A stretch of 61,352 bases of DNA, counting the filler, from Syncephalis fuscata S228 (Eukaryota; Fungi; Zoopagomycota): the NCBI GenBank assembly GCA_025786725.1. It is 3 parts of 3 records of this genome, joined end to end, with 100 filler letters (N's around TTAATTAATTAA, not from the genome) between each part and the next. Parts side by side here need not be neighbours in the genome. Positions count along the whole stretch, not along the records: positions 1 to 16,522 come from JAHLTZ010000199.1; 2 more parts are not named here. One strand, 5' to 3'. Each line of letters begins with the position of its first letter. Within the stretch, counting starts at the first letter, position 1. This document shows positions 1 to 61,352 of this stretch, in pieces. Both the position numbers and the translations under genes were made by a program. Under the pieces are notes generated by a model that saw only the letters and a list, made by a program, of their open reading frames with translations, did no database searches and was not told where the DNA came from.

Positions 1-435
1 TTGGTGCTGATGCTGATGCAGGTGCTGATGCCGGTGTTGGTGCTGGTGCTGGTGCAGGTGCAGGTGCTGGTGCCAATGCTGGTGTTGATGTTGGTGCTGG
101 TGTTGATGTTGGTGCTGGTGCTGATGCTGATGCCGGTGTTGGTGTTGGTGCTGATGCCGGTGCTGGTACTGGTGCTGGTGCTGGTGTCGATGTTGGTGCT
201 GGTGCTGGTGCTGGTGTTGGTGTTGGTGCTGGTGCTGATGCTGGTACTGGTGTTGGTGCTGATGCTGATGCTGATGCTGGTGTTGGTGCTGGTGCTGGTG
301 CTGGTGTTGATGTTGGTGCTGATGCCGGTGTTGGTGCTGGTGCTGATGTTGGTGTTGGTGCTGGTACTGGTGCTGGTGTTGATGCCGGTGTTGGTACTGG
401 TGCTGGTGTTGATGCCGGTGTTGGTACTGGTGTCC
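1..435. repeat. Degenerate hexamer microsatellite (GGTGCT/GGTGTT/GATGCT/GGTACT)n, copy 1, cut by window start
   Basis: Period-6 repeat visible directly; the (VL)n ORF is a by-product. Confidence 0.97.
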
Positions 436-939
436 GGCTATCTAAAATCTATAATAATCAATAAATGTTAGTGTTAGTGTCCGGTATCTAAAATTTAAAA
501 CAATATATGTATAAAGTTAGTATGTTGCAATGTTGTGTAGCCGGCCGCTAGCACACTAAAACAATTTGGTGATTTTTATTTATGATATAAATTTGTAATT
601 ATCAATACAGGTTAGTAAGTTAGTAATCTAAATCTAAAGTCATCAATATAGCATTAATTGTTATATTGTTTGGTAGCCGGCCGCTAACACACTAATCGCC
701 ATTGTCCTTGAACTTGATACTTGATGGCTTGTAAATCTAAAGCATTATATGCAGAGTTAGTGACTGATTTAAGTTAGTTACTTACCATTGCATAATCAGT
801 GCACCATAAAGAAGGACCGGTAAGTGGTTTGTTAAAGTGAAAAGGGAAAGAGAAGAAGAGCTGCCAATGCAACATCGTGCTAGCAGGTGTTTACAGGCAG
901 TGCATATAATGGCACTGCTGTATGGCCAGTACAGAGTGC

Positions 940-1280
940 TACTATATGCTACTACCGTAGCTAAACACACTATTGCTAGCACGGTGAGCAATGGAAGGTA
1001 TAGAGGTAATGATGAGGAGAGGGTGAGAAAGGAACAGTATATGCTTGGTAGCATATATCCAGCATACACTGTTGCTAGTACGATAAGTAATGGAAGGTTA
1101 GTGAAAAGGATGGGAAGAAGGTGGGAAAAGAAAGAGGATGATAACAGTGTATGCTTGGTAGCATATAGCCAGCATACACTGTTGCTAGTACGATAAGTAA
1201 TGGAAGGTTAGTGAAAAAAGGATGAAGAGAAAGAGGAAGAGAAAGAGAAAGATAACCGTATATGTTTGGTAGCATATATT
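940..1280. repeat. ~111-bp minisatellite with hairpin core and polypurine segment, copy 1
   Basis: Core TATGCTTGGTAGCATATA-CCAGCATACACTGTTGCTAGTACG-TAAGTAATGGAAGGTT recurs, separated by GA-rich stretches. Confidence 0.9.
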
Positions 1281-1321
1281 GCCACAGTTAGCATACTAGC
1301 AGCTGCCCACAAGGTAAAACG

Positions 1322-1365
1322 ATACCGCTAGCACTGCTGTATGGCGCCATACAGCAGGGCGGTAT
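1322..1365. other. GC-rich hairpin containing perfect 24-bp palindrome CTGCTGTATGGCGCCATACAGCAG (1334-1357)
   Basis: Self-complementary; outer arms ATACCGC/GCGGTAT; identical palindrome at 10454-10477 and 16123-16146. Confidence 0.92.
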
Positions 1366-1703
1366 GTAGTACCAGACTAGGCATGCTTATACTAATAGAC
1401 TAACAATGACATATAGCAAGCAAAGCATATACGACTTATGGAAACAAGTGCAAGTGGAAGGTGGCTAGTGGATAAATGCTGTCAAGTGTGGTGGATGAGA
1501 AAGAGGAACGTGTGACGCAAAGCGTGTGCTATGCGATCGGCAGTCTGTTTTTATAGTGTGGGTGCAAGTGCTGATGTAATATGAATAAACAATTATTATG
1601 ATTGGTGCCAATTGACTTGTTTGACAGCACTCGCCCAGTCAAACTAAACGTTTATTTTATTGAATAATCATTTTTATTAAATTATCAAATCATTAGATTA
1701 TAT

Positions 1704-2758
1704 TATGATTTGGGTGTCAAATGACTAAATTTAATAACATTCGCGCAATTGAACTGCACATTCAATCTATTGAACATGGGGACAAGTGGTGAGTTTTATT
1801 TAATCATCACATCATCACACTTATTGCTTTTTTGGGGGACAAATGACTAATATTTAATAACGCCCAATCTATTGAACATGATGATGGGTGGTGAGTGACA
1901 TCAGTCATCAAATACTCATCAGCATAGATTCGTTATCCAGTATGCATATATTCAGTACACATATATATATTATTTACCTATATTATTCCTGTACTATCCC
2001 ACACCATTGTATCCCATTCTACGATAGACTAGACACACTTTATTGTTAATATACACCAACAAACTCCATTCAGTCTACTCATTGCGCTATATGCACTATA
2101 GCTTTAACTTTATTTTATATGCTTTTTCACCGTACATTTATTATTCTATATATCATTCTATAATCGCTTAGCCTTCCTCTATCCAAATCTGTTTATACTT
2201 TTGTTCTAGCTTTATTATTAATAAATGTCGACTAATGTCGGTCATCTGCTCATGCATATATGCTCAATAACTTTAACATTGCTAATCGTTACTGCGTATT
2301 GCATATTCTTTATATTATATGCCGTTTTATTGTCTAATGACTACTGGCTATTTATTGCAGCTGTTCTTTTTGTTTTAGCTCTATTATTAACAAAGTTGAC
2401 TAATTTTGCTCAGCTTGCTTAATAGACTATATATTTATTTATTTAAAACTCATAGCAAACAGAATGTATTCAATATGTCATATAATGGTAATGATATAGG
2501 TAGATAGTATATATATGCATATTGGACAATAAATCTACAATGATGAGTATTTGATGACTGATGTCACTCACCACCCATCATCATGTTCAATAGATTGGGC
2601 GTTATTAAATATTAGTCATTTGTCCCCCAAAAAAGCAATAAGTGTGATGATGTGATGATTAAATAAAACTCACCACTTGTCCCCATGTTCAATAGAGTGA
2701 ATGTGCAGTGCAATTGCGCGAATGTTATTAAATTTAGTCATTTGACCCCCAAATCATA
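1704..2758. mobile_element. MITE/foldback-like non-coding element with ~218-bp inverted repeats
   Basis: 1704-1921 is the near-perfect reverse complement of 2541-2758; related copy at ~46290-47135; no credible ORF. Confidence 0.75.
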
Positions 2759-2827
2759 TTGAATTATTAATAAATTGCTATAAATGTAATAAACTTTATT
2801 ATAAAATAAGTTTATTCAAAAATATTT

Positions 2828-5727
2828 TTAATTATTGGCTGTTTGAACAAACTGCATTTTTCGTTGTGCCACGACGTATAATTTGCTCTTAGCACATTTA
2901 GGAATAATAGGATAGTGGCTTCTAAGATATTCAAGACACGCCAAACGAAAGTTTATAAACTCCTCTTTAACATCATTCTGGCGTGCGAGTATTATGTATG
3001 CTGTTCTTGCACCGTGCTTGCTCCATCTCCCGCTTTTATGTGGATGGCTCGTGTCAATGGGATCTTCTTCAATAACAGCATGGGAGGGAAAATACCATTT
3101 CTCTGTCCAGGTCTCGTAATAGTTAGATGTTGTTAATTGAACGCTTTTTTTCTAAATGAATAAATAGCAAAGTTAATTATGTTCAATGAAGTATTAAACA
3201 AAACAGCTTAAATATTTACAATCAGCTTAAGGTGAAAATCCGCTTCGTTGGAGAATATTCGTCGTCCAAATCTATTAAAGCCTTCTTTATGTTCCTCCTT
3301 TACAAATTCATCCCACTTGTACATAGTAAACACTTCATCCATATAAAGGTCAACAAAAGGCGCCACATTTCCTGGCCCAAGACGATGAGTACAGAAATAT
3401 TGACAGGCTTTATCAAAATGATAGTGTTCAGTCTTAATATGCTTGTGATATTGGCAATCATCCACTTCTAAGTTGAATTTATAAACTGGGCCACTCGGCA
3501 GACTATTAATGATAGGCAATGATTCGGCTACATCAGTAAAAGTATCAGTATCAGAGATATTAGTTAAAGCTACAGTAATCCTGTCAGTTTCGAATTGGCT
3601 AAATTCAAAAATGGCTTTCAGTTTATCAACAGTATAAATGTCACTTGTTGACCAACGATTATCATCTGAATTAGACTCGATAAGGTTAGGAAGAAAACAA
3701 GCACTAGAATCTAGACGGCGATGGTTTTTTAACGTTTGGCCGACAGTGTCGCGCCACTGAGATCTGTCCATCGGGCGGTGGAATACTGCCGATAACATAT
3801 AGCTAAGCTGGGCAATAAAAGACAGGTGTTGATCTGAGTATCTGTTGCTGACCGAAAGATAATTTGTCTCTACCAGATACCACAAAGCGTTAATTCTATT
3901 GCCAGCATAGGACCAAAGCTGATCAGAATAATTCCAAACAACTTTTTCGTACACTTCAAGTCTATAAATAAAAATGTTAGCAAGTATAGTAATTTAAATT
4001 TATATATTACCCAAATTTGTCTTCTATGTTTTGAATGTCGGTATTAAACTCGGCCATAATTAACCGAAATTCAAAACGAACACCATAATTCTTCTTTTTC
4101 ATCAATTCGATATTTTTTTCGATTAATTTCTAAAAAGAAATTAATTACAAATCAATAATTAACCATAATTTTGCAAGCACTTACTATAAACTTAATGGCA
4201 CCTCTGCCTTTTTCAAGTACTTCATTTGGGCTGAAATCACGTCCATGACGATCAGAATTACCTGAAGCTCGTGTATAGAAGGCGTGTTTGCTCAGGCTGT
4301 AGACTTGCATATTTATCAGCCTCGAGCGAACAGTGTTGGTGTGTTTAAAACCACCAAAATTTTCAAAGTTGCAAAAACTATCATAACGACGAGTTGCTAT
4401 GAATATAGGTGAAAAAGTCAGTAAACAATAAAATATGATTTGGCAAAACGCATATATATATATATTCTAGCTTACCACTAGCCAAACGGATGGGATCATC
4501 ACTAAAAAAATGAAAAGCAATGTCATCATGGTCTTTAACAAAACCAGTTAACGGATAATTACATTCGATAGGTAAAATAGAAAATCCAACATCAATATAT
4601 GTTTTATCTAAAGGGATAATGTCCCAATTTAAGTTGAAAGTTTCTAATATTTTTCTAGGCGAATGCAGTGAAATAATACCTTCATCAGGGTACCTTTTTT
4701 TAAATCCTAGTCCCCAAACGATGAAAAAAAATGAATCAAAGTCCTTGGTATCAGGATTATTTAATATTATTCTACGCATTTGCGTAAGAAGTTCGTCTAC
4801 TGTATCGGAATGTAAACTAACGCTAGTGTTTACTTGAGTAGAATCGTATGATAAAGGAACAGACAAAACTTCACTGTCAGATAAATTATTAAGGGCAGGT
4901 ATAAGTACCGAATCCACAAAAAGCTTATGAGTAGCTTGATCAACAGCATATGTATGCTTTGTTTGATTCAAGGATCGCTTATAATACAAGGCGGGAAAAC
5001 ATATTACAACCTATAATTAAACAATAGTAAAAGCACCAATGATTAGCTTAAATAAAACGTATTTTTGTATACATTACCTGTAATTTACCGAATTTAGCAA
5101 AATTTAAATTTGGTATATGGAATATTTTAACGTCTTCACCTTTTGTTAATGTATGGTGATTATAAACAACGCCGGTATCAGACTTGTAAGAGAAATTGTA
5201 ATTGGCCCTGACCATTATATCGATGTCACAAGATGTGACAGGTATTGTTTTAATTTCATCGCAAACTATCGCAATTGAATCAATGTCTCGACGTATTTTA
5301 GTTTTGGGAGATTCATCAGAAAAGTTTTTAACACAATATTTGTTTTTTAAATCACCAGACACTCCTTGAATATGTGTACGGACATAATTAATATTTCTAA
5401 GATGATAAGGGGCATTGCTTTGCTTATGATCATGCTCTTGAGTGTATCCCTCAAACACGCTGATATTCATACTGCCTATAGTGAAGCTGAAGTTAGAGTC
5501 GTTGCTACAAATTGTACAATATACAGATTAAAATGATACTTACATGTTGAATCATCAGAGGTTATAGGCACGGGACTACTATTCAATTGTTTGACACGAG
5601 CACGCTTGAATAAAGAAGTAGTATTAGGCTGATTAGCTACACTAGAAGTAGATTGATCAGCTACACTAGAAGCGGGTTGCTCAACGCGAGCACGCTTGGC
5701 AAAATACGTAGTAATGAGAGAGGACAT
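2828..5727 (-). CDS. Uncharacterised 837-aa protein, 7 exons (5727-5544, 5475-5078, 5010-4476, 4396-4185, 4129-4011, 3961-3220, 3151-2828); probably mobile-element associated
   Basis: Six GT-AG introns join the ORF-track fragments into one open frame of 2514 nt; motifs RRDIDS, HIPN, CFPAL, YIDVG, MQVYSLSK, YGVRFEFR; embedded in the tandem macro-repeat. Confidence 0.85.
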
Positions 5728-6809
5728 TTGAGTATTTTTTGCTTAATGTAACCTGATGAGATACACTAAGTATGCAGATTACTTGGACAAGTGACAAAGC
5801 ATAAGTTAGAGAAAATAAATGTAAATTTGTATAAAAATTGATAATGTTTTTATTTGTGATAACTGGTGTGTTTATATATTGCTCTAGTTGATAGCTAGTA
5901 TCGGAGTAGAACAATATACAAGAAAATAAAATAATAAAAATAAAAATAAAAATAAAAAAAAAAATAAAAATAGTATTTGCCATGTGTGACTGACTAGTAA
6001 TTTAGTGGCCACGGAAATGGCCACTTTGTTACAATGTTACTGTAACAAAATGAAGGTGTATGCGCATGTTATTTTGCTAAAATAATAATAACATATTTCA
6101 ACACCACCATTCATTTAACAATAGTACTAGTATTTTATTTAAACGTCATTTGTATTGTGTTACGTTAATATTTAATAAGCTGTTAATAATTTGGTAATCA
6201 AATCATTACATTTAATAATACTTATTCCATTGAATATAATGCTAGGTGATGAATAACATCAATCATCAAGCCATTTAATTACAATCCGATTTATAATAAA
6301 ATGACTAATTTAATAATATTTGTCCCATTAAAACCTGCCATTCGTTCTATTGGATATAGAACTGGTGGTGAGTGGTACCAGCTGTCAAAATACTTATTAT
6401 CGTGGATTTATTATCCAGTACACATCTATATTTTATTTACATATATCACTATAATTGTATTGAAACACTACTATATAGCATCATATGATACACTAGACAC
6501 ATTTTGTTTATTATATGCGGCAACACACCTCACTTAATCCACTTATTACGCTGTACATTCATTATATTGTATGCCATTTATTGTATAATGCGTAAGAGCT
6601 ATGCAACACCATTGCTGTTTTGCTTCTAGATCTATTATTAAATAAGCGCGTGTTTATGTTTTAGGGCTTTTTATAACAAAAGCGTACCTTAATGTTAAAC
6701 CCTTTTGTGAGGGCACTTGAAATGGCCATAGTGGTACACTGTAACTTATCACTGTAAATTTGACGTTGTATACCATATGTGTTTTATTTTATAGCGTGTT
6801 GTTGTATAT

Positions 6810-7895
6810 TGTTATACAGTATAATGGCCACGCTCTATCGATTGGCGCTGTCCATTTTACGCTAGCTTTATAGTTGAAACTGGCCATTCCTTACACTCAG
6901 TTCGCTAATTACCATATTACGCAGTCACAATTGGACACACTAAAAAATTAATAGTAAATTAACGAAAAAATATACAGCAAATCCGATTGGTTCTGCGTAC
7001 TCAGACGACAATTCTGGTTATAATGGATCAATAAAATGCGATGTGTAAATATTTATTGTTTTTATTCAGAATTGTATATGCATATCATAGCAATATTGGT
7101 CAAATATTGGTAAAAATAATAAGTATACAAATAAATTTGTTTATTTATTGCTATAATTTGTTTATTATGATAGTGTGTTGATTGTTGTATGGTATACTGG
7201 CTACTGGGGGTCAATTCGGCCTATTCTAGTGCAGTCATTGCAGTCATTGCAGTAATTTCAGCTAATGACCAGTCAGTATGGTTCTTGCAGGTCATTACTC
7301 GTAGTTCAGCTACCGTATTTTGTTTGTTTTGTTTGTTTTACGTAGTTTACGCATCACTCGCTTCCCCTGCGTTGTTTTTACGTATTTATCTATGTAATGG
7401 TCACTTTACTCGTTGTATTTTACTCATATTGGCCTCAATCTGCACAGCACATTGCCACAGCACTACTGCTTGAGTGGCACCTTCCTAATATGAAGCCATT
7501 AGCGTGACCGTTTTTCGAACTCCAATACTAGGTCCCGTAGTGGTAGAACCCTTTTGTCTCTCTCTTCTCTTGTTGTTGTCTTGTTGTTGTTCTATTGTCG
7601 TTGTTCTTGTTGTTTTTTAACTCGCTATCGCTCGTATAGTTGTTCTGTAACTTCTTGTTCATTTTCCTTCATTTTTCATTTTTGTCTTATTTTTCTTATT
7701 TTAGCCCTATTTTATCAAGCCCTATCTTCATTAGCCCTAAATATTTGTCAAATAATTGTCAAAAATATTTTCAAAAAAAAATAAAAAAAAATCGTTGTCT
7801 GTTTTATTGTTGTTTCTTCATCTCCTGTTCATTCTGTTTCATTGTCCCCTACTCTCATGTCATTTGAGCTATTATTTCTCGAGTTATTCATTGTT
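6810..7895. repeat. Macro-repeat block C, copy 1 (second copy ~11035-12138)
   Basis: Near-identical ~1.1-kb direct repeat. Confidence 0.93.
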
Positions 7896-7929
7896 AATGT
7901 CAATATGTGGTGTCTTAAAGTTCACTTCA

Positions 7930-8880
7930 ACCCGATGCAATACATCATATATGTGAGGTAATAATTAATATAAATCATTGCATGTTATAAGCACTATAAC
8001 ATACTGACATGAATGAGTCGTGTATATTGCTTCCTACAATTAATATGATATACACACGATATCATACAATGATATATGTAAATACTGGATGTATGCATAT
8101 TGAGTATATGCTCTCTGGATATATGCTTACTGGATAATACATCTACATTAATGTCTATTTTATATTTTATTTATTCATCATCCATTATCATGTTCAGTAC
8201 ATTAAATGCTTTTAAATATTGCCATTTGATCTGCTGATCATACTATAAGCATTGTTAAATTGTTTAATCATTAGTTAGTATGCGCAATATATACTAATTG
8301 TATAATCTTTATTGTATTGATTTTTTGATTGAGATGCAAAAATATAAACCTTTGCATCTACTTATTTAATAGCTATGTGCTTTTATTTAATGCTTTGCTC
8401 GGATATTGTTTGGTAATATCAATTACTAATCACTTGGATATTCCAATAAATAATATATTATTAATTGATCCAATATCCTTTTTTAATCTTGCTGTTAATT
8501 GATAGCAATAGTATCAATTAGTCTTGATGATGTCACATCAAGTACTTGTGAAGTTGCTATTGTTGCTATTGTTGCTATTGTTGTGATGGTATACCACCGT
8601 TTATTGGTGGCGATATACCACCACATACAAATTATGATGGATACTGCTACAACTGCTGTATCACATTACTTACTTATTTAAAATCGCGATTAGTGTGTTA
8701 GCGGCCGGCTACCTACAATTCTAAAATAATAAATACAATGTTAGTACGTTAGTAGACAATTGTCCTGAATTGTTATTGCATATTTGGTTTTAGTGTGCTA
8801 GCGGCCGGCTATGTATAATAATAATACTTACGCTGGTGTCCATGGCCGGCTACCTACGATTCTAAAATAATAAATACAAT
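7930..8880. repeat. Macro-repeat block D, copy 1 (second copy ~13313-14298)
   Basis: Near-identical ~0.95-kb direct repeat immediately preceding each hexamer tract. Confidence 0.93.
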
Positions 8881-9440
8881 GTTAGTGTTAGTGTTGATGC
8901 CAATGTTGATGTTGTTACTATGTTGGTGCCGGTGCCGGTGCCGATGTTGATACTGGTACTGGTGCCATGCTGGTGTTGATGTTGATGCTGGTGCTGATGC
9001 TGGTGCTGGTGTTGGTGCTGGTGTCGATGTTGGTGCTGGTGCTGGTGCTGATGCTGGTGCTGATGCTGGTGTTGGTGCTGGTGCGGTGCTGGTGCTGGTG
9101 TTGGTGTTGGTGCTGATGCTGGTGTTGGTGCTGATGCCGGTGTTGGTGTTGGTGCTGATGCCGGTGCTGGTACTGGTGCTGGTGCTGATGTCGGTGTTGG
9201 TGCTGGTGCTGGTGCTGATGTGGTGCTGGTTGGTGCTGGTGCTGATGCTGGTGTTGGTGTTGGTGCTGATGCTGGTGTTGGTGCTGATGCTGGTGTTGGT
9301 GCTGGTGCTGGTGCTGGTGGATGTTGGTGCTGATGCCGGTGTTGGTGCTGGTGTTGGTGCTGTTGGTGCTGGTACTGGTGTTGGTGTGATGCCGGTGTTG
9401 GTACTGGTGCTGGTGTTGATGCTGGTGTTGGTACTGGTGT
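8881..9440. repeat. Degenerate hexamer microsatellite, copy 2
   Basis: Same GGTGYT-type period-6 repeat, with several phase slips. Confidence 0.97.
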
Positions 9441-10900
9441 CCGGCTATCTAAAATCTATAATAATCAATAAATGTTAGTGTTAGTATCCGGTATCTAAAA
9501 TTTAAAACAATATATGTATAAAGTTAGTATGTTGCAATGTTGTGTAGCCGGCCGCTAGCACACTAAAACAATTTGGTGATTTTTATTTATAATATAAAGC
9601 TGTAATTATCAATACAGGTTAGTAAGTTAGTAATCTAAATCTAAAGTCATCAATATAACATTAATTGTTATATTGCTTGGTAGCCGGCCGCTAACACACT
9701 AATCGCCATTGTCCTTGAACTTGATACTTGATGGCTTGTAAATCTAAAGCATTATATGTAGAGTTAGTGACTGATTTAAGTTAGTTACTTACCATTGCAT
9801 AATCAGTGCACCATAAAGAAGGACCGGTAAGTGGTTTGTTAAAGTGAAAAGGGAAAGAGAAGAAGAGCTGCCAATGCAACATCGTGCTAGCAGGTGTTTA
9901 CAGGCAGTGCATATAATGGCACTGCTGTATGGCCAGTACAGAGTGCTACTATATGCTACTACCGTAGCTAAACACACTATTGCTAGCACGGTGAGCAATG
10001 GAAGATATAGAGATAATGATGAGGAGAGGGTGAGAAAGGAACAGTATATGCTTGGTAGCATATATCCAGCATACACTGTTGCTAGTACGGTAAGTAATGG
10101 AAGGTTGGTGAAAAGGATAGGGAAGAAGGAGTAAAGTGAAAGAGGATGAGAATAGTGTATGCTTGGTAGCATATAGCCAGCATACACTGTTGCTAGTACG
10201 GTAAGTAATGGAACGTTGGTGAAAAGGATAGGGAAGAAGGAGTAAAGAGAAAGAGGATGAGAACAGTGTATGCTTGGTAGCATATATCCAGCATACACTG
10301 TTGCTAGTACGGTAAGTAATGGAAGGTTGGTGAAAAAAAGGATGAAGAGAAAGAGGAAAAGAAAGAGGAAGATAACGGTATATGTTTGGTAGCATATATT
10401 GCCACAGTTAGCATACTAGCAGCTGCCCACAAGGTAAAACGATACCGCTAGCACTGCTGTATGGCGCCATACAGCAGGGCGGTATGTAGTACCAAGACTA
10501 GGCATGCTTATACTAATAGACTAACAATGACATATAGCAAGCAAAGCATATACTGAACTTATGGAAACAAGTGCAAGTGGAAAGGTGGCTAGTGGATGAA
10601 TGCTGTCAAGTGTGGTGGATGAGAAAGAGGAACGTGTGACGCAAATCGTGTGCTATGCGATCAGCAGTCTGTTTTTATAGTGTGGGTGCAAGTGCTGATG
10701 TAATATGAATAAACAATTATTATGATTGGTGCCAATTGCCTTGTTTGACAGCACTCGCCCAGTCAAACTAAACGTTTATTTTATTGAATAATCATTTTCA
10801 TTAAATTATTAAATCATTAGATTATATTATGATTTGGGGGTCAAATGACTATATTGATAACATTCGCGTAGTTGAACTGCACATTCAATGTATTGAACAT
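9438..10900. repeat. Macro-repeat block B, copy 2, with one extra 111-bp minisatellite unit
   Basis: Aligns to 433-1770. Confidence 0.95.
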
Positions 10901-11034
10901 GATGGTGGATGGTAAGTGACGTCAATCATCAAATACTCATTGTTGTAAATGTATTGTCCAATATGCATATATCTTCCATTTACTTGCATTATTCACATTC
11001 TGTTTATGCTGTACACTTTCCATTCCATGCTCAT

Positions 11035-12138
11035 TTTATTAGACATCATTATACAGTATACTGGCCATGCTCTATCGATTGGCGTTGTCCATTTGACCAT
11101 AGCTTTATAGTTGAATTGGACATTCATTACACTCATTTCGCTAATTACCGTGTTTACGCAGTCACAATTGGACACACTAAAAAATTAATAGTAAATTAAC
11201 GAAAAAATATACAGCAAATCCGATTGGTTCTGCGTACTCAGACGACAATTCTGGTTATAATAAGCCAATAAAATGCGATGTGTAAATATTTATTGTTTTT
11301 ATTCAGAATTGTATATGCATATCATAGCAATATTGGTCAAATATTGGTAAAAATAATAAGTATACAAATAAATTTGTTTATTTATTGCTATAATTTGTTT
11401 ATTATGATAGTGTGTTGATTGGTGTATGGTATACTGGCTACTGGGGGTCAATTTGGCCTATTCTAGTGCAGTCATTGCAGTCATTGCAGTAATTTCAGCT
11501 AATGACCAGTCAGTATGGTTCTTGCAGGTCATTACTCGTAGTTCAGCTACCGTATTTTGTTTGTTTTGTTGTTTTACGTAGTTTACGCATCACTCGCTTC
11601 CCCTGCGTTGTTTTTACGTATTTATCTATGTAATGGTCACTTTACTCGTTGTATTTTACTCATATTGGCCTCAATCTGCACAGCACATTGCCACAGCACT
11701 ACTGCTTGAATGGCACCTTCCTAATATGAAGCCATTAGCGTGACCGTTTTTCGAACTCCAATACTAGGTCCCGTAGTGGTAGAACCCTTGTATTGTCTCT
11801 CTCTTCTCTTATTGTCGTTGTCATTGTCGTTGTTCTATTGTCGTTGTTCTTGTTGTTTTCTAACTCGCTATCGCTCGTATAGTTGTTCTCTAGCTTCTTG
11901 TTCATTTTCCTTCATTCTTCATTTTTGTCTTATTTTTCTTCTTTTAGCCCTATTTTATCAAGCCCTATCTTCATTAGCCCTAAATATTTGTCAAATAATT
12001 GTCAAAAATATTTTCAAAAAAAATAAAAAAAATCGTTGTCTGTTTTATTGTTGTTTCTTAATCTCCTGTTCATTCTGTTTCATTGTCACCTACCCTCATG
12101 TCATTTGTGCTAATATTTATCGAGTTATTCATTGTTAA
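11035..12138. repeat. Macro-repeat block C, copy 2
   Basis: Aligns to 6810-7895. Confidence 0.93.
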
Positions 12139-12139
12139 A

Positions 12140-13310
12140 GTTCATTTTTGTGGCTGTGTTCATTTTATCCATTATTCAACCATTTAGTCTATTATTCTAC
12201 TCTTTAGTCAATATTCACTTATTTAGTTTATTCTTCAATTATTTAGTCAATTATACCATTATTCAATTCTTTAGTCAATTATTCAATTATTTAGTCTATT
12301 ATTCAAATACTTAGTCAATTATACCTTTATTCAAATACTTAGTCAATTATACCTTTATTCAAATACTTAGTCAATTATTCCGTTGTTTAGTCCATTATTC
12401 AGTTAGTTAGTCTACTGGGCAATTATCGGCTAATTATTGCCATTTTTACTCAAATATTGCGGAAATTGGCCTACTAGTAAAAGTATGTCAGTATACATGC
12501 TATAACATTCAAATAGCTTGCAAAGCATTGCTTAGTTGATGCTATATCTTGCATATAAACATCTATGGCTTTGGTGCTAAATTGTGCTAAAATAAATATA
12601 TTAAAATGTGGTGGCCTAAACTACCTATGCTTCACACTATCTATACTTCAGTTGTTCAGTTAGTTAGTCTGTCTGTCATTTAATTTGTTAGTTGGTCAAT
12701 CTGTCGGTTAGTTAGTTTGTTAGTTGGTCATTTAATCAATTAGTTTTTGTCTGTCTGTCTGTCTATTATTCCATTATTTAGTTTGTCTGTCTATCTGTCA
12801 TTTAATGCTTACTCAATCCGTTAGTTGACCAGTCTGTCGATCTGTCAACCATTCTGTTATTTAGTCTATTGTTCAATCATTTATGCAATTGGTTGTCTAC
12901 TTCTTATATTGTTGATTATTAATGTCTACGAATTAGTCGCTTGTTAGTCTGTATATTGTTAGTCAATTAGTTGGGAAATTATGCCAACTAGTTAGTCAAT
13001 ATTTGGTCAATTAGTTGGTCAATTAGTTAGTCGTTTATTCAATTGGTTGATCATTTAGTTGTTCAGTTGGGCAATTAGTTGCTTATTTAGTTATTCAATT
13101 TGTCCGTCAATTAGTCAATCACTCATTTATTCAAATAATTACATATTTATTTGCTCCATTATTCAATTAGTATATGTCTGTCAATATATGTTCTATAACA
13201 ATAATTAATTCAAAGTATTGTTTAGTTAATGTTACATCTGTGTATATAAACGTACATAACTTTTATGGTAATGAGTGCTAAATTCTATTATTCAATATAT
13301 GAATGTCAAT
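12140..13310. repeat. Low-complexity TTAGTCAA/ATTCAA-rich degenerate repeat, present only in unit 2
   Basis: 28-bp tandem ATTCAAATACTTAGTCAATTATACCTTT at 12301, 12329 and partially 12357; absent between blocks C and D of unit 1. Confidence 0.8.
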
Positions 13311-13312
13311 CT

Positions 13313-14298
13313 ACCGATGCAATACATCATATATGTGAGGTAATAATTAATATAAATCATTGCATGTTATAAGCACTATAACATACTGACATGAATGAGT
13401 CGTGTATATTGCTTCCTACAATTAATATGATATACACACGATATCATACAATGATATATGTAAATACTGGATGTATGCATATTAAGTATATGCACACTGG
13501 ATATATGCTTACTGGATAATAATCTACATTAATGTCTATTTTCTATTTTATTTATTCATCATCCATTATCATGTTCAGTACATTAAATGCTTTTAAATAT
13601 TGCCATTTGATCTGCTGATCATACTATAAGCATCATTAAATTGTTTAATCATTAGTTAGTATGTGCAACACATACTAATTGTATAATATTTATTGTCACA
13701 ATTCACTTGATTAAATACAATAAACTATATTGTATTGATTTTTTGATTGAGATGCAAAAGTATAAAGCTTTGCATCTACTTATTTAGTAGCTATGTGCTT
13801 TTATTTAATGCTTTGCTTGGATATTGTTTGGTAATATCAATTACTAATCACTTGGATATTACCAATAAATAATATATTATTAATTGATCCAATATCTTTT
13901 TTAATCTTGCTGTTAATTGATAGCAATAGTATCAATTAGTCTTGATGATGTCACATCAAGTACTTGTGAAGTTGCTATTGTTGCTATTGTTGCTATTGTT
14001 GTGATGGTATACCACCGTTTATTGGTGGCGTATACCACCACATACAAATTATGATGGATACTGCTACAACTGCTGTATCACATTACTTACTTATTTAAAA
14101 TCGCGATTAGTGTGTTAGCGGCCGGCTACCTACAATTCTAAAATAATAAATACAATGTTAGTACGTTAGTAGACAATTGTCCTGAATTGTTATTGCATAT
14201 TTGGTTTTAGTGTGCTAGCGGCCGGCTATGTATAATAATAATACTTACGCTAGGTGTCCATGGCCGGCTACCTACGAATCTAAAATAATAAATACAAT
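13313..14298. repeat. Macro-repeat block D, copy 2
   Basis: Aligns to 7930-8880. Confidence 0.93.
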
Positions 14299-15186
14299 GT
14301 TAGTGTTAGTTTTTATGCCAATGTTAATATTGTTACTGGTGTTGGTGCTGGTACTGGTGTTGGTGTTGATACTGGTGCTGGTACTGGTACTGATGTTGGT
14401 GTTGATGCCGGCGCTGATGCTGATGTTGGTGCTGATGACGGTGCTGGTGCTGGTGCCGATGTTGGTGCTGATGCTGGTGTTGGTACTGGTGTTGATGCTG
14501 GTGTTGGTACTGGTGCTGGTGCTGGTGCCGATATTAGTGTTGGTGCTGGTGCCGATGTTGGTGCCGATGCTGGTGTTGTTGTTGGTACTGGTGCTGGTGC
14601 CGATGTTAGTGTTGGTGCTGGTGCCGATGTTGGTGCCGGTGCTGATGTTGGTGTTGGTGCCGGTGCCGGTGCTGGTATTGATGTTGGTGTTGGTACTGGT
14701 GTTGATGCTGGTACTGGTGTTGGTGTTGGTACTGGTATTGGTGCTGATGCCGGTGCTGGTACTAGTATTGGTGTTGATGCCGATGTTGGTGCTGGTGCTG
14801 GTGCTGGTACTGGTGTTGGTGCCGGTGCCGGTGCTGGTATTGATGTTGGTGTTGGTACTGGTGTTGGTGCCGGTGCCGGTGTTGGTGTTGGTACTGGTAT
14901 TGGTGCTGATGCCGGTGCTGGTACTAGTATTGGTGTTGATGCCGATGTTGGTGCTGGTGCTGGTACTGGTGTTGGTGCCGGTGCCGGTGCTGGTATTGAT
15001 GTTGGTGTTGGTACTGGTGCTGGTGCTGGTATTGATGTTGATGTTGGTGCTGGTGCTGGTGTTGGTACTGGTGTTGGTGCCGGTGTCGATGTTGGTACTG
15101 ATGTTGGTGCTGGTGCTGATGTTGATGTTGGAGTTGGTGCCGATGCTGTTACTGGAGTTGGTGCTGATGTTGGTATTGGTGTGTCG
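14299..15186. repeat. Degenerate hexamer microsatellite, copy 3 (longest)
   Basis: Period-6 repeat with internal higher-order duplications. Confidence 0.97.
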
Positions 15187-15189
15187 GTA

Positions 15190-16522
15190 TTCAGCTATCT
15201 AAATCTATAATAATCAATAAATGTTAGTGTTAGTGTCCGGTATCTAAAATTTAAAACAATATATGTATAAAGTTAGTATGTTGCAATGTTGTGTAGCCGG
15301 CCGCTAGCACACTAAAACAATTTGGTGATTTTTATTTATGATATAAATTTGTAATTATCAATACAGGTTAGTAAGTTAGTAATCTAAATCTAAAGTCATC
15401 AATATAGCATTAATTGTTATATTGTTTGGTAGCCGGCCGCTAACACACTAATCGCCATTGTCCTTGAACTTGATACTTGATGGCTTGTAAATCTAAAGCA
15501 TTATATGCAGAGTTAGTGACTGATTTAAGTTAGTTACTTACCATTGCATAATCAGTGCACCATAAAGAAGGACCGGTAAGTGGTTTGTTAAAGTGAAAAG
15601 GGAAAGAGAAGAAGAGCTGCCAATGCAACATCGTGCTAGCAGGTGTTTACAGGCAGTGCATATAATGGCACTGCTGTATGGCCAGTACAGAGTGCCACCA
15701 TATGCTACTACCATAGCTAAACACACTATTGCTAGCACGGTGAGCAATGGAAGATATAGAGATAATGATGAGGAGAGTGTGAGAAAGGAACAGTATATGC
15801 TTGGTAGCATATATCCAGCATACACTGTTGCTAGTACGGTAAGTAATGGAAGGTTGGTGAAAAGGATGGGGAAGAAGGAGAGATGAGAAAGAGGATAAGA
15901 ACAGTGTATGCTTGGTAGCATATAGCCAGCATACACTGTTGCTAGTACGGTAAGTAATGGCACGTTAGAAAAAAGAAGGATGAAGAAAAGAATGAAGAAG
16001 AAAAGAGAAAGAATGAGGAAGAGAAAGAGAAAGAGAAAGAGAACGTTATATGTTTGGTAGCATATATCCATCATAGCTAGCATACTAGCAGCTGCTCACA
16101 AGGCAAAACGACACCGCTAGCACTGCTGTATGGCGCCATACAGCAGGGCGGTATGTAGTACCAAGACTAGGCATGCTTATACTAATAGACTAGCAATGAC
16201 ATATAGCAAGCAAAGCATATACCGGACTTATGGAAACAAGTGCAAGTGGGAACGTGGCTAGTGGATAAATGCTGTCAAGTGTGGTGGATGAGAAAGAGGA
16301 ACGTGTGACGCAAATCGTGTGCTATGCGATCGGCAGTCTGTTTTTATAGTGTGGGTGCAAGTGCTGATGTAATATGAATAAACAATTATTATGATTGGTA
16401 CCAATTGACTTGTTTGACAGCACTCGCCCAGTCAAACTAAACGTTTATTTTATTGAATAATCATTTTCATTAAATTATCAAATCATTAAATTATATTATG
16501 ATTTGGGTGTCAAATGACTATA
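15190..16522. repeat. Macro-repeat block B, copy 3, cut by the gap
   Basis: Aligns to 433-1730. Confidence 0.95.
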
Positions 16523-16622
16523 NNNNNNNNNNNNNNNNNNNNNNNNNNNNNNNNNNNNNNNNNNNNTTAATTAATTAANNNNNNNNNNNNNNNNNNNNNN
16601 NNNNNNNNNNNNNNNNNNNNNN
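16523..16622. other. Artificial 100-bp gap/linker
   Basis: N run with central TTAATTAATTAA (stops in all six frames). Confidence 0.97.
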
Positions 16623-17123
16623 CCTGGCCAGTTTACTGTCATGACAAATACACTATCTGGCCTGGTTGAGTGTCTTACTGGCTTTGAGCGTATTCTGCGT
16701 ACACCAATCCCACTTGCCTACAGTATTCACTTGGCTCAATCAGTATGGCTCTACTGTCTTGCACTTCCTTTCCAGTTGGTCAAGGATCTCGGCTGGGTGA
16801 CTATTCCAGTTGTGGCGGTCACAGCATTCACCATGTTTGGCATCCAGTCAATTGGCGAAGAAATTGAGAATCCATTTGGCTATGACGCCAACGATCTGCC
16901 ACTTGATGAGTTTTGCAAGGTTATTAAGAGCGAGGTTAATATCATTACATCGGTACCACCGCCCAATCCAGAAGAATGGATATTCTCGGATGCTAATCCG
17001 GAACAGCATCGTAAACAAGAGGATGCTGATGAGGTGGCAAGTAATAGCGAATCGATTTTAGAGAGCAACAGCATCAAACAGCAGCGTGAACAAGGCCACG
17101 ACGTCTCTATTTCTATCGATTAA
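16623..17123 (+). CDS. Bestrophin/UPF0187 (YneE-like) channel, 3' fragment
   Basis: ERILRTPIPLAY, LALPFQLV and IGEEIENPFGYDANDLPLD motifs; 5' part lost at the gap. Confidence 0.92.
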   Translation, partial: PGQFTVMTNTLSGLVECLTGFERILRTPIPLAYSIHLAQSVWLYCLALPFQLVKDLGWVTIPVVAVTAFTMFGIQSIGEEIENPFGYDANDLPLDEFCKVIKSEVNIITSVPPPNPEEWIFSDANPEQHRKQEDADEVASNSESILESNSIKQQREQGHDVSISID

Positions 17124-17393
17124 TAGTAAAAGCACATCAACCAGATCATAAAACTATGATGTCCGATGAAGCAATGCCTTGTTTCCTTACATTTGTTTCT
17201 TTCGCTTGCTTCATCATTGTTATCAATAATAAAAGTAGCATTAAAACATAAATATTAGCTATTTTATCAGCTATATATCTAAATGACAATTAAAAGCATT
17301 TGGCCAGTGTTACTATTCATTTATCATCATTCATAATAATTGTTATGCGGTTTGTTAATGGTAATAAAAAGTTTATTGCTTAGTTTAACGTCT

Positions 17394-18187
17394 TTAGCTA
17401 TCCGCTTGCTCCTTTGTCGTTTTCTTATCACGGCCATTTCCATTGTTGTTTTGAATGTATTCAAATTTACGTGTGTCTAATTGTAGTGTAACTGGTCCGT
17501 CGTTGACTAGTGCCACCTGCATCATTGCTCCAAACTTGCCATCTACACGTTTAAATTTGTTAACAATTTATTAATTTGCTTTGTATTCTACAATACATGC
17601 TTTGAATACGATCTGGATGGTACGCATCGCGCATCTTTTGTAAAAACAAATTATACATCTCATTAGCCGGCTGAGTAGACATAGCTTTGTGAAAATCGGG
17701 CTTTTTTCCTATAATACACAGCCCATTAATACTGACATAAAACCAAAACAATCGCCTACCTTTAACAACTGTGCCGTATAGCGTAAACTGCGAAACTAAG
17801 TTTGCATAATTGTGTTTACTAAACAATATCATTTACCATTAATCTAATAGCTTACCACATAACACGCTGTAGTCTAGTTCAACTACACTTTTGCCCCACA
17901 TACGTCCGGTCTCTTCGTGGTCGAATAAACGGACATTCAGTATCTTCTTGACCCTTTTAAAATTGTTATTGTTGCAACTTGTATTAAACTACTACCTACA
18001 TGCTATCCAAGTCTTCGGTCGTGTCGTCGGTTGTCAGTCCTACCAAAATGCACAAGCCCCGGTCAATAGCACCGACAATCTGACCCTCAACTGAATGGCC
18101 ATGGTCATTACTATTATCTCATTACTTGTTGTTCTACTTCTTACCCGTGACACTGGCATTAAGCACTCGCTGTATAACGGCACGCAT
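17394..18187 (-). CDS. DTD1: D-aminoacyl-tRNA deacylase, multi-exon
   Basis: Spliced frame gives MRAVIQRV, VSQFTLYG, KPDFHKAM and GKFGAMMQVALVNDGPVT. Confidence 0.95.
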
Positions 18188-19920
18188 GTTTATAGCTACT
18201 ATGGTGTTGAGAAAAAGAAAACAGGAAATGAAGTAAAACGAGTATCGGTGTTATTATTTGCATTAGCAAATTGACTAATGCTACTTACTATAATTACTAC
18301 AATAGTAGCTAAAACTGATGATACTAACTTATTAGTAATAACTATGTTTATTTCATTAATGTCGAATAATCAAAACATAGAAAAATATTGTACATATATG
18401 ACGTATTTATTTAATATAATTATTTACCTACTCGATTTGTTTTAATATTATTTAAAGTTGCTTGCAATACTTTAATATCATCATTTGGTTAATATTAGTG
18501 ATAATCAATATCATTATTTATCAGTTTCAGTAAATAACTAAATGTTAAACTACCATGTCTATCGTTATACTTGCTAGTCATAAAGTTACTCGGATTTTAA
18601 TACCGCTATTTAATACTCTATTGTTTGTTGGTAAAAGCGCAAGTAGGTAATTACCAAGTATACTCTAGTGCAACTATTTGCTTTGTTGTTTTTCGCATTA
18701 TTCTGCACTCTTTACTTATTTAACAACAGCAGCACTAAAATTAACCTTATTACAGTTAGTTACTGTGTTTTTAATTAATAAAATACATTATAAAAAAACG
18801 ACATAGCAGTATCAATAGTGAATAAACTGCAAAATATCGAATGTGGCGCGTTTAGTGTGAGAGTGGTGGCAGTTTGGATATTAATTTATGCTAATGTGCT
18901 AGTTGTACTGCTCATCATTATTAAATTATTATTGAACGTCGTTTACATTGCATTATCTGTTACAAATGTATATGTTGATTTTTGGTTGTACTGTCACAGA
19001 GACATAATACTTGTGGCTAGATTTATTACTGCCTAAAAACAGTAGATCTGACCAAATTCCAAGGTTAGGACGATTAGCAGTCCCGTAACATCATGGTGGT
19101 ACTTTGTTATAGATTGTTAAAAGTAGCGTAAGTGTTACATTGCTATCACTCAGCATTTCAACACAACCGACTTTATTAGCTTGATGCATCCACCGCTGCC
19201 CACACATTGGCTTTCGTCCACGTTGCAGTTATATCAGCCGTACACGTGACCAATGGCGAACATCAAAGTATGGTAGCGAAAAACAAAACAAGCAGTATGA
19301 GTACGCGTTTACGCGGAAAAGACTGCGTGTAAACGTAATTACTTACTGTATATACCTGTGTATATTGCAGTCTATACTTTACACAACATTCATACTTTTT
19401 CTAAAAATATAGGTCATTATGATTGATATTCTAATTTCTACTGGCTGTCTTTATCTAAAATCATAGCAATTTATTGTTTATTCAAATTAAACTAATATTA
19501 ACATTAGTACAGCTTACAACATCAGAAAAGTAAATAGCTAGTAATCAAAATCTATTACACTGTAAACGAGAACATTAAATCCGAGACACTTGGTAAGAAT
19601 GTGAATCAAAGAGCCGTCAGAGATGATAACTGATTTGATCAATAATATATATTGTGCTGGGATTGGTTCGGACATTGCAAGCAGGTTTCAGCGGTTGTTT
19701 TGTTTCTCTATCTACATAAATAGCTGTACTCTTCCTACAATCGTATTACTGTTACGCTTTGTATGTAATAACGCTACCACTTGATGCTGAAGACTTTATA
19801 GCTATAAAATGCTCATTTCTCGATTATTAACTTGTTTATATTATTCTTGTCTACTTGTGGAATAGTTATTCCTTGCTAACACACAGTTATTTTTATCGTG
19901 TTTGTTGCTGTAGAAAAACA

Positions 19921-21569
19921 ATGCCACGTTTTGTATTTACACATACCAAGTTGTTGGTAAAACCAATTAAGACTTGTAAATTACCTGTGCCATTTGCCTG
20001 TCATTCCTCTACTGTCAGTAGTTCTGCCACAACGAGAGAAAGTTGCGAAAAAACGGCCATATATGCCTCTTGCTGGAAAAATCCATATCCAGATGATCAA
20101 TTTGTAGTTAATGATTATAATGGATTTCTTCCGCGCCAAGACCCATTAGTACGTCTTCCAAAAGAGTATGTTTCTTTAGAAAATTTACTGCAGCGTATGA
20201 GTATAAAACAACCGGATGGCTCCCCAGGCTTACTAGAAGACAATGGATTTGGCAATGCCGTTTTGAAAGAATTCCCAGAATACGATGTTACTCGTGTAAC
20301 CGATACTCGGCTTTTATCCGGTTAGTAAATCAGTAAATGATTGATAATAGTAAATTTAGCAACTTGATAATGTTTAGCACTTTATCGAGACCTGACTTTT
20401 GCCGCCAGTGCCTACTTATTAGAGCCATGTGATGTGCAATTCCGCAAAACTGGCGAGTATGGTCTAGGCCGAGACGTACTTCCCCGTCAAATTGCTGTTC
20501 CATTGAGTGCTGTTGCTCAAAAAATAGGTGCACGCCCTTTTATGGAATATGCATTATCCTATGCTTTGTATAACTACCGTCGAGTGGACCCACTACGCCC
20601 ACTAGACTACAAAAACCTTAAGCTTATACGCACATTCTCTGGCAATCAAGATGAACATGGCTTTATTCTTGTACACGTGGCAATGGTGCGATATTCCAAC
20701 GCTCTCGTCGCAGCCTGTATTCGCAGCCTTGATGCGGTAGAAACTAAGGACCGCAAAGCATTTGATTCTGCCATGAAGGATGTTCGATCGATATACAATG
20801 AAATTATTGGAACTTTAGTTACTATGTGGAATCGAAGCGCACCCGAGAAATATTTAAGCTATCGCACTTTTATTATGGGAATTAAAAATCAAGTAAGTTT
20901 ATCGATAAACTTTATAAACATATTTAACATGACTGCTTTTAGCCTATGTTTCCAAATGGCATCATTTACGAAGGTGTATCCACCGAACGATTCAAGTTGC
21001 GTGGCGAATCTGGCGCCAACGACTCGATGATACCGCTTGGTGATAACCTTCTAGAACTTACAGCAGGCCATCCTAATAATCCATTGACTGAAGTGCTAAA
21101 AGACTTTCGCACGTACCGTCCACGTAATCACCGACTATTTCTTGAGCATATAAATTATCGCGCAACCTCACTTGGTTTACGTAAATTTGCCACGGCTGAC
21201 GCTAATTCTGCTGCACTCTACCTTGCCAATCTTGATTTAATTCGATCATTTCGGCACCACCACTGGATGATGACAAAAGAATACATTATTAAACGTAGCA
21301 AACATCCAGTGGCCACTGGTGGATCACCCATTGTGACTTGGCTTCCAAACCAATTAATCTCTGTATTGGATACAATGAAAGAAGTAACCGACAACATTCA
21401 AATGAATCGGCTAACCGTGGATAATCATACTTTAGTAGCCGATATTAATCATCGCGCTTCGGCCGAAAAAAGAACGCTTGCTCGTGAAGTGGCACAACTA
21501 GCTAAGCAAAGAGGTCGCAAAGCCACCCAAGTGGATGCTGTAGAAACGATTTCTATCAGGACGCAATAA
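19921..21569 (+). CDS. Indoleamine 2,3-dioxygenase family protein, 3 exons (19921-20321, 20379-20892, 20943-21569)
   Basis: NGFLP, EHGFILVH, RGESGANDS and ATGGSPIVTWLPNQL motifs. Confidence 0.92.
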
Positions 21570-21899
21570 TAAAGTTGTAATAAATTATAAAACCGCTATG
21601 AAAATACAGTAATAGTTACAGGTATATAAGGTGCGTAAAAATGTAAATTAGTTTTTATTAATAATAATACATAACCAATTATGTAGCTATTTTTTAGATT
21701 GTAGAAAATCGCATCGTTTGAATGTAAGATTAAAATAAATTACAGTTACTAAATATAGAGGTAGTAAAGTCAGTGTATTGGCTAAATTCTACTTTAGCTT
21801 CTACATTTTGAGCTTACAAAGCAAAATCCACTCCAATTGAAGTCATGCTGTTATGCATAACATAATTGTATTATTTTATATTAAATACTGTTAATAAAC

Positions 21900-22460
21900 T
21901 GATTTAAATAAATAATTTAGCATGCTATTTGATTTCTTTGAAACATTTAGGGCCAATTATTGTTGCTATTGCCATGTGTAGAAAGATTGGTCAAATATTG
22001 ACATTATTATATAATTTAATTTAAGCTATTAGCCATTTAATATGGTTTGTGGTCAAATGACTACATTTAATAAATTCAATCTATTGAACATGCTAATGGA
22101 TGGTGAATGACATTAAATATTAAATCAAAAGGCGCTGAAGCTTAATAAATATAGTGTGAATGGATTGTTGCTTATTAAATTTGTGTTATTAAGTGGTCAT
22201 TATATAATTAGTATATAATGATTAGTTACGCGGTAAATTGTAGTGTGATCATATTATCACGTGTTTATATTAAGCGTGGTTTACCATAAAAGGAAATGTA
22301 TTCAAGGTGAACATCTGACGGTCAAGTCTTGAAATGTTGCAAGTGAATGTGGTATGATTTACGTTATTTTTAACAAAATTAAACGAAGTCGACATAGCAC
22401 CGCTTCAATAAACAACACTGTTTAGCATTAAAAACTGATTCATGGTTTATTGTTAAATTA
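21900..22460. repeat. Dispersed composite repeat, diverged relative of 37330-37960
   Basis: Shares ATTTC-TTGAAACATTT...GCCATGTGTAGAAAGATTG, CAAATGACTA...GGATGGTGA and GACATAGCAC...AAACAACA modules in the same order. Confidence 0.75.
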
Positions 22461-22640
22461 AGCCATTAATCCCTTTGTTTCCAGTTTAACGTTAGGGGCT
22501 CAAAGTACAATGGCTCTATTAAATCCAATAAAATGCGTGACTAAACACGCAGCTAGCACGCACACATCCATTCTATTCACCAATTGTTTCACTAATTATC
22601 TTTTACCTTTTACTTTACCGTTATCATACTTAGTTGAGTC

Positions 22641-23423
22641 ATGGGATTTGACGCTAGCGGTAGCGCTTTAATGGGGCCACTGAAGCAGGTCTATTCAGTG
22701 GCTCTGGCTTTCCGTCGTCCTTTTGCAGTGGTTGCCAAAGCTGTGAATGAGTTTTTAAAAGCGCCTGTCTCGGTCAACTTGACTAATAAAAGCGACCTTG
22801 TTTTGCTTAATGTCGCTTATCATACAATTACTGGAAGCTGTATCTACCCAGGCCGACATCCTGTGCTTCGGCCAGGCAAAAAAGACGTCTATAAGTTCTC
22901 CAGTCCGGGGAAAAAGCCATCCAACTGTGGCTATATTGTATTTGAACTGCGCGAAAGCCAAAATCAGCTATCAACGGCATTGCGGCACTATGTTGTGGTA
23001 GGCTGGCGCACTGGCCGATTCCAGCGTAAACCGCGAGTTATTGTTCACATCTATAGCGTTGAAAAGAAGTATTCAATATGCACAACGCACGAACTGCTAC
23101 AAGCAAGATGCCGTGACCAAAGGTGCTACTTATCAAGTGCATGTTCAACAGAGGCCTATTGCACCACCGAAATTGGCCCCAGAAACTATTACACAGTTAA
23201 TGTGGCCATCAACGATGTATTGCCGGCCACTCTTAACATTGAAATGACCAATGCCAGCAATCCAGGCTATATTACACGAGGCTACCATCCTACATGTCGT
23301 GGGTAAGTACCATTATTATTATTATTCCACAATTCTATAGCACTTATACAATGTTGTTTTAGACACACACGATATGGAGATATGGACTCGAGACTTTCTA
23401 AACCATATACAAAGCGACCCTGA
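22641..23423 (+). CDS. Actinoporin-like beta-sandwich protein, paralog 1 (intron 23303-23362)
   Basis: Long ORF with VSVNLTN..YHTITG..P.LRPG..CGYIVF pattern after an N-terminal helix; family assignment by motif recall. Confidence 0.6.
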
Positions 23424-23489
23424 CTGTAACTCCGTTTTTATCATTTTTATATTTTTAAATACAATACTCTTACTATTTGGAGGAATTTG

Positions 23490-23680
23490 CCAAAAGGCTT
23501 TGTTTTTCTGTAATGACGTTCATTGCAAACTAAATACTCTTTAAAAACATGTTTTCTTTTTGATAGCCATTTCATTAGTAGTTTGTATTTGTTTTTCAAT
23601 AAAAACTTTTATTTTAATATTAACTACTGTTTCAACATTATTAGTGCTAATTCTTAAAAGCATATTTTCGTATTGTATTT
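23490..23680. repeat. Dispersed repeat; diverged inverted copy at ~48180-48360
   Basis: GTTCATTGCAAACT...GTAGTTTGTATTTG...CATTATTAGTG matches the reverse complement of 48180-48360. Confidence 0.65.
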
Positions 23681-24646
23681 TTGAGTTATATTTACTACAA
23701 ATATATCGCTGGAAGTCTTTCAACAAGTAGAACATGGTTGGCATTACTGTTAATATTGGTATAATCAACTAAACTACGTAAATAAACAAAGTTTTAAATT
23801 AAAATTCATTGCATTTATTGTAATTAGCTTTTTTCTGTCAGGTAATTTGAGCTATTAGTATAAGTTAAAGCTATTTGATACTAATAGTATTATTTATTCA
23901 ATTGATACTAAACATTTAAGCTATTTTTTCCATTTCTTTCCTTCTTTGGTTGCTTGGTCAAAGCTACATCATTCTTTTTTATTGAATCAAAAGCATATTA
24001 GATTTTGTAATAAGAAATAACCACACTTGTTAAGCTATTACAGTTGTTAGTGTGTATTAAATAGTCAAATATGTATTTAATGCTTTTGCTTGTACATTTT
24101 TAACTTTACATTTAAAAATGTAGCAATATCATTTACAATTGCCAACAAGCTTAAACTTGTCAGTGGCAATCCTCGGTTTTTTGATACTGGTAAACATAAT
24201 CTTTTCAAATAATTTATTAGACATCGCATGTAATTGAAAAATACAGTTGGGCTATTGCAGTTACTTCTGGCACACAATACAATACTTTTATTACTTGATA
24301 TACACAATCATATAATTATTTGCACAATTGTAGCATAACATTAAGCTATCCAACCAGTTATTCAAGTTACATGATTAACACTTTACTAGCACATATTTAG
24401 TATCTTTGCCTTGACACTTGCTATTGTTGTATAGCCATGCGCCACTAACACGTGACTCTTTGTTCTATGCGCAGATACGCATGATAAGCACATGTTTTCT
24501 TCAAACAACTCGCCTATTTACACACAATCCTTATTGCTATTCACTTGTCCTTAGTATCTCGTTTCATATTCCACACGCTGAGCGTGCCATTCCGTTAACT
24601 TAATTACTCTATTCTGCTTCTATTTGCCGCAAAACAACAACTAATC

Positions 24647-25769
24647 ATGGGTGACAATACTGCCGACGCAGCCAATTTGGTGCTGAACAATATGGCAAGC
24701 GTAGCGAAAGTGTTTAGTGGCGCACGCACTGTATTATCTGAGTTTCAGCAAACAGTACAACAAATGCAAGAAACAGACAAAATGCATCGTACGTCCACTG
24801 CAATTACTGTATCAAATCAACATCAGCACCTTCAGCTTATTGACGGTGCCTATGTGACATCAACCGGCCTATGTGACCCGCCAATTAATCTATTTATTAA
24901 TACTGGAGAAACGCAGCGATGGGTATTCAATTCAAGTGTTCTGAAGTTCTCAACAAAAGGATGTGTTATATATGAAGTGCGTGACTTGAAAAACGGTCTA
25001 GGCTCCGACTTTGAGGAGCTAGTGAACTCAGATAGCGACGATTATGATACCGCAAAAACAGCTGCTAATGACGAAAAGAGATTACCCACTCAAAAAGAGC
25101 GTGTTTTTATTGTAGCTGGTGCATGGGCTGGCCTATGGAAGCGCAGTCGTATGATGCTCGGCGTATTTAGAACAACTGACAACTTTGCTTTGACATCAGA
25201 TCCTGGGCGACAAGGAGCCTATAAAGCCATAAAAGGCGAATTTTATCCTCCAGGTGCCCGTTTGCGTGTAGGTGGTCGTCTAGGCAGTGAAGGATTTTCA
25301 GTAACTGCACAAATGAACGAAAATAATCCAGCACGTATGACGGTGGTTCTTGAGCATTGGGATTGTTGCGATACAGAGGAAGGTGGCTATGTAGCTACAA
25401 GGTAATTAACAGCAGTTTTTAATTAATACGAATTAAGTAATAGCTAAATTGTATTGATATAGAGCCAGAGGTGAAAATGATGTCACTTTTGCAAAATACA
25501 CGCCACCAACTTTGCAAACACCGCTATTTGTAAGACCACGTAACTATATTTCCAAGGAAGACGACGAAGAGGAAGAGGAAGAGGAAGAGAAAGAAGAAGT
25601 AGTAGTAGAGAAAGTAGAGAAAGAAGAAAAAAAAGATGCTGCTCCTACTGGTGATGCCGAACCAACATTTAGTAGCATAGGTGATGCTACACAGGCTATT
25701 CTAGATGTAGTGGGTGGTCTTGGTGATAATAACAAGCCAGAAGACGAAAAAGCTGAACAAAAGGAATAA
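24647..25769 (+). CDS. Actinoporin-like protein, paralog 2, with acidic C-terminal tail (intron 25402-25462)
   Basis: ADAANLVLNN helix, TAITVSN, YVTSTG, STKGCVIY; phase-2 intron at the same relative place as in paralog 1. Confidence 0.62.
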
Positions 25770-26465
25770 CATTACTTTAAAATACTAAAAGATTATCAGT
25801 CAAGTGTTATTATCTAAGAAGACTGGTGTGGTATTTTTCAACTTTTCCTTTATATTATTACAAGCAATATGATTTATTTTATTAAACTATTTTACATATT
25901 AAACTACAGTGAACATCACAGTAAAAACAGCAATAGTTTTGTTTAGTTGGTCATTAATATATATATATATATAATATGTATCAAAAACTACGCTATTCAA
26001 CATAGTTGAATACTAATAATAGCCTTTTAATCTATACAAGAACTGAGCACAATAGCATTGTAACCTATTATTTCTTGTATACAAACATCATCAATATACC
26101 AATTGAATCATTTCCATCTCAACGCACGTCACAATAAGGCGTTGTTGTCTTTATTTACAATTAGAATGAAACGAAATAAGTCATCAAACACACGCACACG
26201 CATGTTATATTGATTGTGTGCCATATGACTGTAACACATCAATAAAATCTGCTACAATTATAAACATACGTATTTACATACGCAACTGTGTCGCACTTTC
26301 AATATATATACACCATCATTCCATTAAATCGACAATGAACAACTTCTTTCCCTTCTTTCGTGCCATTACATATTACACCCTCTAACCGACGATTAGCGTA
26401 GAACGGATTGCTTGTTCAGGTCCAGTACTGGCTGTTGTATCTATACAGCGACAGAAATAAGCACA

Positions 26466-29400
26466 ATGTATCGCTCGGTATCCTCTTCTTCTCGATACTC
26501 TGCTTCGCCTCCTACATCAACACTTAGCACTAGTCAGGCTAGTCAGTCAGGCGGCGGATTAAGCGCAGGAGCAGTTCAAACAGGCGGTAGTGGCAGTAAC
26601 GGTGGCGCTAGCGGTGGCGGCAACTTTGGTTCTAATAGCCGATCAAGTCTTTCGGGAGCTGGCGCCCATCGACTAGAGCAAATCTTGCAGAATTTCTACT
26701 TGAAAACCGCACAGATCATCACGCAGTCTAGACAATCGGGCGTCAATGCGTCTAGTCATTCTAAAGATCCATTGCGGCAACCGTCGTTGGATACGCTCAA
26801 CAGCACCTCTACAGGACGACCGAGCGGCCAGCCACGCAAAACAAACAAATGGGTAGGTAGTAGTGTAGCTAACGAACGGAGATGAACGAATGAATATACT
26901 GACCGGGGTTTATAGTTTAACATGGAGCTAGAAGATACAGACGAGTTGCGAGACGAGTTAAAATTATGGAAAGCGACGGCTGTACTTTCGGTAACGCCAC
27001 CACCACCCATGATTATCGAAGTGTTTGTCGATTGTAGTGATTTGGCACCTTCACAAATACCTGTGTTAATGGACGGCGATCAAGGTAGAAAGGCCAAAAT
27101 TGAAGGCATTTCAACAAATAGTGGTGGCCATCTGGGATTTGGAAGCCATCGTCGAAGTACCATTTTGCTAGAATCATGGCAATTAACACTTGAGTAAGTA
27201 TTATTTACGAGTAATATCGATCAATATTAACGTGAAATTAATAGTACACAAGCCTCTTCATCGCTACCCGAGCTGCCCACACTTTATAAGCGATGTATTA
27301 TGTTCTTTCGTGCTCTGTTCACCTACACTCGCCTGTTGCCATCATATCGATTATGTCGACGTTTACGCCGATCACTAGGCCAATCGATACCGTTGCATAT
27401 TGGTTATCGATTTACAACGGTGACTAGTGCACGACCCGATGAAATCCAGCTTGAAATGCCTCTAACTGATCTTGAGCCACGTCCTATTACAAATACACAT
27501 CGTTTTGAAACGGTAGATACACCCGCCGGCTTGTTTACACTACAAGTGACCTATCGACAATACTGTGAATTAACGGTCAATGATCCAGAACAGCTGCTTA
27601 GTTCAAGCCTAGTTGATATGGAAGAAAACTATTTCTCACCATCATTGGTACAAGAATCTAGAATGCGCAGCTTACTTCAACGAGACCTTAAAAGAGATGG
27701 CGAACTAAGCATGCCTTCTTCTCCTGTCAATACAGTAAGTAGTAATAACAATAGCGATAGCAATAATAATACTCTGATTTAATTTATTAATTATATAATA
27801 ATAATATAGTCGGCTTTACATGCTCAATCGTGGCGAACTGGCTCATCACTTCGGCCTATGCCTGCTTCATTTCCCAATCCAGCACCAAGTGCTTTTTTTT
27901 CTTTAGGCGAAGGTACGCCCACTTCTACCATCAGCAACGGACCTGAAGAAGATCCAAATCCCGCGGCCACATTGCCATTGGACGGATCACCGATATTTAG
28001 TCCGCCTCTCTTTTCAACGACTGGTCATGCACCGACTGAATCGAGAATGCGTTCATTATTGTCGCAAACATCAGCCTATAGTACAACTGATTCACCACCA
28101 CCATTCTCTAATCCTATAGACATGGTAAGTATTATTATAGCAATAATAGCAATAATAATAACAATAGTATTGACTCATGATGATGATTATAGCATAGGCT
28201 AGCCCATCGATCATCACGTGGATCAATGAAATCGGTAGCTTCACGTTCCAGTTCTCGTCCACCATCAATTGTATCTTCGTCGCCACGTGATACTACTCAT
28301 TTCATAGCAGGTGGTCATCGGGCATCAACATCTATTGGATCAGCAGTCATTGCCACCACACCATCACATATTAATAATAACACTACAAATGTGAATACAC
28401 ATACAAATATTAATACGGTCACACCACCCTCTGTATCTAACATTTATGCTGGCATGGTCATGGATCGATCATCTTCAGGAAGACCACCGTCATTTACTTC
28501 AATGTCGCCCCATGATATATTTCCACCCCGTAGTTCTCCTGCCTCTAAAGGATCACCTTCATTGTACGCAATGCATCAAGCAGGCCATAGCTATAGCAAT
28601 AGCGGTAATATGGATGCTGGTACAGTACCGTCACCTCAAACATCTGGCGGTATTCTACCGTCATTTACATTGCCTTTTGCTGTAGCCATTCCATCTCAAC
28701 GACTATCGGGTGCATCTATTTCATCGCAAGATGTAGTGCCACCCCGAACATTACCTGTTCATTCAGGATCAAGTAACTTGGCCAGACGTACTTCTAACTC
28801 ACAATCAGGTAATAATAATAATAACAATAAGTATTTATATAACAAGTAATTAACACCAGTAAATCAAATAGTCAGAAGGGGTCGTAGCAATACAAGACAA
28901 AGTGATGAAAGTATTACTAGTGAGCGGCGTCTTTCACGTGGATCTGTACGCTCGGTAAGTTTATTAGTACTAAACAGTTAAATGTATATTTATTATGATA
29001 TATAGTTTACAGCAACTGCATCGCAAAAGGATGTTGACGATGTGGCCTCATTTGTGCATATGATTGATACGCATATGTCGATGCAATTAAGTGGAGGCAA
29101 TGGTGGAGAAGCTAGCAGTGGGCCAAATGCATCATCACGTAGACAATCCTCAGATAGACGTCTATCAATTGGTATAGGCCATACGAGTAATACTTCATTA
29201 CTACTCCATAATACTGATCATGCCTTATCAAGATTTCAACAACTGCGTGATGAAACAAATCTACTTACTGAATCGATGCAACTAGGCCATGCCTTGTCAT
29301 CATCACAGCATCCATCTCAGTTAGTGGGTGCATCTGGTCTACCACCACCATCCACATCAACTATATCGTCGATCTCCTCAATGGCCACTACAGGACGTGG

Positions 29401-29992
29401 TCGACCTACTTCACGCCATTCATTCACTAATCTTATACTGCCTCATCGACGTACACCGAGCAATGGCAGCATTAATAGTGAACGAACACCAGGGCCTATA
29501 ATACGTCATTCAAGAGCCAATACATTAGAGGGTGATAGCGATCAGCCCAGTTCATCGTTACCATTTGCTTCATCGATACCACCAGCCTCTGAGCCAGTAT
29601 CTAATGAACCACTGTCGACAGCACCAGACTCGCCTTCAATGGCATGTGCACCATTATTGGCCATTGCTGATCGGCCATTCTTAGCAGATGACTTGCCTGT
29701 CCCACTGGCCGATGAAGCAATGAATGATTCGCCTATGAATCCCAATACACATGTTAGACGTATGTCATTAGTGACACGTGTTCCTAATACTGGTCTATCA
29801 TTGGAGGATGCATCAATAGCGAATACGGATGAGCAACCAGATAACTCGTTGTTATCACAGCCATCAAGAGAATTTGGCGGCAATAGTCTAGAAGATGATG
29901 GTATGATATTCGGCTTGGCTGATTTATCATTCGGCGAACGAAGTGCCGGTAGTGGAGGTGCTGTAGGACCTCATCGACCGCCTCATTGGTAA
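26466..29992 (+). CDS. ATG13: Autophagy protein Atg13 (HORMA domain plus long disordered tail), multi-exon
   Basis: LEQILQNFYLKTAQII.QSR, NKWFN.EL, ILLESW, FRALFTYTRLLPSY and V.YRQYC motifs; Ser-rich C-terminal half. Confidence 0.93.
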
Positions 29993-30295
29993 AAAGAGTG
30001 GAAATTAGTATATATGTATGTATCTATGTGGATATGTATCCAAGTATCTATGTGCGTGTATTTAGAAAGAAAGAAAAGAAGAAAATGGCTGGTAAAAAGA
30101 AACTAGGTTCAATGTTATTTGTTAGTTGTTTCTTTTGTATATTATTTTAATTCCCTATCCAATATTATCTATCATAATCATTATACGATAATAAATAATT
30201 ATATATTATTATTAAAGTAATAATATAGGAATAATTAGTTAATTAATTACATTTAATATAATAATCACACATCTTATAACCAAGCAATATATCTG

Positions 30296-33078
30296 TATTC
30301 TAGCATTATTGTATGGTGTTGGACTTTGCTACTTGTTAACGATTACCCTAATGTTCAGAATAAAACGTGTTGGTGAGTCAATATTGATTTAGTAATAATA
30401 ATTTAGATATAATAAACGGAATAGCTTGCATGATACTATGAGTAATAAAGTAAAACTAGAAATCGAGTATATTTTATTGATACTAAATAAGGTTGCTGCT
30501 TTGTAGTAGGCATAACTAATAGTAAAACCAAATGCTTTAGTATTACACTATCAATGCAATGTTATTAGTTCGTAAAAACAAGTATTTACTGGTTATATTA
30601 TTGTAATACTTTATTGTTAGTAGTCGGTGCTGATATCCAATAGTGTATTGTTCTTATGATCAATCATATGTGCTTTTAACAGGCCACTCAACAACACAGT
30701 GTAATGCTTGGCTGTGCTTCATAACAATACAATCATCATATGGTTGTAATACTTGATTTTTAATAGCTATCACCGCAGTAAAATGGCGACATGACACTAG
30801 TGTATAAATTTAAATATAAAAAGTATTGCACTAATGCTACGATAGTATGTAGCAATATCGAAAGAGTACTTTTAATGTAATTAGATGGCATGACTTAATG
30901 TATGTAAGTTAAAAAACAATAGTAGTTGTTTGATTGATGAACTGTTGACCATAATATGTATAACTTTACGTAAAATAAAGTAAATCGCCTGATATTTTGT
31001 ACAAATATGCTTATGGCGTATAGGTAGCTATTGGCAAAGTATACCGTTATTAAGTTGTGTGGTAATGTAATGATTTTAATAATACGCTAATAAATGTGTA
31101 AAAATAGCAGTTTTTTACTGTTCATAACTTATATACTTAAAATACAGCAAAATGATTGCCGGATTCGAGTTCTTCGTGCTTAGTTATACAGATTAGTACA
31201 AGAATTGGAACAAAAGTTTTGCAAAAAAATGTTAGTCAAAAATCCAATTTACGTATTTTTAATTTATTTGGTAAAACGCCAATAATATTACGTATAACTT
31301 TACGTATAATCAAGTAGATTGTCTGATATTTTGCACAAGTATGCACATAACATATAGATAGCCATTGGCAAAGTATACCGTTATTGTATTGCATAATAGT
31401 GCAATGGTAGCGATAATACGCTAATAAATGTGCAAAAATAGTCGTTTTTTACCATTCATGACTTGTATACTTAAAATACAGCAAAATGATTGCTGGATTC
31501 GAGTTCTCCGTGCTTAGTTATACAGATCAGTATAAGAATTAAAGCAATGATTTTTGCAACAAAAATTGGTCGAAAATGCAATTTGAGTATTTGTTAACTA
31601 GAATTACGTTATACGTATACATATAGCATAACTCGCTGCTGTGCATTGCTATTTTAACATAATTACTTGCTATCATGCTTGTTTTAGCACTGTAGAGCGC
31701 TGTAGATTTACTTTAGATTAACTTTTATTTTTGTTATTAAATCTTTAAATTCGTGGGATTTGCATAATTTCTTGTCAACTAATAACACGTAAATTGCATT
31801 TTTGATCAATTTTTGTTGCAAAAATCATTGCTTCAATTTTTATACTGATCTGTATAACTAAGCACGGAGAACTCGAATCCAGCAATCATTTTACTGTATT
31901 TTAAGTATACAAGTCATGAATGGTAAGAAACGACTATTTTTGCACATTTATTGGCGTATTATCACTACCATTGCACTATTATGCAATACAGTAACAATAT
32001 ACTTTGCCAATAGCTATCTATATGATATGTTCATACTTGTACAAAATATCAGACAATCTACTTGATTATACGTAAAGTTATACGTAATATTATTGGCGTT
32101 TTACCAAATAAATTAAAAATACGTAAATTGGATTTTTGACTAACATTTTTTTGCAAAACTTTTGTTCCAATTCTTGTACTAATCTGTATAACTAAGCACG
32201 AAGAACTCGAATCCGGCAATCATTTTGCTGTATTTTAAGTATATAAGTTATGAACAGTAAAAAACTGCTATTTTTACACATTTATTAGCGTATTATTAAA
32301 ATCATTACATTACCACACAACTTAATAACGGTATACTTTGCCAATAGCTACCTATACGCCATAAGCATATTTGTACAAAATATCAGGCGATTTACTTTAT
32401 TTTACGTAAAGTTATACATATTATGGTCAACAGTTCATCAATCAAACAACTACTATTGTTTTTTAACTTACATACATTAAGTCATGCCATCTAATTACAT
32501 TAAAAGTACTCTTTCGATATTGCTACATACTATCGTAGCATTAGTGCAATACTTTTTATATTTAAATTTATACACTAGTGTCATGTCGCCATTTTACTGC
32601 GGTGATAGCTATTAAAAATCAAGTATTACAACCATATGATGATTGTATTGTTATGAAGCACAGCCAAGCATTACACTGTGTTGTTGAGTGGCCTGTTAAA
32701 AGCACATATGATTGATCATAAGAACAATACACTATTGGATATCAGCACCGACTACTAACAATAAAGTATTACAATAATATAACCAGTAAATACTTGTTTT
32801 TACGAACTAATAACATTGCATTGATAGTGTAATACTAAAGCATTTGGTTTTACTATTAGTTATGCCTACTACAAAGCAGCAACCTTATTTAGTATCAATA
32901 AAATATACTCGATTTCTAGTTTTACTTTATTACTCATAGTATCATGCAAGCTATTCCGTTTATTATATCTAAATTATTATTACTAAATCAATATTGACTC
33001 ACCAACACGTTTTATTCTGAACATTAGGGTAATCGTTAACAAGTAGCAAGTCCAACACCATGCAATAATGCTAGAATA
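30296..33078. repeat. Large palindrome / foldback-like element: ~1.29-kb arms (30296-31584, 31791-33078) and ~0.2-kb spacer
   Basis: Arms are reverse complements; each contains a ~334-bp tandem duplication; no ORFs. Confidence 0.95.
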
Positions 33079-33134
33079 TGGTGCTGCTTGGCCATTAAGT
33101 TAAAACTCTTAAAAGCAAAATTGCAACGTAATTT

Positions 33135-33590
33135 AACGTGATTTGGGAATCAAATGAGTATAGACAATATTTGTGCAATTAAACTAACCACCCGTTTTAT
33201 TGAAGATAAAATGGAATAGTGAGTTTGCTAATTTAAGTTAATAAATAAAATAAGTATAAATCTCCAATGTATAGAGCTATTACTAAACAAACAATAGTTT
33301 GAATTAGAGCAATTTCAATTAGTCATTAAATAATATATAGTAGAATAAATAAATAATGAAGAGTGTGTGATTACAATTAATAAAGTGTGCTCAAGTCTAT
33401 AAAAACAAAATATGATTGACATATAATATTTATATAAATAGATAGAAGATATATGAATACAGGATAGTGATAGTGATTATTTTGATCATTGATGTCACTC
33501 ACCACCCAGTTCTATGTTCAATAGAATAATGCTATCGATTATAGCCATTTGACTATCAAATCATATTAAATTGTTAATAAATTGTTTAAA
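33135..33590. mobile_element. Degenerate member of the CAAATGACTA...GGTGGTGAGT MITE-like family
   Basis: Diverged core at ~33135-33225 (+) and ~33480-33590 (-). Confidence 0.5.
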
Positions 33591-35668
33591 TAAACAGTGT
33601 AGTGATAGTCGTATCTAGTGTATTGTATTCTAGTTATCTACATGCCAATAGCTTTTTAATTAAGCAAATATAATGCAACTCGAATTTAAAAAGTACGATA
33701 AACTATAAACAACAGTAACAGAGTTAACACTACAATATTATGTCGTCTCACTAAACACATTATACACTTTATTGGGATTATTTTGGTTTAATATACATAA
33801 CTTCCTCTTTGCCACCACTGCCACTTTGTTTATTTAACTAACACAATTAAAGTGCGCAACAATACCAGCTAACACTTGGCTGGATAAAAAACCAAATGAA
33901 TACATATTCCCACCAGTTGGAAAACCACGTCAAGTGATAGCATTAACAGCAATACATAGTACTACTATTGATACTTGTACCAATAAAGGCGATAATTGGT
34001 ATTGTAAGCCACATGCAAAAATGCTGGCGAATGATGAAAAGTGCAATCCGGATATATTTGTCGTCCCGATACCAATGTTTGAATGACTATAACAAATGTT
34101 TGTTAGTATTGTTTAGTATTATAAAGTGCCTACACCTAATTGATTGTTGTTCGTGTATAGTTTATAGTGTACATATAGCATGGTTGTTTTGTTGTTTGGA
34201 TATTATTACTAGTTGTTATACAATACAATAAATAAATTAAAATGTTGTTGAAAGTTGCTAATCAAGATAGCATTTAATATAGAAACTATGCGTCCACCAG
34301 GAGTACCGACAGTACTACGACTTGGGCGTAAGTAACATTTGTCAGATGCACATAGCTTATATTAATCACCATCAGGATGATGATGTTGTTTAATAATGCT
34401 ATAATACAATGTAGTAATTCAAGTGGAGCAATAAGCAGCACTAAACTACGGATTCACCCATTTGTAGTTAGTGTGTAAAGCCAACACATATGAGTACTAC
34501 AACATACTACAACTAAACAACACATGCCATATGCTGATATGTCATTATGAGATCACAATATAGTGCAGTCTTTGCCACGTCGTAACCAGCCGCAGAATAC
34601 CATTTAACGTTCGGTTGCTAGACCTATAGAGATTCAACGTCTTTGCACAGACTTTAAGACGGCGGTAGAGCATTAAAGGATATTTGAGACCGCTACTATA
34701 CTGTGATTCATTCAACAACACCCACAAATAAACAGTACAATATATGTCCATCTATTACAGGCATTCACATATCACACCAATCTAGTGCGTGATTGCAGTG
34801 TTCAGCAAGTTGAACACTACCAACACACCTCCAGCGCGCGTTACAAACAGGTGAGCACTAACATATGGCCACCCATTACAGATCGCCGCATCCATATGAA
34901 GGAAACACGCAGCAATAACTGACTTGCTAAATACTGTTACTGCATGCTCTAGCCTTTACAGGAGGGGCATAGACGATACTATCTAATGCTGTACGCCCTA
35001 GCGCCCCCATGAGAGAGCGTGCAGCAATACCGACTTATGCCTATTACTGCACGCTCCAGCATCCCACATATCTCCGCACTACACTAGTATACAGCCGCCT
35101 ATTACGGGCAGCCATATAATTGTTGAGCCAGTATAATACAGCATCTGCAAATACTGTATTGCACATTCAACACAGCTCACAAGTAAGAACACAGTATATC
35201 GTGATCAACCAACAAGGGACACACACCACTGATGTAACTACTAGACAATGCTCCATTAACAAGCGGTTTACAGCACATTAACAACTAGAAACAGAAGAAG
35301 GCGAGGTAATGAGCAAAAGTAATCTCAACACAGCCTTATAAAATTGCCTAAAACATATCTACCAATTAGAATGCAATATTGGTAATAGTATGTGGCAACT
35401 GTTCATTGGCGTATTGCAACGACTGAACCTTCTAATGCCAGATACCATCTTATCAGTATATTGGATTAATCCTTCCTTATTTCATATTTGCTCACTTTTT
35501 GCCTTCCATTTGCCGGTCATTTCCGCGCATAATCAGCATATCTACACTGGCTAGTTGAATCAATTGGCCAATACAACTGAAACATAGCCAAATGCGACCA
35601 TTCTTAATCAGTTGTACCACTATAATAGCGGCTCTTTCCGATGCTATCAATATTTTTCAGGGTCTAGC

Positions 35669-35768
35669 NNNNNNNNNNNNNNNNNNNNNNNNNNNNNNNN
35701 NNNNNNNNNNNNTTAATTAATTAANNNNNNNNNNNNNNNNNNNNNNNNNNNNNNNNNNNNNNNNNNNN
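35669..35768. other. Artificial 100-bp gap/linker
   Basis: N run with central TTAATTAATTAA. Confidence 0.97.
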
Positions 35769-35990
35769 CATATGTAACTATTAGTTCATTGGGTAATTAG
35801 AGTATGTTATATAGTTTCAAATACTATCATTTACATAGCATAGCTTGCATATAGCGTTGACCTTGCGTGTCATATCAGTGGATCGCAATTCATTGCGAAT
35901 CTCGTCCATTCTACTAGTAATGTACTTCTTTTCATTGCGCTTATTCGATCGCAAGCCGCGAATAAGATCGGTCAATGTACTGCGGAACAT
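35769..35990 (-). CDS. APL5: AP-3 complex delta subunit, 5' fragment
   Basis: MFRSTLTDLIRGLRSNK..E..YI...EIRNEL...K.NAICKLCY then LHM after an intron; cut at the gap. Confidence 0.88.
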
Positions 35991-36125
35991 GATGGCCACA
36001 GAAAAAAGCCGGCTAATAAGAAGAGAAAGTAAAGGTATAAACGATAGGCAGATGAAGAGTAAATAGTACGGCTTAGGAGACAATTGAATGAACTGACGAA
36101 ATAGGCATCACTTAATAAATGTGTG

Positions 36126-36133
36126 TGACGTCA
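36126..36133. promoter_or_regulatory. CRE/ATF palindrome TGACGTCA in the 220-bp divergent APL5-FSH intergenic region
   Basis: Exact consensus between two head-to-head genes. Confidence 0.4.
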
Positions 36134-36210
36134 ATGAAGAGCGGTGATTGCATTCTTTTTGCGCTTCATTATTTTTTTCCTTTGATTTCCCTGCACTTTT
36201 CTATTTAGTT

Positions 36211-37259
36211 ATGTCGACTTCGGCTCCATTAAAAATACTCTGTCTACATGGCTATATGCAAAATGGCCAAGTATTACGCCGTAAGATGGGTGCTGTGCGT
36301 AAAAAGTTAAAAAACGTAGCAGAATTAGGTATATTACAAGCTAGTTAGCTACTTAGTGTATATATATATTAACACTGATTGCTATAGTATTCATAACATC
36401 ATCGCATCCAGTGCCTATGCCAAAGAATATAACTGAATTAGAGCAAGCTCGGTTACAGAAATTGTATAATTCAGAAGGAGGAGGTAAGTGCGATATATTC
36501 ACTATAAAGCATTATACTTATGTCTATAATAATGCCACTAGAACTACATCCATATGCTTGGTGGTTTGGCTCAGAGGACGGTTTGATCTACAGAGGAGCT
36601 GAAGAATCGTTGAAACAGATTAGAGATGTACTTGCAGAACAGGTTAGTACAATTGTAATAAAGAATACATTATTAAACTAAGAGTAGGGACCATTTGATG
36701 GTATATTTGGCTTTTCGCAAGGTAAATGATAATATATAGTAAATATTAATACTTAGTATTTGTAAAAGGCGCGGTGTTTGCTTCAATGCTTGCATCAATT
36801 TATAGTAAACCAGATCATCCATTAAGATATGGTAGCAGCCATTCAGCCTTTCAATTCTTCATGCTAGTTTCTGGATTTAAAGCGCGTAGTCCTGATTATG
36901 CATCGTTATACGAAACGCCTATTAAGTGTCCAAGTTTTCATGCTATTGGCGCTGAGGATCTTGTTGTACCATCTGGTAAGTAATTGAACAGTTAAACATT
37001 GGCGGTTATTAATAATATGTTAAAGCGGCATCAGAAGCACTGGCTAAGCTATTCGATAATCCTACAGTATATCGACATGATGGCGCGTAAGTAATAAACA
37101 GGATATATATATATAATTATACTATAACTTATAAGTTATTTATTAAGACATGTTATCCCAACCAATGCTGCTGCCCGACTTGCTTTTACTGAATTTATTA
37201 AGCCGTTTGTAACTGGTTCTCCCTCGTTAATGGATATTGAATCCATCCCCAAAATTTAA
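36211..37259 (+). CDS. FSH1/OVCA2-family serine hydrolase, multi-exon
   Basis: LKILCLHGYMQNG, GPFDGIFGFSQGA, H.IG.ED.VVP and HDG.HVIP motifs. Confidence 0.93.
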
Positions 37260-38218
37260 AACAATAATAATGATAATGAATTTTAACAAAAATCATATTT
37301 AATACTTGTAATTAATTGTAACACCTTTATTAATAGATTGATTTAGATAAAAGAATGTAACATACTATCTGATTTCATTGAAACATTTGAGGTTGATTAT
37401 TGTTGTTGTTGGCCATGTGTAGAAAGATTGTTCGAATATTAATAGAAGCCATATGGTTGCAATTCCATATCATTTCACAGTCGTTGTTATACTAATATAT
37501 CCATGCTATGTACCATTACATTTATAACAACTTTGACATTTATTGGTTGAGTTAAATAAACCGTATCATCATATAAAATATTGTATGTCATTTAACATTA
37601 TTATACAATATAATTGAAGCTATTACCCATTTAGTATGATTTGATGTTAAATGACTAGATTTAATAATATTTATTTTATTGAATATGGCGATGGATGGTG
37701 AGTGCCATTAAATATCCAATTATACTGATTTGAGTACTTACAGAAACAACACATGGATTAACATTATTATTACTATTATTTATCTATTTGTTATATTTTA
37801 ATAATGTTAAATACTGTTTAGCATTTATTAATACTAATATCGAATATTGAAAATAGTACAGACTGATTCATTCAAACTAATTCAAATGTAGCTGACATAG
37901 CACTGTTTCAACAAACAACAGTTCTTAGTGTTGAAAACTAATTGGCAGTTTTATTACTATTATTTTGTTAAAATGGAATTACAAGTTCATTATTATAAGC
38001 CTGCACAATCGAATAGGAGCAACCAATTGTAAACTTGTTAATAAAATAATAATTTTATTGATTAAAGTGCATAAACCGGAGCATTGGCCAGTAACTGGTA
38101 TGTAAGTCGACTGAACGGCGTAGTTGCTAGATGCTTTTGCTTTTGACGAATATATATCTAAAGTGATCGGGATAGCGGTTTGGTTGCACTACCAATGCTA
38201 ATGTCTTGAGATAATTGA

Positions 38219-38416
38219 TTATCCACAATAGTCGCGACAAGACTTATAACGACATTTGTCGTAGTCAAGCCTCCACCAACGAGTGCAGTCTTTAATGCAA
38301 GCTTTGCAATCCGCAGGCTTAATTAAAGATGGATCTGGGTTAGCGTCCACCATGGTGGTTGTAGTGGCTATCAAAGCCACAACGACGGTGCAAACGACGG
38401 CAATAGAAAGCTTCAT
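38219..38416 (-). CDS. Small secreted cysteine-rich peptide (65 aa; C-X2-C-X3-C-X10-C-X4-C-X3-C)
   Basis: Signal peptide ending VDA, cationic Trp-containing mature part, six Cys conserved in the paralog. Confidence 0.88.
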   Translation of the reverse strand: MKLSIAVVCTVVVALIATTTTMVDANPDPSLIKPADCKACIKDCTRWWRLDYDKCRYKSCRDYCG

Positions 38417-38702
38417 AGTGATATTAATTTGTTAAAACAAACAAATAAACCAGATAATAGATTGTGTGGTATAAAATGTATAGTAGTGTGTGTTTGGCAA
38501 GAAGTAGAGTGATGATGATATCGCAGTTGGTTGTGTATATTTTGTGGGCTATTTAAACTTATGGTTTACTGAGATGCTAGTATACTGTAGTATATGAGGT
38601 ACACTATTGATGTGTAATATGAGCCAATAGAGCAATCCAAATAATGGTTTAAGGTACACATGTCCAGTAGATTCAGGGTGTGATAGTGTGCTTCCTAGGC
38701 TT

Positions 38703-38786
38703 AATTTCAACTTGTTCTGTCTTGATTTAACCTGTCCGGTCTTGATTTTAACCTGTCTGGTCTTGATTTTAACCTGTCCGGTCTTT
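38703..38786. repeat. 20/21-bp tandem repeat GATTTTAACCTGTCCGGTCTT x4 upstream of the peptide gene
   Basis: Four units here, three in the duplicate at ~52921-52982. Confidence 0.85.
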
Positions 38787-40368
38787 ACTTCAATCTACCA
38801 GTCATGTACACAAATAACATAACAACGTTCATAATCCAGTACATATGTGATAAAAATAGTCATACTAGCCTGTATTTTTTGTTATACGATTTAGCTATTT
38901 GGTAAAAGCAGGTATATTGTTTGGCTTTGTAAAGCGATAATGATGTTTTGCTGCCATTTCCACTGATCTGGTCCTCAATATCTGCATACATACAAAAATA
39001 GCACCCAATACTGATACAAAACAAGTTTAATATATCAAACTGGTATTTTATACAGGTTTTACAGCCATACATGGGTCAGCCATGATTTTTAAATTATAAA
39101 TGTGTTGATTGGTACATGTATGCATTTCATTCGACACTATACCCATTTTATGGGGCAATAGTTGTTTCGAATTCACAAATGCATCGCATCCAGACATATC
39201 ATGCCACATGTGCAACTACGATCATTCAAACGACGGTTAATCTAAATTATCTGAAGCTGCCTATACAATAAGTACTGTTTGTAGGATGATGCACCATGAA
39301 ATTCTGAGCAATGAAACATTCCAACAAGTTATTTTTATCAGTTTTTCAGCTGTAGACTAATTGCATTGGTTAAATTATACGCAATGCGATATGTGGACAC
39401 TAAACTAGACGCTGTAGAAAGTCCTACCCAAATATCAGCAATTTCAAGTGCATAGTAGCTGTGGATTGTATATCAATTGGCAATCATCCAAGGCCTAAGT
39501 ACTGCTTACATTTCTGAAACCAACTCTGACAACAAGTTAAGCAAGATGGAGTGTAGAAGAACAAGCCGAAGCAGAACCAATAGGAAAACAATTAGAAGCT
39601 TGAAGGTTTACTGGTTTAACCTATAGCAAACCATTGTAGTTATGCTAAGCTGGACTGCGTTTATCATAAAGTTGACTGTTGCTGATGCAACCAGAACAGC
39701 AGCAACGTCAAATTGAGATAGCGCACAGAAAACAAAGAGTCATAAATAAAATTGAATCAATGAGTTTAGTTTGTAAATAGTTTATTATTGTCACTATAAT
39801 TTATAATCCTGGTTGTTTGTATAAATAAACATTTACAATCACGTTGTAGCTTCTTATATACTCATATGTGCACGACCACCAACTAAGCCAATTATTATAA
39901 AGCTTAATCTAATTATCTATCAGAGTAAGCAGCTAACATTATACATTATTGCAATAATAGAAAACAGATTAATTCTATTTATTGCCCATTAACAAAAGCT
40001 GTATAGCTATATTAAAATAAAACAAAACATTGGATTAAGCGAGTAATATTTATATGATCAAGCCATTTTTACTTTGACTCCCACATTTTGAGTTCTTAAA
40101 GTAAAATTCATTTCAATTTAAGTCGCACTATTATGCGCAACACAATTATATTGCTTCCTATTAAGTGTTGTTAATAGATTGATTTGAATAAAAAATGTAA
40201 CATACTAGTTGATTTCATTGAAACATTTGAGGCCGATTATTGTTATTGTTGGCCATGTGTAAAAAGATTGTTCGAATATTAATAAAAGTGAAACAGATGA
40301 AATAAAAAATGTAAAACAAACAATAGCTTCTATGGCTTAATTATTTTTGGTACCTTTATTGACTAATT

Positions 40369-41666
40369 ATGGCGACTAACAAGCTACAGAAAACACAGCT
40401 ACAACAATTATTGCGTCGATTAGTGCAATCGCCAGAAACATTCACTGCTGAACATGCGTATACAGCACTGACCGACATACTAAGTGGTAATGCAACACCA
40501 AGTCAAACGGCAGGTTTTCTTACGAGCTTGCGTGCCCATCAGCTCGACCATAAAGCGGATATTATAGCAGCGTGTGGCAAAGTACTGATTGAACAAGCGG
40601 GAAAAGTGCCACTTGCTGACTACGCTTTATCGGCCAACGATATTGTCGATATTGTTGGTACGGGTGGTGATGGTCACGACACGTTTAACGTATCTACTTC
40701 AGCGGGTATTGTTGCCGCGGCTGCCGGTGCTTGCGTGGCCAAGGTAAAAATAGCAACGTAGCGAATATACATTCGATGAACGGTAATAGCTAATTTTAAC
40801 TAATTTGGCTTTGTTTATGTGTGTGTGTGTGTGTGTGTATCACTAGCATGGTAATCGTGCCTCATCGTCGGCTTCTGGTTCGGCCGATTTACTAGAAGCG
40901 TTAGGTTGTCAGATTAGTAAATTGACACCTGAACTTGCTGCTCGTCTTTTGGCAGAAAATAACTACTGTTTTTTATTTGCGCAAACTTACCATCCAGCCA
41001 TGGCGCATGTGGCATCAGTGCGTAAGGAACTCGCCTTTCCTACAGTATTTAATCTGCTAGGACCGCTTATTAATCCGGCTCAGCCTAAACGAATAGTTGT
41101 AGGTGTAGCCGCTGCATCTTTAGGACCTACTATGCTTGAAGCATTGCGTATTGGTGGTGCAGAACGAGCATTGGTTGTTTGTGGTGAAGAAGAATTAGAC
41201 GAGGTAAGTAAATACGTTTATTATAATACGGCTAATTAATTTACTGCTATTATTAATGTATGTAGATTAGTACAGCTGGATATACGAATGTAAGTATTTA
41301 TAATCATATTTATTAACTGTGGTATTAATCAATTGGCTAATTAATTTTCATTATTAGGTGTGGCAATTACTAGATGGAAATGTAATGCATTTTAAACTTC
41401 ATCCTAATGATTTTGGATTATCAGTCCATCCACTGGATAAAATACGCGGTGGTGATTCACATCATAATGCTGCCATATTACGTGAAATATTGGCGGGTCA
41501 GCGAAAAGATGCCATCTTGGATTTTATTCTATTAAATGCCGCAGCACTACTGGTCGTTGCTGGTAAAGCCGCCGATTGGAAGGCTGGTGTAGCATTGGCT
41601 CGAGACGCGATTGAGTCAGGACGGGCCACACAAGTATTGGCACGGTTTGCAGCGGCTACGTCATAG
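40369..41666 (+). CDS. TRP4: Anthranilate phosphoribosyltransferase, 4 exons
   Basis: DIVGTGGDG.DTFNVST, KHGNRASSS.SGSADLLEALG, FNLLGPLINP and LDEIS motifs. Confidence 0.97.
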
Positions 41667-41886
41667 TTTTATTTTATAAAAAGCAATATGTTTGGTTAAA
41701 GTGGTCGAAATAAATAAATTAGTGCAGCTACTACGATGTAGTAATAATACAGCATAGAATAGGCTATGCAATGTTTATTAAAATTGTCGCTATATTAAAG
41801 AAATCAAAACTAATAATAAGCGCTAAAAATGAAATAAAAATAGAGTTAGATAATTAATTGGTATCGTGCTAATATTGCTATTCTTG

Positions 41887-44389
41887 CTATTCTTGCTGTT
41901 CATAGCTAGCCGATCGTTTACTCGATTCTGGTTTTGATCTTGTCTCGTTTACAGATTCCGATTCGATTACTTGAATTTCATCGGTAGCGGTAGTTTCAAA
42001 AGAGCGTTGTGTATTTAGCGGACGAATAAATGATAAAGCACTCAGATATTTTGTTTTACGGCTCGTTACACTATCACGTAGTCGTTGCCGTAAATTACCT
42101 GATGATGTCTGCTCTCCAGGTGTTGCTTCGTAGGCTGGTGGCGGTGCTTCCACAGTAGACACTGTAGCCATAGTAACTAACGAACGAGGACTATCTGGAT
42201 AACGAGACGGTGATAGCAAGTTCGATGCGGCTCGTTCACGCTCCTTTAATCGAACAGCCATATCCACGGCATTATCAAGTTCTTCTTCGTTAAGACAGGA
42301 CAGATTTGTATCAGTGACGGAGTAATACGCATTATGGGTGCCCAGATCCGTCCAAAGTGATATGTCAGAGTCACGATTCGCCTTTCTGCCCAGTGCAAAG
42401 TTAGAGGCAAAGGTTGGTCGATGTGTACGCTGTCCTTCACTGCTTCCAGAATTACTAAGACCGGATTTATTGCTACCTGTCGTGTTTTTAGCATTAAAAC
42501 GTTGTGTGCGCTTAGCAGATGGAGTTGATCGTTTATTGGCGGCAATAGTCATGGCGGCAGCTTCAGCCTTTCGCTGCTGTCGAACTGCTTCACCACGCAG
42601 CAATTGTTGTACAATAAGTGTCGATGCCACAACATCTAATAAAGTAATTAGTATTAGTTATACAACATTAAATGCATATATTCATTACTTACAGTCAACG
42701 CTGTAAAGCGCATTTGTGATATACGGTGGCATAGCTTGACTGACATAGAGTAGTGGGCAGAATACACTTGAGGCACAGGCACATACCAAATAAATAAGAC
42801 CATCTCGAGCTAGAGCATCGTAGACACGCGCAGCATTGCTGGCCATTGTGCATCGATGTCGCATCACCACGGCCAAGAAGAGGCCAGAGCATACAAGGTT
42901 ACTTAATACATCTATGACAATCTTGCTGTAAAATGTCTCGATACTAATACCAAATAGCATGTATGGTGCGAGACAGCCATCATTCGGTAGATGCTTTACA
43001 TCAAGCGCATATACCCGTACCGCATTATAAGTCAATAGTGCAACAACGACGATTTCCACGCCAATGCCTACAACGGCCACCCAGTAGGCACGCTTATGGC
43101 CATAATAGGCTTTAACCATAAGAATACCCGCCACAGCTCCGGTGCCCAAATAGCCGGTAACAAGTCCAATAGCGCGAATAACCTTACATGGCACAATTTG
43201 ATCTTCACTGTCGCCATCGCCCACAAGTAATTGCGGTATCAACGGTAAATGGGCCATTAATACACCCGCGGTCAGCATGACTAATAGCCAACGCGCAGGA
43301 TTTCCACGATCACGATTCAATAAGATCGACGAATTAATTGCATTACTTAGCGCAAAATAAAGCACAATACTAAGAATGCCACGACTTATCATACGGCCGA
43401 CAAAGCGATCACGTTCGCTTGCTATATACCAGCGTTCATTGGTGGCCGAGAAAGAGAAGAAATCTGGCTCTGGTTCAAGTTGTGTATCAACCGGCGCTAG
43501 ATTGGTACAAGCATGGACAACTTGCGGCTCATTCTGGCGGTGAAGTGCTAATGAGAAATTAACAAAGGCACGCGCTCCTTGCCGTGTCTCCAGACGTGGA
43601 TGCAAACTGAGTGTCAGCTTGGGCAAAGTAAGATTGGCAATAGGTGGCTGTAGTGTGGCATTCAAAGAGGCTAATCCGTAAATAACACGACAGCAATCAG
43701 TTAGCATATAGCCAAAAATAGCTAGTTTATATCGACTTACCTGATAGATCACCCAGCATACAGGAACCAAAATGGCCAGGGAAGCATTTGTACCGTGTAG
43801 ACGACTCCGATGAGGACACAACAGGTGGACGTGAAACAGTCCGCCATGTATTAACAATATTCTCTCTATCTGGTACAAAATCCGTGGCTTTAAACGGCTT
43901 GCCATCATCGGGCATGCCATCCCAAGCATTCAACGAGGCCAGACTAACGATAGGTGCCTCGCCTGTACCCGCCGGAATAACTTGTTGTGGCTGATTAGGA
44001 TAACGAAAGTCTGGATCGTAGACTCGATTAATGTGTTGGCAGTAACCAACTGAAGTGGTGTTGCTGGTACCGGCTACACCCGCCGACAAGTCAATGCTGT
44101 CAGAAAGTGCATTTTCGTGCAACTTTATCAAATACACTGCCCGATCATTAGGATCAATTCGCCGGCTACTGATGTACACTCGACCATAAGGCAAGCTGCC
44201 ACCTGAATAAAAGGTAACTGTCACATCCATGGTAGGCGTACGTAGACGACCGCGGATTGCATCTAATGGTTCTAGACCGCTTCGCAACGGTATTGCCACT
44301 CTAACACCCGAAGTCGAAAAGTCTGCATTGACACATTGAACATCAATATGCAATACAATGAATAATATTATACTAAGAAAATAAAGCAT
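41887..44389 (-). CDS. Signal peptide + extracellular domain + seven-transmembrane (GPCR-like) protein, 3 exons (44389-43741, 43670-42693, 42635-41887)
   Basis: Spliced frame is open; seven hydrophobic segments, Cys before TM3 and in loop 2, LARDGLIY before TM6, Ser-rich tail with PPAY; start codon uncertain. Confidence 0.78.
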
Positions 44390-45095
44390 GTTGACTTTTA
44401 CACCATGAATGGGCATTCTATCTTGAATGTCCATTACGGCCAATCAACTAAATCTAATGGAGTTGAATGTATATTAAGGTGGAACAATAATAACAATAGT
44501 TATTTAACAAGCTAATAGACTATTTAACTCATTAATAGACCATAGATCATGTCCTTTGTCTGCACGTCTACACTATTATTACTACGATTAATAAACTACA
44601 CAATAACACTAGCAGTAACGCGATTAATGTACTATGCAAATAATAGGCACGAATAAATGGTGTTTGTATGAATTAATAGGACAAAATAAAACGAATGGAT
44701 GCCAGAACAAGGTGTGGCGGGCAATAAGATAGCATGTATTGTTTCGGTGTTTCATGAATAACTGAGCGGTGAAAAGAGAACTGGATTGTTATCTGCATGC
44801 GTCTCTCAATGGGTGCCATAGTGTAACCTCATTGTAGAAAGACAGCGCGGTCCGCATGGCAATGAACACGCGCATGCTAATAACAATGGCTGTGCTGTTG
44901 TTACAGCCCACCAATGACTATGGCGAATTGCATTTTAATTGGTAATACCGCGTGAATGCTTGGTTTCCCTGTCGCCTTTGGCTTTTTATCCACACAGTGT
45001 ACGTCATATTAGAGCCAATCTAGGCCAGAAAGAGGTGAGAGTAGATTTGATGTGGAATGGCAGCTACCATATCGATCCTGTATACTTTTTGCCCT

Positions 45096-45825
45096 TTATG
45101 ATGTCGATGTATGTCCTTTTGGAAAGGGCCGCACGGTCGAGGAGGCTAGAACAGCTTTGCGTCGTATCGTTATATGAATGGCCGAGTTGTGGCGTTCTTG
45201 TGCCTCTGGCATGCATTCCTAAATAAGACGAATAGTGTGTTAGTGCTTTTTATTGGTCTGGCTATTATTATTATTGGCCGTTGACTAAATCAATGTCACC
45301 TTGGCAGTTGTTGTGCCGAGTAAGAAATGCATTGGCGCCTACCTGATCTTTTGGATAAATATCATCGACTAGAGCGACAGTTGATGTAGTTGTTTGAAGG
45401 GATACTTGATGATGCATACTTGTTTCAATAGCCGTGGCCAGCTCAATGGCCCGGCCAATAGCTGCACCAAGTCCGTGAATAACAATAGTGTCGAATCTAT
45501 TGTCAAAGTGTTTATAATAAATATTAGAGTGCTATAGAATTATAATTATACATACTTTGCCTCGTTTGAAGCTAAAAGCTTTTTCGCACGTGCTAATTGG
45601 CCGTGGAATGAGCTTTTTCGCGTAACATAAATGTCGTTTGGTTTAGTTGCTGCTCTTTGTGGTGCTCGCTTGGCGATCCGACCTTGAGTTCCATTATTAG
45701 AACTGTTGTCGTGTCGCAGCTCACCATACTGTTAATGACTTACCTTGTATTGCGCGCTGTTGACGGGCAACTTGGCTAGTCCCCACGATCTTAAACGGAG
45801 TATTACTAGAGGATTGGGTACTCAT
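45096..45825 (-). CDS. POP7: RNase P/MRP subunit Pop7/Rpp20 (Alba fold), 4 exons
   Basis: Spliced frame gives KRAP, NDIYVTRKS, RAKKLL, IHGLGAAI.RAIELA, STVALVDD and RHNSAIHI. Confidence 0.92.
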
Positions 45826-46289
45826 TGTATAAAGTGCGTTACAAACAATACTGCGTAAAAAGTAAAAGTATAAAAAAATGGCGCTTCTTATCTTCAAAAA
45901 GCAAAGGCAATAATTTTAAAGAGTTTTCATAATTTTATGGATTTATTTTTCTTTACTGTTTATTATTTGTCATTCTTATTACACTCGTTGTGTTTTCTAT
46001 GAATATACTTGTCCTTATTGTTTGCTATCTATTCTTCTTATTACACTCATTGTTTTATTGATAAGATGTTTTATAATTATATTTGCTTTTATACTATTAA
46101 TTTTTATTCTTTCTTCTATTCCACCACTTGAACAATCCCCTCATCCACATTTCAATTTGCTCATAGCCTTTATATGTATAATGCCATTCAATTTATGACT
46201 TGTATTATCATATTATATATAGCATCTCATTTATTAATTAAATAAAAATAACCATTGTTTTTTGTATGTCAAACAATTTATTAGGCATT

Positions 46290-47135
46290 TAATGTGGTTT
46301 GTGTCAAATGACTAAATTTAATAACATTCGCCTAGTTGAACTACATTTTCCTTCTATTGAACATGGGGACAAGTGGTGAGTTTTATTTAATTGTCACATC
46401 ATCACATTGCTTTTTTGGGGACAAATGACTAATATTTAATGACGCCCAATCTATTGAACATGATGATGGGTGGTGAGTGACATCAGTCATCAAATACTCA
46501 TCATCATAGATTCGTTATCTAGTATGCATATATCCACCGTTTACCTATATCATTCCCATTCTGTCCCACACTACTATGTATCATTCTACGATACAATAGA
46601 CACATTTTATTGTTTATCTACACCAACACACTTTACTCATTCCACTCATTGCATTATATGCTTTCCACCGCACATTTATAATTTCATTTATCGTTCCATA
46701 CTCGTATAGTCTTCCTCTATTCAATGTTTTTTGTTTTTGTTCTAGCTTTATTATTAACAAATGTCGACTAATGTCGGTCATCTGTTTAATTACTTTAACA
46801 TTGCTAATCTCGTTCAATATTGTGTATTCATTATAATGTTTATCATTTTATTGTATATTGCCTATACGCTGTCTATAGTCGTTGTCGGTATGCTTCCAGT
46901 TCTTTTATGAATAAAAGTTAACATATCGCACTTAGTTTGTTCACTGAGGTATATTGGCTGAATAAATAATATGAATATGAACGAAGTTATGTTTTATTAA
47001 AAATATTTATAAATAAACTAGATTATGTCAATTAGTTATGATTTTAGTGTTAATCAAGCAAAGTGACGGGTCTACATAGTAATAACACATATTGTGATGA
47101 TATATGCGTACTGGATAATGAATCTATGATGATGC
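46290..47135. mobile_element. Second copy of the MITE-like element at 1704-2758, right end decayed
   Basis: 46305-46810 aligns to 1714-2290; inverted remnant at ~47100-47135. Confidence 0.7.
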
Positions 47136-47434
47136 AGTTTATTTAACTCAATTAACAAGTACTAAAAGTTAAAAGCTAAAAATGAAATGATACATAGCAT
47201 GTATATATTAAAGCAATAGCGAGAACTACGGAATAATATGGAATCGATCATATGACTTTTATTAATATTCAATCAATCTTCCTACACATGGTCAACAATG
47301 ATCGGTCTTGTTTCAAAAAAAATCAAATGATATGTTACACTATTTATTTAAAAGGCTACGGTTGCGTTTACTTTGCTCCCACATCTGTCCCCAAAGCGCA
47401 ATTTGTTTCAACTGAGGTTATGCTGTTGTTATAC

Positions 47435-47720
47435 GCAACATAATTATATTACTTCCTATTAAGTGTTGTTAATAAATTGATTTAGATAAAAGAATGTAAC
47501 ATACTATTTGATTTCATTGAAACGTTTTAGGCCGATTATTATTGTTGTTGGTCATGTGTAGAAAGATTGATCGAATATCAATAAAAGCCATATGGTTGCG
47601 ATTCCATGCCATTCTGCATTTGTTGTTATTGTATCTACGTGCAATGTAAATTATTGCACCTAAATGGTCTTTTCTATTTTCCAATATTCCACTATTGCAT
47701 TTTGGGCATATTTGTGATGT
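47435..47720. repeat. Dispersed repeat copy (family also at 21920, 37329, 40140 and inverted at 51335-51630, 54230-54450)
   Basis: CTTCCTATTAAGTGTTGTTAATA...ATTTCATTGAAAC...CATGTGTAGAAAGATTG shared. Confidence 0.85.
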
Positions 47721-48532
47721 AAGATCATGATTAATATAATTAATCCCTTAATTATTTCTAATAAAATTTAATAATTAACACAAGCTTAAAAAACAATACA
47801 TTTACTAATAAACATCACAACTATAACATAGCTTAATAATATAGACATTTTAATAAACTAATGTTTATTAATAAACAATTTACTTTTGCAGTGTCGTCTA
47901 AATCTGACAATTTATTGCTATTATTGTGTATAACGCGCTATAAGTGTCCAACTACTTAGCTACTAGACCACAAGTTAGTAGCAAGCAACCGATAATACAA
48001 TATCAATTATTTCTTTCATATCATCTACCCGCCCATCGGCCTCTATCCTGTTTGCTAAACTAAAAGCGTAACACTTCTATAACAAAATGGCTATCACATG
48101 GCCACTAGATTATAACTCTGCCACACCTAACGACAGTACAATTATTACCGCCGCATATGTCTTTTAGGTTACACCAAGAACATGTTCTGCAAAATTAACA
48201 CTAATAATGCTGAAACTGCAGTTGGCGTTAAAACAAACGTTTTTTTATTAAGAAGCAAATACAAACTACCAATGAAACAGCTATTACAAAGAAAAAAATA
48301 TGTAATTAACAATGTTCAGTTTGCAATGAACATTATTACAAGAAAATAAAGTGCAGTATAGGCAAATAATGAGTTAATTAATAAATAATTTTTAAATTTA
48401 AAAAACATTAAAAACGGTGGATTTTTAAAAAAATATATCATGGTGAAAGATTTATAAGTTTAAAACAATGTATTTTAGTAAATTCACCTTTATTAATCAA
48501 CCAATTAAATCATGGCAAACAATAACATCTTA

Positions 48533-50964
<2,432 letters not shown>

Positions 50965-51436
50965 ACTCAACTTTGTTTAAACAGCAATTACAACAGTAAA
51001 AACGACAGTAACAAAAGACCAATAAGTAGAAATAATAGCCGTAGCGGTTGGGGGAAGAAGAAGAATGGGTAGGGCACCATAGGCCAACCGTTTACTTACT
51101 TTTAGATATACGTCACCACGATGTATTGAACAAATGTGAGGTAGACTCAGCTAAATCAAAAACCATAGTTTTAATTCGGGTTGTCAGTCATTTCAGATAA
51201 TATGGTTTTGACACTGAATCACATGAGTCTACTATAAATCAATTAACATTAGGAAGCTATTATGCTTTTAACTTTCACATTTTTATTTATCCATTTCACC
51301 CTTCAACACTTTTGAATACAATTAAACATTTATTATCACAATAGCCCAAAATGCAATAGTAGAAGATTAGAAACTAGAAGAACCATTCAGATGCAACAAC
51401 AGATGTAGAATGGCCTAGAATTGCAATCATATGGTT

Positions 51437-54360
51437 TTTATTAATATTCGAACAATCTTTTACACATGGCCAACAACAATAATAATCGACCTCAAATGTT
51501 TCAATGAAATCAGATAGTATGTTACATTTTTTATTCAAATCAATCTATTAACAACACTTAATAGGAAGCAATATAATTGTGTTGCGCATAATAGTGCGAC
51601 TTTAATTGAAATGAATTTTACTTTAAGAACTCAAAATGTGGGAGTCAAAGTAAAAATGGCTTGATCATATAAATATTACTCGCTTAATCCAATGTTTGTT
51701 TTATTTTAATATAGCTATACAGCTTTTGTTAATGGGCAATAAATAGAATTAATCTGTTTTCTATTATTGCAATAATGTATAATGTTGGCTGCTTACTCTG
51801 ATAGATAATTAGATTAAGCCTTATAATAGTTGGCTTAGTTGGTGGTCGTGTACATGTGAGTATATAAGAAGCTACAACGTGATTGTAAATGTTTATTTAT
51901 ACAAACAACCAGGATTATAAATTATAGTGACAATAATAAACTATTTACAAACTAAACTCATTGATTCAATTTTATTTATGACTCTTTGTTTTCTGTGCGC
52001 TATCTCAATTTGACGTTGCTGCTGTTCTGGTTGCATCAGCAACAGTCGACTTTTTGATAAACGCAGTCCAGCTTAGCATAATTACAATGGTTTGCTATAG
52101 GTTAAACCAGTAAACCTTCAAGCTTCTAATTGTTTTCTATTGGTTCTGCTTCGGCTTGTTCTTCTACACTCCATCTTGCTTAACTTGTTGTCAGAGTTGG
52201 TTTCAGAAATGTAAGCAGTACTTAGGCTTGGATGATTGCCAATTGATATACAATCCACAGCTACTATGCACTTGAAATTGCTGATATTTGGGTAGGACTT
52301 TCTACAGCGTCTAGTTTAGTGTCCACATATCGCATTGCGTATAATTTAACCAATGCAATTAGTCTACAGCTGAAAACTGATAAAATAACTTGTTGGAATG
52401 TTTCATTGCTCAGAATTTCATGGTGCATCATCCTACAAACAGTACTTATGTATAGGCAGCTTCAGATAACTTAGATTAATGTCGTTTGAATGATCGTAGT
52501 TGCACATGTGGCATGATATGTCTGGATGCGATGCATTTGTGAATCGAAACAACTATTGCCCCATAAAATGGGTATAGTGTCGAATGAAATGCATACATGT
52601 ACCATCAAACACATTTATAATTAAAAATCATGGCTGACCCATGTATGGCTGTAAAACCTGTATAAATACCAGTTTGATATATTTAAACTTGTTTGTATCA
52701 GTATTGTGTGCTATTTTGTATGTATGCAGATATTGAGGACCAGATCAGTGGAAATGCAGCAAAACATCATTATCGCTTTACAAAGCCAAACAATATACCT
52801 GCTTTTACCAAATAGCTAAATCGTATAACAAAAAATACAGGCTAGTATGACTATTTTATCACATATGTACTGGATATGAACGGTTGTTGTTATTGTGTAC
52901 ATGACTGGTAGATTAAAGTAAAGACCAGACAAGTTAAAATCAAGACCGGACAGGTTAAATCAAGACCGAGCAAGTTGAAATTAAGCCTAGGAAGCACACT
53001 ATCACACCCTGAATCTACTGACATGTGTACCTTAACCATTATTTGGATTGCTCTATTGCTCATATTACACATCAATAGTGTACCTCTATACTACAGTATA
53101 CTAGCATCTCAGTAAACCATAAGTTTAATAGCCCACAAATATACACGACCAACTGCGATATCATCATCACTCTACTTCTTGCCAAACACACACTACTATA
53201 CATTTTATATCACACACTCTATTGCCTGCTTATTTGTTTGTTTTAACAATTATATCACTATGAAGCTTTCTATTGCCGTCGTTTGCACCGTCGTTGTGGC
53301 TTTGATAGCCACTACAACCACCATGGTGGATGCTAAACCAACCGCGGACATGGTGCTCCAGCTCTAGCTCTTATAGTCCTGCGGATTGCAGGTCTTGCGT
53401 TGATATATGCGCTCGTTGGCGGTGGGACAACGCAGCAAATGTCGTAAAGTGGAATGTAGCGGAATGGTGTGAAAAATAAATGATTTCAAGACATTAGCAT
53501 TGGTAGTGCAACCAAACCGCTATCCCGATCACTTTAGATATATATTCGTCAAAAGCAAAAGCATCTAGCAACTACGCCGTTCAGTCGACTTACATACCAG
53601 ATATTGGCCAATGCTCCGGTTTATGCACTTTAATCAATAAAATCATTATTTTATTAACAAGTTTACAATTGGTTGCTCCTATTCGATTGTGCAGGCTTAT
53701 AATAATGAACTTGTAATTCCATCTTAACAAAATAATAGTAATAAAACCGCCAATTAGTTTTCAACACTAAGAACTGTTATTTGTTGAAACAGTGCTATGT
53801 CAGCTACATTTGAATTAGTTTGAATAAATCAGTCTGTACTATTTTCAATATTCGATATTAGTATTAATAAATGCTATAATATTTAACATTATTAAAATAT
53901 AACAAATAGATAAATAATAGTAATAATAATGTTAATCCATGTGTTGTTTTTGTAAGTACTCAAATCAGTATAATTGGATATTTAATGGCACTCACCATCC
54001 ATCGCCATATTCAATAAAATAAATATTATTAAATCTAGTCATTTAACATCAAATCATACTAAATGGGTAATAGCTTCAATTATATTGTATAATAATGTTA
54101 AATGAATACAATATTTTATATGATGATACGGTTTATTTAACTCAACCAATAAATGTCAAAGTTGTTATAAATGTAATGGTACATAGCATGGATATATTGA
54201 TATAACAACGACGCGAAATGATATGGAATTGCAACCATATGGCTTCTATTAATATTCGAACAATCTTTCTACACATGGCCAACAACAACAATAATCAACC
54301 TCAAATGTTTCAATGAAATCAGATAGTATGTACATTCTTTTATCTAAATCAATCTATTAA
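51437..54360. repeat. Inverted copy of 37329-40287
   Basis: Reverse-complement match with scattered 1-bp deletions, many in homopolymers. Confidence 0.96.
53260..53479 (+). pseudogene. Second six-Cys secreted peptide gene; frameshifted as assembled (pseudogene or consensus error)
   Basis: Identical signal peptide; shifted frames give PADCRSCVDICARWRWDNA.KCRKVEC..WCEK-stop. Confidence 0.7.
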
Positions 54361-54915
54361 CAATATTTTAATAGGAAGCAATATAATTATGTTGTACATA
54401 GCAGCATGCCTTCAATTGGAACGAATTTTACTTTAAGAGCTTAAAATTGGGATCAAAATGTAATTGATCCATTTCAATGTGTTCCAATTCATATTTTTTG
54501 GTAATCATTTGGGCCAATGTTGTCTTGCTAGAGCCTGAACAGCCGATAGTTAAAATACATAGCGATGTATTACCCATTGTAACGACATTAGTAGCAATAA
54601 AGAGTAAATTGTAAAAGATAATTTAACTGGACTACTATTTTTAAATGATTAGATGGATATCGACTCATCGTGATAACAATGGATTTAACATTTATTGGTT
54701 AAAATATAAATGAATAACTTAGCAAAAATAATATCAAGCAATAAAAAGGAAACAGTTGAAAAATAGGCCCGCTAATATAGCTGTACAAGATACAATGGTA
54801 CAAATATTCACGCATTGTGAAGTAGTTAAAAACCAAAAATAATAAACTGCGGGGAGGTAATTGTATGTATCGACAGATTAAATTAAATTAACTTAAATTA
54901 ACTGGAAAAGGTAAC

Positions 54916-55569
54916 TCATAGATCGATGATACCTCGTAGATCGTAGGCCAGCTCGAGTTGCTCAAACCATAACGCCGTTTCTCGAGGTGATCGGAATCGA
55001 TAGACACATAAACGTGGATAATTACCAATAATCATGGGATATTCGTTTCTTAATTGACAATGAAGCTTTACAGCATGTTTAATGGCTGTTAAGCCTGAAA
55101 ACAATTTGAAGGGTCGACGGCGGCCAAATGAACACTTGAAAAACTTCTTTTTAAACAAAGAGCGGAAACTGCGCCATGCTGTACGACAGACTACATGTAA
55201 TAATGAGTAGTCGAGCCATATTAGCGTGTCGGCGCGTGTCCATAGGAGGGGACGCCAAGCATAAAAGTTGCCATGGGTCACCCAGCCGTCGTCGTGCGCG
55301 TCCAGAATCAACTGGACCTGTAGGGCAGTTTCCTCGGCGTATTGGCCGCGAGGGGTCTCCTCGGGGCAGATGGCACTAAGATCGATTTGCGGCTGACGCA
55401 GTAGCCGAGATAGGTTGCAGGCAAGCTTTTCCTTGCCGGCACATCCATTACCAACGATAATCATTCGACAAGGTGGCAGTTCATAGCTATAGGCATAGCT
55501 CATATTACCACAGCTGCCCTTTGATACATTGCTGTAGCGCGACTCGGCCGCGACAATAGGCAAAACCAT
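54916..55569 (-). CDS. FlaR/adenylate-kinase-like P-loop protein with degenerate Walker A, intronless
   Basis: RMIIVGNGCAGKE, GWVTHGNF, RADTLIWLDYS and FRSPRE..W motifs. Confidence 0.8.
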   Translation of the reverse strand: MVLPIVAAESRYSNVSKGSCGNMSYAYSYELPPCRMIIVGNGCAGKEKLACNLSRLLRQPQIDLSAICPEETPRGQYAEETALQVQLILDAHDDGWVTHGNFYAWRPLLWTRADTLIWLDYSLLHVVCRTAWRSFRSLFKKKFFKCSFGRRRPFKLFSGLTAIKHAVKLHCQLRNEYPMIIGNYPRLCVYRFRSPRETALWFEQLELAYDLRGIIDL

Positions 55570-56530
55570 GACAAAGATATGATATGATAATGAAGGTGAG
55601 CGGTGGGTGTGACAACGATAAGAAGAGGGAAAATGAAATGGAACGGCCAGAAGCAAGATAAACTATTACAAGACGTACAAGTTGGTGCCTATATAGCACG
55701 CTGGGTGGGTGCGTGACTTTGTACAATTAATAAAGAGCAAATTGAGCCGTGGGCTGTGCTAATGCATGGGTGGTGGGTGTAAGATGGTGGTGCTGAACCT
55801 GTTTACAAAAGACATGTGCTTCAACATGCGTGTGAGACTATTGGATCTCGTGAGTTGGGTCAAGGACAATTAACATGCGGTCAGTGGCTGTTGTGTCCCA
55901 GCTATACTAGCTAACTACTAGTCAACTAACCAGATAACTAGTTAGTGGTGGGAGAGCAGCATACCCCTTGTTGACATGCAGGCTATGGCGAGGACTATGG
56001 TGCCACGGATGATGCTATCATCGTTGATTCTGGACTTGTCTATGGCATTACACTATATTACGGATGTGTGTACGTGCGTGTGTGTGTGTGCCTATGCCAT
56101 AATAATCTGCTGGCTGCACCGCTGATACAGTCGCACTAGTGGCCTTTGCCGTCGGCGCAATATGCACAAGACTACCGATAAGTTGCGCGAAGAAGTAGCT
56201 GCTAATGCATCAGCATGTTTGCACAGAAGCATGACGATTTCAGGGCACTTTTAGTGCAAATTAGCATTCTAATCACAAATGTAATAATTTACTAATAAAG
56301 GATAAGTGGTTATAGAACGTTTTAATAAATGATTAATTAATTGACTAGTTAGTGTGCACAGTTATAGAGATTGGCAACACAAATGGTTTATTTTGATCAC
56401 AACACTAATAAAATACTAATCAAACTAGTAATACTAGTAATAAATTGGTGGTACCGATAATATTTACTATTTGTTAAAGATTTAGAGGCTGTGTACAACC
56501 ATTAGTCTCTTTTTCTTGTCTTCTTTCAAT

Positions 56531-59500
56531 ATGGATTACAATTCCATTCTACAGCAGCTTGAAACGGCATGTGCAGACTTTCAGGTAATCTGATGACGAA
56601 CCTATAAAGCTGCCTCATCCATATCTGACTTACTGCTTTACTGTTGCGGCTATTACTTGTTTATTTTGCTGCAGGTTCCAGCCAAACAAGCTGCGGCGGA
56701 AAAAGTGCTAGTTGGGTTCAAGCGCACGCCTAATATTCTACCCGCGTGTCGCTACATTCTTGGTAGGTGACGCGAAGAAAATCTATTCTTCATAGACTAG
56801 AGTGAATAACACTGCAGCCGACAGAACATACAACAACACCGCTAGTGCAGTTCCATACTGCTCTGGCTATTCGAGAGGCGCTAGTGCGTGAATATGCACT
56901 GCTAAGCAAACAAGATATCACTGATGTGCGCGACTACCTACTACGACTATGCTACGAGCATGAAAGGTGAATAGAAAATTTACTGCCTTTATAAAAAATA
57001 TTACTCATTTATTGATATTGATATTGATATACAGCCTTGAACGATTTGTGCGCGAACAGCTGTTGCATGTAAGTTATTGTTTGCAGTGGTAGTACTGCAT
57101 AATAATAACTTGCTTCTACGCTATTCATTGTGCAGGCATATGCAGTAATATTTAAGCGTAGCTGGATGGATTTAGATGATAATGAGCGTGATCATGTGTT
57201 TCTGCAAACGGAAAACTTGCTTCAAACGGCCGGCCATAGTCGACTTGTGGCACTAGCATTATACAATGCTTTATTGGATGAATTCTCTTCAACTAAAGCT
57301 AGTAGAATTGGATTGACGCTTCATTATCATCAAGAGTGTAAAATCTCATTCACAGAAAACTATTTACTTCGGGTATTTCAAGCAATTCTACGGGTAATTC
57401 ACCAAGAAATACAAGGACGTCAAGTAAATGATGCACTTCGTTATGGCACTTTATTATTAGAAAAAGTATTTTCATGGGATTTTACACAACGTAAACTACA
57501 ATAATTATTATAATTAACATAACACTATACTAATAATGGATTAGGACGCCGATTTACATTATCACGAGAATCGGCCATATCAGACCAAGAAATTAGAGAG
57601 AGAAACACCCGACTTTCCACTAGCATGGCGTGAAACATTACTTGACCCAGCCGTGCTCTCATTCTTTTTTGAGGTAGTTACAATGACGTAATTATTTTAT
57701 TTAATTAAGTATATTTGTATTAGGCCTATGATGTATTAAGGCACGATGAAAACACTGCCCATCGTGCTCGCCAATGCTTAATACAGCTGTCGGGTATTCA
57801 TGGAGCAATTATTGATGGACACGCCACCGCTCTTGGCTATGCATCGGTAATGATGCGTGGCTATGAAAAGCTTATTGCCATGTAAGTCTGTATATGTGTA
57901 TAAATATCATTTATGGCCATTTACTCACATCGACATGTAGTCAACCATCAATTCCTAAGCAGCATGATAGTCATGGACCGTATTTACTTGGGCTGTGTCA
58001 AATGATGCAACGATTGGTCAGCACTACTTCAGTAACTGTACTCTGTGACGTTGAGGGATTCTATCGCACAATGAGTGAGACAGCCAAGTTAACGGTGCAA
58101 TGTCTACGAGACACTGTGACGAGACGGAAGACAGCTGGAATATGGAAGCATTTGATGAACTGTTAAATCTATGGATCAAATTAAGTAGGTAGTATTTGGT
58201 GTTTGTAAAGCAATCTAATAATGCTATATAGGTGGCAATACTTATTTGCCATTGGTGGCAGAAGAGAAGTTGGAAGCGGGTACTGTTGAACATTATCGAG
58301 AAGATAGAATTGCTTTGACTAAATTCATTGAGAGTGTATGCCAACATGTTGTGATACTTATTTGGAGACACGTTTAGAGGCAGCTAAACATGCCATGAAA
58401 GAAGAGGAGGAGGAGGAAGACTCGGGATTTAACGATCAAGTAAGCGTAGCTATAATATTAATAATAGTAACGTTGTATTAATGTGACTGTATTATATAGG
58501 ATGTATTTGGTGACCAATTGATGGGTATAGCCCGTCTAGCCCGTCTTATACCCCATTATGCACTCAGTAATATTCATCGACTATTGGCAGATCGTATGTC
58601 ACGATTGGCACCTTTCCTTGAATCGGCATCTAGTTCGGAGGATCAACGTAAGTTTAACAACACATTGACTGATAGATTATTAATATTATATCCATTATAA
58701 CAGACAATTTCTTACACTTTCTACATGAACATACACATTGGCTGTTGATGATTGTTGGCTATGTACTGGCCGACACAGCGGATGGTGAATATCCTATAGT
58801 GCCCGTGTCATTTTTAAAACTATCAAATTCACAGGTAAATAGAAATACTGGTTAGATGGTTTATACTAGTATTAAAATATATTAAAATGCAGGCCATCAA
58901 TGGACCAGATGGTGACCAGGTAGTACAACTATTAAATCTAGTCCTAAAGTTATTGAGTATGCTGGCCTTGAATCCAAACACTGCAGAAGTAAATAGAAAC
59001 GAATTAGATATGACAAATTACTAATGATGATCAGGCGTCTTATTGCAGTCCATTGGTAACAGAAACGCTATTCTGGTGTCTAGAAAGATGTATCAAAACC
59101 TATTTATTTATTAACGAAGATGATTATAAAAATACTATAAGGTAATATAGCTACATGTGACTAGTTCAGTGCTCATTATTGTTATTATAGTCGCAATTTA
59201 ATTCAAGCCTTTGGACAACAAGAAAAGGGCGGACAGGGCGAACAGGTTTTAGATATGCTTGTTCAGCTGACACATCGACATGTTATTCTATGGAATGCCG
59301 AGCCTGATGTATTAACTCAGGTAATAATAGTGATGTATTATATGAATGAAATAATAGTTAATATGTAATGACATTAATAGATTATTCGTTTGTTGAATGC
59401 ATTTGCCAATAGTTCAACACTTCGTGATCGAGTTCTTAATATAGGTAATGTTTGATATAATGAATAATTATATATACGTATACATACAAACATATATATA

Positions 59501-61352
59501 TATTTCAATGTGTAGGAGCATTTGCGGGATTGATGAATTTAATGACAACGCAAATTGAACAATTACCGAAGCATTTCACAGGTAAATTGTGTAATGAATA
59601 TAGCATATGTAATTAATAATAATAACGTTATGAATAATAATAATAGTGAAATTGTACGGGTCATGTCAAGAATTATTCTGTTTTCACAAAATTCTGATAA
59701 ACGAGATTATTACGTTGGATCGTTGATGGAAGTGATTCAAGTAAGTTTATGTCAATACAAATTGGCTATTTGTTAACTTTTAGATGAAATGATTAGAAAC
59801 GGTACACATCTACTGTGAAACGACCAGACTTTGCACAGGTTTATCAAAATTCAGATATTGTAGAACATGTTCGTAGTATGGTTGAGGTAAGTTGGCAAGA
59901 AACAGCATGGAGTATAGATTAATTAAATCATTTGAATTAGATGCTTGATGGATTTGCTCAATCTATGGGCACTACGAATGCTGATTTAGTGTATCGGTTT
60001 TGTTTACAGTATTTTGAATCTATGGTGGAATTGGTGCGAATTTATCGTCATCATCCAGAAATGATTACCGATATAATAAGTTTTTTTGCATCATTGTTTG
60101 AGAACATGGTAAGCGATACAGATATTTATACATAGATAATACTATTATATATATATATATATATTAGGACTTTGAACGTTTACCGAGTGATGCACCTAGA
60201 GTTATTTGCCAAGTAGTTATGGCATTGTTGAAGGCGTATGAAGAAGCCACTCAAGGTATAAAAAAGGGCTAATACAGCTAATTTAATACAACCTCTATTA
60301 ATCAGCTATTTTATTACTTAGGTCGCAAACGAACAGCAGTTGAACACGATGAAAGCGAACCGTATACAGATATTGTTAAACTAGTGAATATGCTGTCTAA
60401 CTTGCTGGCCACTGAATTAAGTGGATTTGGTAAGCAATAGTATTTATTTGTGTTAGAATTAATTTGTAATTGCTTAGAAGATGATAGTCTTGATAGAGAT
60501 AGCGGCAATGTAATCGAAGTGTATTTATGGGTCTTGGTGTTCTGGTGCCAGCCATTGATATGGAAATGTTAAAGGTAGTTTCTATTAGTTTCTAGTTAAT
60601 CGTATAGATAGTTAATAGTAGAATATGTTTAGCATCCACGCATTTGCACATGCTACATGCAATTTATAGCCGATTTGGTAGAGTTGCAGTATGATCGACT
60701 GGTGACTATGCCATCCACCGTTGTTCAGAGTATTCTGCAATCACTTGAATTCGGTATTGATCAATATCCTTTTATTGTCTGACGGCTATATATATTGGTA
60801 TTTGTAAGAAATAATCCCTAACTTTTATATTACTCCAGTTTATGATGTATCCCGCTGGGCACTGTCTTCAATTAGTACACTAGCTCTTCACTATGCACAT
60901 CAACGACAAGCAGGACAAGAATCGGAAGTGGCAGCATTTGCCACTTCACTTGGTGGTTTTCTTCAAACCATCTTGCAATGCCTAGTGTTTAAAGATATGG
61001 ATCCTGGCTTAATTAAATCAGCCAGTGAAGCTCTTTATCCACTCATATGTACACAACGAGTAAGCTTGACTTGATTATTATTATTATTATTATTATTAAC
61101 TATTGTTGTTCATAATGTATTTTTTGTTTTTGTTTTCGCTTTTATTTGTTGTTTAGCCAAAGTTTGAAGAGTTGGTACAGATTATTGTTAGTCAACAGTC
61201 GAATTCTGAGCTACAGCAACGATTGCTAGTGGCGTTTAGCGCTTTAAATGATGCAGTGCCAGCGACCATGCCAGCTCACTTAAAAGCCACTACCGTAGCC
61301 AATTTCTACCAAACTCTTTCCAAGTTTCTTCTCGAAGCCTGTGGATTCTTGC
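56531..61352 (+). CDS. XPO4: Exportin-4-like karyopherin, >20 exons, ends just past the window
   Basis: LETAC.DF, ACRYILE, FVREQLL, IFKRSW, EFSSTKASRIGLT..YH.ECK, ARQCLIQL and HEHIHWLLMI.GYVLAD motifs. Confidence 0.9.
60764..60833 (+). other. U12-type AT-AC intron (70 nt) in XPO4
   Basis: 5' ATATCCTTT, branch TCCCTAAC at 60815-60822, 3' AC; removal restores frame EFGIDH-PVYDVSRWAL. Confidence 0.88.

Follow-up and report, generated by a model that had tools for sequence, protein, structure and literature searches.

Tandem units with a large gene and a conserved palindrome in Syncephalis fuscata: a possible array-forming element with gene-less derivatives

The Y' subtelomeric elements of S. 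cerevisiae form head-to-tail arrays of long and short classes with simple-repeat tracts between the units and one large expressed ORF, have a fixed polarity toward the chromosome end, and spread via recombination and circles. The Ddp2 family of Dictyostelium consists of single-gene nuclear plasmids in which one large gene is combined with repeat and palindrome cis-elements. An array in the mycoparasitic fungus Syncephalis fuscata resembles Y' elements in its array organization, size classes, inter-unit tracts, single large expressed ORF and polarity toward the contig end, and recombination and circles are proposed as its means of spread as well. It differs in that the ORF encodes no helicase, no telomere repeats are present between or distal to the units, the G-rich strand of the tracts has the reverse of a telomeric orientation (no telomere was seen in the assembly), and at least ten single copies are located at interior sites. 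The likeness to the Ddp2-family plasmids (named in PMC11962162), taken from descriptions, is one large gene plus cis-elements in a unit of 4.5-6 kb (5.67 kb for locus L075 and about 4.5 kb for locus L076, which carry homologs); the units here differ in being integrated in chromosomal contigs of 0.27-0.67 Mb.

The analysed stretch of DNA (the window) is 61,352 nucleotides long, and its positions 1-16,522, contig C111 of S. fuscata (JAHLTZ010000199.1), contain 2.3 units arranged head-to-tail. The periods of 9007 and 5749 bp that had been read from the sequence are exact, with 300-nt blocks at 445, 9452 and 15201 being 98-100% identical. Common to all units are a (TGGTGC)n tract, the blocks B, C and D, which include a perfect palindrome of 24 bp, and, ahead of the tract, block P. 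The contig sequence begins inside tract T1 (2-432, no strand assigned; TRF period 6, 71.8 copies), which includes G>A and C>T variants. It is followed on the plus strand by block B (433-1024), with two GTAGCCGGCCGCTA motifs (537 and 673) and a conserved 80-nt hairpin at about 887-967, block C (1025-1278), a 110/111-bp minisatellite with a hairpin of about 40 nt in each unit, and block D (1279-1671), with the palindrome CTGCTGTATGGCGCCATACAGCAG at 1334-1357. Next are an inserted foldback-type MITE, referred to as X (1672-2795, no strand assigned), and a gene of seven exons on the minus strand (2828-5727) encoding an 837-aa orphan protein. Upstream of the gene lies X' (6210-6650, plus strand), a partial and diverged (~76%) copy of the MITE, and further along the plus strand J1 (6698-7557), a separate dispersed repeat of about 0.75-0.86 kb found again at 11049-11789, and block P (7932-8923), which opens with a degenerate arm of X and in which the GCGGCCGGC motif occurs as inverted copies (8699 and 8799).

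Tract T2 (8924-9439, no strand assigned; TRF) precedes blocks B-C-D of unit 2 (9440-10827, plus strand), with three minisatellite units and the palindrome at 10454-10477. A short X-arm remnant (10828-10972, no strand assigned) is followed on the plus strand by block J (11049-12138; 96% match to 6812-7900), block K (12142-13313) and the second block P (13314-14320). Block K, 1.2 kb long and rich in 20/28/32-bp minisatellites, is extra in unit 2 and missing from unit 1, and also occurs in other arrays. The longest tract, T3 (14322-15182, no strand assigned), has higher-order periods of 18-96 and precedes blocks B-C-D of unit 3 (15194-16522, plus strand; palindrome at 16123-16146), which are ended by the contig end. 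In units 2 and 3 the block C minisatellite occupies 10039-10399 and 15788-15987. The sequence-only reading had assigned the tract, minisatellite, palindrome and nested inverted repeat to unit 2 as well; the first three are indeed kept, whereas of the inverted repeat only the short arm of about 145 nt is left. The same reading had proposed an autonomous element together with a deletion derivative. Gene-bearing and gene-less units do coexist in S. fuscata arrays, but because X is a foldback MITE and block J contains a separate dispersed repeat, the unit is a mosaic and not one clean element.

The exons of the gene (5727-5543, 5474-5078, 5010-4476, 4396-4185, 4129-4011, 3961-3220 and 3151-2828) sum to 2514 nt, in agreement with the intact 837-aa gene noted before, and three of the six introns were seen as GT-AG joints in RNA contigs. 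Three intact and two decayed copies are present in the genome; all five lie within arrays, and the proposed check for co-occurrence showed that gene copies are always accompanied by the blocks. Synonymous versus nonsynonymous changes between intact copies are 11:9 and 10:8, there are no stops, and the gene is under purifying selection. A block in exon 4 contains invariant Tyr, Lys, Arg, His and Asp residues. Protein searches were run exon by exon, and the database model P0001 stood for the whole protein. Neither the exons and other ORFs of the window nor 15 homologs gave a Pfam domain match, in line with the earlier remark that no DDE transposase, RT, integrase or Rep-Pif1 helicase motifs were seen. 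PDB sequence and profile searches with the protein gave no match, two ESM-Atlas feature searches returned no usable function, and the exon translations contain no Walker-type motif; a weak caspase-like match of one exon was the sole hint from the sequence and ESM-Atlas feature searches.

A first AF2 model (P0001, 11 rows) had a pLDDT of 34 and was unusable; a later structure model reached 47.7. With one model, Rep_trans initiators were ranked first, weakly, by both Foldseek-PDB (E 0.12, probability 0.30) and the ESM-Atlas shape search (TM 0.36, within a TM range of 0.23-0.36), and their VIA Z of 5.4-5.5 was level with unrelated helix-grip folds. The wide VIA-align search produced helical-bundle noise only. 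The PF02486 HMM detected nothing in the whole genome at E ≤ 10 (the control was positive in B. subtilis), and hmmscan of the protein and its homologs was blank at E ≤ 5, PF02486 included. The predicted likeness to the Rep_trans (pT181/RepD-type) class is treated only as a lead: next to the weak top fold match, a palindromic site by the gene and concatemer-like arrays are in common, whereas a sequence or HMM match is absent and the protein considered here is an intron-bearing, eukaryotic protein of 837 aa located in chromosomal arrays.

The perfect 24-bp palindrome, for which shuffling gave an expectation of 0 in the array, has 39 copies in the genome, 28 of them perfect (control 0), and is retained with one mismatch in old copies of about 75% identity. 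Its hairpin has a fold z of -5.4; the values are -2.4 for the block B hairpin, which is nearly invariant across 21 copies, and -3.9 for the block C hairpin (39 copies aligned). Rfam gave only miRNA-like hairpin matches below threshold, and no tRNA was found. A telomeric origin of the hexamer tract was rejected on the basis of its opposite orientation, the direct repeats of about 50 nt that border it in every unit, and the lack of TTAGGG arrays; (TTAGGG)4 was absent from the whole assembly and no telomere was seen. A coding role was rejected as well: several frames are open, yet the frame shifts within unit 2 and no reading frame is conserved.

The core of about 3 kb (P-tract-B-C-D) has 39 genomic copies, and block B at least 36, at 92-99% identity. 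Some cores lie in comparable arrays at contig ends in TE-rich DNA; such arrays with variable units occur on contigs C35, C168, C50, C174, C215, C247, C290 and C325, and all four large contigs have the identical polarity unique-X-D-C-B-tract-P-K-J-end. At least ten single cores lie at unique interior sites, each between locus-specific X duplicates, and a multi-copy family, as predicted, is thereby established. J1 has at least 25 matches at 82-83% on other contigs, including a tandem triplet on C35. A Ty3/gypsy element adjoins arrays and lies distal to the one on C168, where it is the source of RT. In the test for LTR, DIRS or Penelope elements no RT was found in the window, RT being confined to this neighbouring element on other contigs; in that for DDE TIR transposons there was no DDE domain and no target-site duplication (TSD), and long inverted repeats were found only in X.

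Foldback elements and long-TIR MITEs, such as Drosophila FB, are the nearest comparison for X. Its 265-nt arms (1704-1968 and 2494-2758), 93% complementary and made of subrepeats of about 120 nt, surround a 525-nt loop (M) that can flip in orientation between copies; its termini were mapped from solo copies, and a first look at the genome gave 1027 candidates. The 'subterminal inverted repeats' noted before therefore belong to an unrelated MITE with about 1000 candidate matches. X differs from a foldback element in its own right in being a mere component or landing site here: it is non-coding and distinct from the amplified core. In every dispersed copy the core ends abut the outer termini of X on both sides. 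Cores diverge by 5-7% between loci, and the loops of the flanking X by about 19%, whereas two X at one locus differ by only 0-5%. Divergence between loci is 3-4 times higher for X loops than for cores, so that X and core did not as a rule move together, and a single origin of the core-associated X was rejected (AU test, p = 5e-5). Loci L029 and L037 have a common X variant and a common arm deletion, so that X-core-X was copied whole at least once. Simple Campbell integration of an X-bearing circle and gap repair with an array as template were rejected: either would leave hybrid X of unlike sequence at the two flanks, and the pairs seen differ by only 0-5%. Defining element ends from dispersed copies and empty sites, as had been suggested, was unsuccessful: no independent core termini, TSD or true empty site were found around the cores. 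C17, which is paralogous to C168, was rejected as an empty site, since the outer 95 nt of the X arm are missing along with the core, and is best read as a microhomology deletion.

Relatives of the gene were found in early-diverging fungi only, and colinearity of the family extends over exons 2-7 in Rhizopus and in two metagenomic lineages. In the latter two an ATGGC-N-GCCAT palindrome comes after the gene and precedes a simple tract, and in one of them a minisatellite intervenes between palindrome and tract; a check of related genomes, as suggested earlier, thus showed the layout recurring with homologs in other fungi. At L075 the gene lies between direct repeats about 5.67 kb apart that hold the palindrome, a 14-bp minisatellite and poly-T; a clean wrap-around of the L076 contig was considered, but the overlap is 7 nt only. 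The shared motif ATGGC-N(0-5)-GCCAT, defined post hoc with the data already in view, occurs once per unit in the window, L075 and L076/L077, against an expectation of 0.01-0.05. In Rhizopus the family is multi-copy, often on short contigs or adjoining TEs, and one homolog is syntenic between species among ordinary host genes. The sequence-only reading had held that confinement of the blocks to this locus or to chromosome ends, together with single-copy syntenic homologs, would speak against a mobile element. The blocks occur elsewhere too, including the interior sites; the Rhizopus homolog in its conserved host neighbourhood counts against it. A viral scan for homologs gave nothing, a profile search with A1 recovered the query's own protein only, and a metagenome scan added a single 1.3-kb contig from a skin metagenome.

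We tentatively read the array as a conserved, array-forming element of gene plus palindrome, accompanied by gene-less derivatives and with an unproven mechanism, at a probability of about 0.45. Since other early fungi have the layout of gene plus hairpin too, the array may be a selfish DNA element not described before and not ordinary junk. In the ancestral unit, one large gene would have preceded a palindromic site, a minisatellite and a simple-sequence tract. In S. fuscata this lineage-restricted element would have gained the foldback MITE X and J1 as secondary insertions, and most units would have lost the gene and persisted as cores. We infer that the 837-aa protein mobilises the repeat: a putative nuclear protein, it would recognise the palindrome and promote replication or recombination of unit-length DNA, as circles or concatemers, and this could result in head-to-tail arrays and in gene-less cores amplified in trans. 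Resident X MITEs might be the entry points of new copies into the chromosome, by a homology- or nick-dependent route that leaves a duplicate of the resident X on either side. Against this reading count the lack of a recognised catalytic domain and the weak fold matches, the location of arrays in TE-rich DNA, where passive duplication is common, the syntenic Rhizopus homolog, the lack of termini, TSD and a true empty site, the post hoc definition of the shared motif, and the derivation of all sequence from one draft assembly.

The main rival, a possible though doubtful one, is a passive segmental array: a TE-rich, heterochromatic macro-satellite, subtelomere- or pericentromere-like, which expands by unequal crossing-over, with an orphan host gene present by chance whose protein has no part in the spread, and with the abundant X MITEs as substrates of the ectopic recombination or gene conversion that would have dispersed the cores. 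The mosaic nature of the unit, with its unrelated repeats (X, J1), the arrays at contig ends, the single polarity of all four large contigs, the adjoining Ty3/gypsy element and the conserved host context of one Rhizopus homolog all fit such an array, as do the missing termini and TSD and a protein with no recognisable mobility domain. It leaves unexplained, however, the order of gene, palindrome and simple tract in two other lineages, one with direct repeats, the near-invariant palindrome even in copies of about 75% identity, and young cores between duplicates of an old, locus-specific X, and no telomere repeat backs a subtelomeric position. Unlikely is a composite (macro-)transposon, in which the core would be cargo between two foldback MITEs moved by a putative X transposase acting on the outermost arms. 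The abutment of every dispersed core on X outer termini and the whole copying of X-core-X seen at L029 and L037 point in this direction; the polyphyly of core-flanking X among solo X in the AU test, the greater divergence of X loops and the lack of an identified TSD point away from it, and it explains neither the gene association nor the cross-species layout.

The affinity to Helitrons, Helentrons or DINE-1 suggested from the sequence was not sustained, and a rolling-circle family of this type with DINE-1-like non-autonomous copies is very improbable. Tandem head-to-tail arrays, hairpins, a central microsatellite and gene-less derivatives far outnumbering gene-bearing ones recall Helitron/Helentron and DINE-1/HINE elements, and there is a weak fold likeness, but to a different rolling-circle initiator class. 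HUH Rep and SF1 helicase domains were not found in the gene or the rest of the window, nor were defined 5' and 3' ends, a TSD or an empty site, and the inverted repeats are part of the independent MITE X. A genome search with Helitron_like_N gave no match, but neither did its control. An assembly artefact, in the form of a collapsed or chimeric repeat contig, is scarcely credible. The assembly is a draft in 371 contigs, and C111 starts and stops within repeats; however, its units are 96-99% and not 100% identical, vary in tract length, minisatellite copy number and module content, and have identical junctions on independent contigs, some of 0.27-0.67 Mb, and the modules are covered by independent read-derived contigs.

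The mobile DNA of early-diverging fungi is poorly charted, and here an orphan protein that is expressed and selected goes with a palindrome-bearing tandem unit in more than one lineage. The array may represent a class of selfish element that is new, in which a non-HUH initiator of rolling-circle type would possibly be used for the first time in eukaryotes; alternatively, it may be a subtelomere-like array of a new kind that amplifies genes. A speculative and rather improbable extension of the array-forming-element reading is that the 837-aa family is an unrecognised eukaryotic initiator or nickase, distantly Rep_trans-like and acting on ATGGC..GCCAT, which would define a new class of array-forming, rolling-circle or episome-derived elements in Zoopagomycota and Mucoromycota, with gene-less cores trans-mobilised into foldback MITEs. 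Young DNA between duplicated resident MITEs is an integration footprint not expected under standard models of transposition. The family, with its 39 cores and about 1000 X candidates, also explains many contig breaks in the assembly, and its masking and annotation are advised.

The array lies on C111 (positions 1-16522 of the window), an AT-rich contig with short GT-AG introns, in a genome draft of 29.36 Mb and 371 contigs. All S. fuscata sequence comes from this one draft assembly, and read evidence is at contig level. The periods of 9007 and 5749 bp proposed in the sequence-only reading are the exact spacings of 300-nt blocks that are 98-100% identical. The (TGGTGC)n hexamer tracts (2-432, 8924-9439 and 14322-15182), a 110/111-bp minisatellite (1025-1278, 10039-10399 and 15788-15987), a perfect 24-bp palindrome with 0 occurrences expected by chance (1334, 10454 and 16123) and inverted arms of 265 nt (1704-1968 and 2494-2758) were all found, in keeping with that reading. 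Its claim that unit 2 keeps the nested inverted repeats was not borne out, as only an arm remnant of ~145 nt is present (10828-10972). Unit 2 carries an extra 1.2-kb block (K). In block B, a 109/110-bp deletion variant (562-672) between two GTAGCCGGCCGCTA motifs was found in both DNA- and RNA-derived contigs and is therefore a copy variant and not an intron.

Unit 1 contains a gene of seven exons on the minus strand (5727-5543, 5474-5078, 5010-4476, 4396-4185, 4129-4011, 3961-3220 and 3151-2828), as read from the sequence and the exon translations. The exons total 2514 nt, equal to 837 codons and a stop, and the gene model proposed earlier is right to the residue. The annotated partial protein KAI9595941.1 matches the largest exon with 99% identity. 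Three predicted introns were confirmed by contigs of a sequencing run that we deduced must be RNA; these join 3151 to 3220, 3961 to 4011 and 5474 to 5543, with CT..AC ends that correspond to GT-AG on the minus strand. The genome contains five gene copies, three intact (C111, C35 and C247) and two decayed (C215 and C266), all five in the same macro-repeat context. Compared to the C111 gene, the C35 copy has 11 synonymous and 9 nonsynonymous changes and the C247 copy 10 and 8, respectively, both without stops or frameshifts. Replacements between the intact copies are far below the neutral expectation of ~3:1. Splicing in the RNA contigs and the low number of replacements show that the gene is real and functional. 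Searches were run exon by exon and with the database protein model of the gene (P0001), and no Pfam match was found for any gene exon or any other ORF of C111.

When 1.84 billion representatives were searched exhaustively by HMMER with the 248-aa exon, only seven proteins were found, one of which was the query's own; the others were hypothetical proteins from Rhizopus arrhizus and R. delemar with ~30% identity and metagenomic or Logan proteins. Exons 2-7 were colinear in all homologs in tblastn searches with single exons; the family architecture is therefore ~750-840 aa, and the Rhizopus proteins have been annotated in truncated form. The conserved blocks of the family are FFxxTWGxGxK, LDLG, RxDPF..GGFK..YSxSK..YxR..ERHGxDF and HRPxxRSxW. 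Within the exon-4 block, Tyr, Lys, His and Asp residues are invariant. Rhizopus has at least 10 paralog clusters (60-87% identity), and many of the paralogs are located on contigs of 1.6-6 kb or beside Tc1 transposases. One locus is syntenic between R. arrhizus (L041-L044) and R. delemar (L072-L074), with the order anoctamin, gene, kinase. Protein identity at this locus is only 67% even though the neighbours are conserved, which marks the gene family as fast-evolving. A further homolog-bearing contig (L078) is from a skin metagenome.

The homolog on L075, an ENA metagenome contig of 29 kb, spans ~1194-4600 and is flanked by direct repeats (4-338 and 5680-5988) that are ~5.67 kb apart, with blocks 98% identical. 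Both repeats are made up of a palindrome, a 14-bp minisatellite and poly-T, and a Ty3 element follows. L076 and L077, two contigs of 4.4-4.6 kb that come from a JGI metagenome and a Logan run, each contain one gene, after which a 27-nt palindrome and poly-T stand at the end of the contig. In gene orientation, the order gene, palindrome, simple tract is found in all three lineages (C111, L075 and L076/L077), with a minisatellite between palindrome and tract in C111 and L075. The palindromes have the core ATGGC-N(0-5)-GCCAT in common, which is found once in every unit of C111 (1341, 10461 and 16130), once per repeat in L075 (9 and 5685) and once each in L076 and L077, where 0.01-0.05 matches per sequence are expected, a significance that is inflated because the motif was defined after seeing the data. 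None of five Rhizopus loci contained this motif. Given the S. fuscata core, it seems unlikely from these sequences that analogous placement in two more lineages arose by chance.

By the palindrome, 39 core copies can be counted genome-wide; it is perfect in 28 of them, has one mismatch in 8 and two in 3, and a reversed control gave 0 matches. Similar arrays are present on C35, C168, C50, C174, C215, C247, C290 and C325, with units spaced ~4.5 to 13.3 kb apart and differing in their modules. Four large contigs terminate in an array, all with the same polarity, from unique DNA through X, D, C, B, tract, P, K and J to the contig end. Directly distal to the array on C168 and C50 lies a Ty3/gypsy element with gag (with a zinc knuckle), RT, RNase H and integrase (5720-9611 in L018, the right end of C168, and the same in L025 from C50), preceded by a 23-bp minisatellite of 14.7 copies. 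At least 10 single cores of ~3 kb, made up of P, tract, B, C and D and without the gene, are located inside large contigs (C1, C2, C13, C24, C157, C168, C223 twice, C306 and C328), each with flanks that recur at no other sampled locus. Across 22 sampled copies in S. fuscata, the palindrome is nearly invariant. Old copies in which block B is only ~73-77% identical (C35:65880 and C46:552274) keep the palindrome with one mismatch; no gene copy was detected near either of them.

The inverted-repeat structure X (~1672-2795) is an independent foldback-type MITE, with 1027 first-look candidates in the genome. Its solo copies have common termini ~35 nt outside the motif TTTGGGGGTCAAATGAC, one or two ~120-nt subrepeats make up its arms, and both orientations of its loop are found (solo copies in L045-L062). 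No autonomous partner of X was identified. The first ~0.75-0.86 kb of block J is likewise a dispersed repeat (J1; 6698-7557 and 11049-11789), with at least 25 matches at 82-83% identity on many contigs and a tandem triplet at C35:656531-658947; J1 may be a non-autonomous element, for instance a solo LTR. The hexamer tract sits between ~50-nt direct repeats that end in AATGTTAGTGTTAGTG, and one dispersed core copy (L033) has no hexamer tract. A coding role of the tract was rejected, as the reading frame shifts inside unit 2, and so was a telomeric nature: (TTAGGG)4 is absent from the assembly and the G-rich strand runs inward at contig ends.

The outer termini of X abut every dispersed core on both sides. 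Median divergence between loci is 6.0% for core block B, 4.8% for block D and 7.1% for block P, compared to 19% for the flanking X loops, while two X at one locus differ by a median of 0-5%. Over the longer repeats, the within-locus pairs have identities of 98.5, 97.3, 93.9, 93.3 and 89.4%. A maximum-likelihood tree placed the core-associated X at scattered positions among solo X, and the AU test rejected X monophyly for all core-associated copies (p = 5e-5) and for the dispersed ones (p = 3e-4); the two rows left out were L060, as a paralog of the same locus, and L055, as a local duplicate of identical sequence. Young cores therefore lie between duplicated MITEs that are old and specific to their locus. 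Two simple models, Campbell integration of a circle that brings its own X and array-templated gap repair, were rejected, as each predicts dissimilar hybrid X copies. The footprint could result from ends-in, gapped homologous integration via the X arms or from insertion between staggered nicks at both X termini followed by fill-in. Two loci (L029 and L037) have a common arm deletion and the same X variant, and X-core-X was therefore copied whole at least once. C17 is a 97.8% paralog or haplotig of the C168:118k locus that lacks 4.77 kb including the core. It was read as a deletion and not as an empty site because the outer 95 nt of one X arm are also missing and the junction is a 7-nt microhomology. 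Apart from this indel, C17:5500-15499 (L065) and C168:113900-123899 (L032) are colinear with 97.6-97.9% identity over more than 5 kb, and C17 may represent either a haplotig or a segmental duplication of recent origin. No target-site duplication and no element terminus independent of X was found at the dispersed cores.

A second AlphaFold model, of the Rhizopus paralog P0023, was made with a 22-row alignment (overall pLDDT 47.7; residues ~188-515 are of moderate confidence). A Foldseek search of the PDB with this model gave no significant match; the best two rows were the rolling-circle initiator RepDE (4cwc_A and 4cwe_A; E 0.12-0.2, probability 0.25-0.30), and a third Rep_trans protein ranked 23. 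In an ESM-Atlas shape search with the same model, Rep_trans clusters were in rows 1 and 6 (match-normalised TM 0.36 and 0.29). VIA-align against RepDE gave Z 5.4-5.5 over model residues ~292-477, which include the GGFK..YSxSK block, a score tied with unrelated helix-grip folds and within the stated noise of VIA-align. The FIRxxxYSxSK sequence of the family may resemble the Rep_trans active-site motif; a Rep_trans HMM found nothing in the genome at E ≤ 10. The predicted likeness to rolling-circle initiators is a lead and not a finding.

We favour, with a probability of about 0.45, a conserved gene-plus-palindrome element which amplifies head to tail and leaves gene-less derivatives. The 837-aa protein would act on the palindrome. 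The earlier idea that gene-bearing and gene-less members belong to one undescribed family is supported in part; the role it assigned to the inverted repeats is not. A purely passive heterochromatic array would account for units being mosaics, for their TE-rich surroundings, for the lack of termini and for the synteny of one Rhizopus gene, and we regard it as the main alternative, somewhat less probable than the element. The element is preferred because a passive array leaves four observations unexplained: why the order gene, palindrome, tract is conserved between lineages, why the palindrome is constrained, why a selected and expressed gene resides only in arrays, and why young cores lie between old X.

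X-mediated macrotransposition, in which X would move the cores, has on its side the X termini at every dispersed core and on the other the scattering of these X among solo copies; it appears improbable. The Helitron/DINE-1 analogy of the sequence-only reading found no support, and affinity to Helitrons is very improbable. Least probable is an assembly artefact. A small share of the probability is assigned to none of these readings.

A second data set with the same species label (sequencing run X7) contained X-arm sequence at high depth when compared with window 1-6000 and, at ≥95% identity, essentially nothing of the core or gene, which could reflect a strain or species difference in family presence. 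A GC-rich segment of ~270 nt (L032:2640-2906, C168:116.5k) separates an X terminus from the X copy beside a dispersed core; it has tRNA-like boxes of the GGTTCGAA type and could be a SINE-like insert. A 26-bp satellite, (AGCGCAAATGCTGGCACATAATGCTT)n, of 1.7-2 kb and ~99% homogeneity lies within 1-2.5 kb of two different dispersed cores (L036:1315-3325 from C157 and L039:8050-9808 from C328).

Follow-up and report, generated by a model that had tools for sequence, protein, structure and literature searches.

A repeat array of Syncephalis fuscata S228, a mycoparasite of the Zoopagomycota whose assembly comprises 29.4 Mb in 371 contigs, carries a long, seven-exon gene on the minus strand of the window (the whole 61,352-nucleotide stretch of DNA analyzed). 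Its exons (Table 1), joined in silico and checked for frame and length, give a coding sequence of 2,514 nt that encodes 837 amino acids plus a stop codon, with no internal stop. The six introns measure, in order, 68, 67, 79, 55, 49, and 68 nt. All six have GT..AG boundaries, and several contain a CTAAC-like fungal branch site. An earlier, sequence-only reading had proposed this intact frame, with four exons corresponding to listed open reading frames (ORFs) and three to short unlisted pieces, and both statements hold. The three motifs it had singled out also lie where it placed them, with MQVYSLSK (Y405, K409) 71 amino acids beyond YIDVG (D334) and NYGVRFEFRL (R461, E463, R465) a further 56 amino acids on. 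The observation of exons and motifs is well beyond chance.

Table 1. Positions of the gene and repeat features in the window
Feature	Position	Strand	Content
Exon 1	5544-5727	-	aa 1-61 + first base of codon 62; ATG at 5727
Direct repeat in exon 1	5587-5623 / 5677-5713
Exon 2	5078-5475	-	aa 62-194; beta-rich; DIDS motif aa 124-127
Exon 3	4476-5010	-	aa 195-372; DHxLFV, MRRI, FFFxxxxxGxK298, then YIDVG strand (D334, codon 4593-4591), TGF
Exon 4	4185-4396	-	aa 373-443; R376-x-D378, GGFK390, MQVY405SLSK409 (Y405, codon 4301-4299), then R415
Exon 5	4011-4129	-	aa 444-482; NYGVR461-F-E463-F-R465-L, codons 4078-4064
Exon 6	3220-3961	-	aa 483-730; helical; HRPMD motif aa 544-548
Exon 7	2828-3151	-	aa 731-837 + stop; conserved C terminus GARxAY ... 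IPKxAKxKxY
Gene-bearing segment	1951-6812		in unit 1, missing from unit 2 (10972 continues to 11049)
Degenerate (TGGTGC)n hexamer tracts	2-432, 8924-9439, 14322-15182		one per repeat unit
Tandem repeats, 110-111 bp	1025-1278, 10039-10399, 15788-15987		2-3 copies; after each hexamer tract
R repeat, ~300 bp	1657-1968	+
R repeat	2494-2809	-
R repeat	6197-6400	+	diverged
R repeat	10780-10972	+
Hairpin palindrome	6005-6024	+	GTGGCCAC-GGAAA-TGGCCAC; perfect; ~280 nt upstream of ATG

Is the gene used? Contigs from the public run X5, which is RNA by guess, omit exactly positions 3152-3219, 3962-4010, and 5476-5543, joining 5544 to 5475, 4011 to 3961, and 3220 to 3151. The plus-strand ends of the skipped segments read CT..AC. 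In contrast to these spliced contigs, those from a DNA run of the same organism (X1) are colinear through the gene. The NCBI model of a paralogue, KAI9595941.1, places introns 2 to 5 at junctions identical to those of the window gene, and a profile built from four distant relatives matches exons 3, 6, and 7 in this genome (E values of 1e-17, 5e-10, and 2.7e-15). The intact gene is transcribed, and its transcripts are spliced.

The genome holds five near-identical copies, on contigs C111 (the window), C35, C247, C215, and C266, and a genome search that included the profile of relatives found no diverged paralogues. The copies on C111, C35, and C247 are intact. In the C215 copy, four single bases are deleted (the equivalents of window positions 4055, 3457, 3314, and 2904), whereas the C266 copy has one such deletion (the 3707 equivalent) and is truncated by the contig end. 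The window and C35 copies differ by 11 synonymous and 9 nonsynonymous codon changes, a rough dN/dS of about 0.25 on these small counts. The C35 copy is publicly annotated as KAI9595941.1 (here also P0001), a 555-amino-acid “hypothetical protein, partial” at about 659.3 to 663 kb. This model lacks exons 1 and 2 and reads through the last intron, intron 6, to a stop after “VNI,” thereby missing the conserved 107-residue C terminus. Beside the same copy, an 840-bp piece corresponding to window positions 6698-7557 is present in about three tandem copies (C35, 655.3 to 659 kb); it is also found twice on C266 and C247.

All gene copies share one larger, mosaic repeat context. In the window, the gene lies in unit 1 (1-9011), and unit 2 (9012-14320) lacks a segment of about 4.86 kb while having 1.2 kb that is missing from unit 1. 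The lacking segment holds the gene and its upstream region, and its borders are approximate and mosaic. At least 50 places in the genome are related to a flanking piece (11049-12138), but only five have the gene. The arrays fill the last 6 to 19 kb of three large contigs, C35, C168, and C325; the remaining gene-bearing contigs are 5 to 16 kb long and consist of repeats throughout. The setting is subtelomere-like, and within these chromosome-end mosaic arrays the gene is the only one of any substance in its low-copy repeat unit. Four consecutive TTAGGG repeats are absent across the whole 29.4-Mb assembly; either the telomeres are unassembled or the telomeric repeat differs in S. fuscata.

The array also contains several simpler repeats. 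The hexamer tracts give rise to long, false “LVLVLV” ORFs. They were considered as telomeric sequence and rejected, as genome-wide they are found only inside units and never at contig tips. The 110- to 111-bp tandem repeats likewise create overlapping false ORFs on both strands. The R repeat is built of 102- to 122-bp subrepeats with the core TTTGGGGG(T/A)CAAATGACTAA; at least 1,208 first-look candidates for it exist across the genome, and word depth in the RNA-like run X5 is about 2,500 for part of R versus 12 for the gene. Two R copies, at 1657-1968 and 2494-2809, form an inverted pair of 91 to 93% identity, 525 nt apart. The R repeats on the two sides of the gene resembled terminal inverted repeats; we rejected them as element ends, given that they belong to a genome-wide family. 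Neither element borders, terminal inverted repeats, nor target duplications specific to the gene unit were found, and the contigs of the relatives (described below) yielded no terminal repeats.

Long genes in such surroundings have a precedent. The Y' elements of yeast and the telomere-linked RecQ helicase genes also exist as near-identical long-gene copies in chromosome-end arrays, their units separated by tracts of simple repeats. The fungal gene resembles them in this layout. However, the helicase domain that is the criterion for Y' and TLH genes was not found, nor was a Pfam domain of any kind.

To what family does the protein belong? Searches were made with single exons or with database proteins that the searches returned. 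Scans of Pfam, NCBIfam, and PHROGs gave no match for any exon or relative, a word search with exon 6 was empty, and exon 6 was poorly recognized in an ESM Atlas feature search. Sequence and profile matches in the PDB were noise (mL40, a senescence-associated protein, and the RRM of PPIE; E values of 0.5 to 2), and a weak caspase-like lead for exon 3 from the ESM Atlas (139 of 256 features shared) was dropped for want of other support. An HMMER search of 1.84 billion representative proteins, with exon 3 as the query, yielded 15 proteins: one S. fuscata paralogue, four full-length relatives of about 25% identity (P0008, P0007, P0023, and P0024, the last three from assemblies of public runs), and otherwise ORF-sized fragments. 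P0008, at 1,098 amino acids, is labelled Albugo candida (GCA_040437565.1), an oomycete or a contaminant; its 7.3-kb contig has 30 to 39% G+C and no other informative gene. Pattern scans of JGI metagenomes and IMG/VR revealed no further family members. This is a very rare, patchily distributed, and unannotated family of eukaryotes.

Homology with the relatives extends from the DIDS motif of exon 2 to the C-terminal IPKxAKxKxY. Ahead of it, exon 1 encodes two basic KRARV(E/K)Q repeats that resemble nuclear localization signals, and the N termini of the relatives likewise carry duplicated basic motifs. A Cys/His-rich stretch of exon 6 is confined to this species. In the family alignment, K298 is present in 17 of 17 sequences, Y405 and K409 in 13 of 13 each, and R376, D378, and K390 in 12 of 13 each, with R415 in 14 of 16. 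D334 is an Asp in 15 of 17 (Glu and His in the other two), and the second residue after it is Ala or Gly in all. YGVRxEFR, which includes E463, is kept in six of the seven to eight sequences that reach the motif. DIDS recurs in three relatives (D126 in 4/4 sequences), and HRPxD is found in four of the five full-length proteins, the fifth having HRSxD. The sequence-only reading had called for a check of its D, Y, K, R, and E in homologs; its motifs do contain the conserved polar residues of the family.

Two AlphaFold runs with shallow alignments, one on P0001 (99% identical to the window protein over aa 179-730 of the latter) and one on residues 310-760 of P0008, offer a view of how these residues might be arranged. 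In both, confidence is usable (pLDDT of about 65 to 90) only for the equivalent of aa ~190-510. The YIDVG strand is predicted to be followed by a helix, the RxD, GGFK, and QxY strands to form consecutive hairpins, and a long helix, the RxExR strand, and another helix to come after them. The core, aa ~330-490, is thus predicted to be a beta-alpha-beta(3-4)-alpha-beta module. Foldseek against the PDB and BFVD and a structure search of the Atlas returned nothing at an E value below 0.05 or a TM score above 0.3. The weak matches to this core, consistent in kind, are Bet v 1/START proteins, AHSA1, polyketide cyclases, and Rep_trans proteins, along with the C-terminal domain of phosphoglucomutase and the AdoMetDC-like N-domain, folds that we take to be of the beta-alpha-beta4-alpha class termed TBP-like in SCOP. 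Folds of the Bet v 1, START, and AHSA1 type have enclosed hydrophobic cavities and are ligand-binding modules; the strands of the predicted fungal sheet, in contrast, bear Asp, Arg, Lys, Tyr, and Glu residues that are conserved.

The Rep_trans proteins are of particular interest, as the sequence-only reading had suggested, speculatively, that the fungal protein may be a nicking enzyme of this kind. The family was thought to be confined to bacteria and reported as such until its extension to archaea in 2026, on the basis of structure (PMC13107129). Reference members are RepC and RepD of pT181-type plasmids, RepDE (4CWC, 4CWE), and RepSTK1 (4CIJ), with the Pfam entry PF02486; such enzymes nick site-specifically at an origin hairpin, forming a covalent 5'-phosphotyrosine link. 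They feature a crescent-shaped, TBP-like sheet made of two five-strand modules (PMC4797284, PMC13107129). As described by Carr et al., D46 lies on strand 1, R140-x-D142-x-A144-x-D146 on strand 6, R189-x-Y191-x-K193 on strand 10, followed by a helix, and R212-x-E214 on strand 11, with D46, D142, and E214 acting as metal ligands.

How far does the likeness go? In the same order, both families have an acidic motif (DIDS in the fungus), a strand of the xLDLAF/YIDVGF type, a tyrosine strand with a Lys, a helix, and an RxE strand, and both place conserved polar residues on adjacent beta strands of an alpha+beta sheet, as far as the fungal models predict. The metal-ligand candidates D126, D334, and E463 follow the order of D46, D142, and E214, in terms of sequence order only. 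The RxE strand reads RFEFRL in the fungal protein versus RFEIRL in two ICE-type Rep_trans proteins. In a motif scan with a profile of the Rep_trans RxE strand, the site expected for it came first of about 440, and an RLDLAFDF profile ranked its own site third, while the tyrosine-strand profile did not pick Y405. The tyrosine motif itself differs, being QxYxxxK in the fungal family and RxYxK in Rep_trans, and the RxDxAxD strand keeps only the Asp and the small residue (A/G). Neither R140 nor D146 has a counterpart, with Tyr, Phe, or Trp at the position of the former and variable residues at that of the latter. The proteins also differ in size (837 amino acids, with long insertions and a C-terminal half that is large and helical, versus ~314 amino acids) and in setting, the fungal gene having a eukaryotic host and six introns and lying outside any plasmid or phage.

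Profile similarity to Rep_trans was not borne out. PF02486 matched none of the exons, P0001, P0007, or P0008 at E<=1, nor anything in the whole genome at E<=10, with a control genome positive. In hhalign comparisons with RepC, 11 pT181-type Reps, and 14 diverse Rep_trans proteins compiled from plasmid and genome loci, probabilities were 0.07 to 0.9% and E values 0.06 to 0.7, none of them significant. The best local alignments paired LYLDLAF with RLDLAFDF (pT181-type Reps) and YGVRFEFR with WRVEIELK (the diverse set). Conversely, five bacterial genomes with Rep_trans genes gave no match to the family profile at E<=10. On the structural side, weak Rep_trans matches recur but are tied with those to Bet v 1-like proteins, and Rep_trans is absent from the best 50 structural matches for the fungus's own model. 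Of the proposed link, then, the order of motifs stands, and the profile tests, the missing R140 and D146, and the Tyr-Lys spacing speak against it. Membership in Rep_trans is not supported, and the sequence and predicted structure hint at a possible connection with the rolling-circle nicking enzymes of bacteria.

One known system bears on how such a link might go unseen. Rep-Arvir (DUF7845) of archaeal viruses and plasmids is Rep_trans-like yet hidden from sequence searches (PMC13107129). Its tyrosine motif is divergent, as in the fungal family, and its metal-ligand positions are acidic, as are the candidate positions in the fungus. Its case, however, includes a TM score of about 0.5 to RepDE as well as mutagenesis, whereas the match of the fungal protein is far weaker and comes from sequence and models only.

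What might the protein do? Our best guess, and a tentative one, is that it is a metal-dependent tyrosine nicking-joining enzyme that acts on its own repeat unit and, at best, works like Rep_trans. The N-terminal basic repeats would take it into the nucleus. One face of the predicted sheet may carry D334, R376, D378, K390, Y405, K409, R461, E463, and R465, and such a face would most probably serve in metal-dependent cleavage and rejoining of a nucleic acid strand, with Tyr405 as the nucleophile, by analogy with the D/D/E metal ligands and RxYxK tyrosine strand that Rep_trans initiators use on their TBP-like sheet. Acting on its own unit, the enzyme could seed copying or recombination and so lead to spread and homogenization of the unit. 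That the protein is the first eukaryotic relative or a convergent analogue of the TBP-fold tyrosine nicking enzymes of the Rep_trans/Rep-Arvir type, nicking its own unit for amplification, is a somewhat more doubtful proposition. The proposed role recalls the Helitron RepHel (HUH) proteins, also tyrosine nicking enzymes of a eukaryotic repeat, but the fungal protein lacks their helicase domain, its predicted fold is different, and the family alignment contains no conserved His-hydrophobic-His metal motif.

Another possibility, to be held no less tentatively, is that the protein never cuts. It may be a nuclear protein of the chromosome-end repeats, restricted to its lineage, whose role might be structural or might be to bind DNA or chromatin. 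Its charged residues would then bind, and copy number would simply follow recombination among subtelomere-like repeats. The mosaic arrays at contig ends, with the gene at so few of the related places, would suit this, as would the lack of element borders, terminal inverted repeats, and target duplications and of matches to known catalytic families; TBP-like folds are, moreover, mostly binding modules. Yet a protein that only binds would not usually have an invariant set of Tyr, Lys, Arg, and acidic residues at strand positions, and, like mobile genes, the family turns up on short contigs and in hosts that are very distantly related.

Could the protein instead be an RNase H-like (DDE/DED) transposase or nuclease? 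The three hairpin strands, the long helix, and the fourth strand would then be beta1-3, alpha1, and beta4, with D378 on beta1, E463 on beta4, and D548 of HRPMD as the third carboxylate. This order of secondary structure fits both models, all three residues are conserved, the gene is multicopy with NLS-like repeats in its product, and one weak Foldseek match was to RNase H2. Still, the fold is plentiful in the PDB and none of its members is among the best structural matches, no fifth strand is predicted, and the unit has neither terminal inverted repeats nor target-site duplications, its flanking R repeats being part of a genome-wide family. We consider this reading unlikely. Less likely again is a special case of our best guess, in which the gene descends by horizontal transfer from a true bacterial Rep_trans (PF02486) and has diverged beyond recognition by sequence. 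It draws on the same evidence as the nicking enzyme proposal, and archaeal Rep-Arvir provides a precedent for recognition by structure only (PMC13107129). Against it are the loss of two strictly conserved residues, the negative HMM and profile tests in both directions, the six introns, and the lack of bacterial intermediates. Finally, a decaying or functionless open frame in repeat DNA, suggested by frameshifting single-base deletions in two of the five copies, is highly improbable in view of three copies intact over 2,514 nt, spliced transcripts, an excess of synonymous changes, and ~25%-identity relatives conserved over the whole length.

Why does the tyrosine nicking enzyme proposal matter? 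If true, it would (i) supply a eukaryotic counterpart, giving a second class of rolling-circle nicking enzymes found in all three domains, and (ii) suggest that eukaryotes have a repeat or mobile element of a new kind. Apart from any Rep_trans link, the family is expressed and conserved yet carries no annotation; it has an evident active-site-like set of residues, its chromosome-end repeats are hosted by an early-diverging fungus, and the protein is open to direct testing in vitro.

One further feature of the gene-bearing segment is the perfect hairpin palindrome upstream of the start codon. It occurs once in the window, and its DNA fold is calculated at -9.5 kcal/mol, with a z score of -3.8 against shuffled sequences. 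It is a candidate cis element only, as judged from its sequence. Words containing TGGCCA also lie nearby, at about 6722, 6823, and 6878.

Follow-up and report, generated by a model that had tools for sequence, protein, structure and literature searches.

A family of putative secreted peptides in Syncephalis fuscata with a conserved leader, shared flanks and hypervariable cores

The window (the whole stretch of DNA analyzed, 61,352 nucleotides of Syncephalis fuscata S228) holds two arms of ~3 kb, 37327–40300 and 51440–54370, that are inverted relative to each other rather than tandem and are 94.8% identical by BLAST over 2,989 columns, gaps counted. Each arm carries one copy of a small peptide gene. 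Copy 1 (38416–38219, minus strand) is an intact, unannotated ORF of 65 codons with six Cys, yet it is missing from the deposited proteome. The product of a neighbouring gene, P0018, is 100% identical to the window. The features are as follows.

37327–40300, minus strand: arm 1, which holds copy 1 and is otherwise without an ORF of note.
37960–38218, minus strand: 3′ UTR of copy 1, ~260 nt, family-conserved, with AATAAA and a 9-bp long-range helix.
38219–38221, minus strand: stop codon of copy 1, where family homology restarts.
38222–38341, minus strand: hypervariable core of copy 1, a short pro-segment without a dibasic site followed by a six-Cys mature peptide (C-x2-C-x3-C-x10-C-x4-C-x3-C).
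38342–38416, minus strand: putative signal-peptide leader of copy 1, 25 codons, starting MKLSIAVVCT and ending VDA.
38417–38650, minus strand: promoter and 5′ UTR block of copy 1, family-conserved.
40167–40330, strand unassigned: dispersed repeat of ~160 bp bounding the arms, with further copies at 37327–37490, 47466–47629, 51458–51559 and 54267–54368.
51440–54370, plus strand: arm 2, which holds copy 2 and carries about one derived 1-bp deletion per 100 bp.
53260–53334, plus strand: leader of copy 2, one synonymous change away from that of copy 1.
53335–53479, plus strand: core of copy 2, the homologue of the copy 1 core, 33% diverged and readable as separate frame pieces only.
53480–53738, plus strand: 3′ UTR of copy 2, conserved.

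The dispersed repeats may have mediated the duplication. A recent insertion of LTR type was considered and rejected, since the repeats bounding arm 1 are only 70% alike whereas the arms are ~98% alike, and a transposon origin of the 3-kb unit, with the gene as cargo, was dropped because the unit has no other ORF of ≥71 amino acids.

Read by eye, the copy 1 leader is a putative signal peptide with an n-region MK, a 15-residue hydrophobic core, and V-D-A at −3 to −1. The core has the paired C-x3-C motifs claimed by the initial annotation, namely C-IKD-C and C-RDY-C. Copy 1 contains no repeat and no dibasic site, and so has none of the repeated cores between KR/RR sites that serve as the criterion for KEPs (Kex2-processed repeat proteins). 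Both window copies are without the RR site that most of their relatives carry.

The initial annotation had described the two 3-kb copies as near-identical outside the mature region, with divergence concentrated in the stretch from the cleavage site to the stop codon, and our alignments bear this out. In the global arm alignment, substitutions reach 33 per 100 columns at 38220–38318 and 0–9 everywhere else, so that the uniform divergence named there as evidence to the contrary is not what the duplication displays. The core (38219–38341) has 40 substitutions at 122 aligned sites (33%) and 21 gap columns, in contrast to 62 substitutions at 2,747 sites in the flanks (2.3%, partly inflated where paired indels misalign; Fisher P = 8e-31). 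The signal-peptide coding part differs by one synonymous change in 25 codons. The divergent patch is not limited to the mature part but takes in the short pro-segment too. A breakdown by region, which the annotation had proposed, gave pN = 0.36 and dN/dS of ~1.5 for the core (30 codons; not significantly >1), and the core pS was itself 0.26, ~10 times the flank rate of 0.023 (P = 6e-4 if the flank rate is applied). Relaxed constraint on a pseudogene was rejected as the cause of the divergence because the neutral flanks have diverged by only 2.3%. We also rejected clusters of flank substitutions as relics of an old divergence, most of them being paired 1-bp indels, i.e., alignment artefacts.

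The window copies belong to a family of at least 15 genes, the other 13 being S. fuscata genes that encode “hypothetical proteins”. A word search returned four of these relatives, and a full HMMER profile scan of 1.84 billion representatives returned 13 true relatives (profile E-values from 4.5e-10 to 2e-4); tblastn located 12 leader-bearing genes in the family loci and the window. Several annotated relatives are frameshifted or mis-spliced gene models. The initial annotation had supposed an undescribed secreted-peptide family and had suggested listing its variants by their signal; done at the level of protein profiles, the listing agrees with that supposition, as the leader is conserved and the cores are hypervariable or unrelated. 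No Pfam family was matched above cut-off by copy 1, by its mature part or by six relatives (the best scores, 15 bits for Vanabin-2 and 16 bits for TIMELESS, fell short of cut-offs of 25), and no published description of the family was found in the literature searched.

The leader is 25–26 residues long, ends in VDA(K/N)P, has 19 invariant columns across five proteins, and is 71–91% identical across the family, where it is under purifying selection (pN = 0.11, pS = 0.30). Core identity is 18–52%, which makes the cores unalignable. The relatives share the common leader, mostly with RR at its end, in front of unrelated cores that have four to eight Cys or are Lys-rich and helical or Pro-rich; most have a single RR after the leader, and only P0013 has further KR sites. 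Copy 1, P0001 and P0007 have the motif PAxCxxCIxxC and six Cys in common, and the six-Cys framework, kept in these three and in the pieces of copy 2, is not family-wide. In four members a canonical intron (GTATGT...TACTAAC...AG) lies directly 3′ of the RR-Gly codons.

The DNA framing the core is conserved family-wide, with 75–85% identity in the 5′ block and 74–81% in the 3′ block. The 3′ UTR is 63–78% identical in six of the seven intron-less genes compared; that of L004 is 41–45% identical, and BLAST 3′ homology there is limited to a 57-nt stretch. RNAalifold predicts weak overall structure for the 3′ UTR (−16 kcal/mol), from which one helix alone stands out.

Against ten family genes in nine other loci (L001–L004 and L006–L010), the 5′ homology block of copy 1 ends at or within the leader (window 38332–38387), and 3′ homology restarts at 38222, at the stop codon, in the five genes with a 3′ UTR that BLAST matched to the window. 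Wherever a comparison extends to both flanks, DNA homology stops at or within the leader and restarts at the stop codon. The same pattern is visible in an independent tandem pair, L006a/b, in which 937 bp of 3′ flank are 98.9% identical from the stop codon, the leaders are 88% identical, and the cores are unalignable. Another S. fuscata pair, L003/L004, is uniformly 97–98% identical, without a hypervariable core, and core turnover is therefore not automatic after duplication. The sequences themselves show this anatomy, the family, its breakpoints and the contrast in rate between core and flanks.

As assembled, copy 2 is open for 35 codons up to an in-frame stop (53365–53367), with a terminal TAA at 53477–53479, and its Cys scaffold becomes visible only when at least three frame pieces are read separately. 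The claim that Cys spacing is kept in both copies thus stands for the intact ORF of copy 1, and for copy 2 across separate frame pieces only. A short intron restoring the frame was rejected, the sole GT...AG candidate being 24 nt long and its removal, as read from the sequence, missing the Cys frame. The frame breaks may be consensus errors, because the whole of arm 2 carries derived 1-bp deletions; copy 2 may also be a true pseudogene, because its core needs at least three frame changes vs. ~1.3 expected from the arm deletion rate. Were the arm 2 consensus poorly supported and mixed with reads from another paralogue, neither the divergence nor its location would be real. Such an assembly artefact would fit the one-base indels between the arms: of 26, 25 are deletions in copy 2, and of the 19 to which a polarity could be assigned, copy 2 has the derived state in 15. 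Another S. fuscata pair likewise differs by a 1-bp frameshift. We nevertheless consider it very unlikely: consensus errors here are deletions and not substitutions, 40 substitutions within 122 nt that leave the Cys codons conserved must derive from a real second gene, the adjacent single-copy gene is intact, and the same mosaic occurs at the clean L006 locus.

We think it probable that the family is restricted to S. fuscata and built on a shared frame, and that the hyperdivergence of the arm cores arose by ectopic recombination or gene conversion, with diversifying selection. The frame comprises a promoter and 5′ UTR of ~250 bp together, a putative signal peptide of 25–26 codons and a 3′ UTR of ~260 nt, and in most members a short pro-segment with Arg-Arg, a Kex2-type site, at its end. 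The core that it encloses, from leader to stop codon, is hypervariable among the members or has nothing in common between them. The sequence comparisons are best read as recombination or gene conversion in which the core was protected or replaced. Either conversion would have homogenised the flanks while selection kept the cores distinct, or a core would have been imported from another paralogue, the shared leader and 3′ UTR serving as homology; diversifying selection would act on top of this. The ~170 kb of S. fuscata DNA examined yielded no donor paralogue for such an import.

A young duplicate could instead have evolved in situ at an accelerated rate, by positive selection on point mutations and indels without recombination. 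This would agree with the two cores being each other's closest relatives (PADC, RW, KCR and Cys spacing in common), with the derived extra Thr codon in both leaders and with a dN/dS of ~1.5. Selection on the protein does not, however, raise synonymous divergence, and that of the core is far above the flank rate (0.26 vs. 0.023, P = 6e-4), so selection on a young duplicate is not enough. Furthermore, dN would be >20-fold the flank rate, which exceeds what is known for fast-evolving toxin families, and in-situ selection cannot account for unalignable cores beside a 98.9% identical flank in L006a/b. We therefore regard it as unlikely. Among the mechanisms that the initial annotation had offered, conversion of the flanks and cassette exchange gain from the core pS and from L006a/b, and selection alone does not.

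Secretion, processing, fold, recombination history and function are inferred for the family. The copy 1 product would be a secreted, cationic and aromatic-rich peptide, ~30 residues long, that has three disulfides and probably folds as a helix-turn-helix hairpin. AF2 modelled the 33-residue mature part with helices at residues 2–15 and 20–32 at low confidence (pLDDT = 67), and its model of all 65 residues was unusable (pLDDT = 58). The best structural neighbours of this low-confidence model are disulfide-stapled hairpin peptides (VIA-align: Wasabi receptor toxin, 6ofa, Z = 4.7; Luffin P1, 2l37, Z = 4.0; and vicilin-buried peptides); as Z < 5 falls inside the generic helical-hairpin range, these matches are at most a lead. 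Foldseek against the PDB gave no match, nor did a PDB sequence search, and the best result of the ESM Atlas feature search (0.78, eclosion hormone) was under the lead threshold. A disulfide-stapled helical hairpin is thus weakly modelled for the mature peptide. Alpha-hairpinins and CS-alpha/alpha peptides (Luffin P1, vicilin-buried peptides, BWI-2c, scorpion Wasabi receptor toxin) resemble it in having paired C-x3-C motifs on two antiparallel helices, which in copy 1 are modelled helices. They differ in having two disulfides, whereas copy 1 has six Cys (C-x2-C-x3-C ... C-x4-C-x3-C), and the plant members, unlike copy 1, are excised from vicilin precursors.

A conserved leader before hypervariable mature peptides, found here with leader pN = 0.11 and unalignable cores, is a likeness in how such families work and not a homology. 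Conotoxin gene superfamilies have a conserved signal, a hypervariable mature toxin whose Cys framework is kept within subgroups, synonymous and nonsynonymous rates both raised in the mature part, and an intron between leader and core in some members. They are unlike the S. fuscata family in sharing no sequence homology with it (Pfam negative) and in being animal toxins, the fungus having no venom apparatus; moreover, S. fuscata places cores of unrelated chemistry (Cys-rich, Lys-rich, Pro-rich) under one leader, and the 3′ UTR is shared too. In the amphibian preprodermaseptin-type families and the mussel MgCRP-I family (PMC4558851), the pre-pro region is conserved up to a basic processing site and is followed by hypervariable mature peptides. 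Those of MgCRP-I include six-Cys forms and those of frog skin are linear, amphipathic and cationic, the type that P0013 resembles; both are unrelated in lineage to the S. fuscata family and have no sequence similarity to it. KEPs (PMC6339444, PMC7329392) and the small secreted Cys-rich effector families of plant-pathogenic fungi likewise release small peptides by means of a signal peptide and dibasic processing, and are lineage-specific, fast-evolving and mostly of function not known, but the KEP definition does not extend to unrelated cores set in one frame of 5′ region, leader and 3′ UTR. No Syncephalis effector or toxin was found in the literature searched.

The same anatomy could also serve signalling or pheromone-like molecules, or RiPP-type precursors, that act on the fungus itself. 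Fungal pheromones and KEPs typically undergo Kex2-type RR processing (PMC6339444, PMC7329392). The internal KR sites of P0013 are in keeping with such a role, and so is the hypervariable-core layout with RiPP precursors. The MSDIN family consists of RiPP precursors with this layout. We hold this role to be decidedly unlikely: unrelated cores under one leader suit an arsenal better than a ligand–receptor system that needs matched receptors, no genes for modifying enzymes adjoin the loci examined, and copy 1 is without repeats.

Syncephalis fuscata is an obligate mycoparasite, and molecular work on such parasites within the Zoopagomycota has hardly begun. By analogy with families of the “one leader, many warheads” kind, and because of this way of life, the most likely targets of the peptides would lie outside the cell, in the host fungus or in microbes that compete with S. 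fuscata. The antimicrobial or effector role that the initial annotation had proposed is a candidate role. A bolder reading, which we find possible though doubtful, is a venom-like, recombination-driven arsenal in which one frame would be the landing pad for swapped, replaced or newly recruited cores, a new three-disulfide helical-hairpin scaffold included, used to attack or manipulate host fungi. The landing pad in that reading consists of the promoter, the leader exon with its Kex2 site, and the 3′ UTR with its conserved long-range helix.

Genes of this kind are under-annotated, copy 1 being unannotated and several relatives wrongly modelled. As a compact natural system within a small fungal genome, the family lends itself to asking whether hypervariable cores behind a conserved leader diversify by recombination or by selection. 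For fungus-on-fungus parasitism it supplies a concrete candidate arsenal that is easy to enumerate, and it may also yield new scaffolds for antifungal or antibacterial peptides.

The piece at 35769-61352 is AT-rich eukaryotic DNA (GC 27-46%) in which an inverted duplication lies among intron-split housekeeping genes, its arms set ~11 kb apart by unique DNA that itself carries genes:

37327-40300, arm 1 of the inverted duplication, holding copy 1
38219-38416, minus strand, copy 1: intact 65-codon ORF (ATG at 38416, stop codon at 38219-38221)
40369-41666, exons of an intron-split anthranilate phosphoribosyltransferase gene (housekeeping)
50671-50970, exon of an intron-split phosphoglucomutase gene (housekeeping)
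51440-54370, arm 2 of the inverted duplication, holding copy 2 (ATG at 53260)
54916-55569, minus strand, P-loop kinase gene

Outside S. fuscata, the kinase product is closest to S. pseudoplumigaleata (83%) and then Thamnocephalis (52%). A 414-codon ORF at 42685-44443 (minus strand) encodes a multi-pass membrane protein with 77% identity to a metagenome protein and 58% to Thamnocephalis; no S. fuscata protein was returned, and the gene seems to be absent from the deposited annotation or modelled differently there. A dispersed repeat of ~160 bp (37327-37490, 40167-40330, 47466-47629, 51458-51559, and 54267-54368) bounds both arms, has one copy between them, recurs elsewhere in S. fuscata, at the loci L002, L008, and L010, and may have mediated the duplication.

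The initial annotation had described near-identical copies of ~3 kb diverging only between signal peptide and stop codon, and comparison of the arms bears this out. The core, i.e., the part between signal-peptide end and stop codon (38219-38341), differs at 40 of 122 aligned sites and has a further 21 gap columns, against 62 substitutions in 2,747 flanking sites (2.3%; Fisher's exact test: P = 8e-31). Divergence along the duplication, a test set beforehand, was not uniform: the global alignment gives 0-9 substitutions per 100 columns along the arms but 33 at 38220-38318. Many of the flank "substitutions" stem from the alignment of paired 1-bp indels and are not real, so the true contrast is larger. 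The part coding for the signal peptide differs by one synonymous change in 25 codons. This local hyperdivergence of the core is real and far beyond chance. A separate 21-column gap between the arms arises because a 21-bp tandem repeat in the shared upstream region differs in copy number (4.1 copies at 38700-38785 in arm 1, 3.5 at 52913-52985 in arm 2).

Copy 1, the sole credible ORF of its 3-kb arm, has a predicted signal peptide with a hydrophobic core and V-D-A at -3 to -1 (judged by eye), followed by a short pro-segment and a cationic peptide rich in Trp and Tyr, its Cys arranged as C-x2-C-x3-C-x10-C-x4-C-x3-C. Copy 2, as assembled, meets a stop after 35 codons. A homologous Cys scaffold is present, but only across at least three further frame pieces, which were read and compared singly. 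Among 1-base indels between the arms, 25 of 26 are bases missing from copy 2, mostly within short homopolymer runs; with the paralogous upstream sequences of L002 and L009 as outgroups, 19 could be polarised, and for 15 of these the deletion in copy 2 is the derived state. Measured against arm 1 and the outgroup paralogues, arm 2 carries derived 1-bp deletions at a rate of ~1 per 100 bp, and the adjoining single-copy gene is intact; the arm looks like an under-polished consensus, a local polishing failure of the deposited assembly. At that rate the core of copy 2 would hold about 1.3 such deletions, and at least three frame changes are needed there, which makes consensus error a plausible source of the frame breaks; copy 2 could also be a true pseudogene. 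On either reading the second, diverged core is real, because deletion errors cannot make 40 substitutions that spare Cys codons.

A word search found four S. fuscata proteins with the same leader and gave no self-match, so copy 1 is missing from the deposited proteome. HMMER, with a profile of copy 1 and the family protein P0001 against all 1.84 billion representatives, recovered 13 true relatives, all of them S. fuscata "hypothetical proteins"; a 14th match, an unrelated repeat protein, was rejected. The leader starts with MKLSIAVVCT and ends with VDAKP, followed in most relatives by (A/T)L(V/T)RR, in which we take RR to be a Kex2-type dibasic site, by established fungal pro-protein processing. 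Beyond this, nothing is common to the members. P0001, P0007, and P0008 are six- or eight-Cys peptides, P0003 is a peptide with four Cys, and P0016 is a Pro-rich repeat protein. P0013, 111 residues long and rich in Lys and Ala, has KR sites in its interior and segments that look amphipathic. Copy 1 groups with P0001 and P0007, the three having PAxCxxCIxxC and six Cys in common. None of these proteins matched a Pfam family, and our literature search found no paper describing them. The secreted-peptide family is real and, as had been proposed, apparently undescribed.

Three members deserve separate mention. P0007 has Cys-Cys at its relatives' Arg-Arg processing site (L006:10073-10090; TGT TGT vs CGT CGT): through two C-to-T changes it lost the dibasic site and gained a pair of Cys. 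The annotated protein P0002 (84 aa) is P0003's frameshifted counterpart (L003:4211-4465 and L004:7065-7320 compared): one base missing after the leader turns the four-Cys peptide into a hydrophobic nonsense ORF, and both loci lie no more than 4-7 kb from contig ends within a 4.7-kb duplication that is 97-98% identical. P0013 (L008:6001-6336) adjoins two tandem M36 fungalysin metalloprotease genes (L008:6808-11327), an arrangement suggestive of a small gene cluster for secreted attack factors.

We compared the window with the DNA of nine other loci carrying ten family genes. Against all ten, 5′ homology gives out at the leader or within it (38332-38387), and in the five with a BLAST match of the 3′ UTR, homology restarts at the stop codon (38222). 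In the seven intron-less genes, identity is 71-91% in the leader, 63-78% in the first 200 nt of the 3′ UTR (41-45% for L004, whose BLAST homology there is only a 57-nt stretch), and 18-52% in the core, which is not alignable. Across the family, leader pN (0.11) is below pS (0.30), pointing to purifying selection on the leader as peptide, and UTR distances (0.22-0.37) approximate the leader synonymous distance, so the flanks show no exceptional conservation: in a family this young, it is the core that stands apart. Four members (L002, L007, L009, and L010) have a canonical GTATGT ... TACTAAC ... AG intron directly after the RR-Gly codons, making the leader a separate exon, and their conserved 3′ UTR lies 2-5 kb downstream. 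The interval before it is mostly an 81-bp minisatellite in L009 (Tandem Repeats Finder) and L002 (by eye), with ~38 copies at L009:7920-10963 (also L002:10080-13000) and stops in all frames; the short second exons of the deposited models P0004, P0010, and P0011 come from this region and look unreliable. The family 3′ UTR (37960-38221, minus strand) also contains a 9-bp long-range helix in which AGCATTGGT pairs with GCCAATGCT ~105 nt downstream (columns 23-31 with 138-146 of the 3′ UTR alignment). Seven members have it unchanged, and in L008 three compensatory double changes preserve the pairing; 3 of 500 shuffles reached such conservation, and the helix may be a functional RNA element.

Between the arms, the core has pS = 0.26 (4.2/16.3 sites), pN = 0.36, and dN/dS of ~1.5 (Nei-Gojobori, in-frame pieces). 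Selection on protein does not raise synonymous change, and core pS is ~10 times the flank rate (Poisson probability of at least four synonymous changes at that rate: 6e-4), so a young duplicate under positive selection alone is not enough. The cleanly assembled tandem pair L006a/L006b has 937 bp of 3′ flank 98.9% identical from the stop codon onward, leaders and 5′ UTRs 88% identical, and unalignable cores differing in length and Cys pattern. Segments of three different ages in one gene pair argue for recombination or gene conversion whose breakpoints lie where the core meets the shared leader and 3′ side. Among the mechanisms first suggested (strong selection, cassette exchange, and flank conversion), the recombinational ones are accordingly favoured over selection alone. 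Flank homogenisation is common between nearby inverted repeats, and it may recently have evened out the flanks of two old paralogous arms while selection held the cores apart. A recent 3-kb duplication also fits, if one copy later took up a related core from a third paralogue, with leader and 3′ UTR serving as homology. The first history is mildly favoured because the two cores are mutual nearest relatives among those readable here and both leaders have a derived extra Thr codon. In a third pair, L003/L004, identity is an even 97-98% throughout and the core is ordinary, so core turnover is episodic, not automatic.

AlphaFold2 modelled the full copy 1 precursor poorly (pLDDT 58); for the 33-residue mature part, aligned with two relatives, it gave helices at 2-15 and 20-32 (pLDDT 67). 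Foldseek returned no match. An exhaustive VIA-align search ranked helical hairpins stapled by disulfides first or nearly so: the scorpion Wasabi receptor toxin (Z = 4.7; 31 residues at rmsd 1.4), Luffin P1 (Z = 4.0), vicilin-buried peptides, BWI-2c, and Nigellin, with scores inside the range any helical hairpin reaches. The Cys spacing puts three Cys roughly along one face of each modelled helix, making a three-rung helical hairpin a reasonable but unproven model of the mature peptide.

One leader joined to Cys-rich, linear cationic, and Pro-rich cores matches the peptide-arsenal architecture of conotoxins and frog skin peptides, and likewise that of mussel MgCRP-I (PMC4558851). Obligate mycoparasitism is the lifestyle of Syncephalis species (PMC13188720, citing Benny et al. 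2016). A role in signalling or as RiPP precursors is the main functional rival; by analogy with the known arsenals, we infer that the family may be the peptide arsenal of an obligate parasite of other fungi.
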